Part shown: piece after piece, positions 1-64,000 of the stretch
How the letters are laid out: the number at the start of each line of letters is the position of its first letter
How positions within the stretch are numbered: position 1 is the first letter of the stretch
NCBI GenBank assembly: GCA_001783805.1
Contig: MFNS01000001.1
Location: forward strand, 192,649 to 256,648
Direction: 5' to 3'
DNA length: 64,000 bases
From: Candidatus Levybacteria bacterium RIFCSPHIGHO2_01_FULL_40_16
Lineage (GTDB): Bacteria; Patescibacteriota; Microgenomatia; Levybacterales; UBA12049
Made by a program: the position numbers and the translations under genes
Notes under the pieces: generated by a model
Databases searched by the model: none
The model's input: only the letters and a program-made list of their open reading frames with translations
Told to the model about the DNA's origin: nothing

Positions 1-521
1 CAAATCTCATTTTAGGTGCAATTGTTGTTTTAATTGCAGGAATTTTATTTATTTCTTTTGCAAGAGTAAATAGAAATACGCAAACAAGTTCGACAAAAGA
101 TGTATCAAAAGCAGAACAAAATTCAAATACTTCGTCAACGTACACTGTAAATGCTGGCGATGACCTCTGGAGCATTTCAGAAAATGTTTATAAAGATGGT
201 TACAAATGGGTTGATATTGCCAAGGCAAATAAATTGGAAAATCCCGGATTAATTTATTCGGGAGATAAATTGATAATTCCCTCTCTTGACCGAAAGGAAA
301 TTACGCAAAAGCAAGACTCAAATCTGCAAGCACAAAATTCTGTTATTCAAAATGGCTCAATCACCGGAGGTACTTATGCCGTGGTTGCAGGAGATAATTT
401 ATGGGACATTGCAGTCAGAGCCTATGGCGACGGATTCAGATGGCCGGAAATTGCGAAAGCGAATGAACTCGTAAATCCGAATTTAATTCACCCCGGAAAC
501 TTCTTTAAAATTCCGCGGTAA
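1..521 (+). CDS. LysM-domain protein, 5'-truncated by the window edge (TM segment then two LysM repeats)
   Basis: The frame is open from position 3; two repeats match LysM (YTVNAGDDLWSISENVY...DIAKAN, YAVVAGDNLWDIAVRAYGDG...EIAKANEL). Confidence 0.6.
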   Translation, partial: NLILGAIVVLIAGILFISFARVNRNTQTSSTKDVSKAEQNSNTSSTYTVNAGDDLWSISENVYKDGYKWVDIAKANKLENPGLIYSGDKLIIPSLDRKEITQKQDSNLQAQNSVIQNGSITGGTYAVVAGDNLWDIAVRAYGDGFRWPEIAKANELVNPNLIHPGNFFKIPR

Positions 522-563
522 AAAAAATTACTAAATCTTTGTGATAAAATAAAGTTAATTATC

Positions 564-638
564 GCGGTGGTAATTCAGCGGTAGAATGTCTCCTTCCCAA
601 GGAGAATGTCGGGGGTTCGATTCCCCTCCACCGCTCCA
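564..638 (+). tRNA. tRNA-Gly (anticodon CCC)
   Basis: Cloverleaf read by eye: acceptor GCGGTGG/CCACCGC, anticodon loop TTCCCAA, T-loop TTCGATT, CCA encoded. Confidence 0.8.
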
Positions 639-682
639 AAAATCCCCATTGACGAGAACCAAACCTTCTGATAAAATAAATC

Positions 683-2350
683 GTGCACCCTACGAAAAGG
701 ACTAAATACATTTTTGTATCCGGTGGTGTAATTTCAGGCATTGGCAAAGGTACAACCGCAGCCTCTATAGCGCTTCTTCTCAAATCAACAGGATATAAAG
801 TCGCCCCAATGAAATTCGAAAATTATCTGAATATTGACGCGGGAACAATTAACCCTATTGAACATGGCGATACCTTCCTGTGTGAAGATGGGACCGAAAC
901 AGACATGGATATTGGCACTTATGAAAAATTTCTCAATGAAGATATGGGAAAAGATAATTTCATAACGATGGGTCAAATTTATAAAACAGTTATTGATCGG
1001 GAAAGACGATTTGAATATCATGGTGAAGATGTGGAAGCAATACCGCATATCACGGATGAAATCATCAGGCGAATTAAGCATTTGGCCCAAAAAACAAAAA
1101 CAGATGTGGTAATCATAGAATTAGGAGGTACAGCAGGAGAATATCAAAATGTTTTTTACTACGAAGCTTCAAGAATAATGACCTTAAAAAATCCGGGCGA
1201 CGTTATTCATATTCATGTAACCTATGTACCAACCCCAATTCATTTGGGGGAACCGAAAACCAAGCCGGCTCAACTTTCGGTTAGAACTCTTAACTCAATG
1301 GGAATTCAACCCGATTTTATAATTGCCAGATCGGAAAAATATTTAGATCAAAGAAGACGAGATAGATTTGCACTCTTTTGCAATATGCGTCCTGAAGATA
1401 TTATTTCTAACCCTGATATGAAATCCGCATATGAAATTCCGTTGATGCTGCATGATCAGGAATTGGATAAAAAAATCTTGGAGAAATTAAAAATGTCTAC
1501 GAAAAGTACAAAACTAATAGAATGGAAAGAATTCTTAAAGAAAGTAAATTCCAAAAAGACTAAGGATATAGAAATTGCGATTGTCGGAAAATATTTTGGA
1601 ACAGGGGATTATCAGCTGAAAGATTCTTACGCGGCATTATTTGACGCCATTGACCATGCGGCATATTACCTAGGTGTAAAAGCAAAAACTCGCTGGGTTA
1701 ACGCCGAAAAAGTGGAACAGGAAGGGGCGGAAAAATTAATCGGAAGCCCAGTCGGAATAATCGTGCCGATTGGCTGGGGAGAAAGAGGGTCGGAAGGAAT
1801 GATTGCAGCTGCTTCTTATGCCCGAAAAAACAAAATTCCCTATCTTGGCCTTTGTTATGGAATGCAATTGGCAGCTATTGCTTATGCTCGGGATGTTTTG
1901 GGATTTAAGGATGCAAATACTACAGAAAATGATCCAAAAACAAAACATCCGGTTATCCATTTAATCCCAAGCCAAAAAGAGCTGATGAAAAGACGGGCTT
2001 ATGGAGGAACAATGAGGCTTGGTGGTTGGGATGCGAAAGTCAAAGAAGGAACCCGCGCTTACGAGCTATATGCTAAATATAATGATTTTATTAACAAAGC
2101 AAAAAACTTAACTTCGGAAAGACACCGGCACAGGTATGAATTTAACGATAAATATACTAAAGATTTTGAAAAATCAGGACTGGTTATCTCGGCCAGGTCA
2201 GTTGTGGAAAATTTGGTGGAAATAATCGAACTTCCGAAAAATAAACACCCGTTTTATTTCGGAACCCAAGGGCATCCTGAATACAAAAGCCGTCCCTTAA
2301 GACCTCATCCAATTTTCCTCGGCTTCATCGAAGCCTGCGCTGAAATGTAG
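683..2350 (+). CDS. pyrG: CTP synthase
   Basis: N-terminal KYIFVSGGVISGIGKG synthase motif; C-terminal GATase domain (GLCYGMQLAAI). Confidence 0.9.
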   Translation: MHPTKRTKYIFVSGGVISGIGKGTTAASIALLLKSTGYKVAPMKFENYLNIDAGTINPIEHGDTFLCEDGTETDMDIGTYEKFLNEDMGKDNFITMGQIYKTVIDRERRFEYHGEDVEAIPHITDEIIRRIKHLAQKTKTDVVIIELGGTAGEYQNVFYYEASRIMTLKNPGDVIHIHVTYVPTPIHLGEPKTKPAQLSVRTLNSMGIQPDFIIARSEKYLDQRRRDRFALFCNMRPEDIISNPDMKSAYEIPLMLHDQELDKKILEKLKMSTKSTKLIEWKEFLKKVNSKKTKDIEIAIVGKYFGTGDYQLKDSYAALFDAIDHAAYYLGVKAKTRWVNAEKVEQEGAEKLIGSPVGIIVPIGWGERGSEGMIAAASYARKNKIPYLGLCYGMQLAAIAYARDVLGFKDANTTENDPKTKHPVIHLIPSQKELMKRRAYGGTMRLGGWDAKVKEGTRAYELYAKYNDFINKAKNLTSERHRHRYEFNDKYTKDFEKSGLVISARSVVENLVEIIELPKNKHPFYFGTQGHPEYKSRPLRPHPIFLGFIEACAEM

Positions 2351-2379
2351 TAATGACACCGATATAAATATTTGGTATA

Positions 2380-2676
2380 ATGTCGTTTATGATTAAAGAT
2401 GTAGATTTTGTTCCGGGAGATATTATCCGCGTTCACGAAAGAATCAAAGAGGGAGACAAATCCAGAATTCAGATTTTTGAAGGCACGGTTTTGGCATTTA
2501 AAGGCAGAGGGGAAAACCAAAGCTTTACGGTAATGAAAATTGTCGGAGGCATAAGTGTTGAGAAAATCTTTCCGGTTAAATCCCCAAACATCGAAAAAGT
2601 TGAAGTTAAAGAGCATTCCAAAAAGAAAATCAGACGCGCCAAACTTTACTACTTAAGATTACCCAAACCGGCTTAA
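2380..2676 (+). CDS. rplS: 50S ribosomal protein L19 (start may be the ATG at 2389)
   Basis: GDIIRVHERIKEGDKSRIQIFEGTVLAFKGRG...KLYYLR matches the L19 family; tgGTATAAT -10 just upstream. Confidence 0.85.
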   Translation: MSFMIKDVDFVPGDIIRVHERIKEGDKSRIQIFEGTVLAFKGRGENQSFTVMKIVGGISVEKIFPVKSPNIEKVEVKEHSKKKIRRAKLYYLRLPKPA

Positions 2677-2677
2677 A

Positions 2678-3052
2678 GTGAGAATAGTAAATCCTACTGC
2701 AATACTCGGAGAAAATATAGCCTGCGATTACATCAAGAAATTAGGCTTCAAAATTATTGAAAGGAATTTCAGAAAAGGATACGGGGAAATCGATATTATA
2801 GCAACTGAAAAAACAAAAGACGGAGACGTTTTGACATTTATTGAGGTCAAAACGCGGACTTCCAGTCTGTTTGGGTCGCCGTTAGAATCAATTACTCCTT
2901 GGAAGTTAAGATTTTTAATTAGAACTGCGCAATACTACAAAATGACTCATCCCAAACTCCCTGAAAGTTTAAGAATAGACGCGGTATCGGTAATTTTAAA
3001 CGGAAATAAAGCTGAAAATATCGAACTCACCCGCAACATCAGCGGATTTTGA
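2678..3052 (+). CDS. YraN/UPF0102 family endonuclease-like protein (GTG start)
   Basis: GEIDIIA...LTFIEVKTR motif typical of the UPF0102/YraN family. Confidence 0.55.
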   Translation: MRIVNPTAILGENIACDYIKKLGFKIIERNFRKGYGEIDIIATEKTKDGDVLTFIEVKTRTSSLFGSPLESITPWKLRFLIRTAQYYKMTHPKLPESLRIDAVSVILNGNKAENIELTRNISGF

Positions 3053-3099
3053 AATTTTGAATTGCATTTCTGAAGATATAATGTTAGTATTGTATTGAA

Positions 3100-3387
3100 A
3101 TGGGCGAACTTGAAACATTCACTGACGTAAAAACGGTGAGAGCAATAATCGGGGACACCATTGTTGGTGTTTTTCAGCGTCCTGTTGTATTAGCAACGGA
3201 TTGGAAGGTCTATCTTAAGTCTGATGATCCCATTGAAGAAAAACGAAGAGAGGATATTAGGCAAGAATTGTGCAATAAATCGGCGGCAGGCGCAACTGAG
3301 GAAGCAACCTTTTTAGAGTTTCATAATAAGATTGGTAGTAAAATAGACATTACTATCGGCGATGTTGGGCTATTTCCTCACGGGTAA
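3100..3387 (+). CDS. hypothetical protein
   Basis: 95-aa ORF with a TTGAAT-16-TATAAT promoter upstream; no recognisable domain. Confidence 0.3.
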   Translation: MGELETFTDVKTVRAIIGDTIVGVFQRPVVLATDWKVYLKSDDPIEEKRREDIRQELCNKSAAGATEEATFLEFHNKIGSKIDITIGDVGLFPHG

Positions 3388-3403
3388 GTTGCAAGATTGA
3401 AGT

Positions 3404-5419
3404 TTAAGATAATTTTAAAGATTTGATTTGGTCGCGGAGAAATGCGGCTTTTTCGAAATTCAAAGTCTGGGCGGCAATTTTCATTTCTTTTCGTAACTTT
3501 TTAATCAAATCTTCCCTTTCGTCAGGAAGCAAAACTTCTTTTTTGGCAAGGTCAAGATAAAAATTCAAACTGCCTTTGTAATTTTTACTTTCCGTAATTT
3601 CTTCGTCAATTAATTTTTCTCTAATTTGTTTTTGTATTCCGATTGGTTTTTTGTGATATTTTTTGTTGTATTTCAGCTGGATATTCCTGCGTCTTTCAAC
3701 CTCATTAATTGCATTTTTCATCGAACCTGTGACATTGTCAGCATACATAATTACCTCCGCATCAACATGTCTGGCCGCTCTTCCCATAGTTTGAATAAGC
3801 GATGTTCTACTGCGCAGAAATCCTTCTTTGTCCGCATCCAAAATCGCAACCAAAGAAACTTCGGGTAGATCCAATCCTTCACGCAGCAAATTAATTCCAA
3901 CCAGGACATCGTATTCGCCTTTTCTCAATCTATCCAAAATATCTTGTCTCTCTAGCGTTTGAATGTCGGAGTGCAGATACGCGACTTTAACATTTTGTTC
4001 TTCCAAATAACTGGAAAGCTCTTCCGCCATTCGTTTGGTTAAGGTAGTTACCAAAATTCTTTGTTTTTTGGCAACTCTTTTATTAATTTCATCAATCAGA
4101 TCTATAATTTGTCCTTTGGTTGGTTTGATAATTACTTTCGGATCAACCAAATTGGTTGGGCGAATCAATTGTTCGACAACCGCTCCGTCAGCTGACGGAT
4201 TGTCTTTGGCTAAAGATAACTCGTACTCGTCAGGAGTGGCGCTGACATAAGTAATTTGGTTAACTCTTTGCATAAATTCAGTAAATTTGAGCGGACGGTT
4301 GTCCAATGCGGAGGGAAGACGGAAACCATAATCAATTAAAGTGTTCTTTCTTGATTGATCTCCGTTGTACATTCCTCTTATTTGTGGAATTGTAATATGT
4401 GATTCATCAATAATTGTCAGGAAGTTTTTTGATGCATGCTTAAAATAGTCTAGTAAGGTATAGGGCGGCTGGCCGGGCGCTCTACCGTCAAAATAACGCG
4501 AATAATTTTCAATTCCATTGACGTAGCCTACTTCTTTGATCATTTCCAAATCAAAATTCGTCCGTTGTTCCAGCCTGTGGGCTTCCAAATTTTTACCAAC
4601 GCTTTTTAAAAATTTAACTTGTGTTTCCATGTCTTTTCTGATTATCGGAAACACATTATTGTAAGTATGCGGATCAGTCATATAATGTTTGGCAGGATAA
4701 ATCACCGTACCCTTCAAAATTGCAATTGTGTCGCCGGTTAAAGAATTAAACTCAGAAAGTTTATAGAGCTTATTCTTTTTAAGCTCAATTCTAATTCCTG
4801 TGTCTTTATAAGCCGGAAAAAGATCAATTGATTCGCCTCTAACCCGAAAACCGCCTCTGGCGAAAGCATATTCATTGCGTTCGTATTGCAGGTCGGTCAG
4901 ACGGATCATGATAGATTTTAAATCAGTCTTCATTCCGGGGACTAGCTCCATGACAAATTTTCCGTATTCAACCGGGGAGCCTAAATTGTAAATACAGGAG
5001 ACCGAAGCAACAACAATTACATCTTTTCTAGTTAATAAATTGGTTGTTGCGGAAAGCCGTAATTTATCAATTTCCTCATTAATTTCCGCCTCTTTTTCGA
5101 TGTAGGTGTCGCTTTGCGGGATATAAGCTTCGGGCTGGTAATAATCGTAGTAGGAGACAAAATAGGAAACGGCATTTTGCGGGAAAAAATCCCTGAATTC
5201 CTGATAAAGTTGTGCGGCCAGAGTTTTATTATGCGAAATTACCAGTGTTGGTTTTTGAACTTTTTGAATTACATTAGCCATGGTGAAAGTTTTACCAGAT
5301 CCGGTCACGCCTAGCAGAACCTGATTCCGGACATTGTTTTCAATGTTTTTCACCAGTTTTTCGATTGCCTGCGGCTGATCTCCGGTCGGTTTAAAATCCG
5401 ACTTCAGCTTAAATTTCAT
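3404..5419 (-). CDS. uvrB: excinuclease ABC subunit B
   Basis: GDQPQAI...GVTGSGKT Walker A, YYDYYQPEAYIP, and the DGRAPGQPP motif. Confidence 0.9.
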   Translation of the reverse strand: MKFKLKSDFKPTGDQPQAIEKLVKNIENNVRNQVLLGVTGSGKTFTMANVIQKVQKPTLVISHNKTLAAQLYQEFRDFFPQNAVSYFVSYYDYYQPEAYIPQSDTYIEKEAEINEEIDKLRLSATTNLLTRKDVIVVASVSCIYNLGSPVEYGKFVMELVPGMKTDLKSIMIRLTDLQYERNEYAFARGGFRVRGESIDLFPAYKDTGIRIELKKNKLYKLSEFNSLTGDTIAILKGTVIYPAKHYMTDPHTYNNVFPIIRKDMETQVKFLKSVGKNLEAHRLEQRTNFDLEMIKEVGYVNGIENYSRYFDGRAPGQPPYTLLDYFKHASKNFLTIIDESHITIPQIRGMYNGDQSRKNTLIDYGFRLPSALDNRPLKFTEFMQRVNQITYVSATPDEYELSLAKDNPSADGAVVEQLIRPTNLVDPKVIIKPTKGQIIDLIDEINKRVAKKQRILVTTLTKRMAEELSSYLEEQNVKVAYLHSDIQTLERQDILDRLRKGEYDVLVGINLLREGLDLPEVSLVAILDADKEGFLRSRTSLIQTMGRAARHVDAEVIMYADNVTGSMKNAINEVERRRNIQLKYNKKYHKKPIGIQKQIREKLIDEEITESKNYKGSLNFYLDLAKKEVLLPDEREDLIKKLRKEMKIAAQTLNFEKAAFLRDQIKSLKLS

Positions 5420-5451
5420 AGTGATCTATTTTACCATACGTTTGTATACCT

Positions 5452-5489
5452 TTGACATCTTGACAAAATACTCGAATATTTCGTATAAA
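5452..5489 (+). promoter_or_regulatory. lexA promoter (TTGACA-18-TATAAA) with candidate LexA operator CGAATATTTCG (5473-5483) in the spacer
   Basis: A near-palindrome CGAA-TAT-TTCG lies between -35 and -10 in the divergent uvrB-lexA intergenic region. Confidence 0.4.
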
Positions 5490-5526
5490 ATAGTAGATGC
5501 TGAAATAAATTCAACATGACAATATT

Positions 5527-6156
5527 ATGCCGGGAGTAATTTACAAAAAAGAAAGAGAAGTTTTGGAATACCTTGCCCAATTTCAAAGACAATTTGGCTA
5601 TTCTCCAACGCTTAAGGAGATAGCGGGAGCTACAGGACACAGAAGCAATTCTACGGTTCATTCGTTAATTAAGTCTTTGGTTGATAAGGGCTATATCCAA
5701 AAAGTTGATGGGAATAACAGAGTGCTTAAAATTGTTGATCAGAAAGTTACATTCTCTCTGTTAGGAAGTACCGCTTCAATAGAGCTTCCTCTGATGGGCT
5801 ATATTGCCGCAGGAAAGCCCCTGGAGCCTCACAGCGACCCCAATGCTACATTTCATGTATCGGCATCAATGATATCCGGCAAAAAAACCGCTTATGTTTT
5901 GCAGGTCAAAGGCAATTCCATGATTGAGGATGGGATATTTGACGGAGATTTTGTGGTTATTGAAAAAGCAGAAACGGCGACAAATGGAGATATTGTGGTT
6001 GCTTTAGTTGATAATAATATGGCGACTTTAAAAAGATTTTTTAATGAAAATGGAAAGATTGTTTTGAAACCTGCTAATGCAGAAATGGCACCGATTTACC
6101 CGAATACCCTTTTAATTCAGGGAAAAGCTGTGGGAATTGTCCGCAAATTCTCCTAA
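5527..6156 (+). CDS. lexA: LexA repressor (S24 peptidase)
   Basis: N-terminal wHTH (YSPTLKEIAGATGHRSNSTVHSLIKSL); C-terminal S24 domain (VKGNSMIEDGIFDGDFVVI...LKRF). Confidence 0.85.
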   Translation: MPGVIYKKEREVLEYLAQFQRQFGYSPTLKEIAGATGHRSNSTVHSLIKSLVDKGYIQKVDGNNRVLKIVDQKVTFSLLGSTASIELPLMGYIAAGKPLEPHSDPNATFHVSASMISGKKTAYVLQVKGNSMIEDGIFDGDFVVIEKAETATNGDIVVALVDNNMATLKRFFNENGKIVLKPANAEMAPIYPNTLLIQGKAVGIVRKFS

Positions 6157-6158
6157 AA

Positions 6159-6785
6159 TTACTGCTTTTTGAATTTTATTATTTTGAGTTTGTGGTTGAC
6201 GTAAAATAATATAGCGAAGATCAGCAAAATCGCTAAGATTAAGTCGAATCGATGAAAATATACACCAATTGTATTCCATTTATTCCCAAGATAAACTCCG
6301 ATATAAGTTAAAAATGCTGACCAAATTAAAGAGCCAAGAAATGTGTAAATTGAAAATTTCCAAAAATTCATCTCAGCTAACCCGCAAGGCAAGGAGATAA
6401 ATGTCCTGACTGCAGGAAGCATACGGCTGAAAAAAGCAATTTTATCACCATATTTATTAAACCATTTCAGAGAGCGTTCGTATTCGTGGATAGTGATTAA
6501 AATAAATTTGCCATATTTTTTAATTAAGCTGACGATTATTGTCTCCTCCAAAAAATATCCAACTGCATAGGCAAGCCAAGATCCTACTAAATTCGCTAAG
6601 GCTCCGACGACGATAACAGCTATAAAAGAAAATTGACCTGTAGTTACCAAATATCCCGCAAAAGGCATTGTTACCTCGGATGGGATAGGTATTAAAGCCG
6701 ATTCTAAAGCCATGAGTAGGAATACGCCAAGATAGCCTGAGGATTGGATAAGTTGTATAATAAAGCCTGACAACAATTCAATCAT
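6159..6785 (-). CDS. DedA/TVP38-family membrane protein (start trimmed to MIELLSG to avoid overlap with rsmI)
   Basis: GYLGVFLLMALESALIPIPSEV DedA motif; multiple TM helices. Confidence 0.65.
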   Translation of the reverse strand: MIELLSGFIIQLIQSSGYLGVFLLMALESALIPIPSEVTMPFAGYLVTTGQFSFIAVIVVGALANLVGSWLAYAVGYFLEETIIVSLIKKYGKFILITIHEYERSLKWFNKYGDKIAFFSRMLPAVRTFISLPCGLAEMNFWKFSIYTFLGSLIWSAFLTYIGVYLGNKWNTIGVYFHRFDLILAILLIFAILFYVNHKLKIIKFKKQ

Positions 6786-7491
6786 GGGAATTCTATACAT
6801 TGTAGCAACACCAATCGGCAACATGCAAGACATCACTCTGCGTGCAATTAAAATTTTGCAAAGCGTAGATGCAGTTGTCTGTGAAGATACACGTAAAACC
6901 GGTTTACTTCTGCAAAATCTAGCCTCGAAAGGGGACGCCTTGCAAAAAAAAATACCTAAACCTAGGCTGATTTCTTATTATGAGCAAAATGAATTGCAGA
7001 GAATTCCGGAAGTGATTAACGCCTTAAGAAATGGACTAAGCATTGCTTTGGTATCAGACGCGGGAACTCCGACAATTTCCGATCCGGGATTCAAACTTGT
7101 TCGCGAATGCATTAAGGAGGGGATTAAAGTTGAATCAATTCCCGGGTCTTCCTCGGCAATTGCAGCTCTGACCGTTTCAGGTTTACCAACAGATAAATTT
7201 TTATTTATCGGATATCCCCCGAAAAAACCCGGCCACAGAAAAACATTATTTGAAAATCTCATAAAATTACCAATCAAAACCACCATTATTCTTTTCGAAG
7301 GACCGCATCACTTAATTAGAACTCTTGAAGGAATGACAGAAATCTTCGGCGACATCGATATTGTCATTTGCAGAGAGCTAACTAAAATTTATGAAGAAAT
7401 CCGCCGCGAAAGAATCTCATTCTCGGTTGAACACTTTACCAAAACCATTCCAAGAGGCGAGTTTGTTATTTTATTTAATCTTAATAATTAG
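6784..7491 (+). CDS. rsmI: 16S rRNA (cytidine1402-2'-O)-methyltransferase
   Basis: LYIVATPIGNMQDITLRAIKIL...VVCEDTRKTG tetrapyrrole-methylase fold typical of RsmI. Confidence 0.8.
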   Translation: MGILYIVATPIGNMQDITLRAIKILQSVDAVVCEDTRKTGLLLQNLASKGDALQKKIPKPRLISYYEQNELQRIPEVINALRNGLSIALVSDAGTPTISDPGFKLVRECIKEGIKVESIPGSSSAIAALTVSGLPTDKFLFIGYPPKKPGHRKTLFENLIKLPIKTTIILFEGPHHLIRTLEGMTEIFGDIDIVICRELTKIYEEIRRERISFSVEHFTKTIPRGEFVILFNLNN

Positions 7492-8090
7492 AGGATTTTT
7501 TTGGAGATGACGTTGCCATTATTGTCAATTTCAAATAAATCAACTTCACCGACTTCAATTTCCAATTCTGATACACCTTCATCGTTAATGTTTTCAAGAT
7601 ATTTGATTAGAGCTCTTAGGGAATTTCCGTGGGCAATGATAAGAACATTTTTACCTTTTTTCAATTCTGGCAAAATTTCAGCTTGATAATAGGGGATTGT
7701 CCGATCATATACGTCTTTCAAGCTTTCTCCATTTTCAATTGGTGAATCCCAGCTTCTGCGAATTTTTAAAAATTGTTCGTTTCCGACTTCTTTTTGAATT
7801 TCCCACTTATTTTTTCCCGTATAAATTCCGTAATCGCGTTCGTTTAAAGCTTTGTCTTCGAAAGTAGGAATATCTATTTTTAAAACATTTTTTATCTCAT
7901 CAAGTGTTTGCTTTGCACGTATCAATACGGACGCAAAAGCAAGATCAATAGACATGCCTTTTAACTTTTCTCCGGCAAACCTGGACTGCTGTATTCCTTT
8001 TTCACTTAAACCAATATCGGTTAACCCTGTCCACAGGCCCTTTGCGTTCCATTCCGATTCTCCGTGTCTGACCAAAATTAAATTCGCCAC
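7488..8090 (-). CDS. gpmA: histidine-phosphatase family phosphoglycerate mutase
   Basis: LILVRHGESEWNAKGLWTG catalytic His motif. Confidence 0.75.
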   Translation of the reverse strand: MANLILVRHGESEWNAKGLWTGLTDIGLSEKGIQQSRFAGEKLKGMSIDLAFASVLIRAKQTLDEIKNVLKIDIPTFEDKALNERDYGIYTGKNKWEIQKEVGNEQFLKIRRSWDSPIENGESLKDVYDRTIPYYQAEILPELKKGKNVLIIAHGNSLRALIKYLENINDEGVSELEIEVGEVDLFEIDNNGNVISKKIL

Positions 8091-8097
8091 ACTTTCT

Positions 8098-9351
8098 TTA
8101 TAAAATTTTTAACTGATTTTCTATTTGCAAAAGTCTATTGTATTTCGCAATATTCTCACCCCTGGCTAAACTGCCTATTTTAATGTAATCTGCCGAAACC
8201 GAAACTGAAAAATCAGACAAAAAATCATCATTCGTCTCACTCTCTCTATGGGAAACAGTTACTTTTAAGCCTGTTTCTTTAGCTGCTTCCGCGACCGCCA
8301 AAGACTCGATGACCGTACCTATCTGGCTTGGTTTCACCACAATGGCGTTGACGGCTTTTTTGTCAATAGCCATTTGCAGCCTATATGGGTTGGTTGCGAT
8401 AAGGTCGCCCCCGGCAACTATAGTTGTGCCGGACAATTTTTCAAAAAGTGATGTCCATCCCTCCCAATCATCCTGATACAAAGGATCCTCTAAATATAAA
8501 AGATGAATATTCCGATTTAGTTCTTCGTAATAACTTATGAGATCTTTTGAGGATAGAGCCGTAGCACTATCTTTAAGATGATAATTTCCATTCTTGAAAA
8601 AGCTTGAAGCCCGGCTATTTAATCCAAAGAAAACATCAAAGCCAAGCTTGACATAGGTATTTCCGATTGCCTGCTCAATTAAAGAAAATGCTTCTTTATT
8701 TGTTGTCAGATCGGGAGTGAATCCTTCTTCGTATTCATCCAGCATCCTGGCATATTTTGTTTCAATAACCTGTTTGAGCGATTTCCGGACTGCTTCTCCG
8801 ATTTGGATAGATTCCAAATAAGATTTTGACGAGGCAGGAACAATCAGAAATTCATGAAAATCCGCTGAATGGCCTCTTGCTCCATCAATAAGATTAAAAA
8901 TTGGGGTAGGAATCTTAAGCGCTTCGCGATCTTTTTTTATAAATTGCCTAAGATACAGAAAAAGAGGAAGTACGGAGCTTTCTGCACCGGCTTTTGCAAC
9001 CGCCATCGACACTGCCAAAGTAGCATTCGTTCCAAGGCGTGATTTGTTTTGCGTACCGTCAAGATCAATCATAATCTTGTCTATTTCCGGCTGACGTTCC
9101 GCCTCTTTTCCTATTAGGGCAGGGGCAATAACATTTTTAATATTGCTTATTGCTTTGCTTACTCCCTGGCCTTCAAAAGTATTTTGGTCATTATCTTTTA
9201 AGGCAACTGCTTCATAGTTACTTATTTTTTCTCCAGTCGGACATGAAGCTACTCCAATTTTTCCATCATTGAGTATAATTGTTGCCTCAATTGTCGGAAG
9301 TCCTTTGGCATTAAGGATTTCCCGTGCATCAACTGCTTTTATTTTTGTCAT
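8098..9351 (-). CDS. eno: enolase
   Basis: N-terminal ARE(I)LNAKGLPTIEA; full-length enolase architecture. Confidence 0.85.
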   Translation of the reverse strand: MTKIKAVDAREILNAKGLPTIEATIILNDGKIGVASCPTGEKISNYEAVALKDNDQNTFEGQGVSKAISNIKNVIAPALIGKEAERQPEIDKIMIDLDGTQNKSRLGTNATLAVSMAVAKAGAESSVLPLFLYLRQFIKKDREALKIPTPIFNLIDGARGHSADFHEFLIVPASSKSYLESIQIGEAVRKSLKQVIETKYARMLDEYEEGFTPDLTTNKEAFSLIEQAIGNTYVKLGFDVFFGLNSRASSFFKNGNYHLKDSATALSSKDLISYYEELNRNIHLLYLEDPLYQDDWEGWTSLFEKLSGTTIVAGGDLIATNPYRLQMAIDKKAVNAIVVKPSQIGTVIESLAVAEAAKETGLKVTVSHRESETNDDFLSDFSVSVSADYIKIGSLARGENIAKYNRLLQIENQLKIL

Positions 9352-9364
9352 ACTTCAGCTATTA

Positions 9365-10465
9365 TTAATATATTAGTCCACCGGAATATATTTCTCCACT
9401 CACTCCATTAACAGTAACAATATTGCCGTTTTGAAACACCCGGGTCGCATTTTTGACTCCCTCTACTGTGGGAATATGAAAATCTTTTCTGTAAAGAAAT
9501 TTTTCATAGGAGTTTGGCAAGAATGAATCAACAACTACAGCTTTCGCATTTTTCATCATACCAAACAATGAGTGATCGAGATTATGAAGTACAATTACAT
9601 CGCCATTTTTTATTTTCGGGTCATAATTGAAATTATTTAAAATTTTAACACGTCCCGTAACTATTCCCGGATTAATTGAGACTCCTTTAGCGATGATTTT
9701 GGGGGTTTTATAAGACGTGGCTTTATTGTCAAATTTGTTTACTATTCCTGTAAAAGGATTGACTTTTGTGATGATAATTTTGTCTTTTATTACAATATAT
9801 TCAATTTCTTTTGGGAAATAAGAGTGTTTTTGGATTATTTTGCAGTAATCGTTTAATTTATCCATTTGCACCTTAGTTAATCTCTTATCGAAGACAGGAT
9901 TGCCTGTTACAATCTTTCCTTTTACTCCGGCTTTAATTTCTTCTTGTACTACAATTGCAACAGGGTTTTTGAAAGATGAAGCCCAAATCGTTTTTATTTT
10001 TAGAATTAAATTCGTATCGCCTTTTATATTTGTAAAAACAATAGATTTATTGTCGGAAGATGATGAAAAAATATTTAAGGGGCGGTTCTTAAATAATCCC
10101 GATAGATTTTTATAGTAATTATGTAATTCCGAAACCAATATTTGCGGAATATGGCTATGCATTATATGTCTTTGAAGCAAATTATCGGTTGAATTAGATA
10201 GCGCAGGGTGTTTTAGGAACGGAGTTTTATATATATTTTTATCAATATCGATTAGCCGTAAGAATTCTTTAAAGAAATTGATCGTAATTACAAATCCTTT
10301 CGGAAGCGGAATTCCTAATTTCCAGAGCATTCCGAGTTCTTGTGCTTTTTTGCCGACCAGATCTTCATCCGTTTTAAAAACTTGCGATAAATCTACGATG
10401 TGATGATTTAACCTCATACTATTTATTATGCGGAATTTCCCAAAATTATCAAGGGGAGTTAGCAA
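9365..10465 (-). CDS. PEP-utilising enzyme fragment: PPDK_N-like ATP-binding domain plus PEP-utiliser mobile domain, no PEP/pyruvate-binding TIM-barrel domain
   Basis: VGKKAQELG...GIPLPKGFVIT (PPDK_N); the C-terminal ...KDFHIPTVEG resembles the phosphohistidine domain, with the usual TSH possibly replaced (PNSY). Confidence 0.55.
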   Translation of the reverse strand: MLTPLDNFGKFRIINSMRLNHHIVDLSQVFKTDEDLVGKKAQELGMLWKLGIPLPKGFVITINFFKEFLRLIDIDKNIYKTPFLKHPALSNSTDNLLQRHIMHSHIPQILVSELHNYYKNLSGLFKNRPLNIFSSSSDNKSIVFTNIKGDTNLILKIKTIWASSFKNPVAIVVQEEIKAGVKGKIVTGNPVFDKRLTKVQMDKLNDYCKIIQKHSYFPKEIEYIVIKDKIIITKVNPFTGIVNKFDNKATSYKTPKIIAKGVSINPGIVTGRVKILNNFNYDPKIKNGDVIVLHNLDHSLFGMMKNAKAVVVDSFLPNSYEKFLYRKDFHIPTVEGVKNATRVFQNGNIVTVNGVSGEIYSGGLIY

Positions 10466-10468
10466 TTC

Positions 10469-11848
10469 CTATGAGAGTCTTTTGATAAGCCTTATTAATT
10501 CTGATTTTTTTCGTTCGGTTTCTTTTTTGGAATATGACTCAACATTTAATCTCAATAATGGCTCTGTGTTTGAAGTTCTGACGGAAAATCTCCAGGTTGG
10601 ATAATTTACTGCGATTCCATCCATTTCGTCCAAAACACCGTCTTTGTATTTCTCCTTCACGGCTGCAATTATAGCTTTTCCATCTTTTACTTTAAAATTA
10701 AATTCTCCCGATTCATAGGACCTCGTATAATCTTTTACAATTTTTGAAAATGGTTTATTCTTACTAGATAAAACCTTCAGTACGGTAAGTATCATGGGAA
10801 TTTGAGATTCGGAATTTCCTGTTTCCCTAAAAAAATAGTGCCCGGATGATTCACCGGCAAAAATTCCGCCATATTTATTCATAGCTTCGGTAATATATGC
10901 GTGTCCAACTCTTGTAATCATCATTTTTCCGCCATTTTCTTGAATTATTTTTTTTGGAGTGAAGATATAACGTATATCTATAAGAATTTGGGCGCCTTTG
11001 TTTTTTTTAAGCAAATCTTTCGCAACGATAGAGGTAATAATTGTCGGCGGCACAATATTTCCTTTCTCATCAATGAAAAATAAACGATCTCCATCTCCAT
11101 CAGGGGCAAGGCCTAAATCTGCTTTTTCCTGAACGACTCTTTTCTGTAAATCAACTAACGTTTCTTTTTGAAGGGGATCCGGCTGATGGGCGGGGAATGT
11201 TCCATCTAATTTAAAGTTCATCCTGACTAGATCCATTGGAATTTTCCTTGCGACAGCGTTAATATATTGAGACCCCATGGCATTAGCAGCATCGGCCACA
11301 ATCTTAAACATCTTTATCTTAGGATTGCCGGCGATTCTTAGCGAATTAACAAATTCATCATCTAAAATTCCTCTTTTTTGCGAGACAGTTCCTTTACCTT
11401 TGGGTTGAATAAATTTTCCTCCAAGCGCTATTTGCTTAATCTCCTCAAGCCCTGTAGGCTTACCTATCTTTATAAGACCTTTTTCGCCTTTCTGAACAAT
11501 TTTTAGACCGTTCCATTCTTTTGGATTGTGAGACGCTGTAATTTGAATTCCGGCATCATATCCATAATGAGAAACAGAAAAATAAAATGTTGGCGTAGAA
11601 ACAATTCCAACATCAACTATGTTTGCGCCCAAACCTTCCAAGGTTTCTATCACGACTTTTGTAAGGGAGGGGGATGAGGTACGCATATCTGTCCCCACAA
11701 CCAACGTAAAAGGCTTCTTTTCCCCGTAGTCTTTGACAAGGAAAGTATAAATTGCCTTAACAATCAAAACTATATTTTCCTCATTGATATCTTTTGGATA
11801 AATTGCTCGGATATCGTAACCCTTGAATATTCCGGGGTTTATATTCAT
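10469..11848 (-). CDS. phosphoglucomutase/phosphomannomutase (alpha-D-phosphohexomutase)
   Basis: GIQITASHNPKEWNGLK active-site Ser motif; four-domain length. Confidence 0.8.
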   Translation of the reverse strand: MNINPGIFKGYDIRAIYPKDINEENIVLIVKAIYTFLVKDYGEKKPFTLVVGTDMRTSSPSLTKVVIETLEGLGANIVDVGIVSTPTFYFSVSHYGYDAGIQITASHNPKEWNGLKIVQKGEKGLIKIGKPTGLEEIKQIALGGKFIQPKGKGTVSQKRGILDDEFVNSLRIAGNPKIKMFKIVADAANAMGSQYINAVARKIPMDLVRMNFKLDGTFPAHQPDPLQKETLVDLQKRVVQEKADLGLAPDGDGDRLFFIDEKGNIVPPTIITSIVAKDLLKKNKGAQILIDIRYIFTPKKIIQENGGKMMITRVGHAYITEAMNKYGGIFAGESSGHYFFRETGNSESQIPMILTVLKVLSSKNKPFSKIVKDYTRSYESGEFNFKVKDGKAIIAAVKEKYKDGVLDEMDGIAVNYPTWRFSVRTSNTEPLLRLNVESYSKKETERKKSELIRLIKRLS

Positions 11849-11857
11849 TTTTTTATG

Positions 11858-12559
11858 TTACATTTCCAAGAGTAAAAAGTCAATGGATTGGGATAGAGAC
11901 AGAGGTAGGCCTCCGGTTTTTGAGCCGATTTCGATTTCGTACAATTTTTTATATATTTTTTTCAAACTTAATTGATCAAAAAACCTCGCCTGTTTTTCCA
12001 ATTTACCCATTTGCCAGGGGGCAAGGCGGGTTATTTCGTCAATGGGTTCATTATCGGATGGCTCGGATAACCCCAAGAGTATCCTGAATTGTCTTTGCAG
12101 CATAAATAGAATTAATTCTTCTTTTATTCCGCTAGAAATTGCCTGATGAAAAAAATTAAGAAGACTTCTTGAGCTATTGGGTTTTAGATTATCTAAAAAT
12201 AAAAATATATTCTTGGGTAACTTAAAATAATTAACGATAGCGCCCTTAAATGAAGATAAATTTCTTTTTGCTATTTCTTTCGATTCCCATAAGACAAAAA
12301 CAGAAGATTTAACGTTTTTGGATATGAAATCATGAATTTCCTTGGACTCTCTGTTCGTTTTTTTTAATTTTGTTAAAAATTCTTCAATAAAAATAACTTT
12401 TGAGTTGCCAAAAAGAGATGACCCTTCAATATTCTGTACCAGATCTGCAATCGTTAGCTTACCTCCGTCAAACAAAATAAAATCTTTATACTTCTGTTTT
12501 AATTCATTAAAATATTCTCGTGACTTGGAGATATCGTCTCCGTGGATAATTGTAATCAT
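11858..12559 (-). CDS. holA: DNA polymerase III delta subunit-like
   Basis: N-terminal IIHGDD...ADL motif and C-terminal helical domain typical of HolA. Confidence 0.55.
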   Translation of the reverse strand: MITIIHGDDISKSREYFNELKQKYKDFILFDGGKLTIADLVQNIEGSSLFGNSKVIFIEEFLTKLKKTNRESKEIHDFISKNVKSSVFVLWESKEIAKRNLSSFKGAIVNYFKLPKNIFLFLDNLKPNSSRSLLNFFHQAISSGIKEELILFMLQRQFRILLGLSEPSDNEPIDEITRLAPWQMGKLEKQARFFDQLSLKKIYKKLYEIEIGSKTGGLPLSLSQSIDFLLLEM

Positions 12560-12606
12560 AATTTAATTTTCAATTTTAAATTTTTAATCAATTTCTAATG
12601 ACTAAA

Positions 12607-13047
12607 TTATCTAAATTTTTTGTACTGCGTGAACAACTTGTTTACCTCTGATTGCAAATGACGATGCCGGCTGCGGTGCGGCAAGAGAGCGCCTGAAAAG
12701 TTTTTTGGGATATGCAAGAGCTCATGAATCAATACTTTCTTCTTTTCGTCCGGAGATAGCTTATCATAATAACGAGATAAAACTTCTATAATATATGCTG
12801 GTTTAATATTCAAGGCTCTTTGAAATATTTTAGGCATTGCCCAAATTCTTGCATAGGATCTGGATTTCGATCCAAAGGTCCGGAAACAAAAAATCCTTGA
12901 AGGGTCAATATTGGAAAAATCTAAAACTTTCAACATTTTATCAATATCTTTCTTAACTTCTCCGGCATCTTCCCATTCCAAGGTTTTAGCAGTTTTGACT
13001 TTTGCGTTTTGACTTTTTCGTTTTTTAGGTATGCTTATCCGCCACAT
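12607..13047 (-). CDS. HExxH-motif protein (putative Zn-dependent hydrolase)
   Basis: VLIHELLHIP motif; the C-terminal tail is encoded by a GC-rich patch. Confidence 0.3.
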   Translation of the reverse strand: MWRISIPKKRKSQNAKVKTAKTLEWEDAGEVKKDIDKMLKVLDFSNIDPSRIFCFRTFGSKSRSYARIWAMPKIFQRALNIKPAYIIEVLSRYYDKLSPDEKKKVLIHELLHIPKNFSGALLPHRSRHRHLQSEVNKLFTQYKKFR

Positions 13048-13561
13048 AAGAAGCTCCGTATGCGTGAGGTTTTGTTTTTGCTACGAAGCCATTGCCCGTA
13101 ACCATGCCCACAACTTCCTTGATCATATCTCTTGTATCCCCATGCTCTCCGACGTCAATATGAATTTCCAAGTTATAAAGGGGAGAGTTACCATTAAGTG
13201 CTTTCCGTAGCATTGGAACAAAAAATAAGGCAAAATTAAGCGATTCAAGTGTCTCGGCATAAATTTTCTCCCGAAGAGAATGAATATTTGCCATATTTTT
13301 TCTTCTCCAGAAGTATTTGCCCCCATATCCCCGTCTATGGATTAATACAGCAGTAACCAAATTTATAGTTTTAGAATCCCCATTATTTTCTTTTTCATGA
13401 GAATCTGTACCGATAACCAGACTGTACTCTGCAGATGGTTTTTCCTCCAAAAAATCTCTGATAAGCATTATTGATTCTTGAATTTTTATTTCCCCATGCG
13501 TAAGACTGTTTAATAACTCGTTTGAGGTGTCTTTTCCTACTGCTAGTATATTTTTGACCAT
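13025..13561 (-). CDS. hypothetical protein, possibly YkuK/DUF458 RNase H-like family
   Basis: LVIGTDSHEK motif; weak call. Confidence 0.3.
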   Translation of the reverse strand: MVKNILAVGKDTSNELLNSLTHGEIKIQESIMLIRDFLEEKPSAEYSLVIGTDSHEKENNGDSKTINLVTAVLIHRRGYGGKYFWRRKNMANIHSLREKIYAETLESLNFALFFVPMLRKALNGNSPLYNLEIHIDVGEHGDTRDMIKEVVGMVTGNGFVAKTKPHAYGASYVADKHT

Positions 13562-13581
13562 GTCGTATTATACCATAAATG

Positions 13582-14754
13582 CTAGATAGATAGCCTCAGG
13601 AGCCATTTGAAAAAATCGGAGATAATATTGTTTTTTTCCAAAGGTATATTTTTATATTGTAATGTTTTGGGAAAAGTTTTTAGAGGAAGTTTTTTAGATA
13701 TACTGTTTGAAGAAACATCCGTATTGTAATTTACCGTAGGATTGCCTTTTGTTTTTGGAATTTTGGCAAGGGCAAGAAAAATTTTACTTTTTTCTCCATT
13801 CTCATTGATTAGAGAAAATTGAGAAAAGTGTCCTTGCCCCCCTTGAAGCAGAAAAGGGGTTACAGCGACAATATAATTGTCAGACCAGACATGCTTGAAT
13901 GCGTATTTAAAATATTCTGCAATTTGATTTTCCGCCAATTCTTCTTTTGACCAACCGGTTTCCGTGATAAAAACAGGTAAATTCTTACCGCTTAATCTAT
14001 AGGCTAAATTTCTCTCAAAATTAAAACTATAGATGCTTTGACTGGTCAAAATATACGGCATCTGCCTGAACCCGGGATTCGGATATGAATGACTTCCCAA
14101 TCCATCTACTAAATCAAAAATACCAGGAACCGCATCATTCATTGCAAGCATATAATCATATTCATTCATATATTTTCCGTTAATATTTGGCGCTGCATTG
14201 TCAAGCCCCGCAGAAATTATAAAAAAATCATCATTTAAAGATTTAAAGGCTGAAACAGCATATCCTAGTATGTTTGCATATTCTGCGGGATTTAAATTTC
14301 CTTCCCATTCGTCACTTCTGTTAACCTCGTTAAAAACTACTATATACCTGTTTTTTACCGGCCATTCTAAGGAGTTCAGGAAATTGGCAAAATCTAAAAT
14401 ATCGTCGTAATGTGATTTTCGCCAAACTTTCGTATCAAAATAATAATTCTCAGACGCCAAACGAATTATCGGAATAACGTGTAGCTCTCTTGCGTCATCC
14501 ATGAATCTTTGCCATTTTTCAAGATCTCTGTCTCCGGCCTGGATAGGAATTGTTACGTAACCCCAGTCTCCGCCATTTGAATTAAACAGTCTTGAAGCGT
14601 CAGATAGCTCTGTGGTAAAAAGTATGTGAACACCGAATTTATTGTTAGGAATAGAAAGCGGATCTTCAATTGCATAAGCATTTTTGCAACATTGCGTAGT
14701 AATAAGAATTGCGATTACTAGAAAATTTATTATTCCTATCATAAGATTAATCAA
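13582..14754 (-). CDS. secreted clan GH-A glycoside hydrolase-like protein (N-terminal TM/signal)
   Basis: FNEVNRSDEW (NEP-like acid/base) and PVFITETGW (TE nucleophile) spaced as in GH5-like TIM barrels. Confidence 0.45.
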   Translation of the reverse strand: MINLMIGIINFLVIAILITTQCCKNAYAIEDPLSIPNNKFGVHILFTTELSDASRLFNSNGGDWGYVTIPIQAGDRDLEKWQRFMDDARELHVIPIIRLASENYYFDTKVWRKSHYDDILDFANFLNSLEWPVKNRYIVVFNEVNRSDEWEGNLNPAEYANILGYAVSAFKSLNDDFFIISAGLDNAAPNINGKYMNEYDYMLAMNDAVPGIFDLVDGLGSHSYPNPGFRQMPYILTSQSIYSFNFERNLAYRLSGKNLPVFITETGWSKEELAENQIAEYFKYAFKHVWSDNYIVAVTPFLLQGGQGHFSQFSLINENGEKSKIFLALAKIPKTKGNPTVNYNTDVSSNSISKKLPLKTFPKTLQYKNIPLEKNNIISDFFKWLLRLSI

Positions 14755-15637
14755 ATTTTATTTTATCAATAGTCAATTCTGCGGTAAAGATATGGCCTGC
14801 AACTGATGGATGAATACCATCATCCGTGTTTACTAAATATGGATCACCATATGCTCCATCAATCCTAGAATTGTAATATACGTTAATAAGGGAAATCTTT
14901 TCGGCAACGGATAAATTAATAACGTTATCTAATTGTTCAATAATGTGCTTGGCTTGTTCAAGCGCTGTCCCTTCCGGCATGTTGACCCCATTTTTTCCTT
15001 TTCCAAAGCCTGTTTCTAAAGGGGCTATTTCTGCCAAAAGATAGATACGGGAAGATAAACTTTTCGTTTTCGCAATCAGTTCCTTGAGAAGTGAATAATG
15101 TCGGTTTCTATCATGAGTTGAAAAAGGATTATAAGCAAAAGACCCAATAATCAATACATCGGGATTAAGCGTCGGAATTGGAGGGAAATTGCGTTCTCTA
15201 TTCACAAATGAACTTTCGAAACGAGCAAGCCCTTGCTCCACATTTTGGCCTCCTATCCCATAATTATATAATTTAAACGTAGTTTTAGGGTACTTATTTA
15301 CCAAGGCTTTTTGTAAATATTCGAGATTCTCCCCCATGGTATCTACCATAGAATCCCCAAAAATTGCAACTGTATACAATTTTTTTTTGAGAATAACTGC
15401 TGGATTAGTCGAGGGCGATAGGGACGGAGATGGAGTTGGGGATAAGGTTGTTGTGGGTGTAGAAGTAGGAATAAATTTTAAGGAAATGGATTCGCTTTTC
15501 ACTGCTTTTTTTTCCATATTATGAAAAAAGTTTTGAATTACATGACCGGTTACAACTGATAAGAATAATATTGCAATAAAAATTATTGCAAAAAAACCTC
15601 TCATGGAGACCTTATTATACACCCTATCCGCTAGCAT
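14747..15637 (-). CDS. SGNH/GDSL hydrolase with N-terminal TM and Pro/Thr/Ser linker
   Basis: FGDSMV (block I), GIGGQN (block II), DGIHPS (block V). Confidence 0.6.
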   Translation of the reverse strand: MLADRVYNKVSMRGFFAIIFIAILFLSVVTGHVIQNFFHNMEKKAVKSESISLKFIPTSTPTTTLSPTPSPSLSPSTNPAVILKKKLYTVAIFGDSMVDTMGENLEYLQKALVNKYPKTTFKLYNYGIGGQNVEQGLARFESSFVNRERNFPPIPTLNPDVLIIGSFAYNPFSTHDRNRHYSLLKELIAKTKSLSSRIYLLAEIAPLETGFGKGKNGVNMPEGTALEQAKHIIEQLDNVINLSVAEKISLINVYYNSRIDGAYGDPYLVNTDDGIHPSVAGHIFTAELTIDKIKFD

Positions 15638-16815
15638 CAGACCAAGAACCCGAGGAGAGAGAGGGATTTTTTTAACGTCGAGACTGAACCTTTATTTTTA
15701 ACAGTTTCAGTAATAATTTGAAGCGCTATGGGAGTATTCAAATCATCTTCAAGAGCGTTGATAAATTTATTGAAAATATTTTCATCAATTTCGGTATTTG
15801 AACTTTGATGGTTAATATATTTTTGAATTTTTAAACAATCATTTTCGGATTTTTTTAAATCCTTATCAAAAAATTCAAACGGCTGCCGGTAATGATGTAA
15901 TAAGAGGTACCAACGAATCGCATTAGGCGAATAATTCTTGAGAAGATCGGAAACCATAATTAAATTGCCCAAAGACTTAGACATTTTCTCATCTTTGTAT
16001 GAAACAGGCGCATTATGCATCCAAAATCTGGAAAAAGGTGTTTTTAAGGTTGCGCCTTCACTTTGAGCAATTTCCGCTTCATGATGGGGGTAAATTAAAT
16101 CAATTCCTCCCCCATGAATATCAATCTGCTCACCAAGCGTGGAAATTGCCATTGCGGAGCATTCAATATGCCAGCCCGGCCTGCCTCGCCCGAATGGGGA
16201 TTCAAAAGAAGGGATGTGGGAAGGCTGATTTGTTTCTTCTGCTCTCCAAAGGGTAAAGTCCAAAGGATCAACTTTATCCGGATTCTCTATATTTTCGTCG
16301 AAGTCTTTGGAAATTTTTAACATTTCGTTTCTGGTTAATTTTGATAATTTGCCGAAATCCTTTTTTTTGGAAATGTCAAAATATACGCTTCCGTTCTTTT
16401 GATAAGCTAAACCGTTTTGCAAAAGTTTATTAATTAAAATAATCATTGGACCGATATATTCGGAGGCTTTAATGTAATTGTTGGGCTTTAGCCAGTTTAG
16501 GGAGGACATATCTTGTAAAAATTTACCAGTCCAAAAGTCGGAAAGTTCTACCCAGGAAGTATTCTGCTCTCTTGCCTTTTTCAAAATATCATTGTCCCGG
16601 TCGTTAATATCTGTTACGTTTTGCGTGTAATTAACTTTGAAACCGTTGTGTCTTAACACTCTTACCAAAATATCAAACGAGATGTAGGTAAAAGCATGGC
16701 CTAAATGAGTGGTGTCATAAGGAGTAATGCCACAAACATACAAGCTGACATTTTTGGACATTAAGGAAGCAAAAGGCTCCTTCTTTTTGGAAAGTGAATT
16801 ATATAACCTAAGCAT
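15637..16815 (-). CDS. cysS: cysteinyl-tRNA synthetase (short form, 392 aa)
   Basis: CGITPYDTTHLGHA (HIGH) and KMSKSLGN motifs; the C-terminal anticodon-binding region is shortened. Confidence 0.85.
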   Translation of the reverse strand: MLRLYNSLSKKKEPFASLMSKNVSLYVCGITPYDTTHLGHAFTYISFDILVRVLRHNGFKVNYTQNVTDINDRDNDILKKAREQNTSWVELSDFWTGKFLQDMSSLNWLKPNNYIKASEYIGPMIILINKLLQNGLAYQKNGSVYFDISKKKDFGKLSKLTRNEMLKISKDFDENIENPDKVDPLDFTLWRAEETNQPSHIPSFESPFGRGRPGWHIECSAMAISTLGEQIDIHGGGIDLIYPHHEAEIAQSEGATLKTPFSRFWMHNAPVSYKDEKMSKSLGNLIMVSDLLKNYSPNAIRWYLLLHHYRQPFEFFDKDLKKSENDCLKIQKYINHQSSNTEIDENIFNKFINALEDDLNTPIALQIITETVKNKGSVSTLKKSLSLLGFLV

Positions 16816-16828
16816 TCTTTATATTTTA

Positions 16829-18061
16829 TCATTTTTCCCCGGCGTATTTTCGAAGAATGGGAACTTTAAGCGCGACTGCTCCGGCGATTATTACTGTTGC
16901 CACTCCCCCTACAACAACAGATAAGGGAGCCCCGATTGCTCCGGCCAGAAGTCCCGCTTCAAATTCTCCAAGCTGAGGCCCTCCCATAAAAAAGATCATG
17001 TTAATTGATGTCATTCTCCCCCTAATGTAATCCGGCGTCATGAGTTGACGAATAGTGTTCCTGATGACGGTGCTAATACTGTCCCCTGCGCCAACCAAGA
17101 AAAGGGCTAAAAATGACAGCCAAACATATCTGGATAATCCGAACATTATAGTAGCCAAAGCATAAATGAAAACGCCCAAAAGAAGAAGTTTTCCCTGATT
17201 TTTAATTTTTCCAATAAATGCCATGACGTATCCGGTCAAAACAGCGCCAATTGATTGTGCAGCGTATAAAATACCAAAACCAATTGGTCCGACATGGAGA
17301 ATTGTTTCTGCAAAAATGGGCAAAAGAGAATTTGCCGATGAGAAGAAAGTGCTAAAAAAGTCCAGAACCATTGTCGACCAGATAATAGTTTTTGATTTAA
17401 TGAAAATCAGACCTTCGAGAATTGCACCAAAAGAAACCTTGGACGGTTTTCCTTCAATTTCTCCCGATGTTTTCATCATAATTAATGCCGTAATTACTGC
17501 CAGAAAAGAAATAGCGTTAATCAGATATATACTTCCGACCCCATATTGCTTGATAACAAAACCGCTTAACGCAGGGCCAATAACCATTGACATTTGAAAC
17601 ATAATTACATTTAAACTCATTGCATTAGCCAAGTGGTCTTTATGGACAAGGCTGGGAATAATGGCTTGTCTTGGAGGCGCGTCAAAAGCAACCGCTACGG
17701 CAGATAGACTAGTAACAATGTAAATTATCAGTGGATTCACGGTGTTATTAAGGGTGGCAAAAGCAAGAATGAAAGAGAGTATTGTTAAGGTAATTTGGGT
17801 AATAAAAAGGATTTTGCGTCGATTATGGGCATCGGCAACCGCTCCTGCAAGAAGTGCAAAAATTGCGATTGGCAGAAATCTGGCAAGTCCAATTAGTCCA
17901 AGCGAAATAGCGGAGTGAGTAATTATGTAAATATGCCAATTGATCGCGGCAAACTGCATTTGAGAGCCAATAGTGGAAATCAACAGCGCAATCCATAACA
18001 GCCGGAAATCCCGATATTTTAAGGCCGCAAACCTACCATGCTTAACGCTAGGCATACTCAT
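16829..18061 (-). CDS. MFS transporter
   Basis: About 12 TM helices; MFS motif around GAVADAHNRRK. Confidence 0.7.
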   Translation of the reverse strand: MSMPSVKHGRFAALKYRDFRLLWIALLISTIGSQMQFAAINWHIYIITHSAISLGLIGLARFLPIAIFALLAGAVADAHNRRKILFITQITLTILSFILAFATLNNTVNPLIIYIVTSLSAVAVAFDAPPRQAIIPSLVHKDHLANAMSLNVIMFQMSMVIGPALSGFVIKQYGVGSIYLINAISFLAVITALIMMKTSGEIEGKPSKVSFGAILEGLIFIKSKTIIWSTMVLDFFSTFFSSANSLLPIFAETILHVGPIGFGILYAAQSIGAVLTGYVMAFIGKIKNQGKLLLLGVFIYALATIMFGLSRYVWLSFLALFLVGAGDSISTVIRNTIRQLMTPDYIRGRMTSINMIFFMGGPQLGEFEAGLLAGAIGAPLSVVVGGVATVIIAGAVALKVPILRKYAGEK

Positions 18062-18348
18062 GATTGCTTAGTATATCAGAAAAATCTTTTAGTAAAATTA
18101 GTTATTGACAACCAATGTTATTTTTTGCATAGTATATTTATGGCAAAGAAAAAAGTCACTAGAAGATCTTCAAAGAGTCTCTTTCAAACAAACCCAAATT
18201 TAAAGTGGTTGCTTCCCTTGTTTATTCTAGCCTACTGGCTAACTACAGTTATAAAATAATATCTCAAGAGTACTTCCGTTCCCAATATTGATTAAATTAT
18301 TCCGCAGAATTAGAGTTTTCTCTCGAATAGGATTTTGTATGCCCGTTG

Positions 18349-18440
18349 TGTACCGCCATGGGGATTCGAACCCCCTCCCAATTTTAGCGCTCGGCTTTTC
18401 AGAACTATTCGTTTACGCTTCGTGCTGCCCGGAACGTTAA
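18349..18440 (-). ncRNA. tRNA-like fragment (canonical T-arm GGGGG-TTCGAAT-CCCC, no matching 5' acceptor strand) downstream of tRNA-Glu
   Basis: The T-arm and a 3'-acceptor-like TGGCGGT-A are present, but no complementary 5' strand is found; it also shares a TTCGTTTAC motif with the tRNA-Val outer half. Confidence 0.3.
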
Positions 18441-18453
18441 TTTTGGCCTTTTG

Positions 18454-18527
18454 TACCTCCGACCGGATTCGAACCGGTGATTCTCTGGCTGAAAACCAGA
18501 TGTCCTAGGCCGCTAGACGACGGAGGC
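18454..18527 (-). tRNA. tRNA-Glu (anticodon TTC)
   Basis: GCCTCCG acceptor, D-arm TCGTCTAGCGGCCTAGGACA, loop TTTTCAG, T-loop TTCGAAT; no encoded CCA. Confidence 0.8.
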
Positions 18528-18770
18528 TTGATGTTTAATTAAATTTTCAATTGCAACCCTGCTTTTAAGCGATTTTAAATAAAATTCTCTTTTTCGAGCT
18601 TCTGATAACGTTTCATATTCTTCTTTGTAAATAAGTTTAAACGGTCCCCGATTTTTTGTATACTTTGAACGTCCTTTATTGTGATCTGTAAGCCGGCGAT
18701 TAATGTCAGTCGTACTGCCAATGTAATGTCTACCGTCAATATCACTTCTTAATATATAAGTCGTAAACAT
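18513..18770 (-). CDS. small GIY-YIG nuclease-family protein (start trimmed to MFTTYILRS); 3' end overlaps tRNA-Glu by about 15 nt
   Basis: YILRS...RHYIGSTTDINRRLTDHN...YTKNRGPFKLIY...REFYLKS: GIY-YIG core. Confidence 0.6.
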   Translation of the reverse strand: MFTTYILRSDIDGRHYIGSTTDINRRLTDHNKGRSKYTKNRGPFKLIYKEEYETLSEARKREFYLKSLKSRVAIENLIKHQASVV

Positions 18771-18969
18771 TTTGGTCCTAGGTTCCGATTTAATCGCGAA
18801 TGCTCGATGGATAAATCCATCGGCACCGCTAGCCCCGATGATCGGTGTCATCGGGATCCCGCACGAATGAAATTCGTCGGGAACGATGGCGGCAAGCATT
18901 ATTGATTATACCAACTTTCCTAAAAAAACCCAAGACTCACTTAAGAGCCTCGGGAGAATAAACTTTAAT

Positions 18970-19632
18970 TTATTCTAACTTCCTGCGAAGTCCCTCAACT
19001 ATTTCTTTAGCGCTATTTTGTCCGCCCAGTCCGAAAGCAATACCTCCTGCAATAGCCAACATTGCTACAAAACCTGTAAATAATATCCTGATCAAGTCTG
19101 TAGCAACACCCAACTGATTAAGCACTGCCAAGATTACGAATACATTTACCGCCCAGCGGGTAACAGATGCAATCCTATTGGCCGTATTTGAAGATATTCC
19201 TTTGACTGATGCCAAAATCAGGTTGTGAGCCAGACTTCCTAACACAAAGCCGACAACTGCAATGATGGCTGCAACAAAAACATTTGGGAGATAGAGTAAG
19301 AATTCATTAAGAATCGTTACAACTCTGGGAAGTCCCCAAATGTCTGCTGTTGGAAGTAAGAAAATAATAATTATAAACCATCTGACAATTTCGGCAAAGA
19401 TGTTCGACCAGGAAAACTCTTCATTTGCTTCGGGCACACCGTACTTCCTCAACAAAGCCTCCACCCTGAGAGCTTTGAAAATTCCTAAAACTATTTGCTT
19501 GAGAATGGAAGCAATGATGATACCGATAAGAAGAACTACCGTTCCGGCGATTAAGTTTGGCACAAAACTTCCTACCACTGCAACACCGTTATTCAGAGAA
19601 GCAAGGAGTGTTTGACCAATATCTTGTGTCAT
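18970..19632 (-). CDS. membrane protein with repeated TM-helix modules
   Basis: Six or so TM segments; no confident family assignment. Confidence 0.45.
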   Translation of the reverse strand: MTQDIGQTLLASLNNGVAVVGSFVPNLIAGTVVLLIGIIIASILKQIVLGIFKALRVEALLRKYGVPEANEEFSWSNIFAEIVRWFIIIIFLLPTADIWGLPRVVTILNEFLLYLPNVFVAAIIAVVGFVLGSLAHNLILASVKGISSNTANRIASVTRWAVNVFVILAVLNQLGVATDLIRILFTGFVAMLAIAGGIAFGLGGQNSAKEIVEGLRRKLE

Positions 19633-19809
19633 GTTTTATTTCACCTCCTTTTTACCCGCCGCTCAAGTGCCCTTTGCGACGTGTTCGAATAGAACTGAAA
19701 AGTCGCAAAGTAAACTTAGGCGGGCCTTTGATCTTATATTATGCAGTTTAACTTCCCTTGTCAAGAGATTAGAGTATTGTTATAATTAGACATTGCACAG
19801 CATCCTTAA

Positions 19810-19824
19810 TTCTGCTTTGCAGAA
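19810..19824 (+). repeat. 15-nt hairpin TTCTGC-TTT-GCAGAA directly abutting the tRNA-Lys(TTT) 5' end
   Basis: The same stem recurs at 45589-45603, 47199-47213 and 61195-61209; variants at 45900-45914 and 47479-47493. Confidence 0.6.
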
Positions 19825-19896
19825 GGGTCGGTAGCTCAGTGGTAGAGCAGGAGCCTTTTAAGCTCTTGGTCCTGGGTTCGAATCCCAGCCGGCTCA
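19825..19896 (+). tRNA. tRNA-Lys (anticodon TTT)
   Basis: GGGTCGG acceptor, TAGCTCAGTGGTAGAGC D-arm, loop CTTTTAA, TTCGAAT T-loop. Confidence 0.85.
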
Positions 19897-19953
19897 CAAA
19901 GTTTTTAAGCAGAAAATCAGCTTCACAACTTGTCATTAAAATGACACACCCCG

Positions 19954-20403
19954 ATGCGATTCAAACCAGACGACCACTACTTGAAAATATTTCTTAATAA
20001 GTTATACTACGACATCATGATAGGAATAGAAATCAAAGGAAATATTAGGGATCAGTTTTGCCTAAAAAATGGTCATTGTGATCTGCAAAGACTATTTATA
20101 GATGGCCAGCAAAAAGATCAAGCAGAGGGAGGCATGTCATTGCAGGAAATAAAAGAACTTTGTTCTAAAGAGGGTTTAAAACCAAGCAATGATTACTATG
20201 GCTCTGCTATACCAAACGAGATGAGAAAAAAAATCAGTAATGTCATTTTCACTGCTGATTGTACCGCAGGAAAAATTAAAGGGACAAACTATACAAATTG
20301 TGGGAGCGTTTGCGCTTATTTAACGACATATGAACCAGAATCTAAGCTCGAAGAGCTTGCAGTTAAAGTGATAAAAGCTCAGTGGCTTCTAAATAATAGA
20401 TAA
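19954..20403 (+). CDS. hypothetical protein (first cassette after tRNA-Lys; real start probably downstream of the annotated ATG)
   Basis: The ORF begins inside a roughly 120-nt leader that is repeated non-coding at 20491-20600. Confidence 0.3.
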   Translation: MRFKPDDHYLKIFLNKLYYDIMIGIEIKGNIRDQFCLKNGHCDLQRLFIDGQQKDQAEGGMSLQEIKELCSKEGLKPSNDYYGSAIPNEMRKKISNVIFTADCTAGKIKGTNYTNCGSVCAYLTTYEPESKLEELAVKVIKAQWLLNNR

Positions 20404-20460
20404 TCTTTTAAAGACATATTGTCTTAACTTCTGGTAAATCTTCAGATATTCATATAAAAT

Positions 20461-20490
20461 TGGTTCGAAGGTCGGGATTTCGGTCTCACA
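20461..20490 (+). repeat. direct repeat TGGTTCGAAGGTCGGGATTTCGGTCTCACA, resembling the tRNA-Lys 3' end (copy A)
   Basis: It shares GGTTCGAA...CTCACA with the tRNA-Lys T-loop/acceptor 3' strand; copies B and C follow. Confidence 0.6.
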
Positions 20491-20584
20491 CAGTTTTTAA
20501 CATAAAACTAGCCTCTGAATGTGTTCAGAAAATGGAATACCCCGATGAGATTTGAACCATTTGTGCAGGTTAATAAATACAGGA

Positions 20585-21331
20585 CTATTTCTTAATACAA
20601 TCAAATATTATATATGAAGGGTAACTGCTCCTATCTTTATACCATTTTCTATCCAACCCCTTACTTATATCAAGCGGTCGAGGTTCGATTATCTTATCGA
20701 TCTGAAAATTGTTATTAACAATAGCAGAATAATAATCTTGTAATGTCCAGTGATATGCAATTGAACTTAGCTTTTTTCCATCTATATTCATCGTGAAATC
20801 ATAAGGCAGCCCACTTCTGAAATATTCAAAATCGCCAATTCTTAACTTATTTCTCATATAAAAATCAAAAGCCGGATGTGGTTCACTTATAATTAGTCTG
20901 CCTCCTTTATGTAATAAAAGTGCGCATTGTTTAATTACAGATTCAATATCTGCTTTACTTGATAAGTGAGGGAGAAGTAGGGAAATTACTATTAAATCAA
21001 GTACTTCATTTCTTATTGCTTCCATATTTCTTGCATCCATTACCTTGAAGTTTATAGATAATCCTAATTCTTTTGCTTTATTCTTACCGATATCAATTAA
21101 CTTAGAAGAGTAATCTATACCAGTGCATATTGCTCCCTTTTTTGCCAAAAATACTGTGATTGCACCATCTCCACAAGCAATATCTAATACTTTCTTCCCT
21201 TCTACATTTCCAATAATTTCAAAAAGTGCTGGATCTAATATATATTTCCTACCTTTAGTTCGTCCACCAGCATAATCCGAAGCTGTCTGATCCCAAAATT
21301 TTTGACCTTTCACATATACTTTATAACACAT
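20585..21331 (-). CDS. class I SAM-dependent methyltransferase
   Basis: VLDIACGDG motif I; Rossmann-fold spacing. Confidence 0.7.
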   Translation of the reverse strand: MCYKVYVKGQKFWDQTASDYAGGRTKGRKYILDPALFEIIGNVEGKKVLDIACGDGAITVFLAKKGAICTGIDYSSKLIDIGKNKAKELGLSINFKVMDARNMEAIRNEVLDLIVISLLLPHLSSKADIESVIKQCALLLHKGGRLIISEPHPAFDFYMRNKLRIGDFEYFRSGLPYDFTMNIDGKKLSSIAYHWTLQDYYSAIVNNNFQIDKIIEPRPLDISKGLDRKWYKDRSSYPSYIIFDCIKK

Positions 21332-21406
21332 TTAATATTAATATTCGAATACAGCTTTAACATATTGCTGTAAGGAGTAGTAAATTTGTTGGTATTTTGA
21401 TAAAAT

Positions 21407-21436
21407 TGGTTCGAAGGTCGGGATTTCGGGCTCACA
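21407..21436 (+). repeat. tRNA-Lys-3'-end-like direct repeat (copy B)
   Basis: TGGTTCGAAGGTCGGGATTTCGGGCTCACA: 29/30 identical to copy A. Confidence 0.6.
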
Positions 21437-21463
21437 AAATCTTAACAAAATTATCTTCGTAAT

Positions 21464-21754
21464 TTATTTATATTCCCTGTGCGTTCCAGTATGGGTTACT
21501 ATTGCAAATAGGATGATTCTCATTTTTCCTTCCGGATCAAAATCCCAAATAATTCGTAAGTCTCCGCTGATCCAACTACTCCATCGTTCCCCAAAGATTC
21601 TCGTATTGACTTTATGTGATTTAAGCGAAGGGTAAAAAGGTTTTCGCCTTAAGAAATTTAAGGCTTTTTTTGTCCTTTTCTCTTTTTCTTGATTTCCTTT
21701 TACTATTGCGTTATAAGTATGTTTAAAGGAGTCTAGGAAACGGAGGATATACAT
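21464..21754 (-). CDS. RelE/YafQ-family type II toxin
   Basis: LKSHKVNTRIFGERWSSWISGDLRIIWDFD...IILFAIVTHTGTHREYK matches the RelE/ParE fold signature. Confidence 0.6.
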   Translation of the reverse strand: MYILRFLDSFKHTYNAIVKGNQEKEKRTKKALNFLRRKPFYPSLKSHKVNTRIFGERWSSWISGDLRIIWDFDPEGKMRIILFAIVTHTGTHREYK

Positions 21755-21762
21755 ACAATCGT

Positions 21763-22020
21763 TTAAATAGTTCTAAGATAGTTATCAAGTTCTTCTTCAG
21801 TTTTGACGTCAGTATATTCTCCCTCTTTTATATTTTGAAGGCCTTTTGCAATCAATTTTTCCGTCGCCTCATCTACAAGTGGAATATTTACCTCTTTTAA
21901 ATATTTCTCAGCGAGAGATATCTTGATAATCTCAGCTTCAGACAATAAACGGTACTTGTTTCGTAGAAAAGCTAAAACACCTTCTAGTTCCGGTGTTTTG
22001 GTTAATCTAATTTGCGACAT
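21763..22020 (-). CDS. putative antitoxin partner (upstream of and adjacent to the RelE-like gene)
   Basis: 85-aa acidic protein immediately upstream of the toxin, 8-nt gap. Confidence 0.4.
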   Translation of the reverse strand: MSQIRLTKTPELEGVLAFLRNKYRLLSEAEIIKISLAEKYLKEVNIPLVDEATEKLIAKGLQNIKEGEYTDVKTEEELDNYLRTI

Positions 22021-22090
22021 ATAGTGCCTATATTACTACATAAAATACCCACAGTCAAGTAGTAATTACATATCGTTGAGAAATTCAAAC

Positions 22091-22119
22091 CGGTTCGAAG
22101 TTCGGGATTTCGGTCTCAC
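22091..22119 (+). repeat. tRNA-Lys-3'-end-like direct repeat (copy C)
   Basis: CGGTTCGAAGTTCGGGATTTCGGTCTCAC. Confidence 0.55.
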
Positions 22120-22349
22120 TGTTTTTTCTTATCCTTGTTGGTTTTTGTAACACAGATCCCCAGATGTCCCTTATCAACGATAACCGGACCGGAATGAGTT
22201 TTGAACCGCTCTCCTTCCCTTGCCTTTATCCCCACTTGATATGATAATCCTTTATATAATCCTATGTTTTCCTCTGGAATGACAAATCTATTATGATTCT
22301 TTCCATTTTTCCTTTTTTCAACCATAACGGACATAATATAATATTTCAC
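22116..22349 (-). CDS. hypothetical small protein
   Basis: 77-aa ORF; no domain recognised. Confidence 0.3.
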   Translation of the reverse strand: MKYYIMSVMVEKRKNGKNHNRFVIPEENIGLYKGLSYQVGIKAREGERFKTHSGPVIVDKGHLGICVTKTNKDKKKQ

Positions 22350-22392
22350 AGAGTCTTGTCAATTCTTCCGAAATATTTTATAATTACATCTT

Positions 22393-22947
22393 ATGATTCC
22401 AGTCACGTCTTTAAGGCCGGGGATAACTTATGAGGAACACGGAGATATTTTTGAAGTTTTAACCTATAACAACATGCATCTTCGGAAAACCAGCTCCGTG
22501 GTACAGGTAAAAGTCAGAAGTTTGAGAAAAGGCTCAACTTTAGAAAAAACTTATGGGAGCAACGGACAGGTGGAGCCGGTCACAATCCAAAAAAAAGAAC
22601 TCCAATATCTGTACAAAGACAATGATTCCTGTTATTTTATGGACCCGCAAACTTTTGAACAGATTAGCGTTTTAACCAAGAATTTATACGGCAGCAATTA
22701 TTTAAAAGAAGGGGAGACAGTAATAATTAGCTTTAATAAGGAGGAGGCCTTGAGCATGGCGCTTCCCCCGAAAATGAAATTCCGGGTTACGGATACCAAT
22801 CCCGGCGTCAAAGGCAATTCCGCCACCAATGTTTATAAAGATGCTACTCTGGAAAACGGCTTAACTACCAAAGTTCCTTTGTTTATCGACATCGGAGACG
22901 AAATTATTGTTGACACCCGCGACGGCTCCTACACTGCCCGCGCATAA
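22393..22947 (+). CDS. efp: elongation factor P
   Basis: EF-P length and the KOW-like N-domain; conserved loop region around KTSSVVQVKVRSLRKG. Confidence 0.85.
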   Translation: MIPVTSLRPGITYEEHGDIFEVLTYNNMHLRKTSSVVQVKVRSLRKGSTLEKTYGSNGQVEPVTIQKKELQYLYKDNDSCYFMDPQTFEQISVLTKNLYGSNYLKEGETVIISFNKEEALSMALPPKMKFRVTDTNPGVKGNSATNVYKDATLENGLTTKVPLFIDIGDEIIVDTRDGSYTARA

Positions 22948-22971
22948 CAACTACTTATTAAATTCGAAGCA

Positions 22972-23059
22972 CGAATATCGAAAATCGAAACACTTTTGAA
23001 AATTTGGATTTTGAGAATTATAATTTGTTTCGGATTTCGGATTTTGATATTCGGATTTG
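22972..23059 (+). promoter_or_regulatory. uvrA promoter (TTGAAA 22996-23001, 17-nt spacer, TATAAT 23019-23024) embedded in an imperfect palindrome of CGAA / TTCGG repeats
   Basis: Left arm CGAATATCGAAAATCGAAAC, right arm GTTTCGGATTTCGGATTTTGATATTCGGATTTG; CGAATAT(C/T) is shared with the lexA operator candidate. Confidence 0.45.
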
Positions 23060-23118
23060 CACCCCGTATGGTTGCTACATTATTTTTTTTTCAGTATAAT
23101 ATTAAATCGCTTTAAAGT

Positions 23119-26001
23119 ATGAATGACAAGATAATTATCAAAGGTGCCAGAGAACATAACCTCAAGAATATTGATTTGGAAATTCCCAAAAATAAATTAG
23201 TAGTATTCACCGGTTTATCGGGGTCAGGTAAATCTTCTTTGGCTTTTGACACAATTTATGCCGAAGGACAAAGACGTTATGTAGAAAGTCTGTCTTCTTA
23301 CGCCAGACAGTTTTTAGGTGTGATGAAAAAGCCGGACGTTGACCTGATTGAAGGGCTTTCTCCGGCAATTTCCATTGACCAAAAATCAGCCTCCCATAAT
23401 CCCAGATCAACAGTCGGCACAGTTACGGAAATTTACGACTACTTAAGACTGCTCTTTGCCCGAGTCGGACATCCGCATTGTCCGAAATGCGGCCGGGAAA
23501 TTACCCACCTGACACCTGAACAAATAATTAATGCAGTTTTTGCCTTAATCAATAATGAGGCTTCCAAAAGGATAAAAATATTAATTTTGGCACCGCTTGT
23601 CAAAGACAGAAAAGGCGAATACAAAGAACTTTTTGTTGATCTGAAAAAAAGAGGTTATAGGAAAGTCCGCATTGACAAGCAAATCTTCAGTCTTGAGGAA
23701 AACTTTATTTTAATCAAAACCAATAAACATACTATCGAAGTTATTATCGATGAGGTTGTTTTAACAAAGGACACGGACAGATTGAGGATTGCCGAAGATG
23801 TTGAAAAGGCGCTGAAACTCGGAAACAGTGAGCTAATTGTTTCAATAGTTAAGGATGCGGGATTCAATCTTCCTGCTAAGCCCAAAAAAATGCAGGACGA
23901 ACTCTTTTCGGAGAAATTCGCCTGTCCGGCATGTGGAATTTCGATGTCCGAAATTGAGCCGAGAATTTTCTCTTTTAACACTCCGCATGGCGCCTGTCCG
24001 ACTTGTAACGGATTGGGAACACTGTTAACGGTTGACAGAGACTTGGTCTTCAATAACAATCTTTCAATTAGCGAGGGCGGTATTTTGCCCTATTCAAACC
24101 TTTTTGAAAATGATACTTGGTTTTCCCGCACTTTAATCAAATTTTGCGAAGAAAATGATATTCCGATGAAAGAAAGGCTTCAGGAGGTTTCCGAAAAGAA
24201 AAAAGACCTTTTGCTTTTTGGAACAGGCGAAAAAATCTATGAAGTTGAGGGACAAAACCGTTGGGGGAGAGCGACGGAAATTCATGAACCTTTTCATGGG
24301 ATCCTCGGGGATTTGCGGGAAAAATATTTATCAACAGACTCGATGTTTCTCAAATCCCGGATTGAAAAATTTATGCGCTACGAAGTTTGTCCGGAATGCA
24401 ATGGCGCAAGACTGAAAAAAGAATCTCTATCGATAACTATTGGGAAAAAATCAATTATTGAAGTCTGTAATATGTCTATAGTTGACGCTTTTAAATTTAT
24501 AAAACAGCTCACTGAAATCTTGAGCTCCAGAGAAATTGAGATATCTAAGTTAATTCTTAAAGAAATAAAAGAAAGACTACTGTTTTTAGTTGATGTGGGT
24601 TTGGATTATCTAACTCTGTCGCGGGGAGCACAGACCTTGGCGGGAGGAGAGGCACAAAGGATCAGACTAGCCAGTCAAATAGGCAGCGGGTTGACCGGAG
24701 TTTTATATGTCTTAGACGAACCGTCAATCGGACTGCATCAGAAAGATAACAAAAAATTAATTGAGACGCTTAAGAAGCTCCGGGATCTGGGCAATACGGT
24801 TTTGGTAGTCGAACATGATCAGGAAACAATGAATGAGTCCGATTACATTGTTGATTTCGGTCCGGGCGCCGGCCTTGGCGGGGGACAAATTATTGCCAAA
24901 GGCAACATTTCCGAGATAAAAAAGGATCCCAATTCTATCACGGGTTTATATCTGTCAGGCAAAAGAAAAATAAACGTCGAAACAATGAAGCAATCCAGCA
25001 ATGAAACAATTAAGTATCTGTCAATTTTAGGCGCTAAGGAACATAATTTAAAAAATATTGATGTTAATTTCCCTCTGAATAAATTTATAGTAGTCACCGG
25101 AGTTTCCGGATCGGGAAAATCAACCTTAATCAACGATATTTTATATCATGCTTTAATGCAAATGCAAAATCCTTTCCACCGCGAGAAACCGGGAAAATTT
25201 CAAACCCTTAACGGATATCAAAATATTAAAAGGGTTTATATGATAGATCAATCACCAATCGGTAGGACTCCACGGAGTAATCCTGCCACTTACACAGGCG
25301 CATTTACCTACATCAGGGACATTTTCGCCAGAACAAAAGATGCGAAATTACGGGGTTATGGCCCGGGGAGATTTTCTTTCAATGTCAAAGGCGGACGTTG
25401 TGAGGCTTGCGAAGGGGAAGGGCAAATTAGAATTGAAATGCAATTTTTACCTGATGTTTATGTAACTTGTGAGGTTTGCAACGGTAAGCAATATAATAAA
25501 GAAGCTTTGGAAATTTTTTTGAACGGAAAAAATATTGCAGACATTTTAGCGATGAGCGTTAAAGAAGCTTTGCAGTTCTTTTCTTTTGTCCCGGTACTTT
25601 CCCACAAACTGCAGACTCTCAATGATGTTGGACTTTCTTACATTAAACTGGGCCAACCGGCTCCGACTTTATCGGGAGGAGAAGCGCAGAGAGTGAAATT
25701 ATCCGACGAATTGTCCAAAAAAGGACAAAATTGTTTGTATTTGCTGGATGAGCCAACCACCGGATTGCATTTTGCCGATTTGGAAAAATTATTAATTGTT
25801 TTGCGAAATCTGGTTAATAGGGGTAATACGGTGATTGTTATCGAACATAATCTGGATGTGGTTAAAAATGCGGATTATATTATTGACTTGGGACCTGATG
25901 GAGGAGAAAAAGGCGGGGAAATTGTCGCCTTTGGTACTCCCGAAGAAGTCGCCCGCAGCCCCCGCTCCTACACCGGAGCCTTCCTGAAAAAAATCCTCTA
26001 A
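23119..26001 (+). CDS. uvrA: excinuclease ABC subunit A
   Basis: Two ABC modules (GLSGSGKSSLAF, GVSGSGKSTLIN), zinc-finger Cys clusters, 960 aa. Confidence 0.9.
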   Translation: MNDKIIIKGAREHNLKNIDLEIPKNKLVVFTGLSGSGKSSLAFDTIYAEGQRRYVESLSSYARQFLGVMKKPDVDLIEGLSPAISIDQKSASHNPRSTVGTVTEIYDYLRLLFARVGHPHCPKCGREITHLTPEQIINAVFALINNEASKRIKILILAPLVKDRKGEYKELFVDLKKRGYRKVRIDKQIFSLEENFILIKTNKHTIEVIIDEVVLTKDTDRLRIAEDVEKALKLGNSELIVSIVKDAGFNLPAKPKKMQDELFSEKFACPACGISMSEIEPRIFSFNTPHGACPTCNGLGTLLTVDRDLVFNNNLSISEGGILPYSNLFENDTWFSRTLIKFCEENDIPMKERLQEVSEKKKDLLLFGTGEKIYEVEGQNRWGRATEIHEPFHGILGDLREKYLSTDSMFLKSRIEKFMRYEVCPECNGARLKKESLSITIGKKSIIEVCNMSIVDAFKFIKQLTEILSSREIEISKLILKEIKERLLFLVDVGLDYLTLSRGAQTLAGGEAQRIRLASQIGSGLTGVLYVLDEPSIGLHQKDNKKLIETLKKLRDLGNTVLVVEHDQETMNESDYIVDFGPGAGLGGGQIIAKGNISEIKKDPNSITGLYLSGKRKINVETMKQSSNETIKYLSILGAKEHNLKNIDVNFPLNKFIVVTGVSGSGKSTLINDILYHALMQMQNPFHREKPGKFQTLNGYQNIKRVYMIDQSPIGRTPRSNPATYTGAFTYIRDIFARTKDAKLRGYGPGRFSFNVKGGRCEACEGEGQIRIEMQFLPDVYVTCEVCNGKQYNKEALEIFLNGKNIADILAMSVKEALQFFSFVPVLSHKLQTLNDVGLSYIKLGQPAPTLSGGEAQRVKLSDELSKKGQNCLYLLDEPTTGLHFADLEKLLIVLRNLVNRGNTVIVIEHNLDVVKNADYIIDLGPDGGEKGGEIVAFGTPEEVARSPRSYTGAFLKKIL

Positions 26002-26004
26002 CTC

Positions 26005-26553
26005 TCACTCATCTTTCGGCAATTTGTATTTTCCTTTTATTTCCTCAACAGTTCGCTTTAAGTCTTTAGAGTTAATTTTATGAAATTCATGTTTAATAAC
26101 AACAGCTGACGTAAGTTTAGCAGCATCTTCAATCTGCGGTACTGATAAGTTATATTTTTCATTTTCTGGAATAGTTCTATCGATAATAACTATATTCCTT
26201 TTATTTTGCATATGATGCTTGGTAGCTTTCTCCAATATTTCTGCTGACTTTTGTGCTACAGAAATAAACTCTTCATTGTCCCTATCTATCTTCTTCATCC
26301 ACTTGCCAATAAGGGGAATCTTCTTTAAAGAATCCCCTTCTGGCAGATCCATTACTCGTTTTATTTCATCCCTTCTTCCTTGAATATAATAAAGCGCAAA
26401 ATATTCACAAAAATGAGCCTCTTTATATGGATCAAAATCTAATATTCCGTCCATTTTAAATTGCTTAAAAATTTTTGCGGCATGAAATGACGCATTTAAG
26501 ACCATAACAGCTTCCTTACTAAGTTTTCCTACTGCTTGTTCAGTATCCTTCAT
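26005..26553 (-). CDS. hypothetical protein
   Basis: 182-aa ORF convergent with uvrA. Confidence 0.35.
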   Translation of the reverse strand: MKDTEQAVGKLSKEAVMVLNASFHAAKIFKQFKMDGILDFDPYKEAHFCEYFALYYIQGRRDEIKRVMDLPEGDSLKKIPLIGKWMKKIDRDNEEFISVAQKSAEILEKATKHHMQNKRNIVIIDRTIPENEKYNLSVPQIEDAAKLTSAVVIKHEFHKINSKDLKRTVEEIKGKYKLPKDE

Positions 26554-26616
26554 ACATCCGGGATTATATCAAAACACTACCTGATTTACTATAAACTTGT
26601 GTTAGAATCAGAGAAG

Positions 26617-28488
26617 ATGAGAAAAGTTCTTGGATTGATCTTTGGTTTTATTTTTTGTTTAATTTTCTTTTTTACTCCTCAATCAGCTTTTGCAGATTCG
26701 AATTTTACCACAGATTACAACGTTACTTACAATGTACTGGAAAATGCGCTAACACACGTGACTTTTGATATCACGCTGACCAATAAAACCAGCCAATATT
26801 ATGCATCTTCCTACGGTGTTCAGGTTGGATTTAAAGATATTGAAAATGTTTTTGCCCGCGACGGCGGAGGAAAAATAACGCCTCAAATCTCAAAAAATAA
26901 TGACGAGAACAATATCGAAGTTACTTTTAATGACCGGGTTGTCGGACTAGGTAAAAACCTCTATTTTTCAATATCTTTTGACACCAAAGATATCGCGCAA
27001 AAATCCGGACAGATTTGGGACATAAATATTCCCGGGTTAGCCGAACAAAAAGCTTACAACTCTTTTAATGTTAAAGTTATCGTTCCTAGTTTCTTAGGAA
27101 GCCCTTCGTATATCAAGCCCGATAGCGGAAAACTTATCAATAATAATTTGATCTTTACGAAAGACGAACTTGGGGAATCGGGAATATCAATATCTTTTGG
27201 CAAAGAACAAATTTATAACTTTAATCTTTTGTATCATTTAAAAAATTCAAATTTATTTCCGATCAAAACAGAAATTGCGCTTCCTCCGTCAACCAATTAC
27301 CAAGATATTCAGATATCGAATATTGAACCAAGACCTCAAAATGTGACACGGGATATTGATGGTAACTGGCTTGCTCAATATATTCTAGCACCCGGCAAAA
27401 AAGTCGATATTAGCGTTGAGGGAGTTGCGAAAATAATGCTTAGTCCAAAAAAAGAAGCATTGTCGGACACCGAACTTAAGGAATATTTAAAATCGGAGCC
27501 CTATTGGGAGACTAACGATAAAGAAATAAAAGATTTGGCAAACCTGCTTAAAACTCCTTATGCTATTTACCGATATGTCGTAAATAATTTAAAATATGAT
27601 TTTGACAGAGTGCAGAATAACAAGCCTAGGGTTGGGGCATCCGAAGTGCTCAAGAATTCAACTTCTGCTGTTTGTCTTGAATTTACAGATCTATTTATTG
27701 CCATTGCCAGAGCCGCAAATATTCCGGCCAGGGAAGTAAACGGTTTTGCCTTTACTTCGAATACAAAAGAAAGACCGCTCTCCTTAGTTAAAGATATTTT
27801 GCATGCCTGGCCGGAATATTATGATTATGAATTGCAAACCTGGGTAATGATTGACCCGACCTGGAGCAATACTACCGGAGGCGTAGATTATTTTTACAAA
27901 CTGGATTTCGATCATTTTGCTTTCGTTATCAAAGGCATTAGCAGTACCTATCCTGTGCCGGCAGGCGGTTACAAAGTTTCCGAAAACGACAATTCCAAGG
28001 ATATCAATGTCGAATTTGGAGAAGAATTTGCACCGAAAATCCAAACTCTAACTTTAGGTTCGGACTTTAAGCCTAGTTATTTTTCGGGAGCAAGAGTGAA
28101 AGGGAATGTTTTAATTAGTAACACAGGATATGTTATGTCTTCTCCGCAAGAAGTTACAATCAATACGGATTTCCTGCTGCCTCTCTCTCAAAAAATATCC
28201 GTAGGTCCAATTCCTCCTTTTGGATATGTAAAAATTCCGGTCAGTTTCCAGAAGCCCTCGCTTTTGACAAACAAGTCAGACGTGATTAAAATAGCAATCA
28301 ATGAAAGCTACATTACCAAAGAAATTAAAATTTCTCCATTCGTTTTAAATATATGGACAATTTTAGGAGGGTTCACAATTGTTAGTATTGCAATCGGAAT
28401 ATCGTTTGTTATCTACGGAATCAGGCATTTACCTTTTTCTAGACAAAAAGGGAAAGATCCTTTACGTGGGCAAAGCGAAAAACCTTAA
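26617..28488 (+). CDS. secreted transglutaminase-like (Cys-His-Asp) domain protein with C-terminal TM anchor
   Basis: Signal peptide MRKVLGLIFGFIF...; core SAVCLEFTDLF...HAWPEYY...DPTW. Confidence 0.55.
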   Translation: MRKVLGLIFGFIFCLIFFFTPQSAFADSNFTTDYNVTYNVLENALTHVTFDITLTNKTSQYYASSYGVQVGFKDIENVFARDGGGKITPQISKNNDENNIEVTFNDRVVGLGKNLYFSISFDTKDIAQKSGQIWDINIPGLAEQKAYNSFNVKVIVPSFLGSPSYIKPDSGKLINNNLIFTKDELGESGISISFGKEQIYNFNLLYHLKNSNLFPIKTEIALPPSTNYQDIQISNIEPRPQNVTRDIDGNWLAQYILAPGKKVDISVEGVAKIMLSPKKEALSDTELKEYLKSEPYWETNDKEIKDLANLLKTPYAIYRYVVNNLKYDFDRVQNNKPRVGASEVLKNSTSAVCLEFTDLFIAIARAANIPAREVNGFAFTSNTKERPLSLVKDILHAWPEYYDYELQTWVMIDPTWSNTTGGVDYFYKLDFDHFAFVIKGISSTYPVPAGGYKVSENDNSKDINVEFGEEFAPKIQTLTLGSDFKPSYFSGARVKGNVLISNTGYVMSSPQEVTINTDFLLPLSQKISVGPIPPFGYVKIPVSFQKPSLLTNKSDVIKIAINESYITKEIKISPFVLNIWTILGGFTIVSIAIGISFVIYGIRHLPFSRQKGKDPLRGQSEKP

Positions 28489-29662
28489 AAAAAGGGTTTC
28501 CTCATATTTTCAAAAATCCTCCGATCTGGACGCAAAAACCAACATTTTGGTATCTCAAATTGACAAAATTAAAACAATTACTGCCGATTCTGAAATTGAA
28601 GCATTTCTTCTGGAAAGTAAGCTTATTAAAGAGTTTAAGCCTAAATACAACGTAAAGCTGACAGACGACAAAGCTTACCCGATGATCAAGATTACAATTA
28701 AAGATAAAATCCCAAAAGTTTTAGTCGTCAGGCGTTCGGATGATAAATCCGTCTATTTCGGCCCCTTTCCCAATGGCGCTCAAGCTTTAAGAACTGTTCT
28801 AAAAACGATCCGAAAAATCTTTCACTACCAATCTGTTCCAAATCATCCTAATAAAATCTGTTTGTATTATCACCTCGGATTATGTCCTTGCCCGCCTGTT
28901 TTTGATTCTCCCGAATTTAGGAAAGAATACAAAAAAGATATCAGGCATATTATTAATTTCCTGAGAGGGAATACTAAAAAAGTTGTCAATGATCTTAAAA
29001 AAGAAAGGGATTTATTAAGTAGCAACGAACAGTTCGAAAAAGCAAATACCCTGCAAAACAAAATAAACGCGATCGAATTAATTACCGGACCGTTTTACAA
29101 AACGAAATTAGACCTAGATGACAATCCAATTTTTACGGTTGGCCTGCGAAAGAAAGAAATAACCGACTTAATTGATATTTTAAACAAAAATAATTACAAA
29201 TTAAAAAAAGCAGAAAGGATTGAATGTTTTGATATCTCCAATATTTCCGGGACATATGCCGCCGGCTCAATGGTGGTTTTCGTCAACGGGCGGAAAGACG
29301 GAAATTGGTACAGAAAATTCAAAATAAGAACCTTGAACACTCCAAATGACTTTGCCATGATGCAAGAAGTTTTACAAAGAAGATTTAGACATAAAGAGTG
29401 GCCATTTCCAGATTTGCTAATTGTTGACGGAGGAAAAGGACAGATTTCAATTGCCTTAAAAGTTTTAAAAAGCATGAATTTAAATATTCCAATTGTTGGT
29501 CTTGCCAAACGGGAGGAAACAATTGTTACTTCTGATTTTAAAGAAATAGTTTTACCAAAAAATTCTGATGCCTTGAAACTGATAATGCGGATCCGTGATG
29601 AAGCACATCGCTTCGCCATCACCTATCACAAATTACTCCGCTCCAAGTCATTGCTTTCTTGA
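28379..29662 (+). CDS. uvrC: excinuclease ABC subunit C, compact form (GIY-YIG plus RNase H-like endonuclease domain, no C-terminal HhH)
   Basis: [29 protein letters not shown]; ...LAKREE...[11 protein letters not shown]. The annotated start overlaps the upstream CDS by about 110 nt. Confidence 0.75.
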   Translation: [427 protein letters not shown]

Positions 29663-31009
29663 AACTTCGTAGTAATAGGGAAAGAAGAGGAAAGAAGCGG
29701 GGGGATCGGAAAGTAAATATTTTTGAAAATCAGAATATATCAATATCCGTTTTTGAATGTCCAACTCTTTCCTTCCGTCCTCTAATAATTTGTCTATTCT
29801 CTTATTATCATAATATGTGATGTTGTTTACTTGGGATGAATGCCAGAGGGTATACTGATCCGGATCCGAGGAAAGATTGATTTCCCCTAAAAAAATTTGA
29901 AAATTCGAAGGGACTTGAGAAGTTACTTTAATTTTAGTTTCAATGTTTAATTTTTTCCAAGTCTCAGCGATAGTTTTGGCCGTACTTTCATATTTAGGCA
30001 GAGTATCCATTGTCAAGGATATTTTTCCGCTTTCGGTTGCCGTTTCCGATTTATCTATTAATAATTTTGCATGTTCTAAATCTTGTTGATAGGCATTGAA
30101 TCTTCCCTGATTTGCATAAGAAAAATACGGCAGGGGACTGGAATTTCTTTCTCCCGATTCAAAATTATCCGGCATTGTGTAACTCAAGCCCTCCCGCAGT
30201 GTTTTTGATGAAACAACCTTGTCCCTAGTATTGTAAAAAAGAGTAACGAGTTTAGTCCGGTTTATCTTTTTCTCAACTTTTACATTTTTAAAAGACCCGA
30301 AATTGGAATTTTTAAATTCTAAGTCAGGCAAATTCGTAATAATTGAAACTTCCCCAAGGAGAAAGGCTGTTTTCAAGGCAAATGTTGTTGGATAAAATAG
30401 CTGATAAGTTATGTTCTTATGATATTTTTCAGAATATAGCTCTATGGATTCAATGAAATTGCCGTTAAGCCGTATCTTTTTGACTTTATAATCTCCCACC
30501 CCTACAAAGCCATTTTTGAAAATAGGCCGGGTAACGGTTGTAAGAAAAGGCGAATAGTTGTCCCTTAAATCAAAAACGATTGTATATTTATCGGGCCTTC
30601 TTACGGTAACATCGGCAAAATCGTAGTTAATATTATCAGAAGTTAAATTTGTGCCGTCGGAAAAGAATCTATCTTTGTGAAGAATAAAGGCATAACTTTT
30701 TCCATTCGGAGCGATCTTCCATTTCTCTGCAATATCAGGTTTAACAGTTCCATCTATCTCCGTTCTTGTCAGCCCTTTGGATATTTTGCTTAAAATTTCT
30801 CTAGGCAAAGAATCGATGGTGTAGGATCCCACCATTCCTATCGTCTCTTTTTCTATAAATGGCAAACGTGTTATCGAATAGGATAAAACTTTATTAAGAA
30901 GGAAGAAAACAACGAGACCAAGTCCAAAATAAATCAGAATATTCTTCCCCCATTTCTTGAAGTACGCTTTTATCAGCCAAAATAGGAGTCTTTTTCTTAA
31001 GACTATCAT
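29648..31009 (-). CDS. extracellular solute-binding protein (family 5-like), membrane-anchored
   Basis: N-terminal TM; overall SBP_bac_5-like layout; weak. Confidence 0.4.
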   Translation of the reverse strand: MIVLRKRLLFWLIKAYFKKWGKNILIYFGLGLVVFFLLNKVLSYSITRLPFIEKETIGMVGSYTIDSLPREILSKISKGLTRTEIDGTVKPDIAEKWKIAPNGKSYAFILHKDRFFSDGTNLTSDNINYDFADVTVRRPDKYTIVFDLRDNYSPFLTTVTRPIFKNGFVGVGDYKVKKIRLNGNFIESIELYSEKYHKNITYQLFYPTTFALKTAFLLGEVSIITNLPDLEFKNSNFGSFKNVKVEKKINRTKLVTLFYNTRDKVVSSKTLREGLSYTMPDNFESGERNSSPLPYFSYANQGRFNAYQQDLEHAKLLIDKSETATESGKISLTMDTLPKYESTAKTIAETWKKLNIETKIKVTSQVPSNFQIFLGEINLSSDPDQYTLWHSSQVNNITYYDNKRIDKLLEDGRKELDIQKRILIYSDFQKYLLSDPPASFLFFPYYYEVSRKQ

Positions 31010-31012
31010 AAA

Positions 31013-31225
31013 TTATCGAGGTATGAGAAGAATTATCGATAAAATTCCAAAGATAGTTGTTAGGATTACCGTTACCCAAATAAGCAACTTATCGATGCTT
31101 TGGCGACTGCGGTAGAACTCTCCGCCTCCTCCAAAAGAGCTGGATAACCCGGTTCCCTGCATCTGAAGCATGATTACGCCAATTAAGAGTACTGCAACGA
31201 CAATCGCAATTACATTCAGGAGCAT
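31013..31225 (-). CDS. secG: preprotein translocase subunit SecG
   Basis: Two TM helices flanking a G-rich loop (GTGLSSSFGGGGEF). Confidence 0.7.
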   Translation of the reverse strand: MLLNVIAIVVAVLLIGVIMLQMQGTGLSSSFGGGGEFYRSRQSIDKLLIWVTVILTTIFGILSIILLIPR

Positions 31226-31365
31226 ATTCTCAATTATACCACTCCGCTTTAATATTTTACAAATTGGTATGACTCCGTAGCTTCAGGCTAATCTTAAACC
31301 AAAATTTGCAAACCGAGACTAAAGCTTCGCAGGTATTTCCCTTTTTATATTTTAAAAGCGAAGGG

Positions 31366-32316
31366 TCATATATTTTCCATGATTACTTTTGCAAGTTTAA
31401 CGGAATCATGGTAAATCGGAAATCCTGTATTTACGATGTCGTGGGCTGAAACGTCGTAATTCTTGTTTTTTTTGTAATCTAGCGGAACAAATTTGTATTG
31501 GCGTTTATATTTGTCTGGAATAATAGGCGTAGTGTTATTGTTCATGAGTACATGTTTGAAAATATTAGCTCCGCAATGAGATGTAATCGCTTTTATGTAG
31601 TCATTAACTTTATAATTTGGAGTTTCAAATAATTTATTTGCAACATTTACAATATAAAGTTTTTTCGCCTCTGATTTCTTAATCGCTTCTAAAATTCCGG
31701 GTATGAGGAGAGCAGGAAGAATGGTTGAGTACAAATCTCCGGGACCGGCAACAATTAAATGTGCCTGCATAATTGCGTCAATTACTTCTTTTGAGGTTTT
31801 AGGGCTCTTTGGCTGTAAATGAAGTTTTTCGATAGTCCCCGTGAACCTTCCCAAATCGATATTTTCTTCACGGTCTACTCTTTCTCCAACACTTGTTTGC
31901 GCCCAAATAGAGACTGTTTCTGTTGTTGCCGGCAAAATTTTTCCTCGGGTTTTGAAGATTGCCTGCATTTGATACAGCGCTTTAGAAAAGTCACCCATGA
32001 TCGAAGTGAATGCCACCATCATTAGATTTCCCAGCTTATGACCGCCCAAAGATTCGTCCTGACCATATCTTTCTCCGGCAAACCGATAAGTAAGCAGTTT
32101 TTTCATTGTTTCGTCGGCAGTAGACATTGCAGCAATGCAACTGACTAAATCACCGGGAGGAGGAATGCTGTAAAGCCGGCGAAGTCTCCCTGTCGAGCCT
32201 CCGTCATCCGCCATTGAAACAATAACAGCAATGCCGTCCGTATACTTAATTAGACCTTTAATTAAATTAACCGTGCCGATTCCGCCACCAAGACAGACTA
32301 TTTTTTTATTAACCAT
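31366..32316 (-). CDS. yvcK: gluconeogenesis factor YvcK / CofD-like (UPF0052)
   Basis: IVCLGGGIGT...SMADDGGSTGRLR motifs. Confidence 0.8.
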   Translation of the reverse strand: MVNKKIVCLGGGIGTVNLIKGLIKYTDGIAVIVSMADDGGSTGRLRRLYSIPPPGDLVSCIAAMSTADETMKKLLTYRFAGERYGQDESLGGHKLGNLMMVAFTSIMGDFSKALYQMQAIFKTRGKILPATTETVSIWAQTSVGERVDREENIDLGRFTGTIEKLHLQPKSPKTSKEVIDAIMQAHLIVAGPGDLYSTILPALLIPGILEAIKKSEAKKLYIVNVANKLFETPNYKVNDYIKAITSHCGANIFKHVLMNNNTTPIIPDKYKRQYKFVPLDYKKNKNYDVSAHDIVNTGFPIYHDSVKLAKVIMENI

Positions 32317-32702
32317 TTTAAAAAACCGACTATAAAAGATAGCAGGAGAGATGCAAGAATATAGGCAAAGAAATTGTTAACTGGAAAAGATGGAATCACA
32401 AAACCTAAAAATGCAAAACCGTTAAATTTAAAGGCTGTAATTGCGATATTCGCATCAATAATTGTCAAAAGATAGAGGATAATTGCATTGGTTAGAAAAG
32501 AAAATAAACCAAGCGTAATTATATTTAATGGAAGTGTCACAATATTTAAAATCGGCTTAATTATGAGAAAAAGAATTGAAAGAATAATTCCCCCTGCAAT
32601 ATAAGCTGTGATTCCTCCGCTCACCCTGACGCCTGCCAAGGCCTGGCTTACCAGAAAAAGAGCGACTGAATAGAACACTATTCTGCGTAGAATTGACTTC
32701 AT
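32298..32702 (-). CDS. four-TM membrane protein (DUF360/YvlD-like)
   Basis: 134 aa, four TM helices, adjacent to yvcK. Confidence 0.35.
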   Translation of the reverse strand: MKSILRRIVFYSVALFLVSQALAGVRVSGGITAYIAGGIILSILFLIIKPILNIVTLPLNIITLGLFSFLTNAIILYLLTIIDANIAITAFKFNGFAFLGFVIPSFPVNNFFAYILASLLLSFIVGFLKWLIKK

Positions 32703-32757
32703 CCTTGAATGCTATCAAACAAAGACCCTTGTGTCAACGAATTATGAGTGATATAGT

Positions 32758-33801
32758 ATGGAAATTATGGATACGATTCCTTGCCCTAAGTGCGGTAAGC
32801 AAATTCAGATTACCGAGGCTCTACGCCACCAGCTGGAAGAAAAGATAAAAGTTGCGCAAAAAGAAAAACACAAAGAGGAATTGGAAAGAGTTAAAGTCCT
32901 AATCACGGCCCAAACGGAAAAAAGACTCAAGGAACAATCTCAAAAAGAGCTGGAAAAATCGGAAAAAGAAAAAGAACTTCTAGAAAAAAAGCTTGCCAAA
33001 GAGCAAGACGAACGAGCTGTGTTTGAAAAGAAAATAAAGGAAGACGCTTCCAGAAATGCTCAAGAAGAACAAAGATTGAAGCTTAAAGAAAAAGATTTGC
33101 AATTGGATGAAATTAGACGTGTAAATGAGGACCTCAAAAGAAAATTGGAACAAGGATCACAGCAAAGGCAAGGCGAAGTTTTGGAACTTGATCTGGAGGA
33201 GAAACTGCACTTGCAATTTCCAAATGATGAATTTCTTCCAATTCCAAAAGGAGTAGAAGGAGGAGACATTTGGCAAAAGGTGATTTATCAGGAAAAACTT
33301 GTTGGCTCTGTACTTTGGGAAACTAAAAGGACAAAAGCCTGGAGCAATGGGTGGACGGTCAAACTCAAAGAAGATTTGGGAAAAATTAATGCTTCGGAAG
33401 CAATTCTAATTTCCCAAGTTTTGCCAAACGATTCCAACAGTTTTGACAGAAAAGATGGGGTCTGGATAGCCAATTACGAACACGCAATCAGTCTTGGTAG
33501 ATTCGTCAGGTTTTTGCTGACCAATGTGGCCATAATTAAATCTTCAACTTCGCATACCGAAGAGGAATGGGGGAAAATTCGGGACTATATGATGAGTGAT
33601 GCCTTCAAACATAGGATGCAAGCACATTTTGAAGGGATAAAAAGCCTAAAAGATACTTTGGATTCGGAAAAGAGAGCAACTATTTTAAGATGGAAAAAAC
33701 AAGAATCGGTAATTAATAAGATGGATGCAAATACCGTTAACTTTTACGGTGAACTAAAGTCAATTGTTTCACAACTTCCTCAAATAGAAGGTGTGGATTA
33801 A
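32758..33801 (+). CDS. zinc-ribbon plus coiled-coil protein (DUF2130-like)
   Basis: N-terminal CPKCGKQ; long K/E-rich coiled coil; conserved C-terminal domain. Confidence 0.4.
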   Translation: MEIMDTIPCPKCGKQIQITEALRHQLEEKIKVAQKEKHKEELERVKVLITAQTEKRLKEQSQKELEKSEKEKELLEKKLAKEQDERAVFEKKIKEDASRNAQEEQRLKLKEKDLQLDEIRRVNEDLKRKLEQGSQQRQGEVLELDLEEKLHLQFPNDEFLPIPKGVEGGDIWQKVIYQEKLVGSVLWETKRTKAWSNGWTVKLKEDLGKINASEAILISQVLPNDSNSFDRKDGVWIANYEHAISLGRFVRFLLTNVAIIKSSTSHTEEEWGKIRDYMMSDAFKHRMQAHFEGIKSLKDTLDSEKRATILRWKKQESVINKMDANTVNFYGELKSIVSQLPQIEGVD

Positions 33802-33850
33802 TCTTCCGACACTACTTGACAAGGAGGAAAATTGTTATTAACATAGATTA

Positions 33851-34510
33851 ATGACTCGAAAACTGCTCATACTATTGCTTCCCCTGTTATTATTAATTTT
33901 TGTTGCTTCAGTAAATGCGGAAAATGCAACTACCGGAAGCGCCCAAACCGCAACTGATGCCGCAACAAAGCTAAAACTGCAAATGCAGCTACTGCAAGAA
34001 CAGAAGAAAACAACAATTACACAAATCAGAGATGATGCGAAAGCTTTAATTCAGGCGAAAAGAGATGAATTCAAGGCTAAGCTTAAGGCAATCAAAGACC
34101 AAAAGAAAAAAGCCTTGGTTGATCGCATAGATGCCAAGCTCGTAGAAGTCAACAAAAAGCATACAGCCAGATTCCTTGAAGTTCTCACCAGATTGCAATT
34201 ATTTCTGGAGAAATTTATACAGTCGGCAACGGGAAGCACATCGGCAAAGACTCTGACAGATATTACTGCGGCGCAAATAGCGATCGATACTGCAAAGTCA
34301 GCAGTTGAAGCTCAAGCTACAAAAGACTATACTATGAATATTGCCGATGACACTACCTTAAAATTAAATGCAGGGACAACCGTCAGTCAATTAAGGCTTG
34401 ACTTGATGGCAGTTTACAAGCTGGTTATAGACGCTAAACAAGCAGTTCAAAAATTGAATACAGACAGATCGACGATTAAGAAGGAGGCAACAGGTTCAGC
34501 CAATTTATAA
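33851..34510 (+). CDS. secreted coiled-coil protein, hypothetical
   Basis: Signal peptide plus K/A/Q-rich helical repeats. Confidence 0.35.
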   Translation: MTRKLLILLLPLLLLIFVASVNAENATTGSAQTATDAATKLKLQMQLLQEQKKTTITQIRDDAKALIQAKRDEFKAKLKAIKDQKKKALVDRIDAKLVEVNKKHTARFLEVLTRLQLFLEKFIQSATGSTSAKTLTDITAAQIAIDTAKSAVEAQATKDYTMNIADDTTLKLNAGTTVSQLRLDLMAVYKLVIDAKQAVQKLNTDRSTIKKEATGSANL

Positions 34511-34514
34511 AATT

Positions 34515-34883
34515 ATGGATCCAAATAACAATCAGCCAATAAATACGAATCCGTTAGAACAGCCGGCTGTACCCCAACCAGTTGCTCAACCTGCTCCTGC
34601 GCCCGTTCAGCCTGCTAGCTATCAAGCCTCTCCGACGCCACCAAAAAAGAATAAGAAAATCTTGAGTTTATTACTAATTCTGTTTTTGTTAATTCTCGGA
34701 ATGGTGGGATATGTATTTTTTGCAAAAAATCAACTAAATAATAAACAAAATCTATCAACCAGCAATACTACTGCTCCAACTACAACAGTACTCACTCCAA
34801 CTCCTGTTACTGTAGATCAAGTAAATGTGGAGAGTCCCGCTGCCGATCTAAATGGAATAGATCGGGACGTACAAGCCTTATAA
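34515..34883 (+). CDS. Pro/Ala-rich single-pass membrane protein, hypothetical
   Basis: PAVPQPVAQPAPAPVQP region followed by a TM helix. Confidence 0.35.
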   Translation: MDPNNNQPINTNPLEQPAVPQPVAQPAPAPVQPASYQASPTPPKKNKKILSLLLILFLLILGMVGYVFFAKNQLNNKQNLSTSNTTAPTTTVLTPTPVTVDQVNVESPAADLNGIDRDVQAL

Positions 34884-35010
34884 AATTTCCTCAAAGGCCA
34901 GCGAATTGGGACCTAAAAACCCTGCGGAGGATAGCACCCGTCGCGAATTTCCCCTTTTTCTCTTCCTGGAAGCTGTAAAAGTTTAATAATTGTAGTATAC
35001 TAACATTCAA

Positions 35011-35083
35011 GGGTCGCTAGCTCAATTGGTAGAGCAATTCCCTCTTAAGGAATAGGTTCCGGGTTCGATTCCCGGGCGGCTCA
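35011..35083 (+). tRNA. tRNA-Lys (anticodon CTT)
   Basis: GGGTCGC acceptor, loop CTCTTAA, T-loop TTCGATT. Confidence 0.85.
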
Positions 35084-35143
35084 CAAAGTTGATAATTAGA
35101 TAATTGCCTTACTTGGAATTATAAGCTAATCTTTGTTAAGAAT

Positions 35144-35542
35144 TTATTGGGGTTCTGCATTTTGTTCTGGCTTTTCCAAAATTTCCCTTATCTTTTCAAG
35201 TACATCCTCAAACTTGGTGCTTGCTTTTATCAAATAATAGGTTGGATTATCCTTAACAACCCCCTGCAAAATTGTGCCGAGGGGATCCAGATTGGTCAGG
35301 ATGATCACTTTCGCATCTTTTCCCCAGGGATCTTGACGTAAAAGCTTAAGCATAGTCATACCATCCATTTTTGGCATTCGGATATCCAGCAATATCAAAT
35401 CGGGATGCTCTGCCAAGGATTTTTTTAATCCTTCTTCTCCGTCCATTGCCGTATGGACATCATATCCATGATTAACCAGAAGTTTTTGGTACATGTTCAG
35501 AAGAATTTTGTCATCCTCGATTAGTAATAATGTCTTTGCCAT
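35144..35542 (-). CDS. response-regulator receiver domain protein (CheY-like, no output domain)
   Basis: LLIEDD...DLILLDIRMPKMDG phospho-acceptor region. Confidence 0.7.
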   Translation of the reverse strand: MAKTLLLIEDDKILLNMYQKLLVNHGYDVHTAMDGEEGLKKSLAEHPDLILLDIRMPKMDGMTMLKLLRQDPWGKDAKVIILTNLDPLGTILQGVVKDNPTYYLIKASTKFEDVLEKIREILEKPEQNAEPQ

Positions 35543-35572
35543 ATCATAATGTACTTTATCAACTTTTTATTA

Positions 35573-36874
35573 CTAAATCAACTGCCTTTTTACTTTTTGA
35601 GCTAGTTGAGATTTGGCAATGGGCAAGGAAAAGGCAAATGTGCTCCCAACGCCTACCTCCGATTTATCAATCCACAATTCTCCTCGCATTTTACGGATCA
35701 TCTCTTGGGATATGTGCAGCCCAAGCCCCGTACTTGCCGGTTTGTCTTTAGCTGATTCAAGCTGTTCAAACATCCCAAAAAGCTTGCCTTGGTCTTCTTT
35801 CGTAATGCCAATGCCGGTGTCCGTAATATAAACGCTTACTTTATCTTGTTCACTTTTGGTTGAAATAGTAATGCTGCCTTGATCCGTAAATTTAAGTGAA
35901 TTGCCAATGAGATTATTTAAAACTTCTTTTACCTTCTCCGAATCACCTTGAACGATAATAGGCTCAAGTTTTGCGATTTCAAGCCGCAGCCCTTTTTGTC
36001 CGGATAGCGGCTGCAATAGATGGACTGCCTGATTAACAACATCTGCAATAGAAAATTCTGATAGATTATAGCTCATCTTTCCTGCCTGAATCCGCGAAAG
36101 GCTTAACAGATCGTTTACCAGATTAATCAACCGCTGACTGGAAGTATTTACATCCTGAAGGGGTTGTTTCAAATTTGCGTTTACCTCCCCGTATTCTCCG
36201 CTAAGAATCATTGAAACCAAACCATCAATAGCGGTAAGTGGTGTTCTAAGTTCGTGTGAAGCAATCGACAAAAACTCATCCTTAAGCTTATCCAAGCTCT
36301 CCAATTTTTTATTGGCCTTTTGTAGATTGGCTTTTTCTTTGATTAAATCTTGCTCACTTCTCTTACGCTCCGAAAGAGCCAAACTCAAGTTGTGCGAATT
36401 AACCTCAAGCTCTGCCCAAGCGGCTAATCCCAAAAGAATTTCTTGATTAGCTTTTGCAAATTCTCTTGGTTTTGTATCTTTAATGCAGAAAACGCCCACC
36501 CGTTGTCCGTCGGCATTTGAAATCGGTACGCCTGCATAAAAACGGATGTATGGCTTGCCAACTACCATCGGGTTATCGGAAAACCTCACATCTTTTTTTG
36601 TATCCGGTATTACCAACATTTCCGGAGCCAAAAGTGCGTGCCCGCAAAATGAAATAGCGCGACTGCCTTCTTTACTCGAAAGACCCTGACAGGATTTAAA
36701 CCATTCTCTTTTCTCGTCGACCAGAGTTAAGGTTGAAATGGGGACATGAAAAATTTGGGTTGCGGTACGGGTGATTATGTCAAACCGTTCCTCAGGATGA
36801 GTATCAAGAAGCCCTAATTTATGCAAAGACAGAAGGCGTTCTTGTTCATTGTCGGGAATTGGCGCATGTTTCAT
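35573..36874 (-). CDS. GAF-domain sensor histidine kinase
   Basis: H-box LSIASHELRTPLTAI; HATPase N/G boxes (LIGNSLKFT, DTGIGI, GLGL). Confidence 0.8.
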   Translation of the reverse strand: MKHAPIPDNEQERLLSLHKLGLLDTHPEERFDIITRTATQIFHVPISTLTLVDEKREWFKSCQGLSSKEGSRAISFCGHALLAPEMLVIPDTKKDVRFSDNPMVVGKPYIRFYAGVPISNADGQRVGVFCIKDTKPREFAKANQEILLGLAAWAELEVNSHNLSLALSERKRSEQDLIKEKANLQKANKKLESLDKLKDEFLSIASHELRTPLTAIDGLVSMILSGEYGEVNANLKQPLQDVNTSSQRLINLVNDLLSLSRIQAGKMSYNLSEFSIADVVNQAVHLLQPLSGQKGLRLEIAKLEPIIVQGDSEKVKEVLNNLIGNSLKFTDQGSITISTKSEQDKVSVYITDTGIGITKEDQGKLFGMFEQLESAKDKPASTGLGLHISQEMIRKMRGELWIDKSEVGVGSTFAFSLPIAKSQLAQKVKRQLI

Positions 36875-37018
36875 AATTAAAACTCAGTTGAAGCTGGATA
36901 ACTGCCTTGCTTGGAATTTTTATGATCCATATTGTTAATAATATACGAATCATTATCTCTTTGGCAATATTCAATGCAATCAGTCATTCTTCAGGATATC
37001 TGGTATAATTTAATTTAC

Positions 37019-37090
37019 GCCCTTGTAGCTTAACGGATAAAGCACTGGTCTTCGGAACCAGTAATGGGGGTTCGATTCCCTCCAGGGGCA
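37019..37090 (+). tRNA. tRNA-Arg (anticodon TCG); TATAAT -10 at 37003-37008
   Basis: GCCCTTG acceptor, loop CTTCGGA, T-loop TTCGATT. Confidence 0.8.
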
Positions 37091-37106
37091 CACCTCGCTT
37101 TGCTCG

Positions 37107-38555
37107 GTGCAAGCTATAAATATGGAAAATTTATTCAAGAGATACCAGCATGAATTTATTCTGGGCATTTTTATTTGTATTTATATCGCTTATTTTACAA
37201 TTGCCAGCTTTCTTAGATACGATAATTTTTACGCCGGGCGCTACGATTTAGGCAACATGGACCAGACAGTCTGGAATACAATCAACGGAAGAATCTTCCA
37301 AACATCAAATGAGAATGGAGTGATAATTTCCAGATTGTCTGCGCATGCGGATTTTCTGCTTATTTTAATCTCCCCATTTTATCTTTTGTGGTCAAGTCCT
37401 AAGACTTTATTATTATTACAAACTGCTGTTTTGGGACTTGGAGCTATATTTATTTTTCTAATCGCCAAAGAAATACTTAAAAACAAAAATCTCGCCTTAA
37501 TTTTTGGCTTTTTGTTTCTCATGAATCCTCTGATGCAATTTTCCAACCTATACGACTTCCACGCGGTCACTTTCGCAACCACACTCTTACTCTCGTCTTT
37601 CTATTTCTTAATCAAGAAAAAATATTTCTTACTGACTATTTTGTTAGCACTGTCGGGTATTGCCAAAGAGGAAATATGGATTATTACTTCTTTTTTTGGC
37701 TTTCCTTTATTGCTTCAAAAAACAAAAATTAAATTATTGGGGTTAGGGATAATAGTTTTTTCTCTGGCAATTTTTGTTTATCTGGTAAATTATGCCATTC
37801 CTCAAAACTTAAGGGGACAACATTTTGCTTTAGCCTATTTTTCTGATTTTGGAGACACTTCAACTCAGGTTGTCTTAAATATTTTATTGTCACCTCAAAA
37901 ACTTTTTTTAACTATTTTTAATGTAAACGGCCTTAGTTACTTATTCAAATTATTTCTGCCTCTTGGTTTTATTTCTTTTCTAAACCCTTTTACACTTATC
38001 TTTAGCGTTCCTAGCTTACTGATTAATCTCTTAAGCAATAATTCGCAATTGCGTGAAATTTACTACCAATATACCTCAACGATTACTCCATTCATATTCA
38101 TCTCCGGAATCCACGGAGTAAAACAATTTTTAAAGTGGTTTCCGAAAATTTCTAAATTTTATGTGGCCGCATATCTGCTTTTTTTTATGCTCTCATATGC
38201 TTATTTTTTAGGTCCCTTACCTGGAACAAAAAATCCTAGCGTTGATATGTTTACTAAGCCATACTCCAACAAAAAAATTATCGAAGATTTCCTGACACGG
38301 ATTCCGGAAAATTATACAGTTGCCGCAACCAATAATCTGGGCGCACATCTTTCCCACAGAAAAAGCGTTGCAACAATTCCGGCCGGAATTGACCAGGCAC
38401 AGGTTATCCTCTTTTTATTAAACGATGTCTCCGCTCAACCCTCCCTATTATCCCAAAAGGAAATGGTTTATAGTTTAAAACATAATCGTAATTACGTTGA
38501 GGTTTTTGAAAAAGATGATTTCGTAGTCTTTAAAAAACAAGGGTTTTTGTTGTAA
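37107..38555 (+). CDS. polytopic membrane protein (DUF2079-like)
   Basis: YDLGNMDQTVWNT motif plus more than 10 TM helices. Confidence 0.45.
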   Translation: MQAINMENLFKRYQHEFILGIFICIYIAYFTIASFLRYDNFYAGRYDLGNMDQTVWNTINGRIFQTSNENGVIISRLSAHADFLLILISPFYLLWSSPKTLLLLQTAVLGLGAIFIFLIAKEILKNKNLALIFGFLFLMNPLMQFSNLYDFHAVTFATTLLLSSFYFLIKKKYFLLTILLALSGIAKEEIWIITSFFGFPLLLQKTKIKLLGLGIIVFSLAIFVYLVNYAIPQNLRGQHFALAYFSDFGDTSTQVVLNILLSPQKLFLTIFNVNGLSYLFKLFLPLGFISFLNPFTLIFSVPSLLINLLSNNSQLREIYYQYTSTITPFIFISGIHGVKQFLKWFPKISKFYVAAYLLFFMLSYAYFLGPLPGTKNPSVDMFTKPYSNKKIIEDFLTRIPENYTVAATNNLGAHLSHRKSVATIPAGIDQAQVILFLLNDVSAQPSLLSQKEMVYSLKHNRNYVEVFEKDDFVVFKKQGFLL

Positions 38556-38575
38556 GATATAAATGTAATATAAAT

Positions 38576-39382
38576 ATGCCCAATGTCTTAAAAGCGTCAG
38601 GTCAAATTGAACCATTTAACGAAGCCAAGCTTCGGGTCTCTGTCCAGCGGGCAGGCATAGATCCAATACTTGTTGAAAATGTCATTATCCATATCAAATC
38701 CAAATTGTACGAGAACATTCCCACAAAAGAAATTTATAAACACATTCTTGAATTTCTGCAAAAATCTCCATATCCCTTTAGTCATGCAAAATACGGACTG
38801 AAACAGTCGATTATGGATCTGGGGCCCACGGGATACCCATTTGAAGATTATATTTCGGAAATTTTGAAAATGGAAGGATATGCTACTCAAGTTAGGCAAA
38901 TTTTGCAAGGTAAATGCATCTCTCACGAAATAGATATTGTGGTTGAGAAAAACAAGACAAGATCAATGGTCGAATGTAAATTTCACAATGCTCCTGGAAC
39001 CAGATCTCAAGTGCACGTTTCATTGTATACAAAAGCCAGATTTGACGATATTAAAGAAAAAAATAATTTAGGTGAAGTTTGGCTGGTAACTAATACCAAA
39101 ATTACTCCGGATGCCTTAAATTATGCATTATGTAGTAATATGAAAGTTATCAGCTGGGATTATCCGGAAAAGGAAAGTTTTAGAGATCTCATTGAAAAAC
39201 ACAAACTCTATCCTGTTACAACCCTTACCAGTCTGACGCAAAACCAAAAACAATTACTTGCAGAAAAGCATGTGGTTCTGGCAAGAGATATTTGTAAGAA
39301 CCCAGCTTCTTTGGATATCTTGGGGCTCCCGAATGATAAAAAAAATTCAGTCTTTTCCGAATGCCAATTTATCTACAAGTAA
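38576..39382 (+). CDS. ATP-cone domain plus restriction-endonuclease-like (Mrr-cat) domain protein
   Basis: N-terminal ATP-cone (VLKASGQIEPFNEAKL); C-terminal ...IDIVVEK...ECKFH nuclease-like core. Confidence 0.55.
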   Translation: MPNVLKASGQIEPFNEAKLRVSVQRAGIDPILVENVIIHIKSKLYENIPTKEIYKHILEFLQKSPYPFSHAKYGLKQSIMDLGPTGYPFEDYISEILKMEGYATQVRQILQGKCISHEIDIVVEKNKTRSMVECKFHNAPGTRSQVHVSLYTKARFDDIKEKNNLGEVWLVTNTKITPDALNYALCSNMKVISWDYPEKESFRDLIEKHKLYPVTTLTSLTQNQKQLLAEKHVVLARDICKNPASLDILGLPNDKKNSVFSECQFIYK

Positions 39383-39435
39383 ATATTTTTATTAGTTTGA
39401 CAATACCTTTCCCTATCTATATAATCTGCTAAATT

Positions 39436-39807
39436 ATGGGGATTCATGAAAAGTTTTTTCTGATTGAAGACGACCACAGGGATGCGCAAGATATTTTTAG
39501 CGAGATGGCAAGAGCGGGACATGAAGTTGTAGGATATGCTGACAATTTACAAGACGCTACTGAACTTGTTTCCAAAATAGAGGAGTCTGGGGCATCTGTT
39601 ATAGTTCTAGATGGCAATCTTAGTCCTCGTCGGTCAGATTGCGAAGAAGGAAAAGAAATTGCCAAATTAATAAAAAGTAAAAATCCAGATATGTCAATTA
39701 TCGCTCATTCAGGATCAAGCAAGGAAGCAGCATGTTATGGTGATATTTACATAAAAAAACCATCCTTTGGGGAGCTTGCAAAAGCAGTCACCGCAATTCC
39801 ACGATAA
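39436..39807 (+). CDS. receiver-domain-like protein
   Basis: LIEDDHRDA...VIVLDGNLSP CheY-like fold. Confidence 0.45.
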   Translation: MGIHEKFFLIEDDHRDAQDIFSEMARAGHEVVGYADNLQDATELVSKIEESGASVIVLDGNLSPRRSDCEEGKEIAKLIKSKNPDMSIIAHSGSSKEAACYGDIYIKKPSFGELAKAVTAIPR

Positions 39808-39851
39808 TTGCCCAGCCTTGCAAGAGCCTTGCAAGGTCTGACCTTGCGAGA

Positions 39852-41129
39852 CTAAATAGATTCAGCAGCCAATTTGGTGCGTTCGTATTTGTCTGCCATG
39901 TAGCCGTTGGGAACCGTGGTAAGTTTGTCTGAATATAATAAAAATCCATTGCGGATGGTATGATCGCCAAAACGCTCATTAATAAAATCTACTGTTTGTT
40001 GCAAAGAATTCTGCTTTGCAGAAGAATCAAATAAAGATAGGGGAGTATTGCTTGAGTCCTCTAAACCTGATGCCGTAATTCCAATTTGCCTGACATATTT
40101 AAAATTATTGACATTAACTAAATTGGTTAATAAATCAAACATTTCTTTACCTGTATCAAAATATTTCGTATAAGTTTTTCTTTGATGTAAATTTATGTTT
40201 CCGCCAAAATAATATCCGACAGTCCTGGCTTTTTTATTTAAGCGCCTTAATTTGATGCAAACTTCTTCGCACAATTCATAAATGTTTTGCAGAACAACTT
40301 TTTTATTATATTCGTTTTGGGGCAAACAATAATTCCGTCCCACCGATTTCACTTCCGGAGTCTTAGTGTAGGAACTTAGAACATCTGTGCTTAAGCCTAA
40401 GCCTACTTGATGTAAAAACTCTGCCTCTGCAGAGCCAAATTCCTGAATTAATAATGATAAATTCGCATCCCGTAATTGCAATAGATTGTAAATGCCGATC
40501 TTATTAAGTCTTAATTTTATTCTTTCTCCGATTCCGCAGACATCGGTTAATTTTGCTTTTGCATAAACTGCTCCTAAATTATCCTTGGTAATTTCGAACA
40601 CCCCGTCCGGTTTGTTAATGCTCGATGCCAATTTTGCCAAAAGTTTATTGTGCGAAATGCCAACCGAAACCGTAATATGTTCGCCGATTTTTTCTCTGAT
40701 TTCTTTTTTAAGAAGTTTTATCGTGCTATAAACTCCGCCGAATAAATGATTCGTCAAAGTAATATCCATAAAAACTTCGTCAATTGAGAAAAGTTCGACT
40801 TCCGGAGAAAAGCTTTGACAAATCTTCAAAAACTTCTTTGACACTTCCAGATATTTAACAAAATTAGCCGGAGCAAGATTCAGTGTGGGACAAATTTTCA
40901 GAGCTTCATAAGTTCGGGCTCCTGTTTTAATTCCTAATCTTTTCGCTTCGCGGCTGGAGGCAATAATACAAGTCCTGCCGTTGGTTGCGGTCACTCCGAG
41001 AGGCTTATTGCGCAAAAGGGGATTAAACTGCTGTTCGCAGCTGGCAAAAAAACTGTCAAAATCAATATGTAAAACCCGCCTGCCATCGGCTTTTGCCGAA
41101 GGTAAATGCGGGCAGGTTATTTTTTGCAT
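39852..41129 (-). CDS. dinB: DNA polymerase IV (Y-family)
   Basis: VLHIDFDSFFASCEQ catalytic motif; full UmuC/DinB architecture. Confidence 0.85.
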   Translation of the reverse strand: MQKITCPHLPSAKADGRRVLHIDFDSFFASCEQQFNPLLRNKPLGVTATNGRTCIIASSREAKRLGIKTGARTYEALKICPTLNLAPANFVKYLEVSKKFLKICQSFSPEVELFSIDEVFMDITLTNHLFGGVYSTIKLLKKEIREKIGEHITVSVGISHNKLLAKLASSINKPDGVFEITKDNLGAVYAKAKLTDVCGIGERIKLRLNKIGIYNLLQLRDANLSLLIQEFGSAEAEFLHQVGLGLSTDVLSSYTKTPEVKSVGRNYCLPQNEYNKKVVLQNIYELCEEVCIKLRRLNKKARTVGYYFGGNINLHQRKTYTKYFDTGKEMFDLLTNLVNVNNFKYVRQIGITASGLEDSSNTPLSLFDSSAKQNSLQQTVDFINERFGDHTIRNGFLLYSDKLTTVPNGYMADKYERTKLAAESI

Positions 41130-41284
41130 ATCTTAATCGTATGGGAAAAATACCCGAAAAACAATAGAACAAAACTAGAACAAAAATAGACTTTTGATAT
41201 CAACTTTTATGGTTAGAAGCCATAGGCAGAGGTAGGCCTTAAGAATTAAAAGCGTGAAGATAAATTACAATAAATAAATTAAAA

Positions 41285-41791
41285 TTATCGCCGGGGAAGA
41301 CTTGTTTTAATCTTTCTGTAGGTTTCTTCGTAAATATTTGGCTTACCGGCTAAATAATACCTCTCAACTAAATCTTCTATCGAATCTATATGGAATTTAA
41401 AACCAAACATGGGAACTCTTTCTGATGCATCTACATAGTACCCGAATTTCCTTTCGTCTCCTCTTTCGCGTTCTAATTTTATTTTTCCGCTAACCATGGA
41501 TTTTTTAATATCTATTGCCGGTCCTAATATAATTCCCACGTTCATAGTCAATACTATTCTGGTTAAGTATTCTGCCACCTCGTGACGCCTGAACCTATTA
41601 TTTAAGCTGTTTCCAGTTAAATTATTGAACCAAACAAAGGGTTTTTCTTTGCCGTCAATCGGGGATTTTGTGATAACCCCAATTGGTTTATTTCCTGATT
41701 CAAAAGGACTCGGAATGTCTAAGAATTGAGGTGTGGGCATTTGCCTATTTATGTCTGGCGATTTATTTAGCTCTTTACTCATGACGACCAT
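41285..41791 (-). CDS. hypothetical protein
   Basis: 168-aa ORF; no domain recognised. Confidence 0.3.
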   Translation of the reverse strand: MVVMSKELNKSPDINRQMPTPQFLDIPSPFESGNKPIGVITKSPIDGKEKPFVWFNNLTGNSLNNRFRRHEVAEYLTRIVLTMNVGIILGPAIDIKKSMVSGKIKLERERGDERKFGYYVDASERVPMFGFKFHIDSIEDLVERYYLAGKPNIYEETYRKIKTSLPRR

Positions 41792-41830
41792 ATACTACAT
41801 AAATAACAAACTAATGTCAAATAAAACCAT

Positions 41831-41958
41831 TAATTATAATCCGTATGCAGACAGGGGAGCATTGCCGATGCCGATTGTACTTCCACCTCTAAGGCGGAAA
41901 GTCGCAAGCTAGAATTATAATTATAATCCGTAGGCGGAGAGGGGAGCGTTGCCGATGC
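41831..41958 (+). repeat. two tandem 41-nt direct repeats (TAATTATAATCCGTAKGCRGASAGGGGAGCRTTGCCGATGC; 41831-41871 and 41918-41958) upstream of typA/bipA
   Basis: 37/41 identity with an 87-bp period; each begins with a TATAAT-like box and contains a GCAT-TGCCG-ATGC hairpin. Confidence 0.6.
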
Positions 41959-42039
41959 AGGCATTGAGTTAATTGTGGTATAATTATAAATGAGAATTTA
42001 AGGTCTGGCTGCTTACACTTCCGGAACTTTTTCATCCCT

Positions 42040-43941
42040 ATGAACAATTTAACATCGGATAAAATTAGAAATATCGCGGTTATTGCGCACGTTGACCACG
42101 GAAAAACTACGCTTGTAGATTTCATGCTCAAGCAGTCCCATACCTTCCGCGAAAATGAAGCGGAAATGACTCAAACTACTATTCTTGATTCAAATCCCCT
42201 GGAAAGAGAGCGGGGCATTACTATTTTGGCCAAAAATACCGCAATAAATTACAAACCTGCCCGCAATGCTTCGCCCGCCGGCATGCCTTCGGCAAAGCCG
42301 ATGGCGGCCAGGCAACACGATGCAGGCGGGGACTACAAAATTAATATTATAGATACTCCGGGGCACGCGGATTTTTCAGGGGAGGTTGAAAGGACTCTCA
42401 ATATGGCAGACGGAGCGCTTTTGATTATTGATGCGTTGGAAGGACCGATGCCGCAAACTAAATTTGTGCTTAAAAAAGCCCTTGGAATAGGTTTAAAAGT
42501 GATTGTTATCATCAATAAAATTGATAAAAAACTCGCAGATATTGCAGATTCTTTTGAAAAAACCAATGATTTATTTCTGGAATTGGCAACCGATTCGGAA
42601 CAATTGAACTTTCCCGTTCTCTATGCCGTAGGCCGCGAAGGAAAAGCAGCGGTAAAACTGGAAGATGTACAGGGAAGCAAAGATTTAGACCCAATTATGC
42701 AAACAATTATCAATTATATTCCGGCTCCAAAAGTTGACGCCGGCCCGTTTAGAATGCTGGCGACTGCTTTAGATTACGATACCCACAAAGGCAAACACGT
42801 CATCGGCAGAATCAGAAGCGGTACTCTGGAAAAAGGACAAACAGTGGTTTTAATTAATGCTAAAAATGAAAAAATTCCTGCCAAAATAGAAAATATTTAT
42901 ATAAACCGCGGTCTTAAAAAAGACGAGGTTGAAAAAGTGAGGGCCGGGGAAATAGTTGACATTACCGGAGTTGACAATGTGACTATCGGAGATACGATCG
43001 CAGATTCCAGCAATCCGGTTGCGCTTCCGCGAATTTCAATTGAAGATCCTACAATCAAAATTGCTATTTTTGCCAACACCAGCCCTTTTGCAGGCAAAGA
43101 GGGGAAATATTCAAATTCCCGCCAAGTCTATGAAAGGTTAGTTAAGGAATTGGAAACGAATATCAGTATGAAGTTAGAGGTTATGGAAGATAAATTTGTA
43201 GTTTCCGGAAGAGGGGAATTGCATTTGTCGGTTTTAATTGAAACCATGAGGCGCGAGGGTTATGAGTTCCAAGTTGAAAAACCGGAAGTAATTACAAAAA
43301 TTATCAACGGCGTAGAGATGGAGCCGGTTGAAGATTTAATTATTGATGTTCCGGACGAATTTCAAGGAATAATTTCAAGAGAGTTAGGAGAAAGAAGGGG
43401 ACAAATGACCAATATGGATGCTGACGGAAAAGGTAACACGCGTTTTGAATACAAAATTCCTTCCAAAAATCTTCTGGGACTGCGGAATACTTTATTAACC
43501 AACACTAAGGGTACAGCGGTAATCAATACTATGTTTGATAAATACGAGCCGTTGACGCCTGTACTTCCTAAAATCAGAAACGGTGTCTTGATTGCATCGG
43601 AACCGGGAACTGCCTTAACTTTTGGCCTGCAAAACGCGCAAGGAAGAGGCATAACTTTTATTGACCCCGGAACATCGGTTTATGAGGGAATGATTGTCGG
43701 TCTAAATACGAGAAGCGATGATATTGAAATAAATGTTGCTAAAGGAAAACACTTAACCAATATGCGGTCCGCAAATGCGGACATTGCAATTGCTTTAACT
43801 CCGCCCCTCAAAATGAGTTTAGAACAATATTTGGATTTTTTGGAAGACGACGAGCTTTTGGAGGTAACACCGAAAAGTTTAAGGCTGCGTAAAAAACTTT
43901 TGACCCGTCTTGACCGTGTTAGGGCTGCAAGAGTACAATAA
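42040..43941 (+). CDS. typA: translational GTPase TypA/BipA carrying a 25-aa in-frame insertion (PARNASPAGMPSAKPMAARQHDAGG) in the G domain
   Basis: AIIAHVDHGKTTL, DTPGHADF and NKID motifs; the insertion is encoded by a 76-nt GC-rich element at 42256-42331. Confidence 0.85.
   Translation: MNNLTSDKIRNIAVIAHVDHGKTTLVDFMLKQSHTFRENEAEMTQTTILDSNPLERERGITILAKNTAINYKPARNASPAGMPSAKPMAARQHDAGGDYKINIIDTPGHADFSGEVERTLNMADGALLIIDALEGPMPQTKFVLKKALGIGLKVIVIINKIDKKLADIADSFEKTNDLFLELATDSEQLNFPVLYAVGREGKAAVKLEDVQGSKDLDPIMQTIINYIPAPKVDAGPFRMLATALDYDTHKGKHVIGRIRSGTLEKGQTVVLINAKNEKIPAKIENIYINRGLKKDEVEKVRAGEIVDITGVDNVTIGDTIADSSNPVALPRISIEDPTIKIAIFANTSPFAGKEGKYSNSRQVYERLVKELETNISMKLEVMEDKFVVSGRGELHLSVLIETMRREGYEFQVEKPEVITKIINGVEMEPVEDLIIDVPDEFQGIISRELGERRGQMTNMDADGKGNTRFEYKIPSKNLLGLRNTLLTNTKGTAVINTMFDKYEPLTPVLPKIRNGVLIASEPGTALTFGLQNAQGRGITFIDPGTSVYEGMIVGLNTRSDDIEINVAKGKHLTNMRSANADIAIALTPPLKMSLEQYLDFLEDDELLEVTPKSLRLRKKLLTRLDRVRAARVQ
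42256..42331 (+). repeat. GC-rich miniature repeat element (CCTGCCCGC...GCAGGCGGGG), in-frame inside typA
   Basis: About 68% GC in a roughly 37% GC context; the same termini occur at 47517-47560 and 60157-60199. Confidence 0.6.
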
Positions 43942-43949
43942 TTTCAATC

Positions 43950-44765
43950 ATGAAAAATGTCAATCAAATGTTAATTTTTGATGTCGACGGAGTAATAACG
44001 GATATCGAAAAAGAAATAGTAACCGAACCACTCATCCTAGATTACATAATAAAAATTTTAGAAAAAGGAGAGCCGGTTGCGCTTAATACAGGCAGGGGAA
44101 TTGACTGGACACAAGACGCCGTACTAATTCCACTCAAAGATAAAATAATTAACAGAAATATCCTGGAATATTTATTTGTGGTTGCGGAAAGCGGGGGAGT
44201 TACTGCAACATTTGATCAGAATGGCTTTCTAAATATTAAAGTTGATGAAAATCTCAAAATGCCAACCGATTTAGATCAAAAAGTCCGAGAATTAGTTAAA
44301 GAAAAGTATTCTCAAAGTATGCGTTATGAAAATAAAAAAACTATGATTACAACAAAAATTAAAGAAGGAACGCCAGTAGATACATATCATAAAGATCAAC
44401 TAAAAATCGTTGAAGACTTACAAAAGCTCATTGACAATTTTGGCGCAAACGACAGAATGAAAACGGATGCCAGTACTATCGGTACAAATATCATGTACAA
44501 AACCACCGGAAAAGATAAAGGAATGGAATTGATTTTAAACTGGATTTTGCAAAAAGGAATAAAACCGCAAAAATTTATAACATTCGGCGATAGCTTACCC
44601 GACATAGAAATGGCAGAGAAACTTGGCGAAGAAGGGCGCAATGTGGAGTTTGTATACGTTGGTAAAAATCATCTTAAAAAAAAATATCCTTTTCCTATAA
44701 TAATCCCAAAAGAAAAATACGGAAAGGGGACATTAGAGTTCTTAAAATCCCAATATCCTCAATAG
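43950..44765 (+). CDS. HAD-superfamily hydrolase
   Basis: LIFDVDGVIT (motif I) and FGDSLPDIEMA (motif IV). Confidence 0.6.
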   Translation: MKNVNQMLIFDVDGVITDIEKEIVTEPLILDYIIKILEKGEPVALNTGRGIDWTQDAVLIPLKDKIINRNILEYLFVVAESGGVTATFDQNGFLNIKVDENLKMPTDLDQKVRELVKEKYSQSMRYENKKTMITTKIKEGTPVDTYHKDQLKIVEDLQKLIDNFGANDRMKTDASTIGTNIMYKTTGKDKGMELILNWILQKGIKPQKFITFGDSLPDIEMAEKLGEEGRNVEFVYVGKNHLKKKYPFPIIIPKEKYGKGTLEFLKSQYPQ

Positions 44766-44792
44766 CATTGACAGGCATGATTTGTTTGTGCG

Positions 44793-45491
44793 ATGATTTT
44801 ACTAATGGATAATCTGCCCGATTTACAGCAGCTAACAAGTTATCAGCAAAATCCGCCTTCAAGCTTTAAACTTTTTCTGTCAAAAAATAAATTCACAATT
44901 ATATTTATTTCGATATTAGGCATTGTTTCTCTTGGTATGACAGGGTATTTATTGGCGTCAAACAGCAAGCCGCCTCTTCCTGATCAAGTTTCTCAAGAGA
45001 GCATTGCTCAAAATTTTACCATCGCTCCTGCTCCGGAAAATGAAATTCCTACCCAGCCGCCGCTAACGCCCGCACCAACAATTGCACCAATAAATCCTAC
45101 AGCATCCTGGAGTGCTTTTGTCAGCTCGGCATATTCATATTCGATTAAATATCCGCCTAACTGGACAGCGCAAACAATCGCTCAAACAGATCCGAAGATC
45201 TTAGAATACGTTGTGTTTAATCCGGTGGCAACCAAGTCGGGAACTTTATCAATCACTCTTTCCTATGGCACGCGGACTTATCAGCAGGCTCTGGCTTTGG
45301 ATCCGCAGACCGGAGAAATTATTACTGTGGCATCAGCCAGTGCTACGAAAAAAAATAGTAAGGACTCCAACGAATTTAAGGCCGTAAACGTCATTGTGCC
45401 TTTCGGATCAAATACGATTATTTTCAACGCTAAGGAAGTGCATTTAAATCTCTTCAACCAAATGCTAACTACCCTCAAGCTTACGAGATGA
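44793..45491 (+). CDS. Pro-rich membrane-anchored hypothetical protein
   Basis: TM helix then a P/T/A-rich linker. Confidence 0.3.
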   Translation: MILLMDNLPDLQQLTSYQQNPPSSFKLFLSKNKFTIIFISILGIVSLGMTGYLLASNSKPPLPDQVSQESIAQNFTIAPAPENEIPTQPPLTPAPTIAPINPTASWSAFVSSAYSYSIKYPPNWTAQTIAQTDPKILEYVVFNPVATKSGTLSITLSYGTRTYQQALALDPQTGEIITVASASATKKNSKDSNEFKAVNVIVPFGSNTIIFNAKEVHLNLFNQMLTTLKLTR

Positions 45492-45510
45492 ATCATTGCC
45501 CAAAAGTTCT

Positions 45511-45587
45511 TGGGGTGGGCAACGGGACTCGAACCCGCAACCGTCAGGTCCACAACCTGATGCTCTAGCCATTGAGCTACGCCCACC
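45511..45587 (-). tRNA. tRNA-His (anticodon GTG) with G-1 and encoded CCA
   Basis: G-GTGGGCG...loop TTGTGGA...TTCGAGT...TGCCCAC-C-CCA. Confidence 0.85.
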
Positions 45588-45588
45588 A

Positions 45589-45603
45589 TTCTGCAGAGCA
45601 GAA
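45589..45603. repeat. 15-nt hairpin TTCTGC-AGA-GCAGAA between the GIY-YIG stop and the tRNA-His 5' end
   Basis: Identical to the hairpin at 47199-47213. Confidence 0.6.
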
Positions 45604-45605
45604 TT

Positions 45606-45869
45606 CTATTCTAGCTTATCATAGTTTTCGAAAATGATTTTTCTCAATCTATGTCCAAAACCAGACTTTAAAAATTGTTTTCTTTTATCTGCGCACAATC
45701 TGCAATAAAAGTTTTCGAAATAAACTAAACGCCATGGCCGATTTGTCTTCGTATATCTAGAAAGTCCATCATTATGTTCCTTCAATCTAGATTCAATATC
45801 TTTTATTGTTAATCCTATATATGTCTTGCTTTTGTTGTGTAAACTTTTCAAAAAGTAAACTTTATACAT
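45606..45869 (-). CDS. small GIY-YIG nuclease-family protein
   Basis: MYKVYFLKS...TYIGLTIKDIESRLKEHNDG...WRLVYFE: GIY-YIG core; close paralog of the 47227 gene. Confidence 0.65.
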   Translation of the reverse strand: MYKVYFLKSLHNKSKTYIGLTIKDIESRLKEHNDGLSRYTKTNRPWRLVYFENFYCRLCADKRKQFLKSGFGHRLRKIIFENYDKLE

Positions 45870-45899
45870 TAGGTCAAGTTAAAATCAAGACATAAAGAA

Positions 45900-45914
45900 A
45901 TCTGCTTTGCAGAT
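45900..45914. repeat. hairpin variant ATCTGC-TTT-GCAGAT abutting the tRNA-Arg(TCT) 3' end
   Basis: Same stem family as TTCTGC-NNN-GCAGAA. Confidence 0.5.
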
Positions 45915-45915
45915 G

Positions 45916-45988
45916 TGCCCCCGGAGGGAATCGAACCCCCAACCTTGTCGTTAGAACCGACCTGCTCTATCCGTTGAGCTACGAGGGC
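45916..45988 (-). tRNA. tRNA-Arg (anticodon TCT)
   Basis: GCCCTCG acceptor, D-arm GCTCAACGGATAGAGC, loop GTTCTAA, T-loop TTCGATT; one G-A mismatch at the base of the anticodon stem. Confidence 0.7.
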
Positions 45989-46063
45989 AGTATGTGTATT
46001 TTACAGTATTTCTTCTCTCTTTGACAATACTATCATCCTTACGTATACTACAAATGTTGGTTT

Positions 46064-47056
46064 ATGAACAATCCGATTGTTAAATATTTGATTAACAACC
46101 ATTTTCTGACGGCGCTTATCGTTATAGCGCTTTTTTGGCTGGCAATTGACCTAAGTAACATCTTAATTATTATCTTTATTTCCTACATAATCATGGCTGC
46201 CTTATCTCCTTTTTCGGATTATTTAACTCAAAAACGCATTCCCAGAATCTTAGCCGCATTGATTCCTTACACAATAGCTATTGCGATATTGGTACTTTTG
46301 ATCCTTCCATTAGTGCCCCTCTTTATCTCTCAGATAGAGCTTCTTTTTAGTAATTTTCCAAAATACATTAATCAAATAGCAAATGCCCTTAATCTCAATA
46401 TTGATGCAGCCAGCGTTAAAAATGTTTTCGAATCAGATGCCAATACTCTAAGCAAAAATGTTTTGAACGTCACGGGTAAATTTTTAAGCGGTTTTTTCTC
46501 TACATTTACAGTCCTGGTCATAAGTTTTTATCTGATGCTTCAAAGAGAGATGCTTAAGAAACAATTTGTAGGCCTTTGGCCTAAAAAGAGTCAGGATCAG
46601 GTTCAAGAAACGATTGCCAGAGTTGAAGATAAGATTGGCCGGTGGCTGCGTGGACAGCTGGTTCTTTCCTTTACAATTGGTTTTTTCACCTGGGGAGGTC
46701 TAACGCTCTTCGGCTTACCCTTCGCTCTTCCTTTAAGTTTGCTGGCGGGAATACTGGAAATTGTACCGACAATCGGACCGATTATTGCCGCTATTCCGGC
46801 TGTTATTGTCGCTTTAACTATTTCTCCCGGACTTGCAATATCGGTTATATTTTTCTATATTTTAGTACAAATGCTTGAGAATCATATTCTCGTTCCGAAA
46901 ATAATGCAAAAAGCGGTCGGATTAAATCCCATTGTCATCATCATTGGAGTTTTAATAGGCAGTCATTTCATGGGAATTCTGGGAGCTCTGCTCTCTGTAC
47001 CGTTTATAGCAATGACCTTAATTATCGTTAAAAGCTTCAGGTCTTCCAATCAATAG
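46064..47056 (+). CDS. AI-2E family transporter (PerM/UPF0118-like permease)
   Basis: About 8 TM helices with the typical AI-2E N-terminal layout. Confidence 0.65.
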   Translation: MNNPIVKYLINNHFLTALIVIALFWLAIDLSNILIIIFISYIIMAALSPFSDYLTQKRIPRILAALIPYTIAIAILVLLILPLVPLFISQIELLFSNFPKYINQIANALNLNIDAASVKNVFESDANTLSKNVLNVTGKFLSGFFSTFTVLVISFYLMLQREMLKKQFVGLWPKKSQDQVQETIARVEDKIGRWLRGQLVLSFTIGFFTWGGLTLFGLPFALPLSLLAGILEIVPTIGPIIAAIPAVIVALTISPGLAISVIFFYILVQMLENHILVPKIMQKAVGLNPIVIIIGVLIGSHFMGILGALLSVPFIAMTLIIVKSFRSSNQ

Positions 47057-47114
47057 CCCTTAGTTCCTCTTCCACCCTCAAGCTTGATATGCTAAAATAC
47101 TATTTAGTATCCAG

Positions 47115-47197
47115 GCTGCGGTGGTGGAATGGTATACACGGAGGCCTTAAGAGCCTCTATCCGTAAGGGTGTGTGGGTTCGACTCCCTCCCGCAGCA
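47115..47197 (+). tRNA. tRNA-Leu (anticodon TAA), class II with long variable arm
   Basis: GCTGCGG acceptor, loop CTTAAGA, variable arm TATCCGTAAGGGTGTG, T-loop TTCGACT. Confidence 0.8.
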
Positions 47198-47198
47198 C

Positions 47199-47213
47199 TT
47201 CTGCAGAGCAGAA
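47199..47213. repeat. 15-nt hairpin TTCTGC-AGA-GCAGAA abutting the tRNA-Leu(TAA) 3' end
   Basis: Same sequence as 45589-45603. Confidence 0.6.
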
Positions 47214-47226
47214 TCTAAAGGCGTAA

Positions 47227-47502
47227 ATGTATAAAGTTTATTTATTGCATAGCCTAAAAGACACAGGGATGTCTTACGTTGGATTAACAATTAAGGAAAT
47301 AGACAAGAGAGTTGAAGAACATAATAAAGGACTATCACAATATACAAAAACATTTAAGCCGTGGAGATTAGTTTATTACGAACTTTTCTATTGCAGAACA
47401 TGTGCCGAAAAAAGAGAACAATTCTTGAAAAGTGGAGTAGGATATCAATTAAGAAAACATCTGCTTACATTTAAGAATTCTTCTTTGAAGAACGGGGGTT
47501 AG
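47227..47502 (+). CDS. small GIY-YIG nuclease-family protein; 3' end runs through a hairpin variant (TTCTTCTTTGAAGAA) into the split-tRNA locus
   Basis: MYKVYLLHS...YVGLTIKEIDKRVEEHNKG...WRLVYYE. Confidence 0.65.
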   Translation: MYKVYLLHSLKDTGMSYVGLTIKEIDKRVEEHNKGLSQYTKTFKPWRLVYYELFYCRTCAEKREQFLKSGVGYQLRKHLLTFKNSSLKNGG

Positions 47503-47721
47503 CTCAGTTGGCTAGACCTGCCCGCAATTGCCTGGAGCCGATAGCGACTGGCAGGCGGGGCGCGCGGTTTGGCCCGCCTGACTTGAAATGACGGGGTGTA
47601 GTTCATCGGTAGAACGCTCGGTTTGGGACCGAGAAGCAACAGGTCCAATTCCTGTCACCCCGACAAGTCATTTCGGGCAGGGACCGTGAGGTCGGAGGTT
47701 CAAATCCTCTACCCCCGACCA
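47493..47721 (+). ncRNA. split tRNA-like gene: 5' half (acceptor CGGGGGT plus D-arm, 47493-47518) and 3' half (47675-47721: variable region, canonical T-arm GGAGG-TTCAAAT-CCTCT, acceptor ACCCCCG-A-CCA) separated by about 155 nt that contain a GC-rich repeat and a complete tRNA-Pro
   Basis: The outer 5' and 3' acceptor strands are perfectly complementary (7 bp) and a 7-bp CCTGCCC/GGGCAGG helix closes the insert; the 3' half resembles the tRNA-Pro 3' end (…GGTCGGAGGTTCAAATCCTCT…ACCA). Confidence 0.4.
47592..47663 (+). tRNA. tRNA-Pro (anticodon TGG) nested in the split tRNA-like locus; atypical T-loop TCCAATT
   Basis: CGGGGTG/CACCCCG acceptor (C1-G72), loop TTTGGGA; flanked by inverted repeat GAAATGA / TCATTTC. 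Confidence 0.65.
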
Positions 47722-47807
47722 AGTTGAGTTTTTATGTGCTAAAATTGAAGTAGTTTACTTCGGATAATTAAAGCGGGCCTGCCCGCCGAAGTTCCGAAGG
47801 AACGTAG

Positions 47808-47878
47808 GCGGGTGTAGTTTAATGGCAGAACACGACTTTTCCAAAGTCGATACGAGGGTTCGATTCCCTTCACCCGCT
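47808..47878 (+). tRNA. tRNA-Gly (anticodon TCC)
   Basis: GCGGGTG acceptor, loop TTTCCAA, T-loop TTCGATT; preceded by a compound GC-rich hairpin (47757-47803). Confidence 0.85.
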
Positions 47879-47931
47879 CAGACACGAAAGGTATTGACAT
47901 ACTCCGATATATATGTCTTACTAGTATAAAG

Positions 47932-48001
47932 ACCCGCCAACGCTCGCGTTTCGGCCTTCGGCTCGACGAAGTTAGTCTACGGCCAGACGAAGTCGGCGGG
48001 C
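47932..48001 (+). promoter_or_regulatory. structured GC-rich 5' leader (ACCCGCC...GGCGGG closing helix) immediately upstream of the RBS of the DUF378 gene
   Basis: About 70 nt with internal hairpins, followed by AAGGAGGTGA-N5-ATG; same termini and about the same length as the leader at 61212-61283. Confidence 0.4.
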
Positions 48002-48018
48002 AAGAAGGAGGTGATAAC

Positions 48019-48204
48019 ATGAAAACGCTTCAGCAAATAGCAAATGTACTCGTCATCGTAGGAGCACTCAATTGGGGATTGGTCGGACTTTTTAGTTATA
48101 ATTTGGTCGAATCTCTTTTGGGTGGACTTGGACTTGCCCAAATAACATACATTTTGGTCGGTTTATCCGGCGTATTGGCATTGGTAAACTGGGGAAAAAA
48201 GTAA
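48019..48204 (+). CDS. DUF378-family small membrane protein
   Basis: VGALNWGLVGLF signature, two TM helices, strong RBS. Confidence 0.6.
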   Translation: MKTLQQIANVLVIVGALNWGLVGLFSYNLVESLLGGLGLAQITYILVGLSGVLALVNWGKK

Positions 48205-48285
48205 ATCCGAAAGGTTTTACTGATATTGATAAGGTTTTATTCATCCCGGGATGAGATAGTTTAAACATATAGAAAGCTAGGGTAA

Positions 48286-49254
48286 TTGAAAGATGAAAAT
48301 CTTGTGTTTTTTTTGTTTTATATTAGGTATATGAGCATAATGAATTTAGATGAAGATGTCCTCCTTACTTTAGATTTTTTTACTAAAAATAAGCCACCGA
48401 CATTAGACATAAATAGATTTAAATTGCCTTTCGTTGTTGGTTCTGGAAACGCATACAACGCAGGAACAATTATATTCTCCAATATCGCTGCGACATTTGC
48501 CGATGAAAGCAATTTTAGAAAAACCGTAACTTCATTTGGAAACGCTATAAAAAAAGGCCTTATGAAAGATACCGTTGTAATATCTGCATCCGGAGGAAAA
48601 GATTCTGTTTGGGAAATTGAACTGTCCAGACAACACGGCCTTAAAACAACTTTATTAACTACAAAAGCAGAATCCGGAGCAGCCAAGATAGCCGATGAGG
48701 TCATCACCTACAAGTCGATTGCAGAACCTTATACTTATAACACTTCTACATACATGGGCATGGTGCTTGGATCAACGTGCGAAAACCCCTTAAAAATTAA
48801 AGAATTTATAGGAGAACTTAAATTTCCTGACGCTTTTGCTGATTATAAGGGATATACTTTCGTTCTTCCGGATAAGTATATGCAAATTTGCCCAATGCTG
48901 GAAATTAAAAAGAGCGAATTATTTGGACCTCACGTTTCCTTAAGAGCGTTTAGTCAAGGACACGCCAGACATGCTAAATTCGTAGTGAGATCTTCCGAAG
49001 AGTTAGTTATTTCCTTAGATCAAAAGAATGAGTATTTTGGAGATCCGAGCCATAGATGGGACATTGATCTGCCTGAAAATTCAAATTTCGCAATGATAAT
49101 GGCTCTTACTTATTATATTATAGGCAAAATCCAAGCTTCAAAGCCGCCATACTTTAAAGAAAATATAGGTAGGTACGTTAGCGAAGACGGCCCACAAGCA
49201 TACGGACAGAATACGAAACCTTTTGAAATAATTGTTCCGGGATCTGAAGCCTAG
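48286..49254 (+). CDS. hypothetical protein, possibly SIS-domain sugar-phosphate isomerase-like
   Basis: Weak similarity only (VISASGGKDS...); start probably at an internal Met. Confidence 0.3.
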   Translation: MKDENLVFFLFYIRYMSIMNLDEDVLLTLDFFTKNKPPTLDINRFKLPFVVGSGNAYNAGTIIFSNIAATFADESNFRKTVTSFGNAIKKGLMKDTVVISASGGKDSVWEIELSRQHGLKTTLLTTKAESGAAKIADEVITYKSIAEPYTYNTSTYMGMVLGSTCENPLKIKEFIGELKFPDAFADYKGYTFVLPDKYMQICPMLEIKKSELFGPHVSLRAFSQGHARHAKFVVRSSEELVISLDQKNEYFGDPSHRWDIDLPENSNFAMIMALTYYIIGKIQASKPPYFKENIGRYVSEDGPQAYGQNTKPFEIIVPGSEA

Positions 49255-49445
49255 CGGAGGATTTTGCGTTTGTTTAGCCTCATTTTTGATTTCACCCGGG
49301 CTTTTTTAGCTGAATCCTGTTCTTTCTGAAGCTTAATTCTGGCTTTGGTTCTTTTATCGATCGCTTTTTGACAAATCTCGTCCGGACATCTGTAAATTGT
49401 AGTCACTACCTTGGAAAAAGTATCCTTGGTTTCGGTTTTACCCAC
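49251..49445 (-). CDS. small basic protein, hypothetical
   Basis: 64 aa, K/R-rich C-terminus. Confidence 0.3.
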   Translation of the reverse strand: MGKTETKDTFSKVVTTIYRCPDEICQKAIDKRTKARIKLQKEQDSAKKARVKSKMRLNKRKILR

Positions 49446-49550
49446 AAAAATTAATCTTTTTCCACATTGACTACATTGGGGTAATTGTTTTTTTGAATTA
49501 GATATTCTCAGAGGCTACTATTATACCATATTTAGGCATATAATGTTTAA

Positions 49551-49859
49551 ATGATCAAATTTTTTGTGAAAGAAGCTGTAAATCTAAATGAAAAGATGCG
49601 GGGACTCATTGGCAAGGAACAGCCCTCCGCAATACTCATTAAAACTCATTACGGAATTCACACTTTTGGAGTAAAATTCCCAATTGATGTTTTAATTTTG
49701 AACAATGAAAATAAAGTTGTTTCAATGAAAAAAAATCTAAAACCTAACCGGATTTTCTTATGGAATCCGATGCATGAAAAAGTACTCGAATTGCCCGCTG
49801 GGACGATTGAAAAAGAACAAATAAAGATAAATATCCCTATTGACATCTCTATTTTATAA
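49551..49859 (+). CDS. DUF192 (COG1430) family protein
   Basis: GLIGKEQ...GIHTFGVKFPIDVLILNNENKVV family pattern. Confidence 0.5.
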   Translation: MIKFFVKEAVNLNEKMRGLIGKEQPSAILIKTHYGIHTFGVKFPIDVLILNNENKVVSMKKNLKPNRIFLWNPMHEKVLELPAGTIEKEQIKINIPIDISIL

Positions 49860-49877
49860 GCGCTACTATATTAGTTC

Positions 49878-50438
49878 ATGACGAAAGATACTAAATCAAC
49901 CGAAAAAGATGTCTGCCCTAAATGCGGAAGTTCACTGGCTGAAATAACCACTACCAGAACAGGGAAACAACTGCAAAGATGCTCAACCGGCTCATGGGAT
50001 CCCGACACTAGATCGAATGTTGGGTGTGATTATGTAAAATGGATTGAAGCCGAACCGCAAACTCTAGATGAAAAATGCCCAAAATGCGAAGCAAATCTTG
50101 TCCTTTCGGTTACCCGGTTTGGGAAGAAGATGAAAAAATGCTCTAAAGGCGGTTGGGACAGAGAAAAAAGAGTTGCCACAGGCTGTGATTATATCGAGTG
50201 GATTAATGGCACCAAAGAACCCCTTGATGAAGAATGTCCCCAATGCCAAAGCAAGCTGGTTTTATTCACTACCAATGCCGGGAAGAAGATGAAAAAATGC
50301 TCTACAGCCGGTTGGGACAGCAAAACCAGAACAGCCAGCGGATGCCCATATATCCAATGGCTTAAAGTCAGTGATTATCCTCAAATAAACAATAATGGAG
50401 GCGAGGAATTTTTACCACCGGAGCCGCAAGGAGAATGA
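49878..50438 (+). CDS. protein made of three tandem topoisomerase-type zinc-ribbon repeats
   Basis: Three repeats of CPKC(G/E)...L...T..GK.(L/M).(R/K)CS..(G/W)WD...R...GCDY..WI. Confidence 0.5.
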   Translation: MTKDTKSTEKDVCPKCGSSLAEITTTRTGKQLQRCSTGSWDPDTRSNVGCDYVKWIEAEPQTLDEKCPKCEANLVLSVTRFGKKMKKCSKGGWDREKRVATGCDYIEWINGTKEPLDEECPQCQSKLVLFTTNAGKKMKKCSTAGWDSKTRTASGCPYIQWLKVSDYPQINNNGGEEFLPPEPQGE

Positions 50439-50852
50439 TTAATTAGCCAGTAATTCTTCCACAATGTTTTTATTTTGTGTGAAAAAAAGATCCGTAGAAG
50501 TAGCCAATTGGAGCTTATTTAATTCTTTTAAATCAAAAAATTGTAATTCTTGTCCTTCCGCCCGTTCAATAAGATTCACATTGTTATCCGTTAATTTCCC
50601 ATGATAAAAATAGGTATTTTTATTATCGGAGGGAGCAATCAATAGAAGCTTAACGTCGTTAATTTTTATATTCATATCCTCTTTTATGCACCTTGCAATT
50701 GTCTTTTCGCAGGACTCGTTACTGCCTTTTTCTCCTCCGATCATGCACCATGTTTTTTGTAGCCCCGAATTAAAAACATAATTTCTGATCATTAATAATA
50801 TTTTTTCTTTATAGGTTAAGAGGATTAAACTTTCATTGAGTTTGCGGATCAT
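50439..50852 (-). CDS. Nudix hydrolase
   Basis: Nudix box GGEKGSNESCEKTIARCIKEDMNI (GX5EX7REUXEEXGU). Confidence 0.6.
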   Translation of the reverse strand: MIRKLNESLILLTYKEKILLMIRNYVFNSGLQKTWCMIGGEKGSNESCEKTIARCIKEDMNIKINDVKLLLIAPSDNKNTYFYHGKLTDNNVNLIERAEGQELQFFDLKELNKLQLATSTDLFFTQNKNIVEELLAN

Positions 50853-50926
50853 ATTTTAATTATACCACTTTTATCTCTGCAACAGTGGTTAAAGAATTAA
50901 AATTCTACCAAACTGCTTGACGCGGT

Positions 50927-51415
50927 TTATTTTTTTCGGGCTCCCGACAAATTTTCTAAGGCTTTTAGAACGCCGTCTGCGCCGGGATTTATACCGATAG
51001 GCGAGATGTATCCCCAAGCGATTTTTCCAGCTTTGTCAATTAAATAAAGCGACCGTTCGGACACTCCGTCTTCCTCATGATATGAATTGTAAAGTTTGGA
51101 AACTCTTCCCTTAGGATTAAAATCCGAAAGTAAAGGGAAGTGCAAATTTCTTTCTTTGGCAAAAGCCAAATGACTCCAAACATTATCAACTGAAATTCCC
51201 AGCATGACTGCCTTGTATTTTTTGAGCTCGGACAGGATCTCATTGAAAAGCATCATTTCGCCGCCGCACACGGGACTGAAATCTGCAGGATAAAAAGCTA
51301 AAATTACCGGTTTACCCGCAAAATCGGACAGGGAAACGGTTTGGTCCGGTGTTACTTTCAAACTGAAATCAGGCGCTTTTGTACCTTTTTTTAATGGTTC
51401 CTTATGTTCTTTCAT
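50927..51415 (-). CDS. peroxiredoxin (AhpC/TSA family)
   Basis: FYPADFSPVCGGE peroxidatic Cys motif. Confidence 0.8.
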   Translation of the reverse strand: MKEHKEPLKKGTKAPDFSLKVTPDQTVSLSDFAGKPVILAFYPADFSPVCGGEMMLFNEILSELKKYKAVMLGISVDNVWSHLAFAKERNLHFPLLSDFNPKGRVSKLYNSYHEEDGVSERSLYLIDKAGKIAWGYISPIGINPGADGVLKALENLSGARKK

Positions 51416-51954
51416 TCCTTAATCACCTCCCTCGCCCACAATGTTTCCTTTATTGCCCTAAGTAACAAATCCAATTCATATGACTCATCAAAACGCGCGC
51501 CGTTAATATAAAAAGTGGGCGTACCGTTGACCCCGCTTCTGACTCCTGACATAAAATCATTTTTTACTTTTTTTATTATTTCTTCCGATTCGATGTCTTT
51601 ATTAAATTGCGCAATATCTAATTTTAGATTCTTTGCATAAGAAAGTAAATCCTGATTATCTAATCTCTCCTGATTTTCAAAAATCAAATCATGCATTTCC
51701 CAAAATTTTCCCTGTTTTCCTGCCGCTTCCGCAGCAGAAGCCGCGCGGAAAGCATGCGGGTGAATTTCGGAAAGGGGAAAGTTGCGGAAAACAAATTTCA
51801 GCTTGTTTCCCTCTATTTTTTGAAGTTCATTAATTATCGAATATGCTTCTTGACAATCCGGACACTCAAAATCTCCATATTCCACCAATGTAACCGGCGC
51901 ATTTTCTTTTCCCTTAGCGTGATCCTTCTTACTTACCGGAATAGTTAGTTTCAT
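51412..51954 (-). CDS. DsbA-like thiol-disulfide oxidoreductase
   Basis: DFECPDC CxxC motif in a thioredoxin fold. Confidence 0.7.
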   Translation of the reverse strand: MKLTIPVSKKDHAKGKENAPVTLVEYGDFECPDCQEAYSIINELQKIEGNKLKFVFRNFPLSEIHPHAFRAASAAEAAGKQGKFWEMHDLIFENQERLDNQDLLSYAKNLKLDIAQFNKDIESEEIIKKVKNDFMSGVRSGVNGTPTFYINGARFDESYELDLLLRAIKETLWAREVIKE

Positions 51955-51966
51955 ATAATTAATAAT

Positions 51967-52281
51967 CTATCGGGCAAGAAAGACTAAAAGGATAATTGCG
52001 GCAAAAGTAATTATTGAAAGGAAAACTAGGGTATAAGTTAGCAATGATAAAGCTTCTTTTTTACGGCCGTCAATGTACATTTGCGCGGGCTTGCCAAAAA
52101 TCAAAAATCCGGTCATTGCTGCTGAAAATACAAAAAGCAAAAGTAAGGTGATAGGAGCAAGAAAAGTATTTACTCTTCCTATTTTTATGGCAGAGCCGTA
52201 ATACATAAAACTCCCAACCGCAATCACATATAAAGCCGTAAAAATGGAATTAACTAAAGCGGTTTTCTTAATCTCCTTCAT
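51967..52281 (-). CDS. small membrane protein, hypothetical
   Basis: Three TM helices. Confidence 0.3.
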   Translation of the reverse strand: MKEIKKTALVNSIFTALYVIAVGSFMYYGSAIKIGRVNTFLAPITLLLLFVFSAAMTGFLIFGKPAQMYIDGRKKEALSLLTYTLVFLSIITFAAIILLVFLAR

Positions 52282-52289
52282 AAAATTAT

Positions 52290-52714
52290 GATAGCAAATT
52301 TATGCCCTCTTAATCCTTCCTTTGTTTTTAATTCTGTAAACGATATCTACTTCTGCTTTCAAATTTTCTACCACATCTCTTACAATTGGAGACATCATAC
52401 CAAAACGTACTTCGCCAACTGTAAATTGTCTTCCCACATAATCTATCCTATTTCTTACGTCTTCTGCTGAAAACGAGTGTCGGCGTAACTTTCTCGTTGA
52501 TTTTTTTTATTTTTTCAAGTAGGTCGCCAGCCGATTTTACCGGGGTAGCATTGGTAGTATCGCTTTCTATTCCCGGATTCATACTCGTGAGCTTTACGGG
52601 AATATAATCCTTAAGTAAATCCGTAAAATCCGCTGTTAATCTGCGCCGCTCGTCAGCAAGCGGTTTCCGGTTTTCAACCACACTACTTAGACGAGCTACC
52701 TGTTCCTTTGTCAT
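52290..52714 (-). pseudogene. possible frameshifted gene: ORF 52448-52714 continues in another frame to 52290 across a T8/T6 homopolymer (about 52505-52520)
   Basis: Two adjacent same-strand reading-frame segments separated at a homopolymer run. Confidence 0.25.
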
Positions 52715-52864
52715 ATTTTCGCCCTTATTATACCAAATCTGTCAATTTCTGCAATTTCAACCTAAAAAATATTATTTTTACACCTATTCTCCTATATGTT
52801 ATAATCCGTTTTAGCTATACTAAATTGAGATAATTAGAGAAATTGATTTAAAGTGTGAATTATT

Positions 52865-53704
52865 ATGAATCAAATCGAAAATGGTGTATCAGTAAGGAGA
52901 GGGAGATTAAATACTCTAGAATTTGTAGATAGAAAAACAGTTCGTAAAACTAGTATTCTTCAAGAGACAACCAGACCACACCGCTTAAAAATAGAAGCTT
53001 GGGCTATTTCTGAAGCAAAATCCCGCGGCGTTAATGCACCAACTATTGTAGATTTTTATCAGAACAATAGGGGACAAGAAGTTCTTATTTTGGAAAGGAT
53101 TGACGGTAAGACTCTTTCACATTGTTCACTCCGAGAAAATGCTTCAAGCATGATAAGTGTGGGGGAACAAATGAGCCTGCTTGAGAATATTTCAAGCAAC
53201 TATGGCTGGATTGATCCCCAGACAATGACGGGGAAGAGCAAGGATTGGAAAATATTTCTACTATCGTATGCCCAAACATATGGGAATAGACTTGTCAATG
53301 AGGGCATAATTAGCAAAAAACATCTACAACACATATCTAGTGGAATTCAGGACACCGATTTAAGCACCTCTCCCTATTTAGTTCATAGAGATATAAAATT
53401 GGACAATCTTATAAAAGATAAGGATGGAAAAACATGGATCCTTGATTGGGAAAATGTAATACTAGGAGATCCCCTCTATGACCTTGCAATTTTTGGATTG
53501 ACTCATAAAGATATCCTGTGGGAAAATCTTGCTATCACCAAAAGGACTACGTACGATCCTCAAAAATATTCTATTTATGAAGCAGTTGCATTGATAGGAT
53601 TGATTGATTTTTGTCGAAAAAATAAAATTGACTTTATCGGAAGACAAAGACAATTCCATGATGCAGTTAATCGATTCGCTTTTTCTTCAAAACTGCATGA
53701 TTAA
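52865..53704 (+). CDS. aminoglycoside/choline-kinase-like phosphotransferase (APH family)
   Basis: VHRDIKLDN catalytic loop and ILDWE motif. Confidence 0.6.
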   Translation: MNQIENGVSVRRGRLNTLEFVDRKTVRKTSILQETTRPHRLKIEAWAISEAKSRGVNAPTIVDFYQNNRGQEVLILERIDGKTLSHCSLRENASSMISVGEQMSLLENISSNYGWIDPQTMTGKSKDWKIFLLSYAQTYGNRLVNEGIISKKHLQHISSGIQDTDLSTSPYLVHRDIKLDNLIKDKDGKTWILDWENVILGDPLYDLAIFGLTHKDILWENLAITKRTTYDPQKYSIYEAVALIGLIDFCRKNKIDFIGRQRQFHDAVNRFAFSSKLHD

Positions 53705-53724
53705 TAAAATTAAAAAGATCAATT

Positions 53725-55887
53725 ATGATAAAAGTCTCAGTAATTATAATTTCTTATAACAACCTTCATTGCCTAAAAAAAAACTTAGATAGTTTAACTA
53801 ATCAAACCTACGATCATAATGACATCAAAGTAGAATCTATGATAGTAGATAGTGGCTCGAAGACAGATTCGTTAAGAGCTCTACAAAAATATAAGGATAG
53901 GATAAAAATAATTTTAAAACCGCAATTTCTCTCTCGTCTTAGCCCCGCTGAAGCTAGAAATATGGGCGTTCGGAATTCAACTGGAGACATCCTAATCTTT
54001 AGTGATGCAGATTGCATTTTACCCCCTGCTTGGATACAAGACATAGCTGAATGTTTTAAAAACCCAGAGATTGACTGCGTTATGGGATCCCGAGAACCAG
54101 ATAAAGGACAAGGGCTGGGAACTATTATTAGGCGATTCAGCTTCATTCTGTATTCAAACAAATTTAGCATCCAGGAGTCCACGATAATTAACCAGAAGAA
54201 CCTAGATAAAGGCGAACCGCTTATTTTATTAAGTGGAAATAACTTTGCGATTAAAAAGAAAATATGGCTTAAGCTCGGTGGTATGAAAACCATTTTTAAA
54301 AACCCGGCAGGAGAAGATGTAATGCTGGAAAATGATCTGATTAAAAATAGCTATACAATTCTGTTCAATCCATTTATCAAAATTATTCACTTCCACCCAA
54401 TTTCTTTAGTAAATTTATTTAAAAAATGCATATATGGCGGAGAAGCAAGTTACGTTATTAGCAGATATCCAGATAGCTTAATTAGCTACAAATATTTTAT
54501 AGAACGTGGTCACCTTTTATCGTTTGGCACTTTCATTTTTATCATATTATTCATAATTTTTGCTACGTCAATGATTGTTTTAGATAAAATATCTTTTCTT
54601 TTTATATTATTTATTTTGTTTCTACTGACATCCACAGTCACATTTAGACTGATTAAACTTAAAAAAAAATTATCAGCAATTTTAATTACAAAAGGAAAGC
54701 AATATGAAACCAAATATAGTCTATCTACATTCCAATTGTCTTATTTTGGCTTAATTCATTTTATTGCAAAAACTATAACCCTCATAAGCTTCTTGAGATG
54801 CTATCTGTTTGACGGTCTATCTACACTTGATCTTCTTTTGAAAAACAAAAGCAATGACTATACGAGAGAAGCAAGGCGATTTCACAAAAAAACAGGACTA
54901 GACCTTCTTAGGGGACATGATAAGAATGTGCGAATTACTACGAGTTGCAGCATAATAATCCCTTTTTGCAATAATTATTTTTTCTTAAAAAAAAGTTTAC
55001 GCGCACTTTGCAATCAAATATTTCCAGTCAATTTTAAATTAAGCAAGATAGAAATAATTATTATCAACGACGGATCGCCTATTTGTTTAGAAAAACTCGT
55101 GACGCAGGCTGCAAAAGTTTATTCAACGACTTATTTGAAGCTGAAAAAGAATTACGGCGCTGCTACTGCTAGGAACTTAGGTTTACTTTATGCAAAAAAC
55201 GAGGTAGTCTTTTTTTTAGATGAAGATATGGTAGTCCCTAATGACTTCATTGTCAGCCATCTATTGAGACATATTTTCTTAAAAGATTGCATAATAGTCG
55301 GCTTCCGCCAAAACATTAGTTTAAGGAATCTTAATTTACGCACAAATCGTCTGGATAAAATTATTGCCGTTACCCCTAATTACAAAAATGATTTTAGATA
55401 TAAAAGATTTGTTCCTCAAGAATGGTCTGGCATTTATAGAAATGTCCCTGTCGATAATTTCAACAAAGAATATTATCCTTTAATAAATAGTAGATTTTTT
55501 AGAGACTATGGGAAAGGGAAGCTTATTGGGGTTTGGGATCTCCCATCAATGTTTTTGTCATGCAATGTTAGCGTACGAAGGAGACATATTACAGAATTAG
55601 GAGGATTTGACATGAGGTTTAAGAATTGCGGAATGGAAGATGTCCACTTGGGGGCAAAATTAATCGCTAAGGGTTTATATCTTATACCAAACCTCCATGC
55701 TACAGCTTATCACCTAGTTGATGTTGATTCTAATAGTAAGCAGAGAACGTCAATTGCAGACTATGAGAGAAAACTTGACTTATATTACAACCTGAGAAAT
55801 GAGGCATTGATTATCTTTAAGCGCAATCAGTGGCTAAAGCAAATGAGAAATTATTTTGCAAATAAGTTTGACGTTATTTACTCGTAA
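53725..55887 (+). CDS. tandem family-2 glycosyltransferase (two GT-A domains separated by TM helices)
   Basis: VSVIIISYNN...DSGS and CSIIIPFCNN...INDGS DXD-type motifs. Confidence 0.75.
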   Translation: MIKVSVIIISYNNLHCLKKNLDSLTNQTYDHNDIKVESMIVDSGSKTDSLRALQKYKDRIKIILKPQFLSRLSPAEARNMGVRNSTGDILIFSDADCILPPAWIQDIAECFKNPEIDCVMGSREPDKGQGLGTIIRRFSFILYSNKFSIQESTIINQKNLDKGEPLILLSGNNFAIKKKIWLKLGGMKTIFKNPAGEDVMLENDLIKNSYTILFNPFIKIIHFHPISLVNLFKKCIYGGEASYVISRYPDSLISYKYFIERGHLLSFGTFIFIILFIIFATSMIVLDKISFLFILFILFLLTSTVTFRLIKLKKKLSAILITKGKQYETKYSLSTFQLSYFGLIHFIAKTITLISFLRCYLFDGLSTLDLLLKNKSNDYTREARRFHKKTGLDLLRGHDKNVRITTSCSIIIPFCNNYFFLKKSLRALCNQIFPVNFKLSKIEIIIINDGSPICLEKLVTQAAKVYSTTYLKLKKNYGAATARNLGLLYAKNEVVFFLDEDMVVPNDFIVSHLLRHIFLKDCIIVGFRQNISLRNLNLRTNRLDKIIAVTPNYKNDFRYKRFVPQEWSGIYRNVPVDNFNKEYYPLINSRFFRDYGKGKLIGVWDLPSMFLSCNVSVRRRHITELGGFDMRFKNCGMEDVHLGAKLIAKGLYLIPNLHATAYHLVDVDSNSKQRTSIADYERKLDLYYNLRNEALIIFKRNQWLKQMRNYFANKFDVIYS

Positions 55888-55926
55888 TCCTACTTAGATT
55901 CGCCAAATTTTACTTTTTAGTTAGTG

Positions 55927-55997
55927 CTGCGGGACTAGGAATCGGACCTAGATTAGAGGATCCAAAGTCCTCCGTCCTACCATTAAACGATCCCGCA
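55927..55997 (-). tRNA. tRNA-Gln (anticodon TTG) with U1-A72 and G73; atypical T-loop TCCGATT
   Basis: TGCGGGA/TCCCGCA acceptor, loop CTTTGGA. Confidence 0.7.
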
Positions 55998-56089
55998 ACG
56001 TAAAATTTGCACCCGCAAATCACGTTGCTGGCCAAGTCAGGCTTGGCCGCAATATTCAAAATTATATCATAAAGTCGAATTTTGATATA

Positions 56090-56482
56090 ATGAACAGTAT
56101 GACTGAAATATTAAGGAATCAAAATCTTGTCAAAATAGATCTTGAATTAATAGATGAATTAAATGTTTTCTATCTGGAATATTCAAGAAAAAGAGGCTTT
56201 CCTGATGCATTTTGTACCCAAATTAGTCACGACGTAGCTAACAATTTAAAATTAGACTATCAAGAAGGTACCTTCCGACTAGACAAACCAAACAGAAGTG
56301 GAATCACTAATCCAACATATGCATGGTGTACGGACGCGGATAAAATTATTATAGATCTAACACTCCATCAATTTAAGCCTTATTTAAATCCTGATGTTAA
56401 AATTTTTATTGGAGGTCCTCATATTATACGTCCCAACCAACCTCTTTATAAAAGATATTCACCCCTTAATAAACTTCATTAA
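56090..56482 (+). CDS. hypothetical protein
   Basis: 130-aa ORF. Confidence 0.3.
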   Translation: MNSMTEILRNQNLVKIDLELIDELNVFYLEYSRKRGFPDAFCTQISHDVANNLKLDYQEGTFRLDKPNRSGITNPTYAWCTDADKIIIDLTLHQFKPYLNPDVKIFIGGPHIIRPNQPLYKRYSPLNKLH

Positions 56483-56483
56483 G

Positions 56484-56957
56484 TTATCTGCTGTAGAGAC
56501 CGATTAATTCTGATTTGTCAATAATATGGCCTTGCATTTCTTTTTCCAAGGTCTCCTTGCCTGGATTGTTTAAATTTAAAACTACATCCAAAGAGTAGAG
56601 CTTGAAGAAATATCGGTGGGTGCCGGATGGCTCGCCCGCTAACGCCTGAGCGTAGCGATGGCGAACGGGGGGACAGGGTCCGCCATAACTCTTTTTACCA
56701 AAACTTGTTGTCGCTTCAATTCCGCCTTTTGGAACACTATTTTCCGCAATTTCCACGGTATTTGGGTCAATATTAAATACAATCCAATGGATCCATGTTC
56801 CGCCCGGCGCATCCGGATCATCCATGATTAAGACTAAACTTTTGGCATTTGTGGGAATTTCAAGAAAAGACAGCGGGGGATTTATATTCTCCCCATCGCA
56901 GGTATATTTGGAAGGTATTTTGGAATTATTTTCAAAAACAGAACTTATTATTTTCAC
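56484..56957 (-). CDS. YbhB/YbcL (PEBP) family protein carrying a 15-aa in-frame insertion (VRHRYAQALAGEPSG) that duplicates the HRY motif
   Basis: DPDAPGGTWIHW and GGPCPP...THRYFFKLY PEBP motifs; the insertion is encoded by the GC-rich 45-mer at 56622-56666. Confidence 0.75.
   Translation of the reverse strand: MKIISSVFENNSKIPSKYTCDGENINPPLSFLEIPTNAKSLVLIMDDPDAPGGTWIHWIVFNIDPNTVEIAENSVPKGGIEATTSFGKKSYGGPCPPVRHRYAQALAGEPSGTHRYFFKLYSLDVVLNLNNPGKETLEKEMQGHIIDKSELIGLYSR
56622..56666. repeat. GC-rich repeat-family insert inside the PEBP gene (GCCGGATGGCTCGCCCGCTAACGCCTGAGCGTAGCGATGGCGAAC)
   Basis: Shares CGCCTGAG..GATGGCG..CAGGG with the element at 60157-60199 (opposite strand). Confidence 0.5.
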
Positions 56958-56960
56958 GTG

Positions 56961-57031
56961 AGCGGGGTACGAGAATTGAACTCGCTTCTCTACCTTGGCA
57001 AGGTAGCATACTACCGGTGTACTAACCCCGC
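56961..57031 (-). tRNA. tRNA-Gly (anticodon GCC)
   Basis: GCGGGGT acceptor, loop TTGCCAA, T-loop TTCAATT. Confidence 0.85.
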
Positions 57032-57036
57032 TTGTG

Positions 57037-57109
57037 TGCCGAGAGCAGGAATCGAACCCGCATAACCGCTTCTTCAGAGCGGCGCCTTGACCTCGTTGGC
57101 AATCTCGGC
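57037..57109 (-). tRNA. tRNA-Phe (anticodon GAA)
   Basis: GCCGAGA acceptor, loop CTGAAGA, T-loop TTCGATT. Confidence 0.8.
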
Positions 57110-57547
57110 CTATTTAATTTTTTGCAATCTCCTGTATGTCCTGTCCCTATGACAATTAGCGCATACCAAGTCGCATTTTGCTATTTCTTCCTTTATTTTA
57201 TCAAATTTTACTAATTTTCGAAAGGTGAGAAACGAAATGCTTGCCACCTTTTTCTTTCCATCACGATGATCGAAATCCATCACCCATGCAGGGTATTTCT
57301 TCCCGCAGTCAAAGCATGGCTTGTTTTTAATTTTTCCCAAAAACTCCTTACGCTCTACTATGTATTTTAGTTTTCTTTTTTTGGCTAGATATAGCTGTCG
57401 CTCTCTGTTTTGATGATAATAATTTTTTCCGCGGATTTTATAACAATCTTTGCATTTTTCGTAATACTCACCAGCCCTTAAACCGCTTTTTCTTCTATAA
57501 AAATCTTTCAATTCCTTACTCAATCCACACTTCGAACATTTTTTCAT
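57110..57547 (-). CDS. HNH endonuclease; its stop codon directly abuts the tRNA-Phe 5' end
   Basis: Cys pairs (CSKCG, CFDCG) and DFDHRDG...CANCH HNH motif. Confidence 0.7.
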   Translation of the reverse strand: MKKCSKCGLSKELKDFYRRKSGLRAGEYYEKCKDCYKIRGKNYYHQNRERQLYLAKKRKLKYIVERKEFLGKIKNKPCFDCGKKYPAWVMDFDHRDGKKKVASISFLTFRKLVKFDKIKEEIAKCDLVCANCHRDRTYRRLQKIK

Positions 57548-57729
57548 TTATAATTTATAATAAACCGTAGTGAGTCGAAATGCAACTTTTTTCTTCAGAC
57601 GGAGAGGAAATCATTGACCGACTTGGCTACCTCGGCATGTATAAATGCTGTTGCTAGAATAATGTTAACTACCCAATGTCCTATTATTTACTAAAGCATG
57701 TATCTTTTACAAAAATTATTTATACATGC

Positions 57730-57987
57730 CTAGGCATGATCATTCCAGTCTTTTAATCTTTTCCGCAAATAACTTTTGCCCAAACGAGTTTTGAGATATT
57801 TTTCTCTACGATAAGCATCAATTTCGCTTAGGCTGGCTTCGTAGTATATTATATCAAATGGAGCATATGGGCTGGTAGACTTAACCATTTTCTCATTATG
57901 CTCTCTAAATCTTCCTCTTAAATCATTAGTACATCCTGTATACAGAAATTTTCTGGACGTACTTTTTAAAACATAAACGTAAAACAT
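57730..57987 (-). CDS. small GIY-YIG nuclease-family protein, 5 nt downstream of the tRNA-Val locus
   Basis: MFYVYVLKS...LYTGCTNDLRGRFREHN...FDIIYYE. Confidence 0.65.
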   Translation of the reverse strand: MFYVYVLKSTSRKFLYTGCTNDLRGRFREHNEKMVKSTSPYAPFDIIYYEASLSEIDAYRREKYLKTRLGKSYLRKRLKDWNDHA

Positions 57988-57991
57988 CTTG

Positions 57992-58172
57992 TGGACTCTA
58001 GAGGATTTGAACCTCTGACATCTTCGATGTAAACGAAGCGCCCGGCCTGACTGGACTTTGTGGACCCGAGAGGATTCGAACCTCTGACCTTCTCAGTGTA
58101 AATGAGACGCTCTACCAACTGAGCCACGGGTCCATTCAAAGTCGGGCAGGTCTACCGCTGAGCTAAGAGTCC
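57992..58172 (-). ncRNA. split tRNA-Val-like gene: 5' half (acceptor GGACTCT plus D-arm, 58146-58172) and 3' half (57992-58060: anticodon arm with TAC, T-arm AGAGG-TTCAAAT-CCTCT, acceptor AGAGTCC-A), with a complete tRNA-Val nested between
   Basis: The outer acceptor strands pair 7/7 (one G-U); the 5' half matches the Pro-locus 5' half over TAGCTCAG..GGTAGACCTGCCCG; the nested tRNA is flanked by GACTTTG / CAAAGTC. Confidence 0.4.
58061..58133 (-). tRNA. tRNA-Val (anticodon TAC), intact, nested in the split locus
   Basis: GGACCCG acceptor, TGGCTCAGTTGGTAGAGC D-arm, loop TTTACAC, T-loop TTCGAAT. Confidence 0.85.
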
Positions 58173-58186
58173 AGGGTGGACTTAAT

Positions 58187-58245
58187 GATGTCCAGATTGA
58201 ACCAATTATAGCAGATTTTGAGAGGCTAAGGTTAGCTTTTCAACT
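58187..58245. repeat. about 58-nt direct repeat, copy 1 (core TTGAACCAATTATAGCAGATTTTGAGAGGCTAAGGTTAGC)
   Basis: 40-nt identical core with copy 2 at 59271-59329; together they flank ORF 58293-59192. Confidence 0.65.
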
Positions 58246-58292
58246 TAATTACCATTAGAGAATAGAAATTCAGTAATCCTGGTTTGGGATAT

Positions 58293-59192
58293 TTATACCT
58301 TATCAACGGGTTTAGGATTTATTATTATAACCTGTAATTTGTCGAATAAGTTTGTTAGTGAGGGGTCTTCCGGGCCATTACCTTCAATAAAGGAGCTATA
58401 CGTTTGTGATTTTTCGTCCCATTCTATATTTCCATGGGGCAAGTCACGACCTAGAATTGAATAGAAAATATATAATTTTTTTTGAGTATCTGGTCTAGAA
58501 ATCGTTTCGAGCCACCTTTCATCCCTGTCATCCGACGATTCATATCCAGAGTGATACGTAGATGTATTTTCATGTTTAAATTTGTAGTCAGGATGACCTT
58601 TTAGAAATTTTTCAACTGCCGTTTTAATCCTATCTCCTACCGGTTTTGTCGGATCATCTTCGGGGTCGTCTTTTTCTGCATTCAGTTTCAATTTTTCTGG
58701 GCTCATCCGTCTAACTTCGTCAAGTGTAAATTTTTGGTTTGGTGCAGCGTAAGCTTCCAGAATTTTGTTAGCACACATCTCATCTAGAGCAAATGGACCA
58801 TCAAAAGACTCATCATTTAAATATGAGCCTTCTATCCATGTTCTATGTGAAATAACTGCCCATTCATTTCTATTTTTAACCCAAATAAAGATCAATTCAT
58901 AATCCTCATTCATTACTGCTAATCGTTCTCTTTTTATTGAGATAGCAGAATGACCTAAAACGGCCGTTTCTTGAGCGGGTAATCTCATTAAGGAATCGTA
59001 TTCCTTGGTTACCCATGGCGGGAGAGTGGAAAAGGTTGCATTTTCAGAAATTTGGATAATATTATCTCCATAAGAGCTGGTGTCTGGTCTACTTCTTACC
59101 CAATCACTCTTGCCAAAATTAATTTCAATTATCTTTTCTCGCTCTTCAGTCATTTCTGGGGGAATTATATTACCATAAGTTTTGAAAGTCAA
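58293..59192 (-). CDS. hypothetical protein (299 aa) bounded by the 58-nt direct repeats
   Basis: Long ORF; no domain recognised. Confidence 0.35.
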   Translation of the reverse strand: MTFKTYGNIIPPEMTEEREKIIEINFGKSDWVRSRPDTSSYGDNIIQISENATFSTLPPWVTKEYDSLMRLPAQETAVLGHSAISIKRERLAVMNEDYELIFIWVKNRNEWAVISHRTWIEGSYLNDESFDGPFALDEMCANKILEAYAAPNQKFTLDEVRRMSPEKLKLNAEKDDPEDDPTKPVGDRIKTAVEKFLKGHPDYKFKHENTSTYHSGYESSDDRDERWLETISRPDTQKKLYIFYSILGRDLPHGNIEWDEKSQTYSSFIEGNGPEDPSLTNLFDKLQVIIINPKPVDKV

Positions 59193-59270
59193 ATCATTCC
59201 TTGTCGCACAAGCTTTATTGAGACGTGGTTTTAAAGCTAAACAGCGTCATATACATACTGGTGGGCTTAG

Positions 59271-59329
59271 CGATGCTCAACTTGAACCAATTATAGCAGA
59301 TTTTGAGAGGCTAAGGTTAGCATTTGACA
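59271..59329. repeat. about 58-nt direct repeat, copy 2
   Basis: See copy 1; the track ORF 59182-59367 spanning it is probably not coding. Confidence 0.65.
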
Positions 59330-59350
59330 AGATAACTTGCATGAATTCAT

Positions 59351-59713
59351 TTATAAATTATCTATAATCTCACCTAGTCTATCCATTTCTCTTTTGGAAA
59401 CATTTGCATCGGCGCCATCAATACCTTCAATTGAGTTCGATAAGCCAACTGTCTTTATTTTTGGTTTTCTTTTACGTATCTCATCAGCCAAAAGCTGACC
59501 TTCGCCGCCTACCCAGCTTAATTTCCCATCAAGTGTAATTACTTGGATTCCTAATTTGTCTACTTCGCCTCCACGAATCTTTCCTAGAGCATCAAAGAAC
59601 TCGTTGCTTGTCAGAACCACCTTATGACCCGCTTTTTCTAATACCTGTTTAATTCCATCCTGATAATATTTGTCGTCTTCAACGACAAATATTCTTGCTT
59701 CTTTTGGCGACAT
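59351..59713 (-). CDS. receiver-domain-like protein
   Basis: IFVVEDDKYYQD...VITLDGKL CheY-like fold. Confidence 0.5.
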   Translation of the reverse strand: MSPKEARIFVVEDDKYYQDGIKQVLEKAGHKVVLTSNEFFDALGKIRGGEVDKLGIQVITLDGKLSWVGGEGQLLADEIRKRKPKIKTVGLSNSIEGIDGADANVSKREMDRLGEIIDNL

Positions 59714-59733
59714 ACTATTTTTTAAAAAAAGAT

Positions 59734-59818
59734 TGGTGGGCCCGAGAGGACTTGAACCTCCACTCCTTTCGGAATACGCACCTCAAGCGTACGCGTATAC
59801 CAATTCCGCCACGAGCCC
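59734..59818 (-). tRNA. tRNA-Leu (anticodon GAG), class II, CCA encoded
   Basis: GGGCTCG acceptor, loop TTGAGGT, long variable arm, T-loop TTCAAGT. Confidence 0.85.
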
Positions 59819-59835
59819 AAACTTGTCTAATTATA

Positions 59836-60123
59836 TCATTTATCGATCTTGACTTCGGGATATATCAAGCTAACATTAGTTATTTGTCTTTTGGGATGAT
59901 CCAAATATTCTCTCCAAAATTCTTCTCCGAATATCAGAACTTTTGAGCAAGGACCAACATGAATCGTTTCCTCTGCCATTCCTGTTTTAGCTTTCACAAC
60001 CCCACCCATTCCTTGCGTATAGCCAATAACTTCAAGATTGACTAAGCCACAACCCCTATCTTCTATTTGAAATGTTTTTGAATTCAAATAAAGGCTTCCT
60101 GTTTTCTCAGAAGAAATAGTCAT
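59836..60123 (-). CDS. hypothetical protein
   Basis: 95-aa ORF starting 17 nt after the tRNA-Leu(CAG) outer locus. Confidence 0.3.
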   Translation of the reverse strand: MTISSEKTGSLYLNSKTFQIEDRGCGLVNLEVIGYTQGMGGVVKAKTGMAEETIHVGPCSKVLIFGEEFWREYLDHPKRQITNVSLIYPEVKIDK

Positions 60124-60139
60124 AAGTATAAATTCTTAG

Positions 60140-60373
60140 TGCCCAGGGGGAGATTCCCTGCCCGCCATCAGCTGTCGCCTCAGGCGACTGCAGGCGGGGA
60201 ACTCCCAAGCCCTTGCGGACACAGCGTTCTGAACACTGCATGCCCGCCTGCCAGAGTGCCCCAAGAGGGACTCGAACCCTCACGTCCTTGCGGACACAGC
60301 GTTCTGAACACTGCATGTCTACCATTCCATCATCGGGGCACGGCGGACAGGTCTACCATTTCATCACCTGGGC
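60140..60373 (-). ncRNA. composite tRNA-Leu(CAG) locus: outer 5' half (acceptor GCCCAGG plus D-arm-like GATGAAATGGTAGAC) and outer 3' part (duplicate anticodon and variable arms, GC-rich repeat 60157-60199, acceptor CCTGGGC-A) flanking the intact tRNA
   Basis: The outer acceptor strands pair 7/7; a 32-nt duplicate of the anticodon/variable arm (CCTTGCGGACACAGCGTTCTGAACACTGCATG) is present twice; the 5' half ends GACCTGTCCGCC, like the other split loci. Confidence 0.35.
60257..60339 (-). tRNA. tRNA-Leu (anticodon CAG), class II
   Basis: GCCCCGA/TTGGGGC acceptor, loop TTCAGAA, variable arm TGTCCGCAAGGACGT, T-arm GAGGG-TTCGAGT-CCCTC. Confidence 0.8.
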
Positions 60374-60440
60374 GCATGTTGATTTTACCAGAAGCAGTTT
60401 TACTTGACAACAATGACAAAAAATGCGATTATGATAGACA

Positions 60441-61019
60441 ATGAGAAAGATACTTCTGTCTACCTCTTTCTTTATACTTACACCCATCTTACTTTTCGCA
60501 AGTATAATTTATTTCCTCTTTTTGTCCTATGATTCCAAGCTTCACAATAACTTAACTGGTCAAAGCTCAAACCGCGGTGTAGCATTTGCGGCCTTGCCCT
60601 CGGTTGAAAATGTGCTGGGAGACAGCATTGTCTTCAAGGACATAAGAGTAGAAATAGTCAAGCAATTTTTTGCAAAATATAAATCCCCACTTGAGTCATT
60701 TGCTCAAAATGTTGTTGAAGATGCGGATAAATATGATCTTGATTATAGGCTCTTACCGGCAATAGCCATGCAGGAATCGAATCTATGCAAAAAAATTGTC
60801 ACAGATTCATATAATTGCTGGGGGTTTGGAATCTATGGCAAGAAGGTAACCAGATTCGAAAGCTATCCTGAAGCAATTAGTACAGTGACCAAGACCCTAG
60901 CGAACAATTATATGGCAGGAGGCTTAAATACGCCTGAAGAAATTATGAAAAAATACACTCCCTCCAATAACGGAGCGTGGGCCGAGAGTGTCAACTACTT
61001 CATGAGCCTGCTTCAATAA
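60441..61019 (+). CDS. secreted protein, paralog 1 (tentatively peptidoglycan-hydrolase-like)
   Basis: Signal/TM; conserved block KY.SPL...A..KY.LD..L..AI...ES..... shared with the 61289 gene. Confidence 0.4.
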   Translation: MRKILLSTSFFILTPILLFASIIYFLFLSYDSKLHNNLTGQSSNRGVAFAALPSVENVLGDSIVFKDIRVEIVKQFFAKYKSPLESFAQNVVEDADKYDLDYRLLPAIAMQESNLCKKIVTDSYNCWGFGIYGKKVTRFESYPEAISTVTKTLANNYMAGGLNTPEEIMKKYTPSNNGAWAESVNYFMSLLQ

Positions 61020-61151
61020 TATCCTATAGCCAGCACCTCGCTTGATTTCGCCTATGACACCTCTTTATTTAACTGACTAATCGATTGAACAATTCGCCGG
61101 TTGGCGGGACTTGACAAACCTATAGTTCCATGATATACTTCCACCTTAGAT

Positions 61152-61196
61152 CCTAAGGTATGCCTTTCCAAATGCATACGTTAGGATTTTTTTATT
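61152..61196 (+). terminator. rho-independent terminator (12-bp stem CCTAAGGTATGC/GCATACGTTAGG, loop CTTTCCAAAT, T-rich tail)
   Basis: Stem-loop followed by ATTTTTTTATT, downstream of CDS 60441-61019. Confidence 0.6.
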
Positions 61197-61209
61197 CTGC
61201 AAAGCAGAA
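61195..61209. repeat. 15-nt hairpin TTCTGC-AAA-GCAGAA (not adjacent to a tRNA)
   Basis: Same stem as the tRNA-border hairpins. Confidence 0.5.
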
Positions 61210-61211
61210 TA

Positions 61212-61283
61212 ACCCGCCGACCAATCGCACCGTGAGCCGTCTACGAATAGTAGTGGAAAGGCAAACGGAAAGATTAGGCGGGT
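61212..61283 (+). promoter_or_regulatory. structured GC-rich 5' leader (ACCCGCC...GGCGGGT) immediately upstream of the start codon of paralog 2
   Basis: 72 nt; same terminal helix and length as 47932-48001; shares GTCTACG internally. Confidence 0.4.
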
Positions 61284-61288
61284 GCATT

Positions 61289-61840
61289 ATGAACACAATA
61301 TTTGTTTTTATATTTTCATTAATTTTATTTTTTTTATCTAACGGTAAAACTGTTTTTGCGCAGGAAATATTTGCGGGTTCTTCCGCTGCGCTTTTAAAGC
61401 CGGTTGTTCAAAAAGCAACCGACAGTCGCGTAAGAATTTTAAGAGAATATTTAGAAAAATATAATTCTCCTTTGGTTCCATATGCTGCGACTTTCGTAGA
61501 TACCGCAGATAAATATAATTTGGATTGGAAATTGGTCGCTGCAATTTCCGGAGTTGAATCTACTTTTGGCCGCCAGATTCCTCCTGATTCTTTCAATGGA
61601 TGGGGATGGGGAATTTATGGGAACAATATGATCAGATTTTCTTCTTGGAATGAGGGAATTGAAACGATTTCTGAAGGATTAAGAACCAAATACATCGATA
61701 AATGGGGAGCAAGAAATGTATATGAAATCGGCAGATTTTACGCTGCTTCTCCTACCTGGGCTCAAAGAGTTGAATACTTCATGAATTCCATAGGGAATTT
61801 TGAGACTTTAAGCCTGGCGAATCTATCCATTTCTCTGTAA
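61289..61840 (+). CDS. secreted protein, paralog 2 (start moved to MNTIFVF...)
   Basis: Signal peptide; about 35% identity to paralog 1 over the conserved C-terminal domain. Confidence 0.4.
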   Translation: MNTIFVFIFSLILFFLSNGKTVFAQEIFAGSSAALLKPVVQKATDSRVRILREYLEKYNSPLVPYAATFVDTADKYNLDWKLVAAISGVESTFGRQIPPDSFNGWGWGIYGNNMIRFSSWNEGIETISEGLRTKYIDKWGARNVYEIGRFYAASPTWAQRVEYFMNSIGNFETLSLANLSISL

Positions 61841-61927
61841 GCCTCGAACCTTCTTCTCTTAGAATTTCTGAAGCACGCATCGAGTTTGAAGGTGCGGGGT
61901 AAATTGTGTATAATGTCTAAAATATAC

Positions 61928-62010
61928 GCGGATGTGGCGAAATGGTAGACGCGATAGGTTTAGGACCTATTGACCGCAAGGTCTTGGGGGTTCGAGTCCT
62001 CTCATCCGCA
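61928..62010 (+). tRNA. tRNA-Leu (anticodon TAG), class II; TTGAAG-17-TATAAT promoter upstream
   Basis: GCGGATG acceptor, loop TTTAGGA, variable arm TGACCGCAAGGTCT, T-loop TTCGAGT. Confidence 0.85.
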
Positions 62011-62019
62011 CTCTAAATT

Positions 62020-62898
62020 ATGAATAAAAATGTTACTACGGCTCTACAAAAAGAGCCCAACGGAACAATCCGTCTGACAATTACGATTCCGGCTGTTGAC
62101 GTCAAAAAAACCTGGGAAGAGGTAATGCTTGAGGTTGCAAAGAATGCGGAAGTTCAGGGCTTTAGAAAAGGAAAAGCACCCAGAAAATTAGTTGAAGAAA
62201 AAGTTGATAAAGAAAAGATTAGGGAAGAAGTTTTGAAAAAGCTTTTACCAATCGCCTATACGGAAGCTGTTAAGTCCCAAGGAATAAAGCCAATTATAAA
62301 TCCCAAGATTCATGTTGAGAAGATCGACGATCCGTCGACCCTGAGCGAGCAAAGCGAGTCGAAGGGTTGGCAATTTACCGCTTTAACTTGTGAAGCTCCG
62401 ATTATCAAATTGGGTAAATATAAAGAAGCTATTCAAATAATTACGGCAAAAAGTAAAATTATCTTACCTGGAAATCCGCCAGCCGGCGGACCCATACCTG
62501 CCAAATTTGAGGATATCGTGAAAGCTTTATTGGATAACGTCACCGCTGAAATACCTTCAATTCTGATTGACAATGAAACCGACAGGCTTTTATCCCAGAC
62601 CCTGGAAGATGTTAAAAAACTTGGCTTAACGCTTGATCAATATCTGTCTTCAACCGGTAAAAATCCGCAAATCTTAAGAGAAGAGTATAAGAAAAAAGCG
62701 GAAAATGATGTTAAATTGGAATACACGCTTTCCAAAATTGCGGAAGAAGAAAAGATCACAGTTGAAGAAAAAGAAATTGAAGAGGCGGTAAGAGCCAGTA
62801 AGAGCGATGATGAAAGAAAGAATTTGGAAGCTAACCGGTATCTTCTGGCCAGTATCCTAAGGCAACAAAAAACACTTGATTTCCTCAAGAATTTGTGA
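62020..62898 (+). CDS. tig: trigger factor, compact form (N- and C-domains, no PPIase domain), with a possible GC-rich in-frame insert at about 62323-62373
   Basis: GFRKGKAPRKLVEEK N-domain signature; the GC-rich segment encodes DDPSTLSEQSESKGW and resembles the PEBP insert (CTGAGCG.AGC..GCGA..CGAA.GG). Confidence 0.7.
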   Translation: MNKNVTTALQKEPNGTIRLTITIPAVDVKKTWEEVMLEVAKNAEVQGFRKGKAPRKLVEEKVDKEKIREEVLKKLLPIAYTEAVKSQGIKPIINPKIHVEKIDDPSTLSEQSESKGWQFTALTCEAPIIKLGKYKEAIQIITAKSKIILPGNPPAGGPIPAKFEDIVKALLDNVTAEIPSILIDNETDRLLSQTLEDVKKLGLTLDQYLSSTGKNPQILREEYKKKAENDVKLEYTLSKIAEEEKITVEEKEIEEAVRASKSDDERKNLEANRYLLASILRQQKTLDFLKNL

Positions 62899-62913
62899 TA
62901 AGGTAATCCCGCT

Positions 62914-63510
62914 ATGAAAAAGTCAAAAAGCAAGGTAAAACACGTAAAAAACCCGCTGGAGGAATTACTTAATCTGGACGATATCCTTGGATTTTCCAAA
63001 ACTTCGGAAAAACAGAAAAAAAATCAGGAAACAGTGTTGGTTGAGGGCCAAGAGGTAAGTCTCGCAGAGCTTCAAGAGATAAATTCGTCAGCTGTTGAAG
63101 AAAAAAAAGAAGAGAAAATAGTAATAGAACCAGGCATTAATTATTCCGCAGACATAATCCATTCAGAAGAGAAGGCAATCAGCCGTGAAAACCGGGAAAT
63201 TGAAGTGCAGTTGCAGGAAATAATGACCGAAATTAAAAAATTAGCTGACAGCTCCAAGGAATTGCAAATGCAATTTAAAGAAGTTGCAGTCGAGCAATAC
63301 GTAGTAAAACCCGGAAAATATCACAAGAACTTTTTCTCATGGCTTCTCTCCATAGTTAAAGCTGCGAGAATGAAGGTTGAAGATTCCGGCGCATGGCTGG
63401 CGGCAATGCACAGCAAGAAAAAATCAAAAGAGTATTGGGCAATGAGTAAAAAAGCCGGAACATCTTTCAGCCTTTCCAACGAAAGAAATGTTGCCACCCA
63501 AGTTGGATAA
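62914..63510 (+). CDS. hypothetical coiled-coil protein
   Basis: 198-aa K/E-rich ORF. Confidence 0.3.
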   Translation: MKKSKSKVKHVKNPLEELLNLDDILGFSKTSEKQKKNQETVLVEGQEVSLAELQEINSSAVEEKKEEKIVIEPGINYSADIIHSEEKAISRENREIEVQLQEIMTEIKKLADSSKELQMQFKEVAVEQYVVKPGKYHKNFFSWLLSIVKAARMKVEDSGAWLAAMHSKKKSKEYWAMSKKAGTSFSLSNERNVATQVG

Positions 63511-63558
63511 GCAATCTATTGCAAAAAGAAAAAGGATACTATAAAATTTAATTATTAA

Positions 63559-63624
63559 ATGAATAAGCAAAATAGATCGATTATTGAAATTATTGCTTCC
63601 CAAGAGGGAGGTGTGCTTGCGTAA
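63559..63624 (+). CDS. Ile-rich leader peptide (MNKQNRSIIEIIASQEGGVLA) of a transcription attenuator
   Basis: Four ATT Ile codons in six positions (63580-63594), directly upstream of alternative stems 1:2 (63595-600/63606-611), 2:3 (63606-611/63649-654) and 3:4. Confidence 0.45.
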   Translation: MNKQNRSIIEIIASQEGGVLA

Positions 63625-63648
63625 CTTAAATTAATTACGAAACACTAG

Positions 63649-63671
63649 CCTCCCCAACGGGAGGTTTTTTT
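63649..63671 (+). terminator. attenuator terminator hairpin CCTCCC-CAAC-GGGAGG plus T7
   Basis: Perfect 6-bp GC-rich stem followed by 7 T, 13 nt before the downstream start codon. Confidence 0.6.
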
Positions 63672-63683
63672 ATGTCTTAAATT

Positions 63684-64000
63684 ATGAAAGAAAGATTTAT
63701 AAAAATATATGATACAACTCTGAGGGATGGTGCCCAAACGCCTGGCTTAACGCTGACAACAGGCAATAAATTAAAAATCGCTCAAAAACTTGCAGATCTT
63801 GGTTTTCATTATATCGAGGGTGGATGGCCCGGAGCAAATCCGACAGACTCCGAATTTTTTAAACGAATAAAGCAGGAGGTTGACCTTAATAACTCAACTC
63901 TTGCTGCTTTTGGAATGACGGGAAGAATAGGAATAAAAGCAGAGGATGACGAAGGACTTCAAACATTACTAAATAGCCAAACCGGATTGATAACCATTTT
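63684..64000 (+). CDS. citramalate / 2-isopropylmalate synthase family protein (3'-truncated by the window edge)
   Basis: KIYDTTLRDGAQTPG HMGL-like N-terminal motif. Confidence 0.7.
   Translation, partial: MKERFIKIYDTTLRDGAQTPGLTLTTGNKLKIAQKLADLGFHYIEGGWPGANPTDSEFFKRIKQEVDLNNSTLAAFGMTGRIGIKAEDDEGLQTLLNSQTGLITI

Follow-up and report, generated by a model that had tools for sequence, protein, structure and literature searches.

GIY-YIG and HNH nuclease genes adjoining tRNA genes in a Candidatus Levybacteria chromosome: putative minimal nuclease cassettes and interrupted tRNA copies

The window, meaning the whole analysed stretch of 64,000 nucleotides, is part of a Candidatus Levybacteria (CPR) chromosome. 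A sequence-only reading had pointed to five small nuclease genes in it, all directly adjoining tRNA genes. They had been called homing-type endonuclease genes, with tRNA genes or flanking hairpins as possible targets, and tRNA fragments and nested tRNAs in the window had been viewed as possible products of repair after cleavage. The locus raises the question whether these nucleases live on tRNA genes, and what the broken tRNA copies beside them represent.

Five nuclease genes beside tRNA genes

By ARAGORN and Rfam the window contains 17 tRNAs and one partial tRNA. Exactly four GIY-YIG ORFs (85 to 91 aa) and one HNH ORF are present, and all five are located 0 to 45 nt from a co-oriented tRNA. 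Within the window, 5/5 nuclease genes were found at a distance of at most 75 nt from a tRNA, as against 19/76 ORF-defined genes (hypergeometric P = 6e-4), which confirmed the adjacency described earlier. It had also been stated that no other gene of these types occurs in the 64 kb, and both family HMMs agreed with this. The HMM built from the four GIY-YIG ORFs detected no fifth ORF in a six-frame translation of the window, and the HMM of the HNH family matched 57110-57547 only, with no second HNH ORF in the window. Rfam searches at the gathering threshold and at E values up to 10 yielded no family other than tRNA at these loci, including introns and riboswitches, and PADLOC gave no credible defence-system match. 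The neighbours of the window cassettes are housekeeping genes.

All four GIY-YIG ORFs were matched by Pfam PF01541 (E values of 2e-10 to 2e-16). Missing catalytic residues had been named as a finding that would speak against the earlier proposal; the invariant residues Y5, Y16, G18, R26, H30, N31 and E50 were all present. The proteins are single-domain, the GIY-YIG domain filling the 85 to 91 aa with no DNA-binding domain. Classical GIY-YIG homing endonucleases (I-TevI, SegA-G, I-BmoI) consist of an N-terminal GIY-YIG domain and a C-terminal DNA-binding region and comprise about 200-270 aa, a two-part architecture that the window ORFs do not have. The score against TIGR01453 (group I intron endonuclease) was far below the cut-off of that model. 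The nearest solved structures in a profile comparison with the PDB were 1zg2 (1e-10) and 1ywl (2.7e-9), followed by SLX1 (3e-5), and judged by sequence the window proteins are closest to UPF0213/Slx1-like proteins. The earlier label was therefore correct as to the GIY-YIG superfamily but not supported as to the homing endonuclease class; 'homing-type' is an analogy and not a class membership. Because the DNA-binding domain is absent, sequence-specific homing of the I-TevI/Seg type is not to be assumed. No phage homologs of the GIY-YIG protein were detected by tblastn against phage genomes, and a scan of viral contigs yielded only 4 relatives, 0/4 of them near a tRNA; the family is therefore essentially cellular.

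The locus at tRNA-Glu contained the following features, the last of which has no nuclease gene beside it:
18775-18893, minus strand, remnant of tRNA-Glu (its first 26 nt) upstream of the GIY-YIG gene (sequence comparison)
18513-18770, minus strand, GIY-YIG ORF, 85 aa (Pfam PF01541, 1.7e-16; sequence)
18453-18527, minus strand, intact tRNA-Glu(TTC) (ARAGORN, Rfam)
19811-19823, unstranded, solo hairpin TCTGCTTTGCAGA, 1 nt upstream of tRNA-Lys(TTT) (sequence)

The last 15 nt of this ORF, including the TAG stop codon, are the 5' end of tRNA-Glu. Translation most likely starts at M44 (18770), and a longer version of the ORF, extending to 18899, reads through the tRNA-Glu remnant. After removal of three hairpin insertions (18857-18882, 18833-18856 and 18783-18825) the remnant matched the tRNA at 24/26 nt; two of the three hairpins are of the TCCCG..CGGG(A/G) type.

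Between tRNA-Arg and tRNA-His, the gene is framed by two hairpins:
45915-45988, minus strand, tRNA-Arg(TCT) (ARAGORN)
45901-45913, unstranded, hairpin TCTGCAAAGCAGA directly after tRNA-Arg (same hairpin after tRNA-Arg in L216 and L220)
45606-45869, minus strand, GIY-YIG ORF, 87 aa, between two co-oriented tRNAs (Pfam; orthologous arrangement in L216)
45588-45604, unstranded, hairpin ATTCTGCTCTGCAGAAT between GIY-YIG stop codon and tRNA-His (sequence)
45511-45586, minus strand, tRNA-His(GTG) (ARAGORN)

The ORF begins 45 nt after tRNA-Arg(TCT) and ends 19 nt before tRNA-His. A promoter-like site (46027-45998) is located directly upstream of tRNA-Arg(TCT); like all promoter and terminator calls in this analysis, it is a consensus match only. 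Three further contexts of the 87-aa subfamily (L216, L219, L220) all had the order tRNA-Arg - GIY-YIG - tRNA-His or tRNA-Pro, and the hairpin after tRNA-Arg was kept in 2/3 of them.

The gene between tRNA-Leu and tRNA-Pro starts 28 nt after tRNA-Leu(TAA), and its final 10 nt are the 5' end of an interrupted tRNA-Pro:
47115-47198, plus strand, tRNA-Leu(TAA), followed by hairpin TTCTGCAGAGCAGAA at 47199-47213 (ARAGORN, sequence)
47227-47502, plus strand, GIY-YIG ORF, 91 aa (Pfam, sequence)
47493-47718, plus strand, outer tRNA-Pro(TGG) in three pieces, 47493-47516, 47560-47572 and 47682-47718 (in-silico excision)
47778-47812, plus strand, palindromic CCTGCCCG...GGCGGG element at the 5' edge of tRNA-Gly(TCC), which occupies 47808-47879 (sequence)

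The fourth GIY-YIG gene and the HNH gene share one region:
57992-58172, minus strand, outer tRNA-Val(TAC) in two pieces, 58172-58151 and 58041-57992 (in-silico excision; intact ortholog in L081)
57730-57987, minus strand, GIY-YIG ORF, 85 aa, 4 nt after outer tRNA-Val (Pfam)
57637-57729, minus strand, spacer of 93 nt closed by the 13-bp stem GGCATGTATAAAT...ATTTATACATGCC (79/93 identical in L081)
57563-57636, minus strand, decayed tRNA-Phe pseudogene (the ortholog is the intact tRNA-Phe after the GIY-YIG gene in L081)
57110-57547, minus strand, HNH-type endonuclease ORF, 145 aa (PHROGs, phage tblastn, alignment)
57036-57109, minus strand, intact tRNA-Phe(GAA), followed by tRNA-Gly(GCC) at 56960-57031 (ARAGORN)

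The earlier reading was right in placing this GIY-YIG gene beside the interrupted tRNA-Val, with a spacing of 4 nt instead of the 5 nt then given. The ORF was 100% identical to P0003 of Candidatus Levybacteria. The unit of GIY-YIG gene, 93-nt spacer and tRNA-Phe is common to the window and L081, whereas the flanking genes differ. Only in the window has the tRNA-Phe of the unit decayed, and there it is followed by the HNH gene and a second tRNA-Phe.

The stop codon of the HNH ORF ends at 57110 and tRNA-Phe begins at 57109. In PHROGs the ORF matched phrog_2255 (2.9e-32) and phrog_3106 (4e-22), both annotated as 'HNH endonuclease', and full-length tblastn alignments with annotated phage HNH endonucleases showed about 39-41% identity. 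No match was obtained in Pfam (PF01844 included), NCBIfam or a PDB sequence search. The residues C78, C81, D93, H94, C129, C132 and H133 were invariant in the homolog alignment, and the HNH motif with its zinc-binding CxxC pair, together with the family profile match, assigned the ORF to the HNH family. In three CPR contexts (L209, L213, L215) the gene is flanked by tRNA-Val and tRNA-Phe and extends into the latter; in Chloroflexota, a homolog was found 14 nt from tRNA-Gly. In roughly half of the homologs in the alignment, the protein terminates in a peptide translated from the 5' end of tRNA-Phe. The tRNA array of phage Felix O1 contains three HNH genes (ORF44, 45 and 47), two of which touch a tRNA (7-nt overlap and 1-nt gap), and that of Streptomyces phage TunaTartare contains one (gp106); in both phages these genes have the same orientation as the tRNAs next to them. 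The window gene is homologous to these free-standing genes and is likewise placed between co-oriented tRNA genes. In contrast to them it resides in a bacterial (CPR) chromosome, in a Val-[HNH]-Phe slot conserved across Microgenomates, which suggests long residence or domestication.

tRNA linkage, tRNA duplicates and hairpins in other genomes

Proximity to tRNA genes in related genomes had been proposed as a check. For this, 80 loci from about 80 other species (CPR, Bacteroidota, Ignavibacteria and other phyla) with 79 homologous GIY-YIG ORFs were compared. A tRNA was present within 250 nt of 71/79 ORFs, against 9.2 on average and at most 20 under random placement, and 78/79 ORFs were co-oriented with the tRNA. 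At about 5/38 well-flanked loci there was no tRNA within 250 nt. The linkage of nuclease and tRNA is real, non-random and general across phyla, and the check thus came out in favour of the proposal. The nearest-neighbour protein had the same tRNA partner on the same side in 27/75 cases (2.1 expected); GIY-YIG lineages track particular tRNAs.

An exact copy of at least 12 nt of the adjacent tRNA was found on the far side of the gene at 33/72 loci but at only 2/355 controls. Among the 25 longest copies, a tRNA downstream of the gene was accompanied by a 5' fragment upstream, and a tRNA upstream by a 3' or internal fragment downstream, with one exception. In the culturable Shiella aurantiaca LB-30 (L069), for instance, the gene begins 7 nt behind tRNA-Ser(GGA), and an 18-nt copy of the tRNA 3' end is located downstream of it. 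Locus L036 contains five tandem GIY-YIG units of 465 nt, each opening with the last 13 nt of tRNA-Asn. About 10% of the GIY-YIG copies at the comparison loci were degraded.

Hairpins of the form TCCCG(N2-20)CGGGA occurred at 0.376 per kb near GIY-YIG genes and at 0.037 per kb elsewhere, a 10-fold enrichment. The TCCCG..CGGGA core was present within 400 nt of the gene at 22/81 loci, including 18857-18882 in the window, and these hairpins lie within broken tRNA copies. Different hairpins accompany two of the window subfamilies, namely TCTGC..GCAGA and a 13-bp AT-rich stem. Linkage, tRNA duplicates flanking the genes, hairpins in broken tRNA copies and pseudogenes are the footprints expected if tRNA genes are targets of insertion or recombination. 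This part of the earlier proposal was therefore upheld, while its assignment of the enzymes to the homing class was not. A literature search on GIY-YIG genes with tRNA adjacency, tRNA fragments, nested tRNAs or CPR yielded no description of this arrangement.

Interrupted and nested tRNA genes

Three tRNA genes of the window are interrupted. In addition to the tRNA-Pro and tRNA-Val listed above, there is the following gene, which has no adjacent nuclease gene:
60140-60373, minus strand, outer tRNA-Leu(CAG) in three pieces (in-silico excision)

Insertion 1 in tRNA-Pro is 47517-47559, and insertion 2 (47573-47681) contains an intact inner tRNA-Pro(TGG) at 47592-47664. When both were removed, ARAGORN recognised the outer gene as tRNA-Pro(TGG). 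The tRNA-Val gene is split between GGTAGA and GCG by 58150-58042, which carries an intact inner tRNA-Val(TAC) at 58133-58060. In tRNA-Leu(CAG), the insertion 60351-60243 carries an inner tRNA-Leu(CAG) at 60339-60256, and the T loop of the outer gene contains a further insertion, a palindromic element of 42 nt (60198-60157). All five insertions are exact, with neither duplication nor loss of target nucleotides, and the reconstructed outer Val, Pro and Leu genes were called as tRNAs with the anticodon of the inner tRNA. The insertions are flush palindromes of 20-109 nt and are situated at D-arm, anticodon-loop and T-loop sites, several per gene. The nested tRNAs are insertions of a separate family of palindromic elements.

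A metagenome scan for GGTAGACCTGYCCGNC gave mostly chance matches in GC-rich coding DNA, and the genuine interrupted tRNAs were those of L090, L133 and L167 only. Outer copies are decaying elsewhere: L090 has a deletion, L167 an acceptor mismatch, and in L081 only a 5' stub is left. An assembly artefact was rejected, as the same junctions were present in four independent assemblies (L085-L088) and in unrelated contigs.

CPR genomes are known for tRNA introns, and group I introns have been described in tRNAs of Patescibacteria (PMC13011429). A group I intron was rejected for the interrupted tRNAs, since Rfam scans revealed no intron family and the insertions are flush palindromes; inspection of the insertion junctions by eye revealed no bulge-helix-bulge. 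The window genes resemble archaeal tRNAs with non-canonical introns and split tRNAs in being interrupted at multiple positions. They differ from these, and from the group I introns of Patescibacteria, in that some insertions carry a whole tRNA of the same anticodon; to our knowledge, no described intron contains a complete second tRNA of the same anticodon.

A cassette model and its alternatives

We favour the view, with a probability of roughly 55%, that all five genes represent selfish nuclease cassettes, minimal and free-standing, which live in tRNA genes and tRNA arrays, cleavage being putative. A GIY-YIG cassette of about 0.3-0.45 kb, encoding only the catalytic domain of 85-91 aa, would insert within or against a tRNA gene in the orientation of the tRNA, a placement that may allow transcription from the tRNA promoter and release by tRNA processing. 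It would bring along a duplicated part of the tRNA or a whole tRNA, and therefore one intact tRNA would always remain, while the displaced copy would decay and gather hairpin insertions. The nuclease would nick or cut the DNA of the tRNA gene or the associated hairpins, probably in single-stranded form, and recombinational repair would then copy or amplify the cassette, as in the case of segB and tRNA-Tyr in phages. The HNH gene would represent a phage-type free-standing endonuclease occupying the slot before tRNA-Phe in the Leu-Leu-Val-Phe-Gly array of Microgenomates. The constant positions of the HNH gene, of GIY-YIG - tRNA-Phe and of Arg - GIY-YIG - His across CPR genera could equally indicate old, vertically inherited and possibly domesticated genes.

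Known systems resemble parts of this picture. SegB, a free-standing GIY-YIG homing endonuclease of T-even phages, has about 220 aa and several domains, among them a DNA-binding region, whereas the window-family proteins comprise 85-91 aa, are cellular and have no detectable phage homologs. SegB cuts tRNA-containing DNA and, through recombination, amplifies segB together with a tRNA in tandem (PMC13096335); it shares with the present family the location of a GIY-YIG gene in a tRNA region, and its tandem amplification is comparable to the five L036 units. The Ssn family (CDD cd10448), characterised only in 2025, comprises single-domain GIY-YIG ssDNA endonucleases that restrict transformation, and tRNA is nowhere mentioned in that work (PMC11893778). 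SsnA of Neisseria meningitidis (94 aa) cuts ssDNA beside TCCCGCG..CGCGGGA hairpins flanking its own gene (PMC11893778). The window proteins are similar in having about 90 aa and a GIY-YIG domain alone, a likeness that rests on size and hairpin context. The hairpins near the GIY-YIG genes have a core in common with the Neisseria NTS stem (TCCCG...CGGGA and TCCCGCG...CGCGGGA, respectively), and the layout of a gene between hairpins, akin to a small mobile element, may be a further likeness. Only the hairpin core is common to both, as the published Ssn SRM consensus had 0 matches in the window (0.18 expected). Unlike Ssn, the window family is located in tRNA genes, with hairpins inside the tRNA remnants and with duplicated tRNA segments flanking the gene. 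The minimal GIY-YIG proteins of the UPF0213/prokaryotic Slx1-like group, BH0048 (1zg2) and EF2693 (1ywl) (PMC1564403), consist of the same minimal domain, and the window proteins likewise have no C-terminal Asn extension. Identity to UPF0213 proteins is nevertheless low, and neither a function nor a comparable genomic context has been described for them.

It is conceivable, though unlikely, that the genes are domesticated host nucleases. The GIY-YIG proteins would then act in trans on ssDNA hairpins in the manner of Ssn, for instance to keep out incoming ssDNA or to control how hairpin repeats recombine. The HNH gene would be a fixed host gene, and the tRNA position would merely offer strong promoters or safe intergenic sites, the tRNA genes not being targets. 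Such a role would suit single-domain proteins whose nearest relatives are UPF0213/Slx1-like, the enrichment of SsnA-core hairpins nearby and the restriction of transformation by such proteins (PMC11893778). It would also suit the fact that different genera keep the HNH slot and the Arg - GIY-YIG - His unit, the catalytic residues being invariant. It leaves unexplained, however, the tRNA segments duplicated on both sides of the gene, the tandem arrays and degraded copies, the several paralogs at different tRNAs within 64 kb and the differing genes around the same GIY-YIG - tRNA unit; moreover, the hairpins lie within tRNA remnants and are not scattered genome-wide. Integrase attachment sites are classically recognised by partial tRNA duplications on the flanks of an insert, and the GIY-YIG inserts have such duplications. 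It is nevertheless scarcely credible that larger integrase-driven islands with attachment sites in tRNA genes carry the nuclease genes as cargo, given inserts of 0.3-0.45 kb with a single ORF, no recombinase gene inside and housekeeping genes as neighbours. The inserts are enclosed by two tRNAs, or by a tRNA on one side and the remnant of that tRNA on the other (window, L216, L219, L220), and there is thus no room for an integrase.

The nested tRNAs lead to two other accounts. Nucleases and nested tRNAs might form one system, in which the enzyme cuts the D, anticodon or T region and a palindrome with a tRNA of the same anticodon is copied into the break, as in intron homing with a spare gene instead of splicing. 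The exactness of the five insertions, the shared anticodons of outer and inner tRNAs, the contact of a GIY-YIG gene with 2/3 nested loci in the window, the recurrence of the nested-tRNA element in the unrelated contigs L090, L133 and L167, and the restriction of 'empty' palindromes to already replaced copies or the gene edge are all compatible with this idea. We nevertheless regard it as improbable, since the nested tRNA-Leu(CAG) locus has no adjacent nuclease gene, no GIY-YIG gene was found in the 9.7-12 kb available for L133 and L167 (L090 offers only 1.7 kb), and no enzyme is tied to the movement of the palindromes. The origin of the nested tRNAs as repair products of the window nucleases is hypothetical, and they are not firmly tied to these enzymes. 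A role at the RNA level, with the nucleases processing tRNA transcripts or removing hairpins and the outer tRNAs being functional split or intron-containing genes, is very doubtful. Co-orientation would allow co-transcription with the tRNAs, the cloverleaf of the outer tRNAs is still perfect in spite of one or two insertions, and the whole Val locus folds into a tRNA with an additional arm that ends in the inner tRNA (z = -4.2). On the other hand, GIY-YIG and HNH enzymes are, as far as we know, DNases, neither a group I intron or other Rfam family nor a bulge-helix-bulge was seen, and the outer copies in L090, L167 and L081 are decaying.

The cassette model can be extended, more tentatively, to an undescribed class of minimal tRNA-gene colonisers in several phyla. 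This class would include the GIY-YIG plus hairpin cassette of about 0.35 kb and palindromic mini-elements, both inserting precisely and supplying all or part of a replacement tRNA with the same anticodon instead of splicing, with a nuclease that may recognise single-stranded tRNA-gene DNA or hairpins. If so, nested same-anticodon tRNA genes and hairpin-riddled remnants would be the outcome of a 'bring your own tRNA' strategy. Nuclease genes in phage tRNA clusters (SegB and HNH genes of the Felix O1 type) were already known; new are the cross-phylum rule and a minimal GIY-YIG family in chromosomal tRNA genes, co-oriented and accompanied by tRNA duplicates and hairpin-broken copies. Should the rule hold, it would provide a target and a life cycle for thousands of small proteins annotated as 'hypothetical' or misnamed 'excinuclease ABC subunit C', and would account for tRNA pseudogenes, for duplicated tRNAs and for unusual tRNA calls in genomes of CPR and Bacteroidota. 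It would also predict new ssDNA- or structure-specific nucleases with tRNA-shaped substrates, and nested same-anticodon tRNAs would be a possible alternative to splicing for elements that interrupt essential genes. As to annotation, gene callers extend these ORFs into the tRNAs, and the interrupted tRNA copies are missed by tRNA finders.

Nuclease genes and neighbouring tRNA genes

The window is part of a CPR (Microgenomates) chromosome. Its GC content is about 37%, its large ORFs encode UvrA, UvrB, CTP synthase, BipA and further housekeeping proteins, and one of its GIY-YIG proteins has a 100% identical counterpart in Candidatus Levybacteria bacterium RIFCSPLOWO2_01_FULL_39. ARAGORN and Rfam detected 17 tRNAs in the 64 kb and one partial tRNA match. 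Seventeen intact tRNAs are a very high density for a chromosome, and most occur in small co-oriented groups. The nuclease genes are:

18513-18770 (-), GIY-YIG
45606-45869 (-), GIY-YIG
47227-47502 (+), GIY-YIG
57110-57547 (-), HNH
57730-57987 (-), GIY-YIG

All four GIY-YIG ORFs were recognised by the Pfam model PF01541 (E values 2e-10 to 2e-16). The catalytic residues Y5, Y16, G18, R26, H30, N31 and E50 are invariant. In profile comparisons the closest solved proteins were UPF0213 (1zg2, 1ywl), followed by SLX1. A profile built from the four ORFs revealed no further copy in the six-frame translation of the window, and only one HNH-type ORF was present, in agreement with the claim that no such gene lies elsewhere in the 64 kb. 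The reported geometry of genes and tRNAs was correct to within 1 nt. Each of the five genes is co-stranded with the tRNA that it touches, and all five have a tRNA at most 75 nt away, compared with 19/76 genes (P = 6e-4 at the gene level in the window), so that the adjacency noted in the sequence-only reading was upheld.

The GIY-YIG family gave more than 1600 matches, for the most part in CPR; several homologs carry the misleading source name 'excinuclease ABC subunit C'. One genome per species was scanned, yielding 80 loci from many CPR classes, Bacteroidota, Ignavibacteria/Chlorobi, Marinimicrobia, Calditrichia, Nitrospinota, WOR-1 and Margulisbacteria, as well as MAGs labelled Gammaproteobacteria and one DPANN archaeon. 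Linkage was counted with ARAGORN tRNAs and the family HMM for near-full-length ORFs in loci with any tRNA (n = 79). A tRNA was located within 250 nt of the ORF in 71 of 79 cases, while random placement gave on average 9.2 and at most 20 (1000 trials); the proximity is general for the family. ORF and tRNA were co-stranded in 78/79, and of the loci with 5 kb or more of sequence on both sides, 33/38 had a tRNA within 250 nt. A few well-flanked loci had no tRNA nearby. Four relatives on viral contigs (L224-L227) had none in the fetched flanks; L224, L225 and L227 lie at most about 1.6 kb from a contig end.

More than 20 different tRNA species serve as partners, and in 27/75 cases (2.1 expected) the most similar protein of another locus shared both the partner and its side. 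The 87-aa subfamily, to which the window's 45.6-kb and 47.2-kb copies belong, was compared in three further contexts. All three had the order tRNA-Arg, GIY-YIG, tRNA-His or tRNA-Pro, and two (L216 and L220) retained the hairpin TTCTGCAAAGCAGAA immediately 3' of tRNA-Arg. In a Woesebacteria contig (L220:1916-2979 and L221), the Arg-GIY-YIG-Pro unit adjoins an AbiEii-family toxin gene and a partner ORF.

The HNH ORF had no match in Pfam or NCBIfam and no significant match in a PDB sequence search. It matched the PHROGs 'HNH endonuclease' families phrog_2255 (2.9e-32) and phrog_3106 (4e-22), and annotated phage HNH endonucleases are about 40% identical over the full length. The motif CxxC...DFDH...CxxCH was invariant in 23 homologs. 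The window's array, Leu-Leu-Val-[HNH]-Phe-Gly, recurs with the homolog in three further CPR genomes, where the HNH gene runs into the 5' end of tRNA-Phe; in Chloroflexota, a distant homolog precedes tRNA-Gly by 14 nt. Roughly half of the homologs in the alignment end in the tail A-E/T-V-A-K/N-x-V-K-A, which is the translated tRNA-Phe 5' end, so the abutment is family-wide. Many database entries (P0133, P0144, P0152, P0164, P0178 and others) are forms of 157 aa in which this translated end makes up about the last 12 residues; they result from gene callers extending the ORF into the tRNA. Salmonella phage Felix O1 carries a homolog and two more HNH genes within its tRNA cluster, one HNH gene overlapping tRNA-Ile by 7 nt and one stopping 1 nt ahead of tRNA-Thr. 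The homolog in Streptomyces phage TunaTartare is flanked by two tRNA-Arg genes. The window gene is a chromosomal member of a pattern known from phage tRNA clusters.

Probable footprints of insertion and associated hairpins

On the far side of the GIY-YIG gene, 33/72 loci had an exact duplicate of part of the adjacent tRNA (12 nt or more, up to 40 nt), compared with 2/355 controls. The 25 longest copies, with one exception, were arranged regularly: where the tRNA lay downstream, a 5' fragment preceded the gene, and where it lay upstream, a 3' or internal fragment followed the gene. In L062, L048, L052, L046 and L078 a broken older tRNA copy, the GIY-YIG gene and an intact tRNA follow in this or the mirror order. 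In L036:1000-5200 five GIY-YIG copies are repeated in tandem downstream of tRNA-Asn with a period of 465 nt, each unit opening with the 3'-terminal 13 nt of tRNA-Asn plus the terminator hairpin. Also duplicated in L036 is a stretch of 1.7 kb that contains tRNA-Asn. About 10% of GIY-YIG copies were truncated or frameshifted.

In the window, the 119 nt preceding GIY-YIG 18513-18770 are what remains of the 5'-terminal 26 nt of tRNA-Glu; 24/26 nt match after removal of three hairpin insertions. L081, a related Levybacteria contig, encodes a GIY-YIG protein 78% identical to the window's, followed by the 93-nt hairpin spacer that the window also has (79/93 identical) and an intact tRNA-Phe, with different genes on both flanks. 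In the window this spacer is closed by a 13-bp stem; the counterpart of the L081 tRNA-Phe has decayed (57563-57636) and is followed by the HNH gene and a different, intact tRNA-Phe.

Hairpins of the form TCCCG(N2-20)CGGGA occurred at 0.376/kb within 400 nt of GIY-YIG genes and at 0.037/kb elsewhere in the same loci (10-fold). They were found near the genes in 22/81 loci, nearly all within broken tRNA copies, where they occupy the D loop, anticodon loop or T loop. In Neisseria, the NTS repeat has a stem built on the same core, and the gene for SsnA, a 94-aa single-domain GIY-YIG nuclease, typically lies between such repeats; SsnA binds this repeat in single-stranded form, with cleavage a few nucleotides to its upstream side (PMC11893778). 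The paper makes no mention of tRNA. No match to the published SRM consensus was found within the window, and the other window GIY-YIG copies have hairpins of different types. The hairpin TCTGCNNNGCAGA occurs six times in the window (0.03 expected), and 4/6 abut tRNA ends. The one at 19811-19823 is 1 nt upstream of tRNA-Lys(TTT), which has no adjoining nuclease gene; those at 40010-40022 and 61196-61208 lie inside protein-coding ORFs.

Proposed readings: selfish cassettes or domesticated genes

These results fit a colonisation of tRNA genes by minimal selfish nuclease cassettes: the linkage is tight and oriented, lineages are tRNA-specific, tRNA duplicates bracket a single-ORF insert, copies are amplified in tandem or decayed, tRNA pseudogenes stand beside the genes, and a conserved nuclease-tRNA unit has different flanks. 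The main rival is domestication, to which the conservation across genera of the HNH slot and some GIY-YIG-tRNA units, with catalytic residues kept, would point. Exceptions to the linkage are the few well-flanked loci and the four homologs from viral contigs that lack a nearby tRNA. Shared orientation, gaps of 4-45 nt and consensus matches to promoters only upstream of the leading tRNA suggest that the nuclease genes would be expressed by read-through from tRNA promoters.

Phage SegB and SsnA are the nearest working models. [quoted passage not shown] SsnA, which matches in size, offers a model for hairpin-directed ssDNA cleavage. No description of tRNA linkage for small chromosomal GIY-YIG genes, or of hairpin-broken tRNA remnants beside them, was found in the literature searched.

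tRNA genes nested within tRNA genes

GC-rich palindromic elements with the ends CCYGYCYG...CRGGCRGG interrupt three tRNA genes of the window; CCTGCCCG occurs eight times (0.8 expected). The third locus is not listed in the sequence-only reading.

Interrupted: tRNA-Val(TAC)
Interrupted: tRNA-Pro(TGG)
Interrupted: 60140-60373 (-), tRNA-Leu(CAG)
60339-60256 (-), intact inner tRNA-Leu(CAG), on an element inserted after GGTAGA of the outer tRNA-Leu(CAG)
60198-60157 (-), second insertion in the outer tRNA-Leu(CAG), a 42-nt palindrome in the T loop
L167:4278-4640, nested-tRNA element
L133 2248-2560 (reverse strand), nested-tRNA element
L090:402-560, nested-tRNA element

The insertion sites are the D arm after GGTAGA, the anticodon loop and the T loop, and each of the five insertions is exact; after removal in silico, ARAGORN called tRNA-Val(TAC), tRNA-Leu(CAG) and tRNA-Pro(TGG), and uninterrupted L081 orthologs match the outer tRNA-Val and tRNA-Leu. 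In each gene one insertion carries a complete tRNA that shares the anticodon of the outer gene and has 74-87% sequence identity with it, and the others are 'empty' palindromes of 42-43 nt. The junctions recur in four independent assemblies. CCTGCCCG-type elements with nested tRNAs were also found in unrelated metagenome contigs, namely L090 and L133 (tRNA-Thr, with anticodon CGT) and L167 (tRNA-Val(CAC)). These contigs contain further T-loop palindromes, such as the perfect 20-nt CCTGCCTGCCGGCAGGCAGG, and extra anticodon-arm fragments.

The putative link between nested tRNAs and nucleases is a spatial one, in 2/3 window cases, since the tRNA-Leu(CAG) locus has no adjoining nuclease gene and no GIY-YIG gene was present within 9.7-12.2 kb in L133 and L167 or in the only 1.7 kb of L090. 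Outer copies in other contigs, including L090, L133 and L167, show decay, which favours dead genes over spliced ones. Even so, the Val locus folds into a tRNA whose additional arm ends in the inner tRNA (z = -4.2). The published study of tRNA introns in Patescibacteria deals with group I introns alone (PMC13011429), and the literature searched held no description of nested same-anticodon tRNA genes.

At L081:1160-1300 (-) a tRNA-Leu(CAG) 5' stub, GCGCCCAGGTGATGAAATG, lies about 150 nt upstream of the intact tRNA-Leu(CAG). Its upstream flank is the one that the outer tRNA-Leu has in the window, which suggests that a replacement took place at this locus earlier on. A 95-aa ORF at 59836-60123 (-), between tRNA-Leu(CAG) and tRNA-Leu(GAG) of the window, had no match in Pfam, PHROG or PADLOC. 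Because the corresponding gap in L081 is about 60 nt and free of ORFs, it is another small insertion in a tRNA array.

Follow-up and report, generated by a model that had tools for sequence, protein, structure and literature searches.

A predicted isoleucine-responsive leader-peptide attenuator upstream of cimA in a Levybacteria genome, and related leaders in CPR bacteria

The cimA gene and its leader

Close to its 3' end, the 64-kb window (by which we mean the whole stretch of 64,000 nucleotides analysed) carries the end of a DUF5660 gene (at 63510), a promoter-like site, a short ORF rich in Ile codons, a series of pairing segments that closes with a terminator, and the 5' part of cimA, the gene for citramalate synthase, which runs off the window edge (63684-64000). 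All features described here lie on the + strand. The protein encoded by the DUF5660 gene is 100% identical to one in Candidatus Levybacteria bacterium RIFCSPLOWO2_01_FULL_39_24 (L165), and the source, an uncultured organism represented by a MAG, belongs to the Levybacteria, in the Microgenomates group of the Patescibacteria group (CPR), in agreement with the CPR-like genome presumed in the initial annotation.

The downstream gene had been described at first as a citramalate or isopropylmalate synthase gene, with a role in the citramalate pathway as the expected one. Its 105 N-terminal residues match TIGR00977 best (1.9e-31, against 3.2e-18 for LeuA models), and the full CimA of 514 aa, taken from L165 (MFOW01000003.1), reaches 471 bits with the same model, for a curated cut-off of 450, which identifies the gene as cimA. 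An attenuator of the kind proposed below also supports annotating this LeuA-family protein as citramalate synthase and not as isopropylmalate synthase. The start codon of cimA is the ATG at 63684, not 63685, and an in-frame TAA at 63678 rules out any earlier start; no Shine-Dalgarno sequence accompanies it. The spacer that precedes it (63672-63683) holds a two-codon mini-ORF (ATG TCT TAA) and then ATT. In related modules, the T7 tract of the terminator is followed by (A/G)TG-NNN-AAA-(A/T)TA-TGA, with the ATG of the gene overlapping the TGA.

As seen in L165, cimA is monocistronic, and beyond it come a second promoter-leader-terminator module, a 59-aa ORF, a tRNA and thrS-infC-rpmI-rplT-pheST. 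Neither leuBCD nor ilv genes neighbour cimA at the locus, and homologues of leuB, leuC and leuD were found neither in the 64-kb window nor in any CPR flank; with cimA standing alone in this way, the metabolic logic is incomplete.

Upstream of cimA, a promoter-like site (63519-63547) consists of TTGCAA as -35 box, a 17-nt spacer and TAAAAT as -10 box, with 9/12 positions matching. The leader ORF (63559-63624; 21 codons plus the stop TAA at 63622-63624; translation MNKQNRSIIEIIASQEGGVLA) begins with an ATG 11 nt past the -10 box, and the predicted 5' UTR is therefore merely about 4 to 6 nt long. From the promoter spacing alone, the leader transcript would be nearly leaderless. No Shine-Dalgarno sequence precedes the leader ATG; such sequences are rare in this genome (5/48 long ORFs). 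Similar -35/-10 boxes lie 6 to 13 nt 5' of the leader ATG in the related loci L171, L175, L176, L177 and L166, as well as in the leader of the L175 pheA gene described below, and the stretch from promoter to ATG, TATAAAATTTAATTATTAAATGAA, is near-identical among paralogous modules; a pattern search finds this motif in a single copy in the 64-kb window.

Within the ORF, the putative regulatory block ATT ATT GAA ATT ATT (63580-63594) places Ile at codons 8, 9, 11 and 12. All the elements listed in the initial annotation are present in the sequence where it had put them, and its four ATT codons stand; their density, given there as 4 of 6 consecutive positions, is in fact higher, at 4/5. The window has a GC content of 37.7%, Ile accounts for 9.1% of its codons and ATT is the most frequent Ile codon. 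Among the 742 short ATG ORFs (10 to 40 codons, all frames) of the window, only three have at least four Ile in five codons.

Pairing alternatives and a proposed mechanism

Four segments follow the Ile block. Segment 1, GCTTCCC (63595-63601, core CTTCCC at 63596-63601), abuts the last Ile codon and can pair with segment 2, GGGAGGT (63606-63612, core GGGAGG at 63606-63611), whose other potential partner is segment 3, GCCTCCC (63648-63654, core CCTCCC at 63649-63654). Segment 3 is at once the 3' arm of the antiterminator and the 5' arm of the terminator, the 3' arm of which is segment 4, GGGAGGT (63659-63665), running into T7 (63665-63671; 63659-63671 in all). The terminator consists of an 8-bp stem (63647-63666) with a CAAC loop, followed by T7, and ends 13 nt 5' of the cimA ATG. 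A central hairpin, CGTAA/TTACG (63620-63639), separates segments 2 and 3 and holds the leader stop codon in its 5' arm, 11 nt past segment 2. The three stems had been called mutually exclusive. This holds for 2:3, which excludes both 1:2 and 3:4, but not for 1:2 and 3:4, which are compatible with each other.

According to ViennaRNA, the 1:2 anti-antiterminator has a free energy of -10.4 kcal/mol and the 3:4 terminator hairpin one of -13.0 kcal/mol, while the 2:3 duplex is worth -13.2 kcal/mol, or -17.6 kcal/mol when extended by pairing of GTG (63613-63615) with CAC (63643-63645) and by the central hairpin; the alternative structures put forward in the initial annotation are thus recovered by folding. 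When the 3' arm of the terminator is removed, 7/8 nt of its 5' arm pair with GGGAGGT. Under a strict definition, the two strands of the 64 kb together hold only three strong intrinsic terminators, among them that of the leader. Keeping the terminator fixed, we shuffled the upstream leader with dinucleotides preserved: none of 300 shuffles gave a 2:3 complementarity as good as the observed one (-13.2 kcal/mol against a mean of -6.0), and 5/300 did so for the 1:2 pairing. The fold of the whole leader amounts to -31.9 kcal/mol (z = -2.8). Its unconstrained minimum is a long hairpin abutting the U tract, in which 2:3 is nested within 1:4, owing to the resemblance of segment 1 to segment 3 and of segment 2 to segment 4. 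This nested fold likewise puts a helix beside the U tract.

Ribosome positions were also modelled. A ribosome placed at the stop codon leaves the terminator as the sole structure. A stall on the second Ile pair hides segment 1 and leaves segment 2 free, and after a stall on the first pair segment 1 remains free; under the ribosome footprint sizes that we assumed, the second Ile pair is therefore the only stall site well placed for masking segment 1. When segment 1 is masked in the full-length leader at equilibrium, the terminator together with a small hairpin (-19.7 kcal/mol) is preferred over 2:3 alone (-17.6) by about 2 kcal/mol. Thermodynamic switching was accordingly dropped, as masking segment 1 does not favour the antiterminator in equilibrium folding, and read-through must be kinetic: in such a model, 2:3 would have to form before segment 4 is made. 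In the E. coli trp attenuator, the terminator is likewise more stable than the antiterminator, and the kinetic principle is accepted.

Taken together, these elements suggest the following course of events. Transcription would start a few bases 5' of the leader ATG, and a ribosome would translate the 21-codon ORF while RNA polymerase moves ahead. If charged Ile-tRNA is plentiful, the ribosome would reach the stop codon (63622-63624) and cover segment 2, such that 3:4 forms and the hairpin with its U7 stops transcription 13 nt short of cimA. Under a shortage of Ile-tRNA, the ribosome would stall on the second ATT pair (63589-63594) with its footprint over segment 1 (63595-63601); segment 1 being hidden, 2:3 would pair, segment 4 would be left without partner, and the polymerase would read into cimA. 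If the leader is not translated at all, either 1:2 with 3:4, or the nested 1:4 and 2:3 fold beside the U tract, would lead to termination. It is by inference that the ORF is translated in step with transcription, that ribosomes stall as described and that cimA responds in vivo.

The layout is that of a textbook attenuator, as had been claimed for it, with its ORF, its 1:2, 2:3 and 3:4 segments and its terminator. To these are added an Ile-pathway gene downstream, a 1:2 alternative in the proper place, and a conservation, described next, in which the codons track the pathway; every classical attenuator feature that can be read from sequence is found. We therefore consider it likely, on sequence and comparative evidence, that the leader is a functional Ile-responsive transcription attenuator of cimA, sensing charged tRNA-Ile through its leader peptide.

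Related leaders in CPR genomes

In all eight distinct CPR loci available, the window included, the stretch directly 5' of cimA contains a short Ile-run ORF and then an antiterminator and terminator; conservation of the leader ORF in relatives, on which the initial annotation had made its reading depend, is thereby established for this set. Listed by identity of their CimA to that of the window (100%, leader MNKQNRSIIEIIASQEGGVLA), the others are L171 (81%, leader MRQSRLLINIILISNP), L172 (59%, MGSLILAKKIHTIIISRLVG), L173/L174 (58%, MGSLALRIKIHTIIISR), L175 (55%, MLISIKEIIEIIITSQKGGLAR), L004, a Patescibacteria MAG (53% over a partial region, MSWLIFSINPIIIIEPLMGKG), L176 (52%, MNAQAITRIIIEIIIPKKGGIFA) and L177, from the Parcubacteria group (43-44%, MQNIARKFFEIISIVIIRRQFFARVYA). 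The productive searches for relatives started from the neighbouring DUF5660 protein and then from the full-length CimA. One more contig, L081, consists of identical DNA with a chimeric end and, being uninformative, was left out of the comparison. The core IIEII is common to three of the eight leaders, and the window, L175 and L176 share their Ile codon block nucleotide for nucleotide. In the other cimA leaders, Ile is spelled ATC, ATA and ATT in varying order, which indicates that the coding for Ile is conserved and not a string of nucleotides.

The relatives' cimA genes occur in five neighbourhoods that differ from that of the window and contain no DUF5660 gene: the flanks hold a solute-binding protein gene (SBP_bac_5) and tRNAs, tRNAs and proS-like genes, small ORFs and pheA, ftsZ and ileS, or a deaminase gene. 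The leader-terminator unit therefore travels with cimA. Its terminator stem takes the forms CCTCCC/GGGAGG, GGCCTCC/GGAGGCC, CCCCGC/GCGGGG, CCCGCC/GGCGGG, CTAGCC/GGCTAG, CTCTTC/GAAGAG and AGCCCGG/CCGGGTT, and segment 2 follows these changes in every locus, complementarity being kept. The 2:3 complementarity is weak in L176, where 81/300 shuffles gave a 2:3 pairing as good as the observed one. In L175, an equivalent of the central hairpin, GGTAAG/CTTACC, has another sequence and also holds the stop codon.

Applied to eight related modules in alignment, RNAalifold finds both 1:2 and 3:4, with compensatory changes in 1:2. Taken together, the two helices reach 93.8% pairing and contain six doubly changed pairs, a result matched by none of 500 shuffles; the terminator helix by itself is 96% paired, with three doubly changed pairs. 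Support for 2:3 is moderate in these eight modules (76.8% paired, with a covariation score reached by 8/500 shuffles), and this column count understates the duplexes present in each sequence, since MAFFT, which aligns by sequence only, puts some of the segments 2 out of register.

A further module bears on the role of the codons. In L175, a 21-codon leader, MNNLRKFFYFFFAFRKEGGLV, containing FFYFFFAF (7657-7680 of L175), lies directly 5' of a gene for prephenate dehydratase (pheA), whose product scores 235.8 bits with NF008865 (cut-off 219). Its scaffold is that of the window leader: the same length, GCC-TTCC, GAGGGAGGT, and CCTCCC-loop-GGGAGGTTTTTTTATG. That the same scaffold carries another codon run before a gene of the other, matching pathway is our strongest argument that ribosomes read the ORF as a sensor. 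We slightly favour, beyond this, the view that the window leader belongs to a modular family, present in Microgenomates/CPR bacteria, of near-leaderless attenuators that have no Shine-Dalgarno sequences and are built on one hairpin scaffold with differing codon runs: Ile for cimA or cimA-ileS, Phe for pheA, and Leu-rich in front of small ORFs.

The Levybacteria relatives L166 and L169 have no cimA between DUF5660 and thrS, and the module kept in L166 is almost identical to the L171 cimA leader, except that the Ile run is missing (MKPIAILNNRFLLTHP). The window leader is nearer to the leaders of L175 and L176, whose CimA are 52-55% identical to its own, than to that of L171, whose CimA is 81% identical; the stems of L171 are of the CCCGCC type, which also occurs in the second module of these genomes. 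This discord between leader likeness and CimA identity, together with the stem type of L171, suggests that paralogous modules have been exchanged.

Specificity was examined by scanning both strands of 165 kb of CPR DNA for short ORFs that have at least four identical residues in six codons and precede a terminator. Ile-type leaders of this description were confined to cimA, save for one false match inside a gene; the same scan revealed the Phe leader of L175.

Other readings of the locus were weighed against these data. Control of cimA might be mainly post-transcriptional, with a ribosome on the leader or on the mini-ORF altering access to the cimA start, or the stability of the mRNA, and not termination. 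The start of cimA, which lacks a Shine-Dalgarno sequence 13 nt past the U tract, would suit this reading, as would the GGGAGG of segment 4, Shine-Dalgarno-like and 7 nt 5' of the ATG at 63672, and the conserved (A/G)TG-NNN-AAA-ATA-TGA past the U tract that overlaps the gene start in related modules. However, the hairpin with its U7 is a canonical intrinsic terminator, kept in every locus and of a kind with few examples in the genome, and the start codon of cimA falls outside its stem; we hold this reading to be unlikely. We give still less credit to a translation-independent RNA switch, responding to a metabolite, a tRNA or a protein, that would flip the same hairpins with the ORF as an incidental feature. 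In principle, the alternative helices by themselves would suit a riboswitch or a T-box-like element, and the Ile block shared letter for letter by the window, L175 and L176 could be taken in the same sense, but the in-frame Ile run (ATT, ATC or ATA) persists across leaders of unrelated sequence and turns into a Phe run, on the same scaffold, 5' of pheA. Moreover, the leader is only about 115 nt long, with no conserved unpaired core, and no Rfam family is found in it at gathering score, either in the window or in nine related loci.

At the gathering level, the search of the whole window and of the nine loci returned tRNAs only and no leader family, and the T-box covariance model had no match in 63300-64000 even at E <= 10. 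The best leader scores, all below gathering, were those of Phe_leader RF01859 (26.5 bits, for a threshold of 55) and Trp_leader RF00513 (18.9, for 41), and the sub-threshold scores in 63300-64000 are driven by the terminator. With no leader family at gathering score in the window or the nine loci and no T-box match in this region, a T-box or riboswitch was rejected. It is hardly credible, finally, that the locus comprises only the terminator of the DUF5660 gene and then a promoter region for cimA, the Ile-rich ORF being a chance product of AT-rich DNA. The terminator does lie 137 nt past the DUF5660 stop codon, in DNA of 37.7% GC with ATT as its commonest Ile codon, but the promoter-like site is 5' of the terminator and not 3', the ORF and the terminator accompany cimA in the five neighbourhoods that have no DUF5660 gene, and the chance rates for the Ile-dense ORF, the terminator and the 2:3 pairing are very low. 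A chance ORF, in particular, is contradicted by both the rarity statistics and the comparative data, and was rejected.

Known systems and occurrence beyond CPR

The reading that we prefer, an Ile-responsive attenuator of cimA, has well-known parallels. The enterobacterial attenuators of trp, his, thr, leu, pheA, ilvGMEDA and ilvBN are of the ribosome-mediated leader-peptide type. The enterobacterial ilv leaders mix Ile, Val and Leu codons, whereas the regulatory run of the window leader is Ile only. There is no sequence kinship between the enterobacterial attenuators and the window leader, the latter has no Shine-Dalgarno sequence before its ORF, and cimA stands alone and does not head an operon. 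Shared features, all of them textbook knowledge (Yanofsky 1981, as cited in PMC4007540), are a codon-clustered ORF, four segments pairing as 1:2, 2:3 and 3:4, a terminator just before the first structural gene, and a stop codon sited such that a ribosome finishing the peptide covers segment 2.

Ribosome-mediated Ile/Leu/Val leaders are described outside Proteobacteria as well, for Corynebacterium ilvBNC, actinobacterial ilvB and leuA, S. aureus ilv-leu and Listeria Rli60 (PMC11857589, PMC1262725, PMC5794164, PMC5864092). These Gram-positive and actinobacterial leaders resemble that of the window in having codon runs for branched-chain amino acids 5' of genes of branched-chain amino-acid metabolism; they differ from it in phylum and in their targets, ilvB, leuA and ilvD. 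For the ilvB leader of Streptomyces coelicolor, mutation of the candidate regulatory codons is reported to have left regulation unaffected (PMC1262725), a result that calls for the same caution with the window leader. In Deinococcus deserti, 14 leaderless leader peptides are predicted 5' of genes for aminoacyl-tRNA synthetases and amino-acid biosynthesis (PMC4007540), and in mycobacteria leaderless short ORFs with polycysteine runs act as Cys-responsive attenuators (bioRxiv 10.1101/834739). Both resemble the window leader in starting without a Shine-Dalgarno sequence at or near the 5' end of the transcript, a position that is predicted in our case, and differ from it in lineage and amino acid.

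The proposed mechanism is the classical one; its lineage, its target gene and its family of scaffolds appear to be undescribed so far. In the literature covered, which is incomplete and may miss an earlier description, nothing relevant was found on cimA leaders or on attenuation in CPR/Patescibacteria, and the same reservation applies to the statement in the initial annotation that leader-peptide attenuation had not been documented in such genomes, which our search bears out. The mechanism being a textbook one, what is gained concerns its range and the physiology of CPR bacteria, not its principle. Patescibacteria are said to lack most amino-acid biosynthesis, and a recent perspective calls their cell-cycle regulation 'virtually unknown' (PMC11665869); riboswitches are named only as prospective tools in a recent perspective on the group. 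If the attenuators are real, isolated cimA and pheA genes would serve to make the cognate amino acid, the supply of which would control them, and the leaders would provide indirect evidence for transcription-translation coupling and leaderless initiation in the CPR group. Should the modular family also prove true, these reduced and supposedly biosynthesis-poor bacteria would monitor individual aminoacyl-tRNA pools, and would have kept, by way of that coupling, amino-acid-specific control over 'orphan' pathway enzymes. For the genetic tools under development in CPR, the modules might also supply native regulatory parts of small size.

The occurrence of such leaders outside CPR was followed with the 105-aa CimA query; among the matches listed, in genomes and metagenomes, all relatives are at most 57% identical to it. 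In one-genome-per-species data, L004 (Patescibacteria) is the only positive locus among the 80 cimA loci in the matches listed, an Ile-run ORF with terminator being found at cimA in 0/79 non-CPR genome loci. Other apparent matches in the genome loci proved to be regions coding for the C-termini of upstream genes, either leuB or that for aspartate kinase.

Metagenomes gave another picture: 7/80 cimA contigs among the matches listed (L082, L106, L122, L135, L156, L157 and L159) carry an Ile-rich leader with a terminator. No publication on these metagenome leaders was found. The seven contigs have a higher GC content and come from uncultured non-CPR bacteria; their leaders span 21 to 41 codons (for example MFKNIAITTIIIISIIIEGRHMSDLMMV), and their terminators are long, with 13 to 15 bp, of the AATCCGTTAYCAG type. 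In L106 and L135, the leaders have 27 to 28 codons, 9 to 11 of them for Ile, and the operon goes on with leuA and/or leuC-leuD-leuB. What these leaders have in common with that of the window is that an Ile codon run together with a terminator accompanies cimA; in contrast, those of the L106 and L135 operons are longer and denser in Ile, and none of the seven shows sequence similarity to it. The presence of such leaders at cimA-leu operons of other lineages, in genomes that encode the citramalate route to Ile in a single operon, indicates that Ile-sensing cimA leaders arose more than once.

Further leader modules and candidates

A leader of different amino-acid content lies in the CPR genome GCA_964504985.1 (locus L175, CimA 55% identical to that of the window). 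Here, a Phe-rich leader (MNNLRKFFYFFFAFRKEGGLV) and its terminator (7639-7757) stand upstream of a prephenate dehydratase gene (7768-8700), and the nucleotide scaffold of this leader is that of the window's Ile leader. At 4790-4942 the same locus contains a Leu-rich ORF of 33 codons (MSKVVTLKIENKLLLSLLLLTLLLGSFLGGLFR) with the terminator ACCTCCC-TAAG-GGGAGGT-T6; the 81-aa ORF downstream gave no family match. This Leu-rich ORF may encode a Leu leader, or else a small membrane peptide.

In L165, the source of the full 514-aa CimA (12325-12480; same genome as the window, about 1.4 kb beyond the window's end), and in L171, whose CimA is 81% identical to that of the window (1925-2080), a second module of promoter, leader and terminator lies 3' of cimA. 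It comprises a 16-codon Leu-rich ORF (MKIRCLSINLVLLLTR in L165, MKIQSLLNNLILLLTR in L171) and stems of the form GGGCGGG / CCCGCC-loop-GGCGGG-T7, and the small ORF 3' of it is preceded by a real Shine-Dalgarno sequence (AAGGAGGTG).

Outside the CPR, strong terminators and long Ile-rich leader peptides were also seen 5' of cimA in uncultured bacteria (metagenome contigs L106, L135, L082, L122, L156, L157 and L159), of which we found no published description. In L106 (5802-12310) and L135 (5835-10617), the operon 3' of the leader and terminator is cimA-(leuA)-leuC-leuD-leuB.

Gene content around cimA

In the window and in every CPR flank (about 165 kb), no homologue of leuB, leuC or leuD was found near cimA. 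The L175 pheA is isolated too; at the local scale, at least, both genes resemble orphan pathway enzymes. In the CPR genome GCA_900218215.1 (L176, CimA 52% identical), a gap of 47 nt separates cimA (6061-7599) from ileS downstream of it (7647-10535; TIGR00392, 668 bits), and the Ile leader may therefore control both genes. The TTG called as the start of this cimA (6001) falls within the terminator, and the true start is likely the ATG at 6061.

In two related Levybacteria, the interval between the DUF5660 gene and thrS lacks cimA (L166, 3280-3460; L169, 6591-6861), and cimA presence is therefore variable within the phylum. In L166 a small Cys-rich ORF follows the leader module, which persists there minus its Ile run; in L169 tRNA genes occupy the cimA position. 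The metagenome contig L081 (JGI Ga0209323_10189888) matches the window exactly as far as about 63850, beyond which it continues into unrelated GC-rich sequence, probably a chimeric assembly end.

Gene starts and background of the window

Immediately 3' of the U tract, the motif (A/G)TG-NNN-AAA-(A/T)TA-TGA is conserved in the window (63672-63686, as ATG TCT TAA ATT ATG) and at equivalent sites in L171, L175, L176 and L166, its TGA being overlapped by the ATG of the structural gene. It could serve SD-less re-initiation as a mini-ORF, or be no more than an A/U-rich start region. Of 48 long ORFs across the whole window, just 5 are preceded by an SD-like 4-mer; strong intrinsic terminators, with 3 in 64 kb, are very scarce. 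Among 18 tRNA hits in the window, one is partial (58000-58057, 32 bits, model positions 9-63) and adjoins a full tRNA at 58061-58133.
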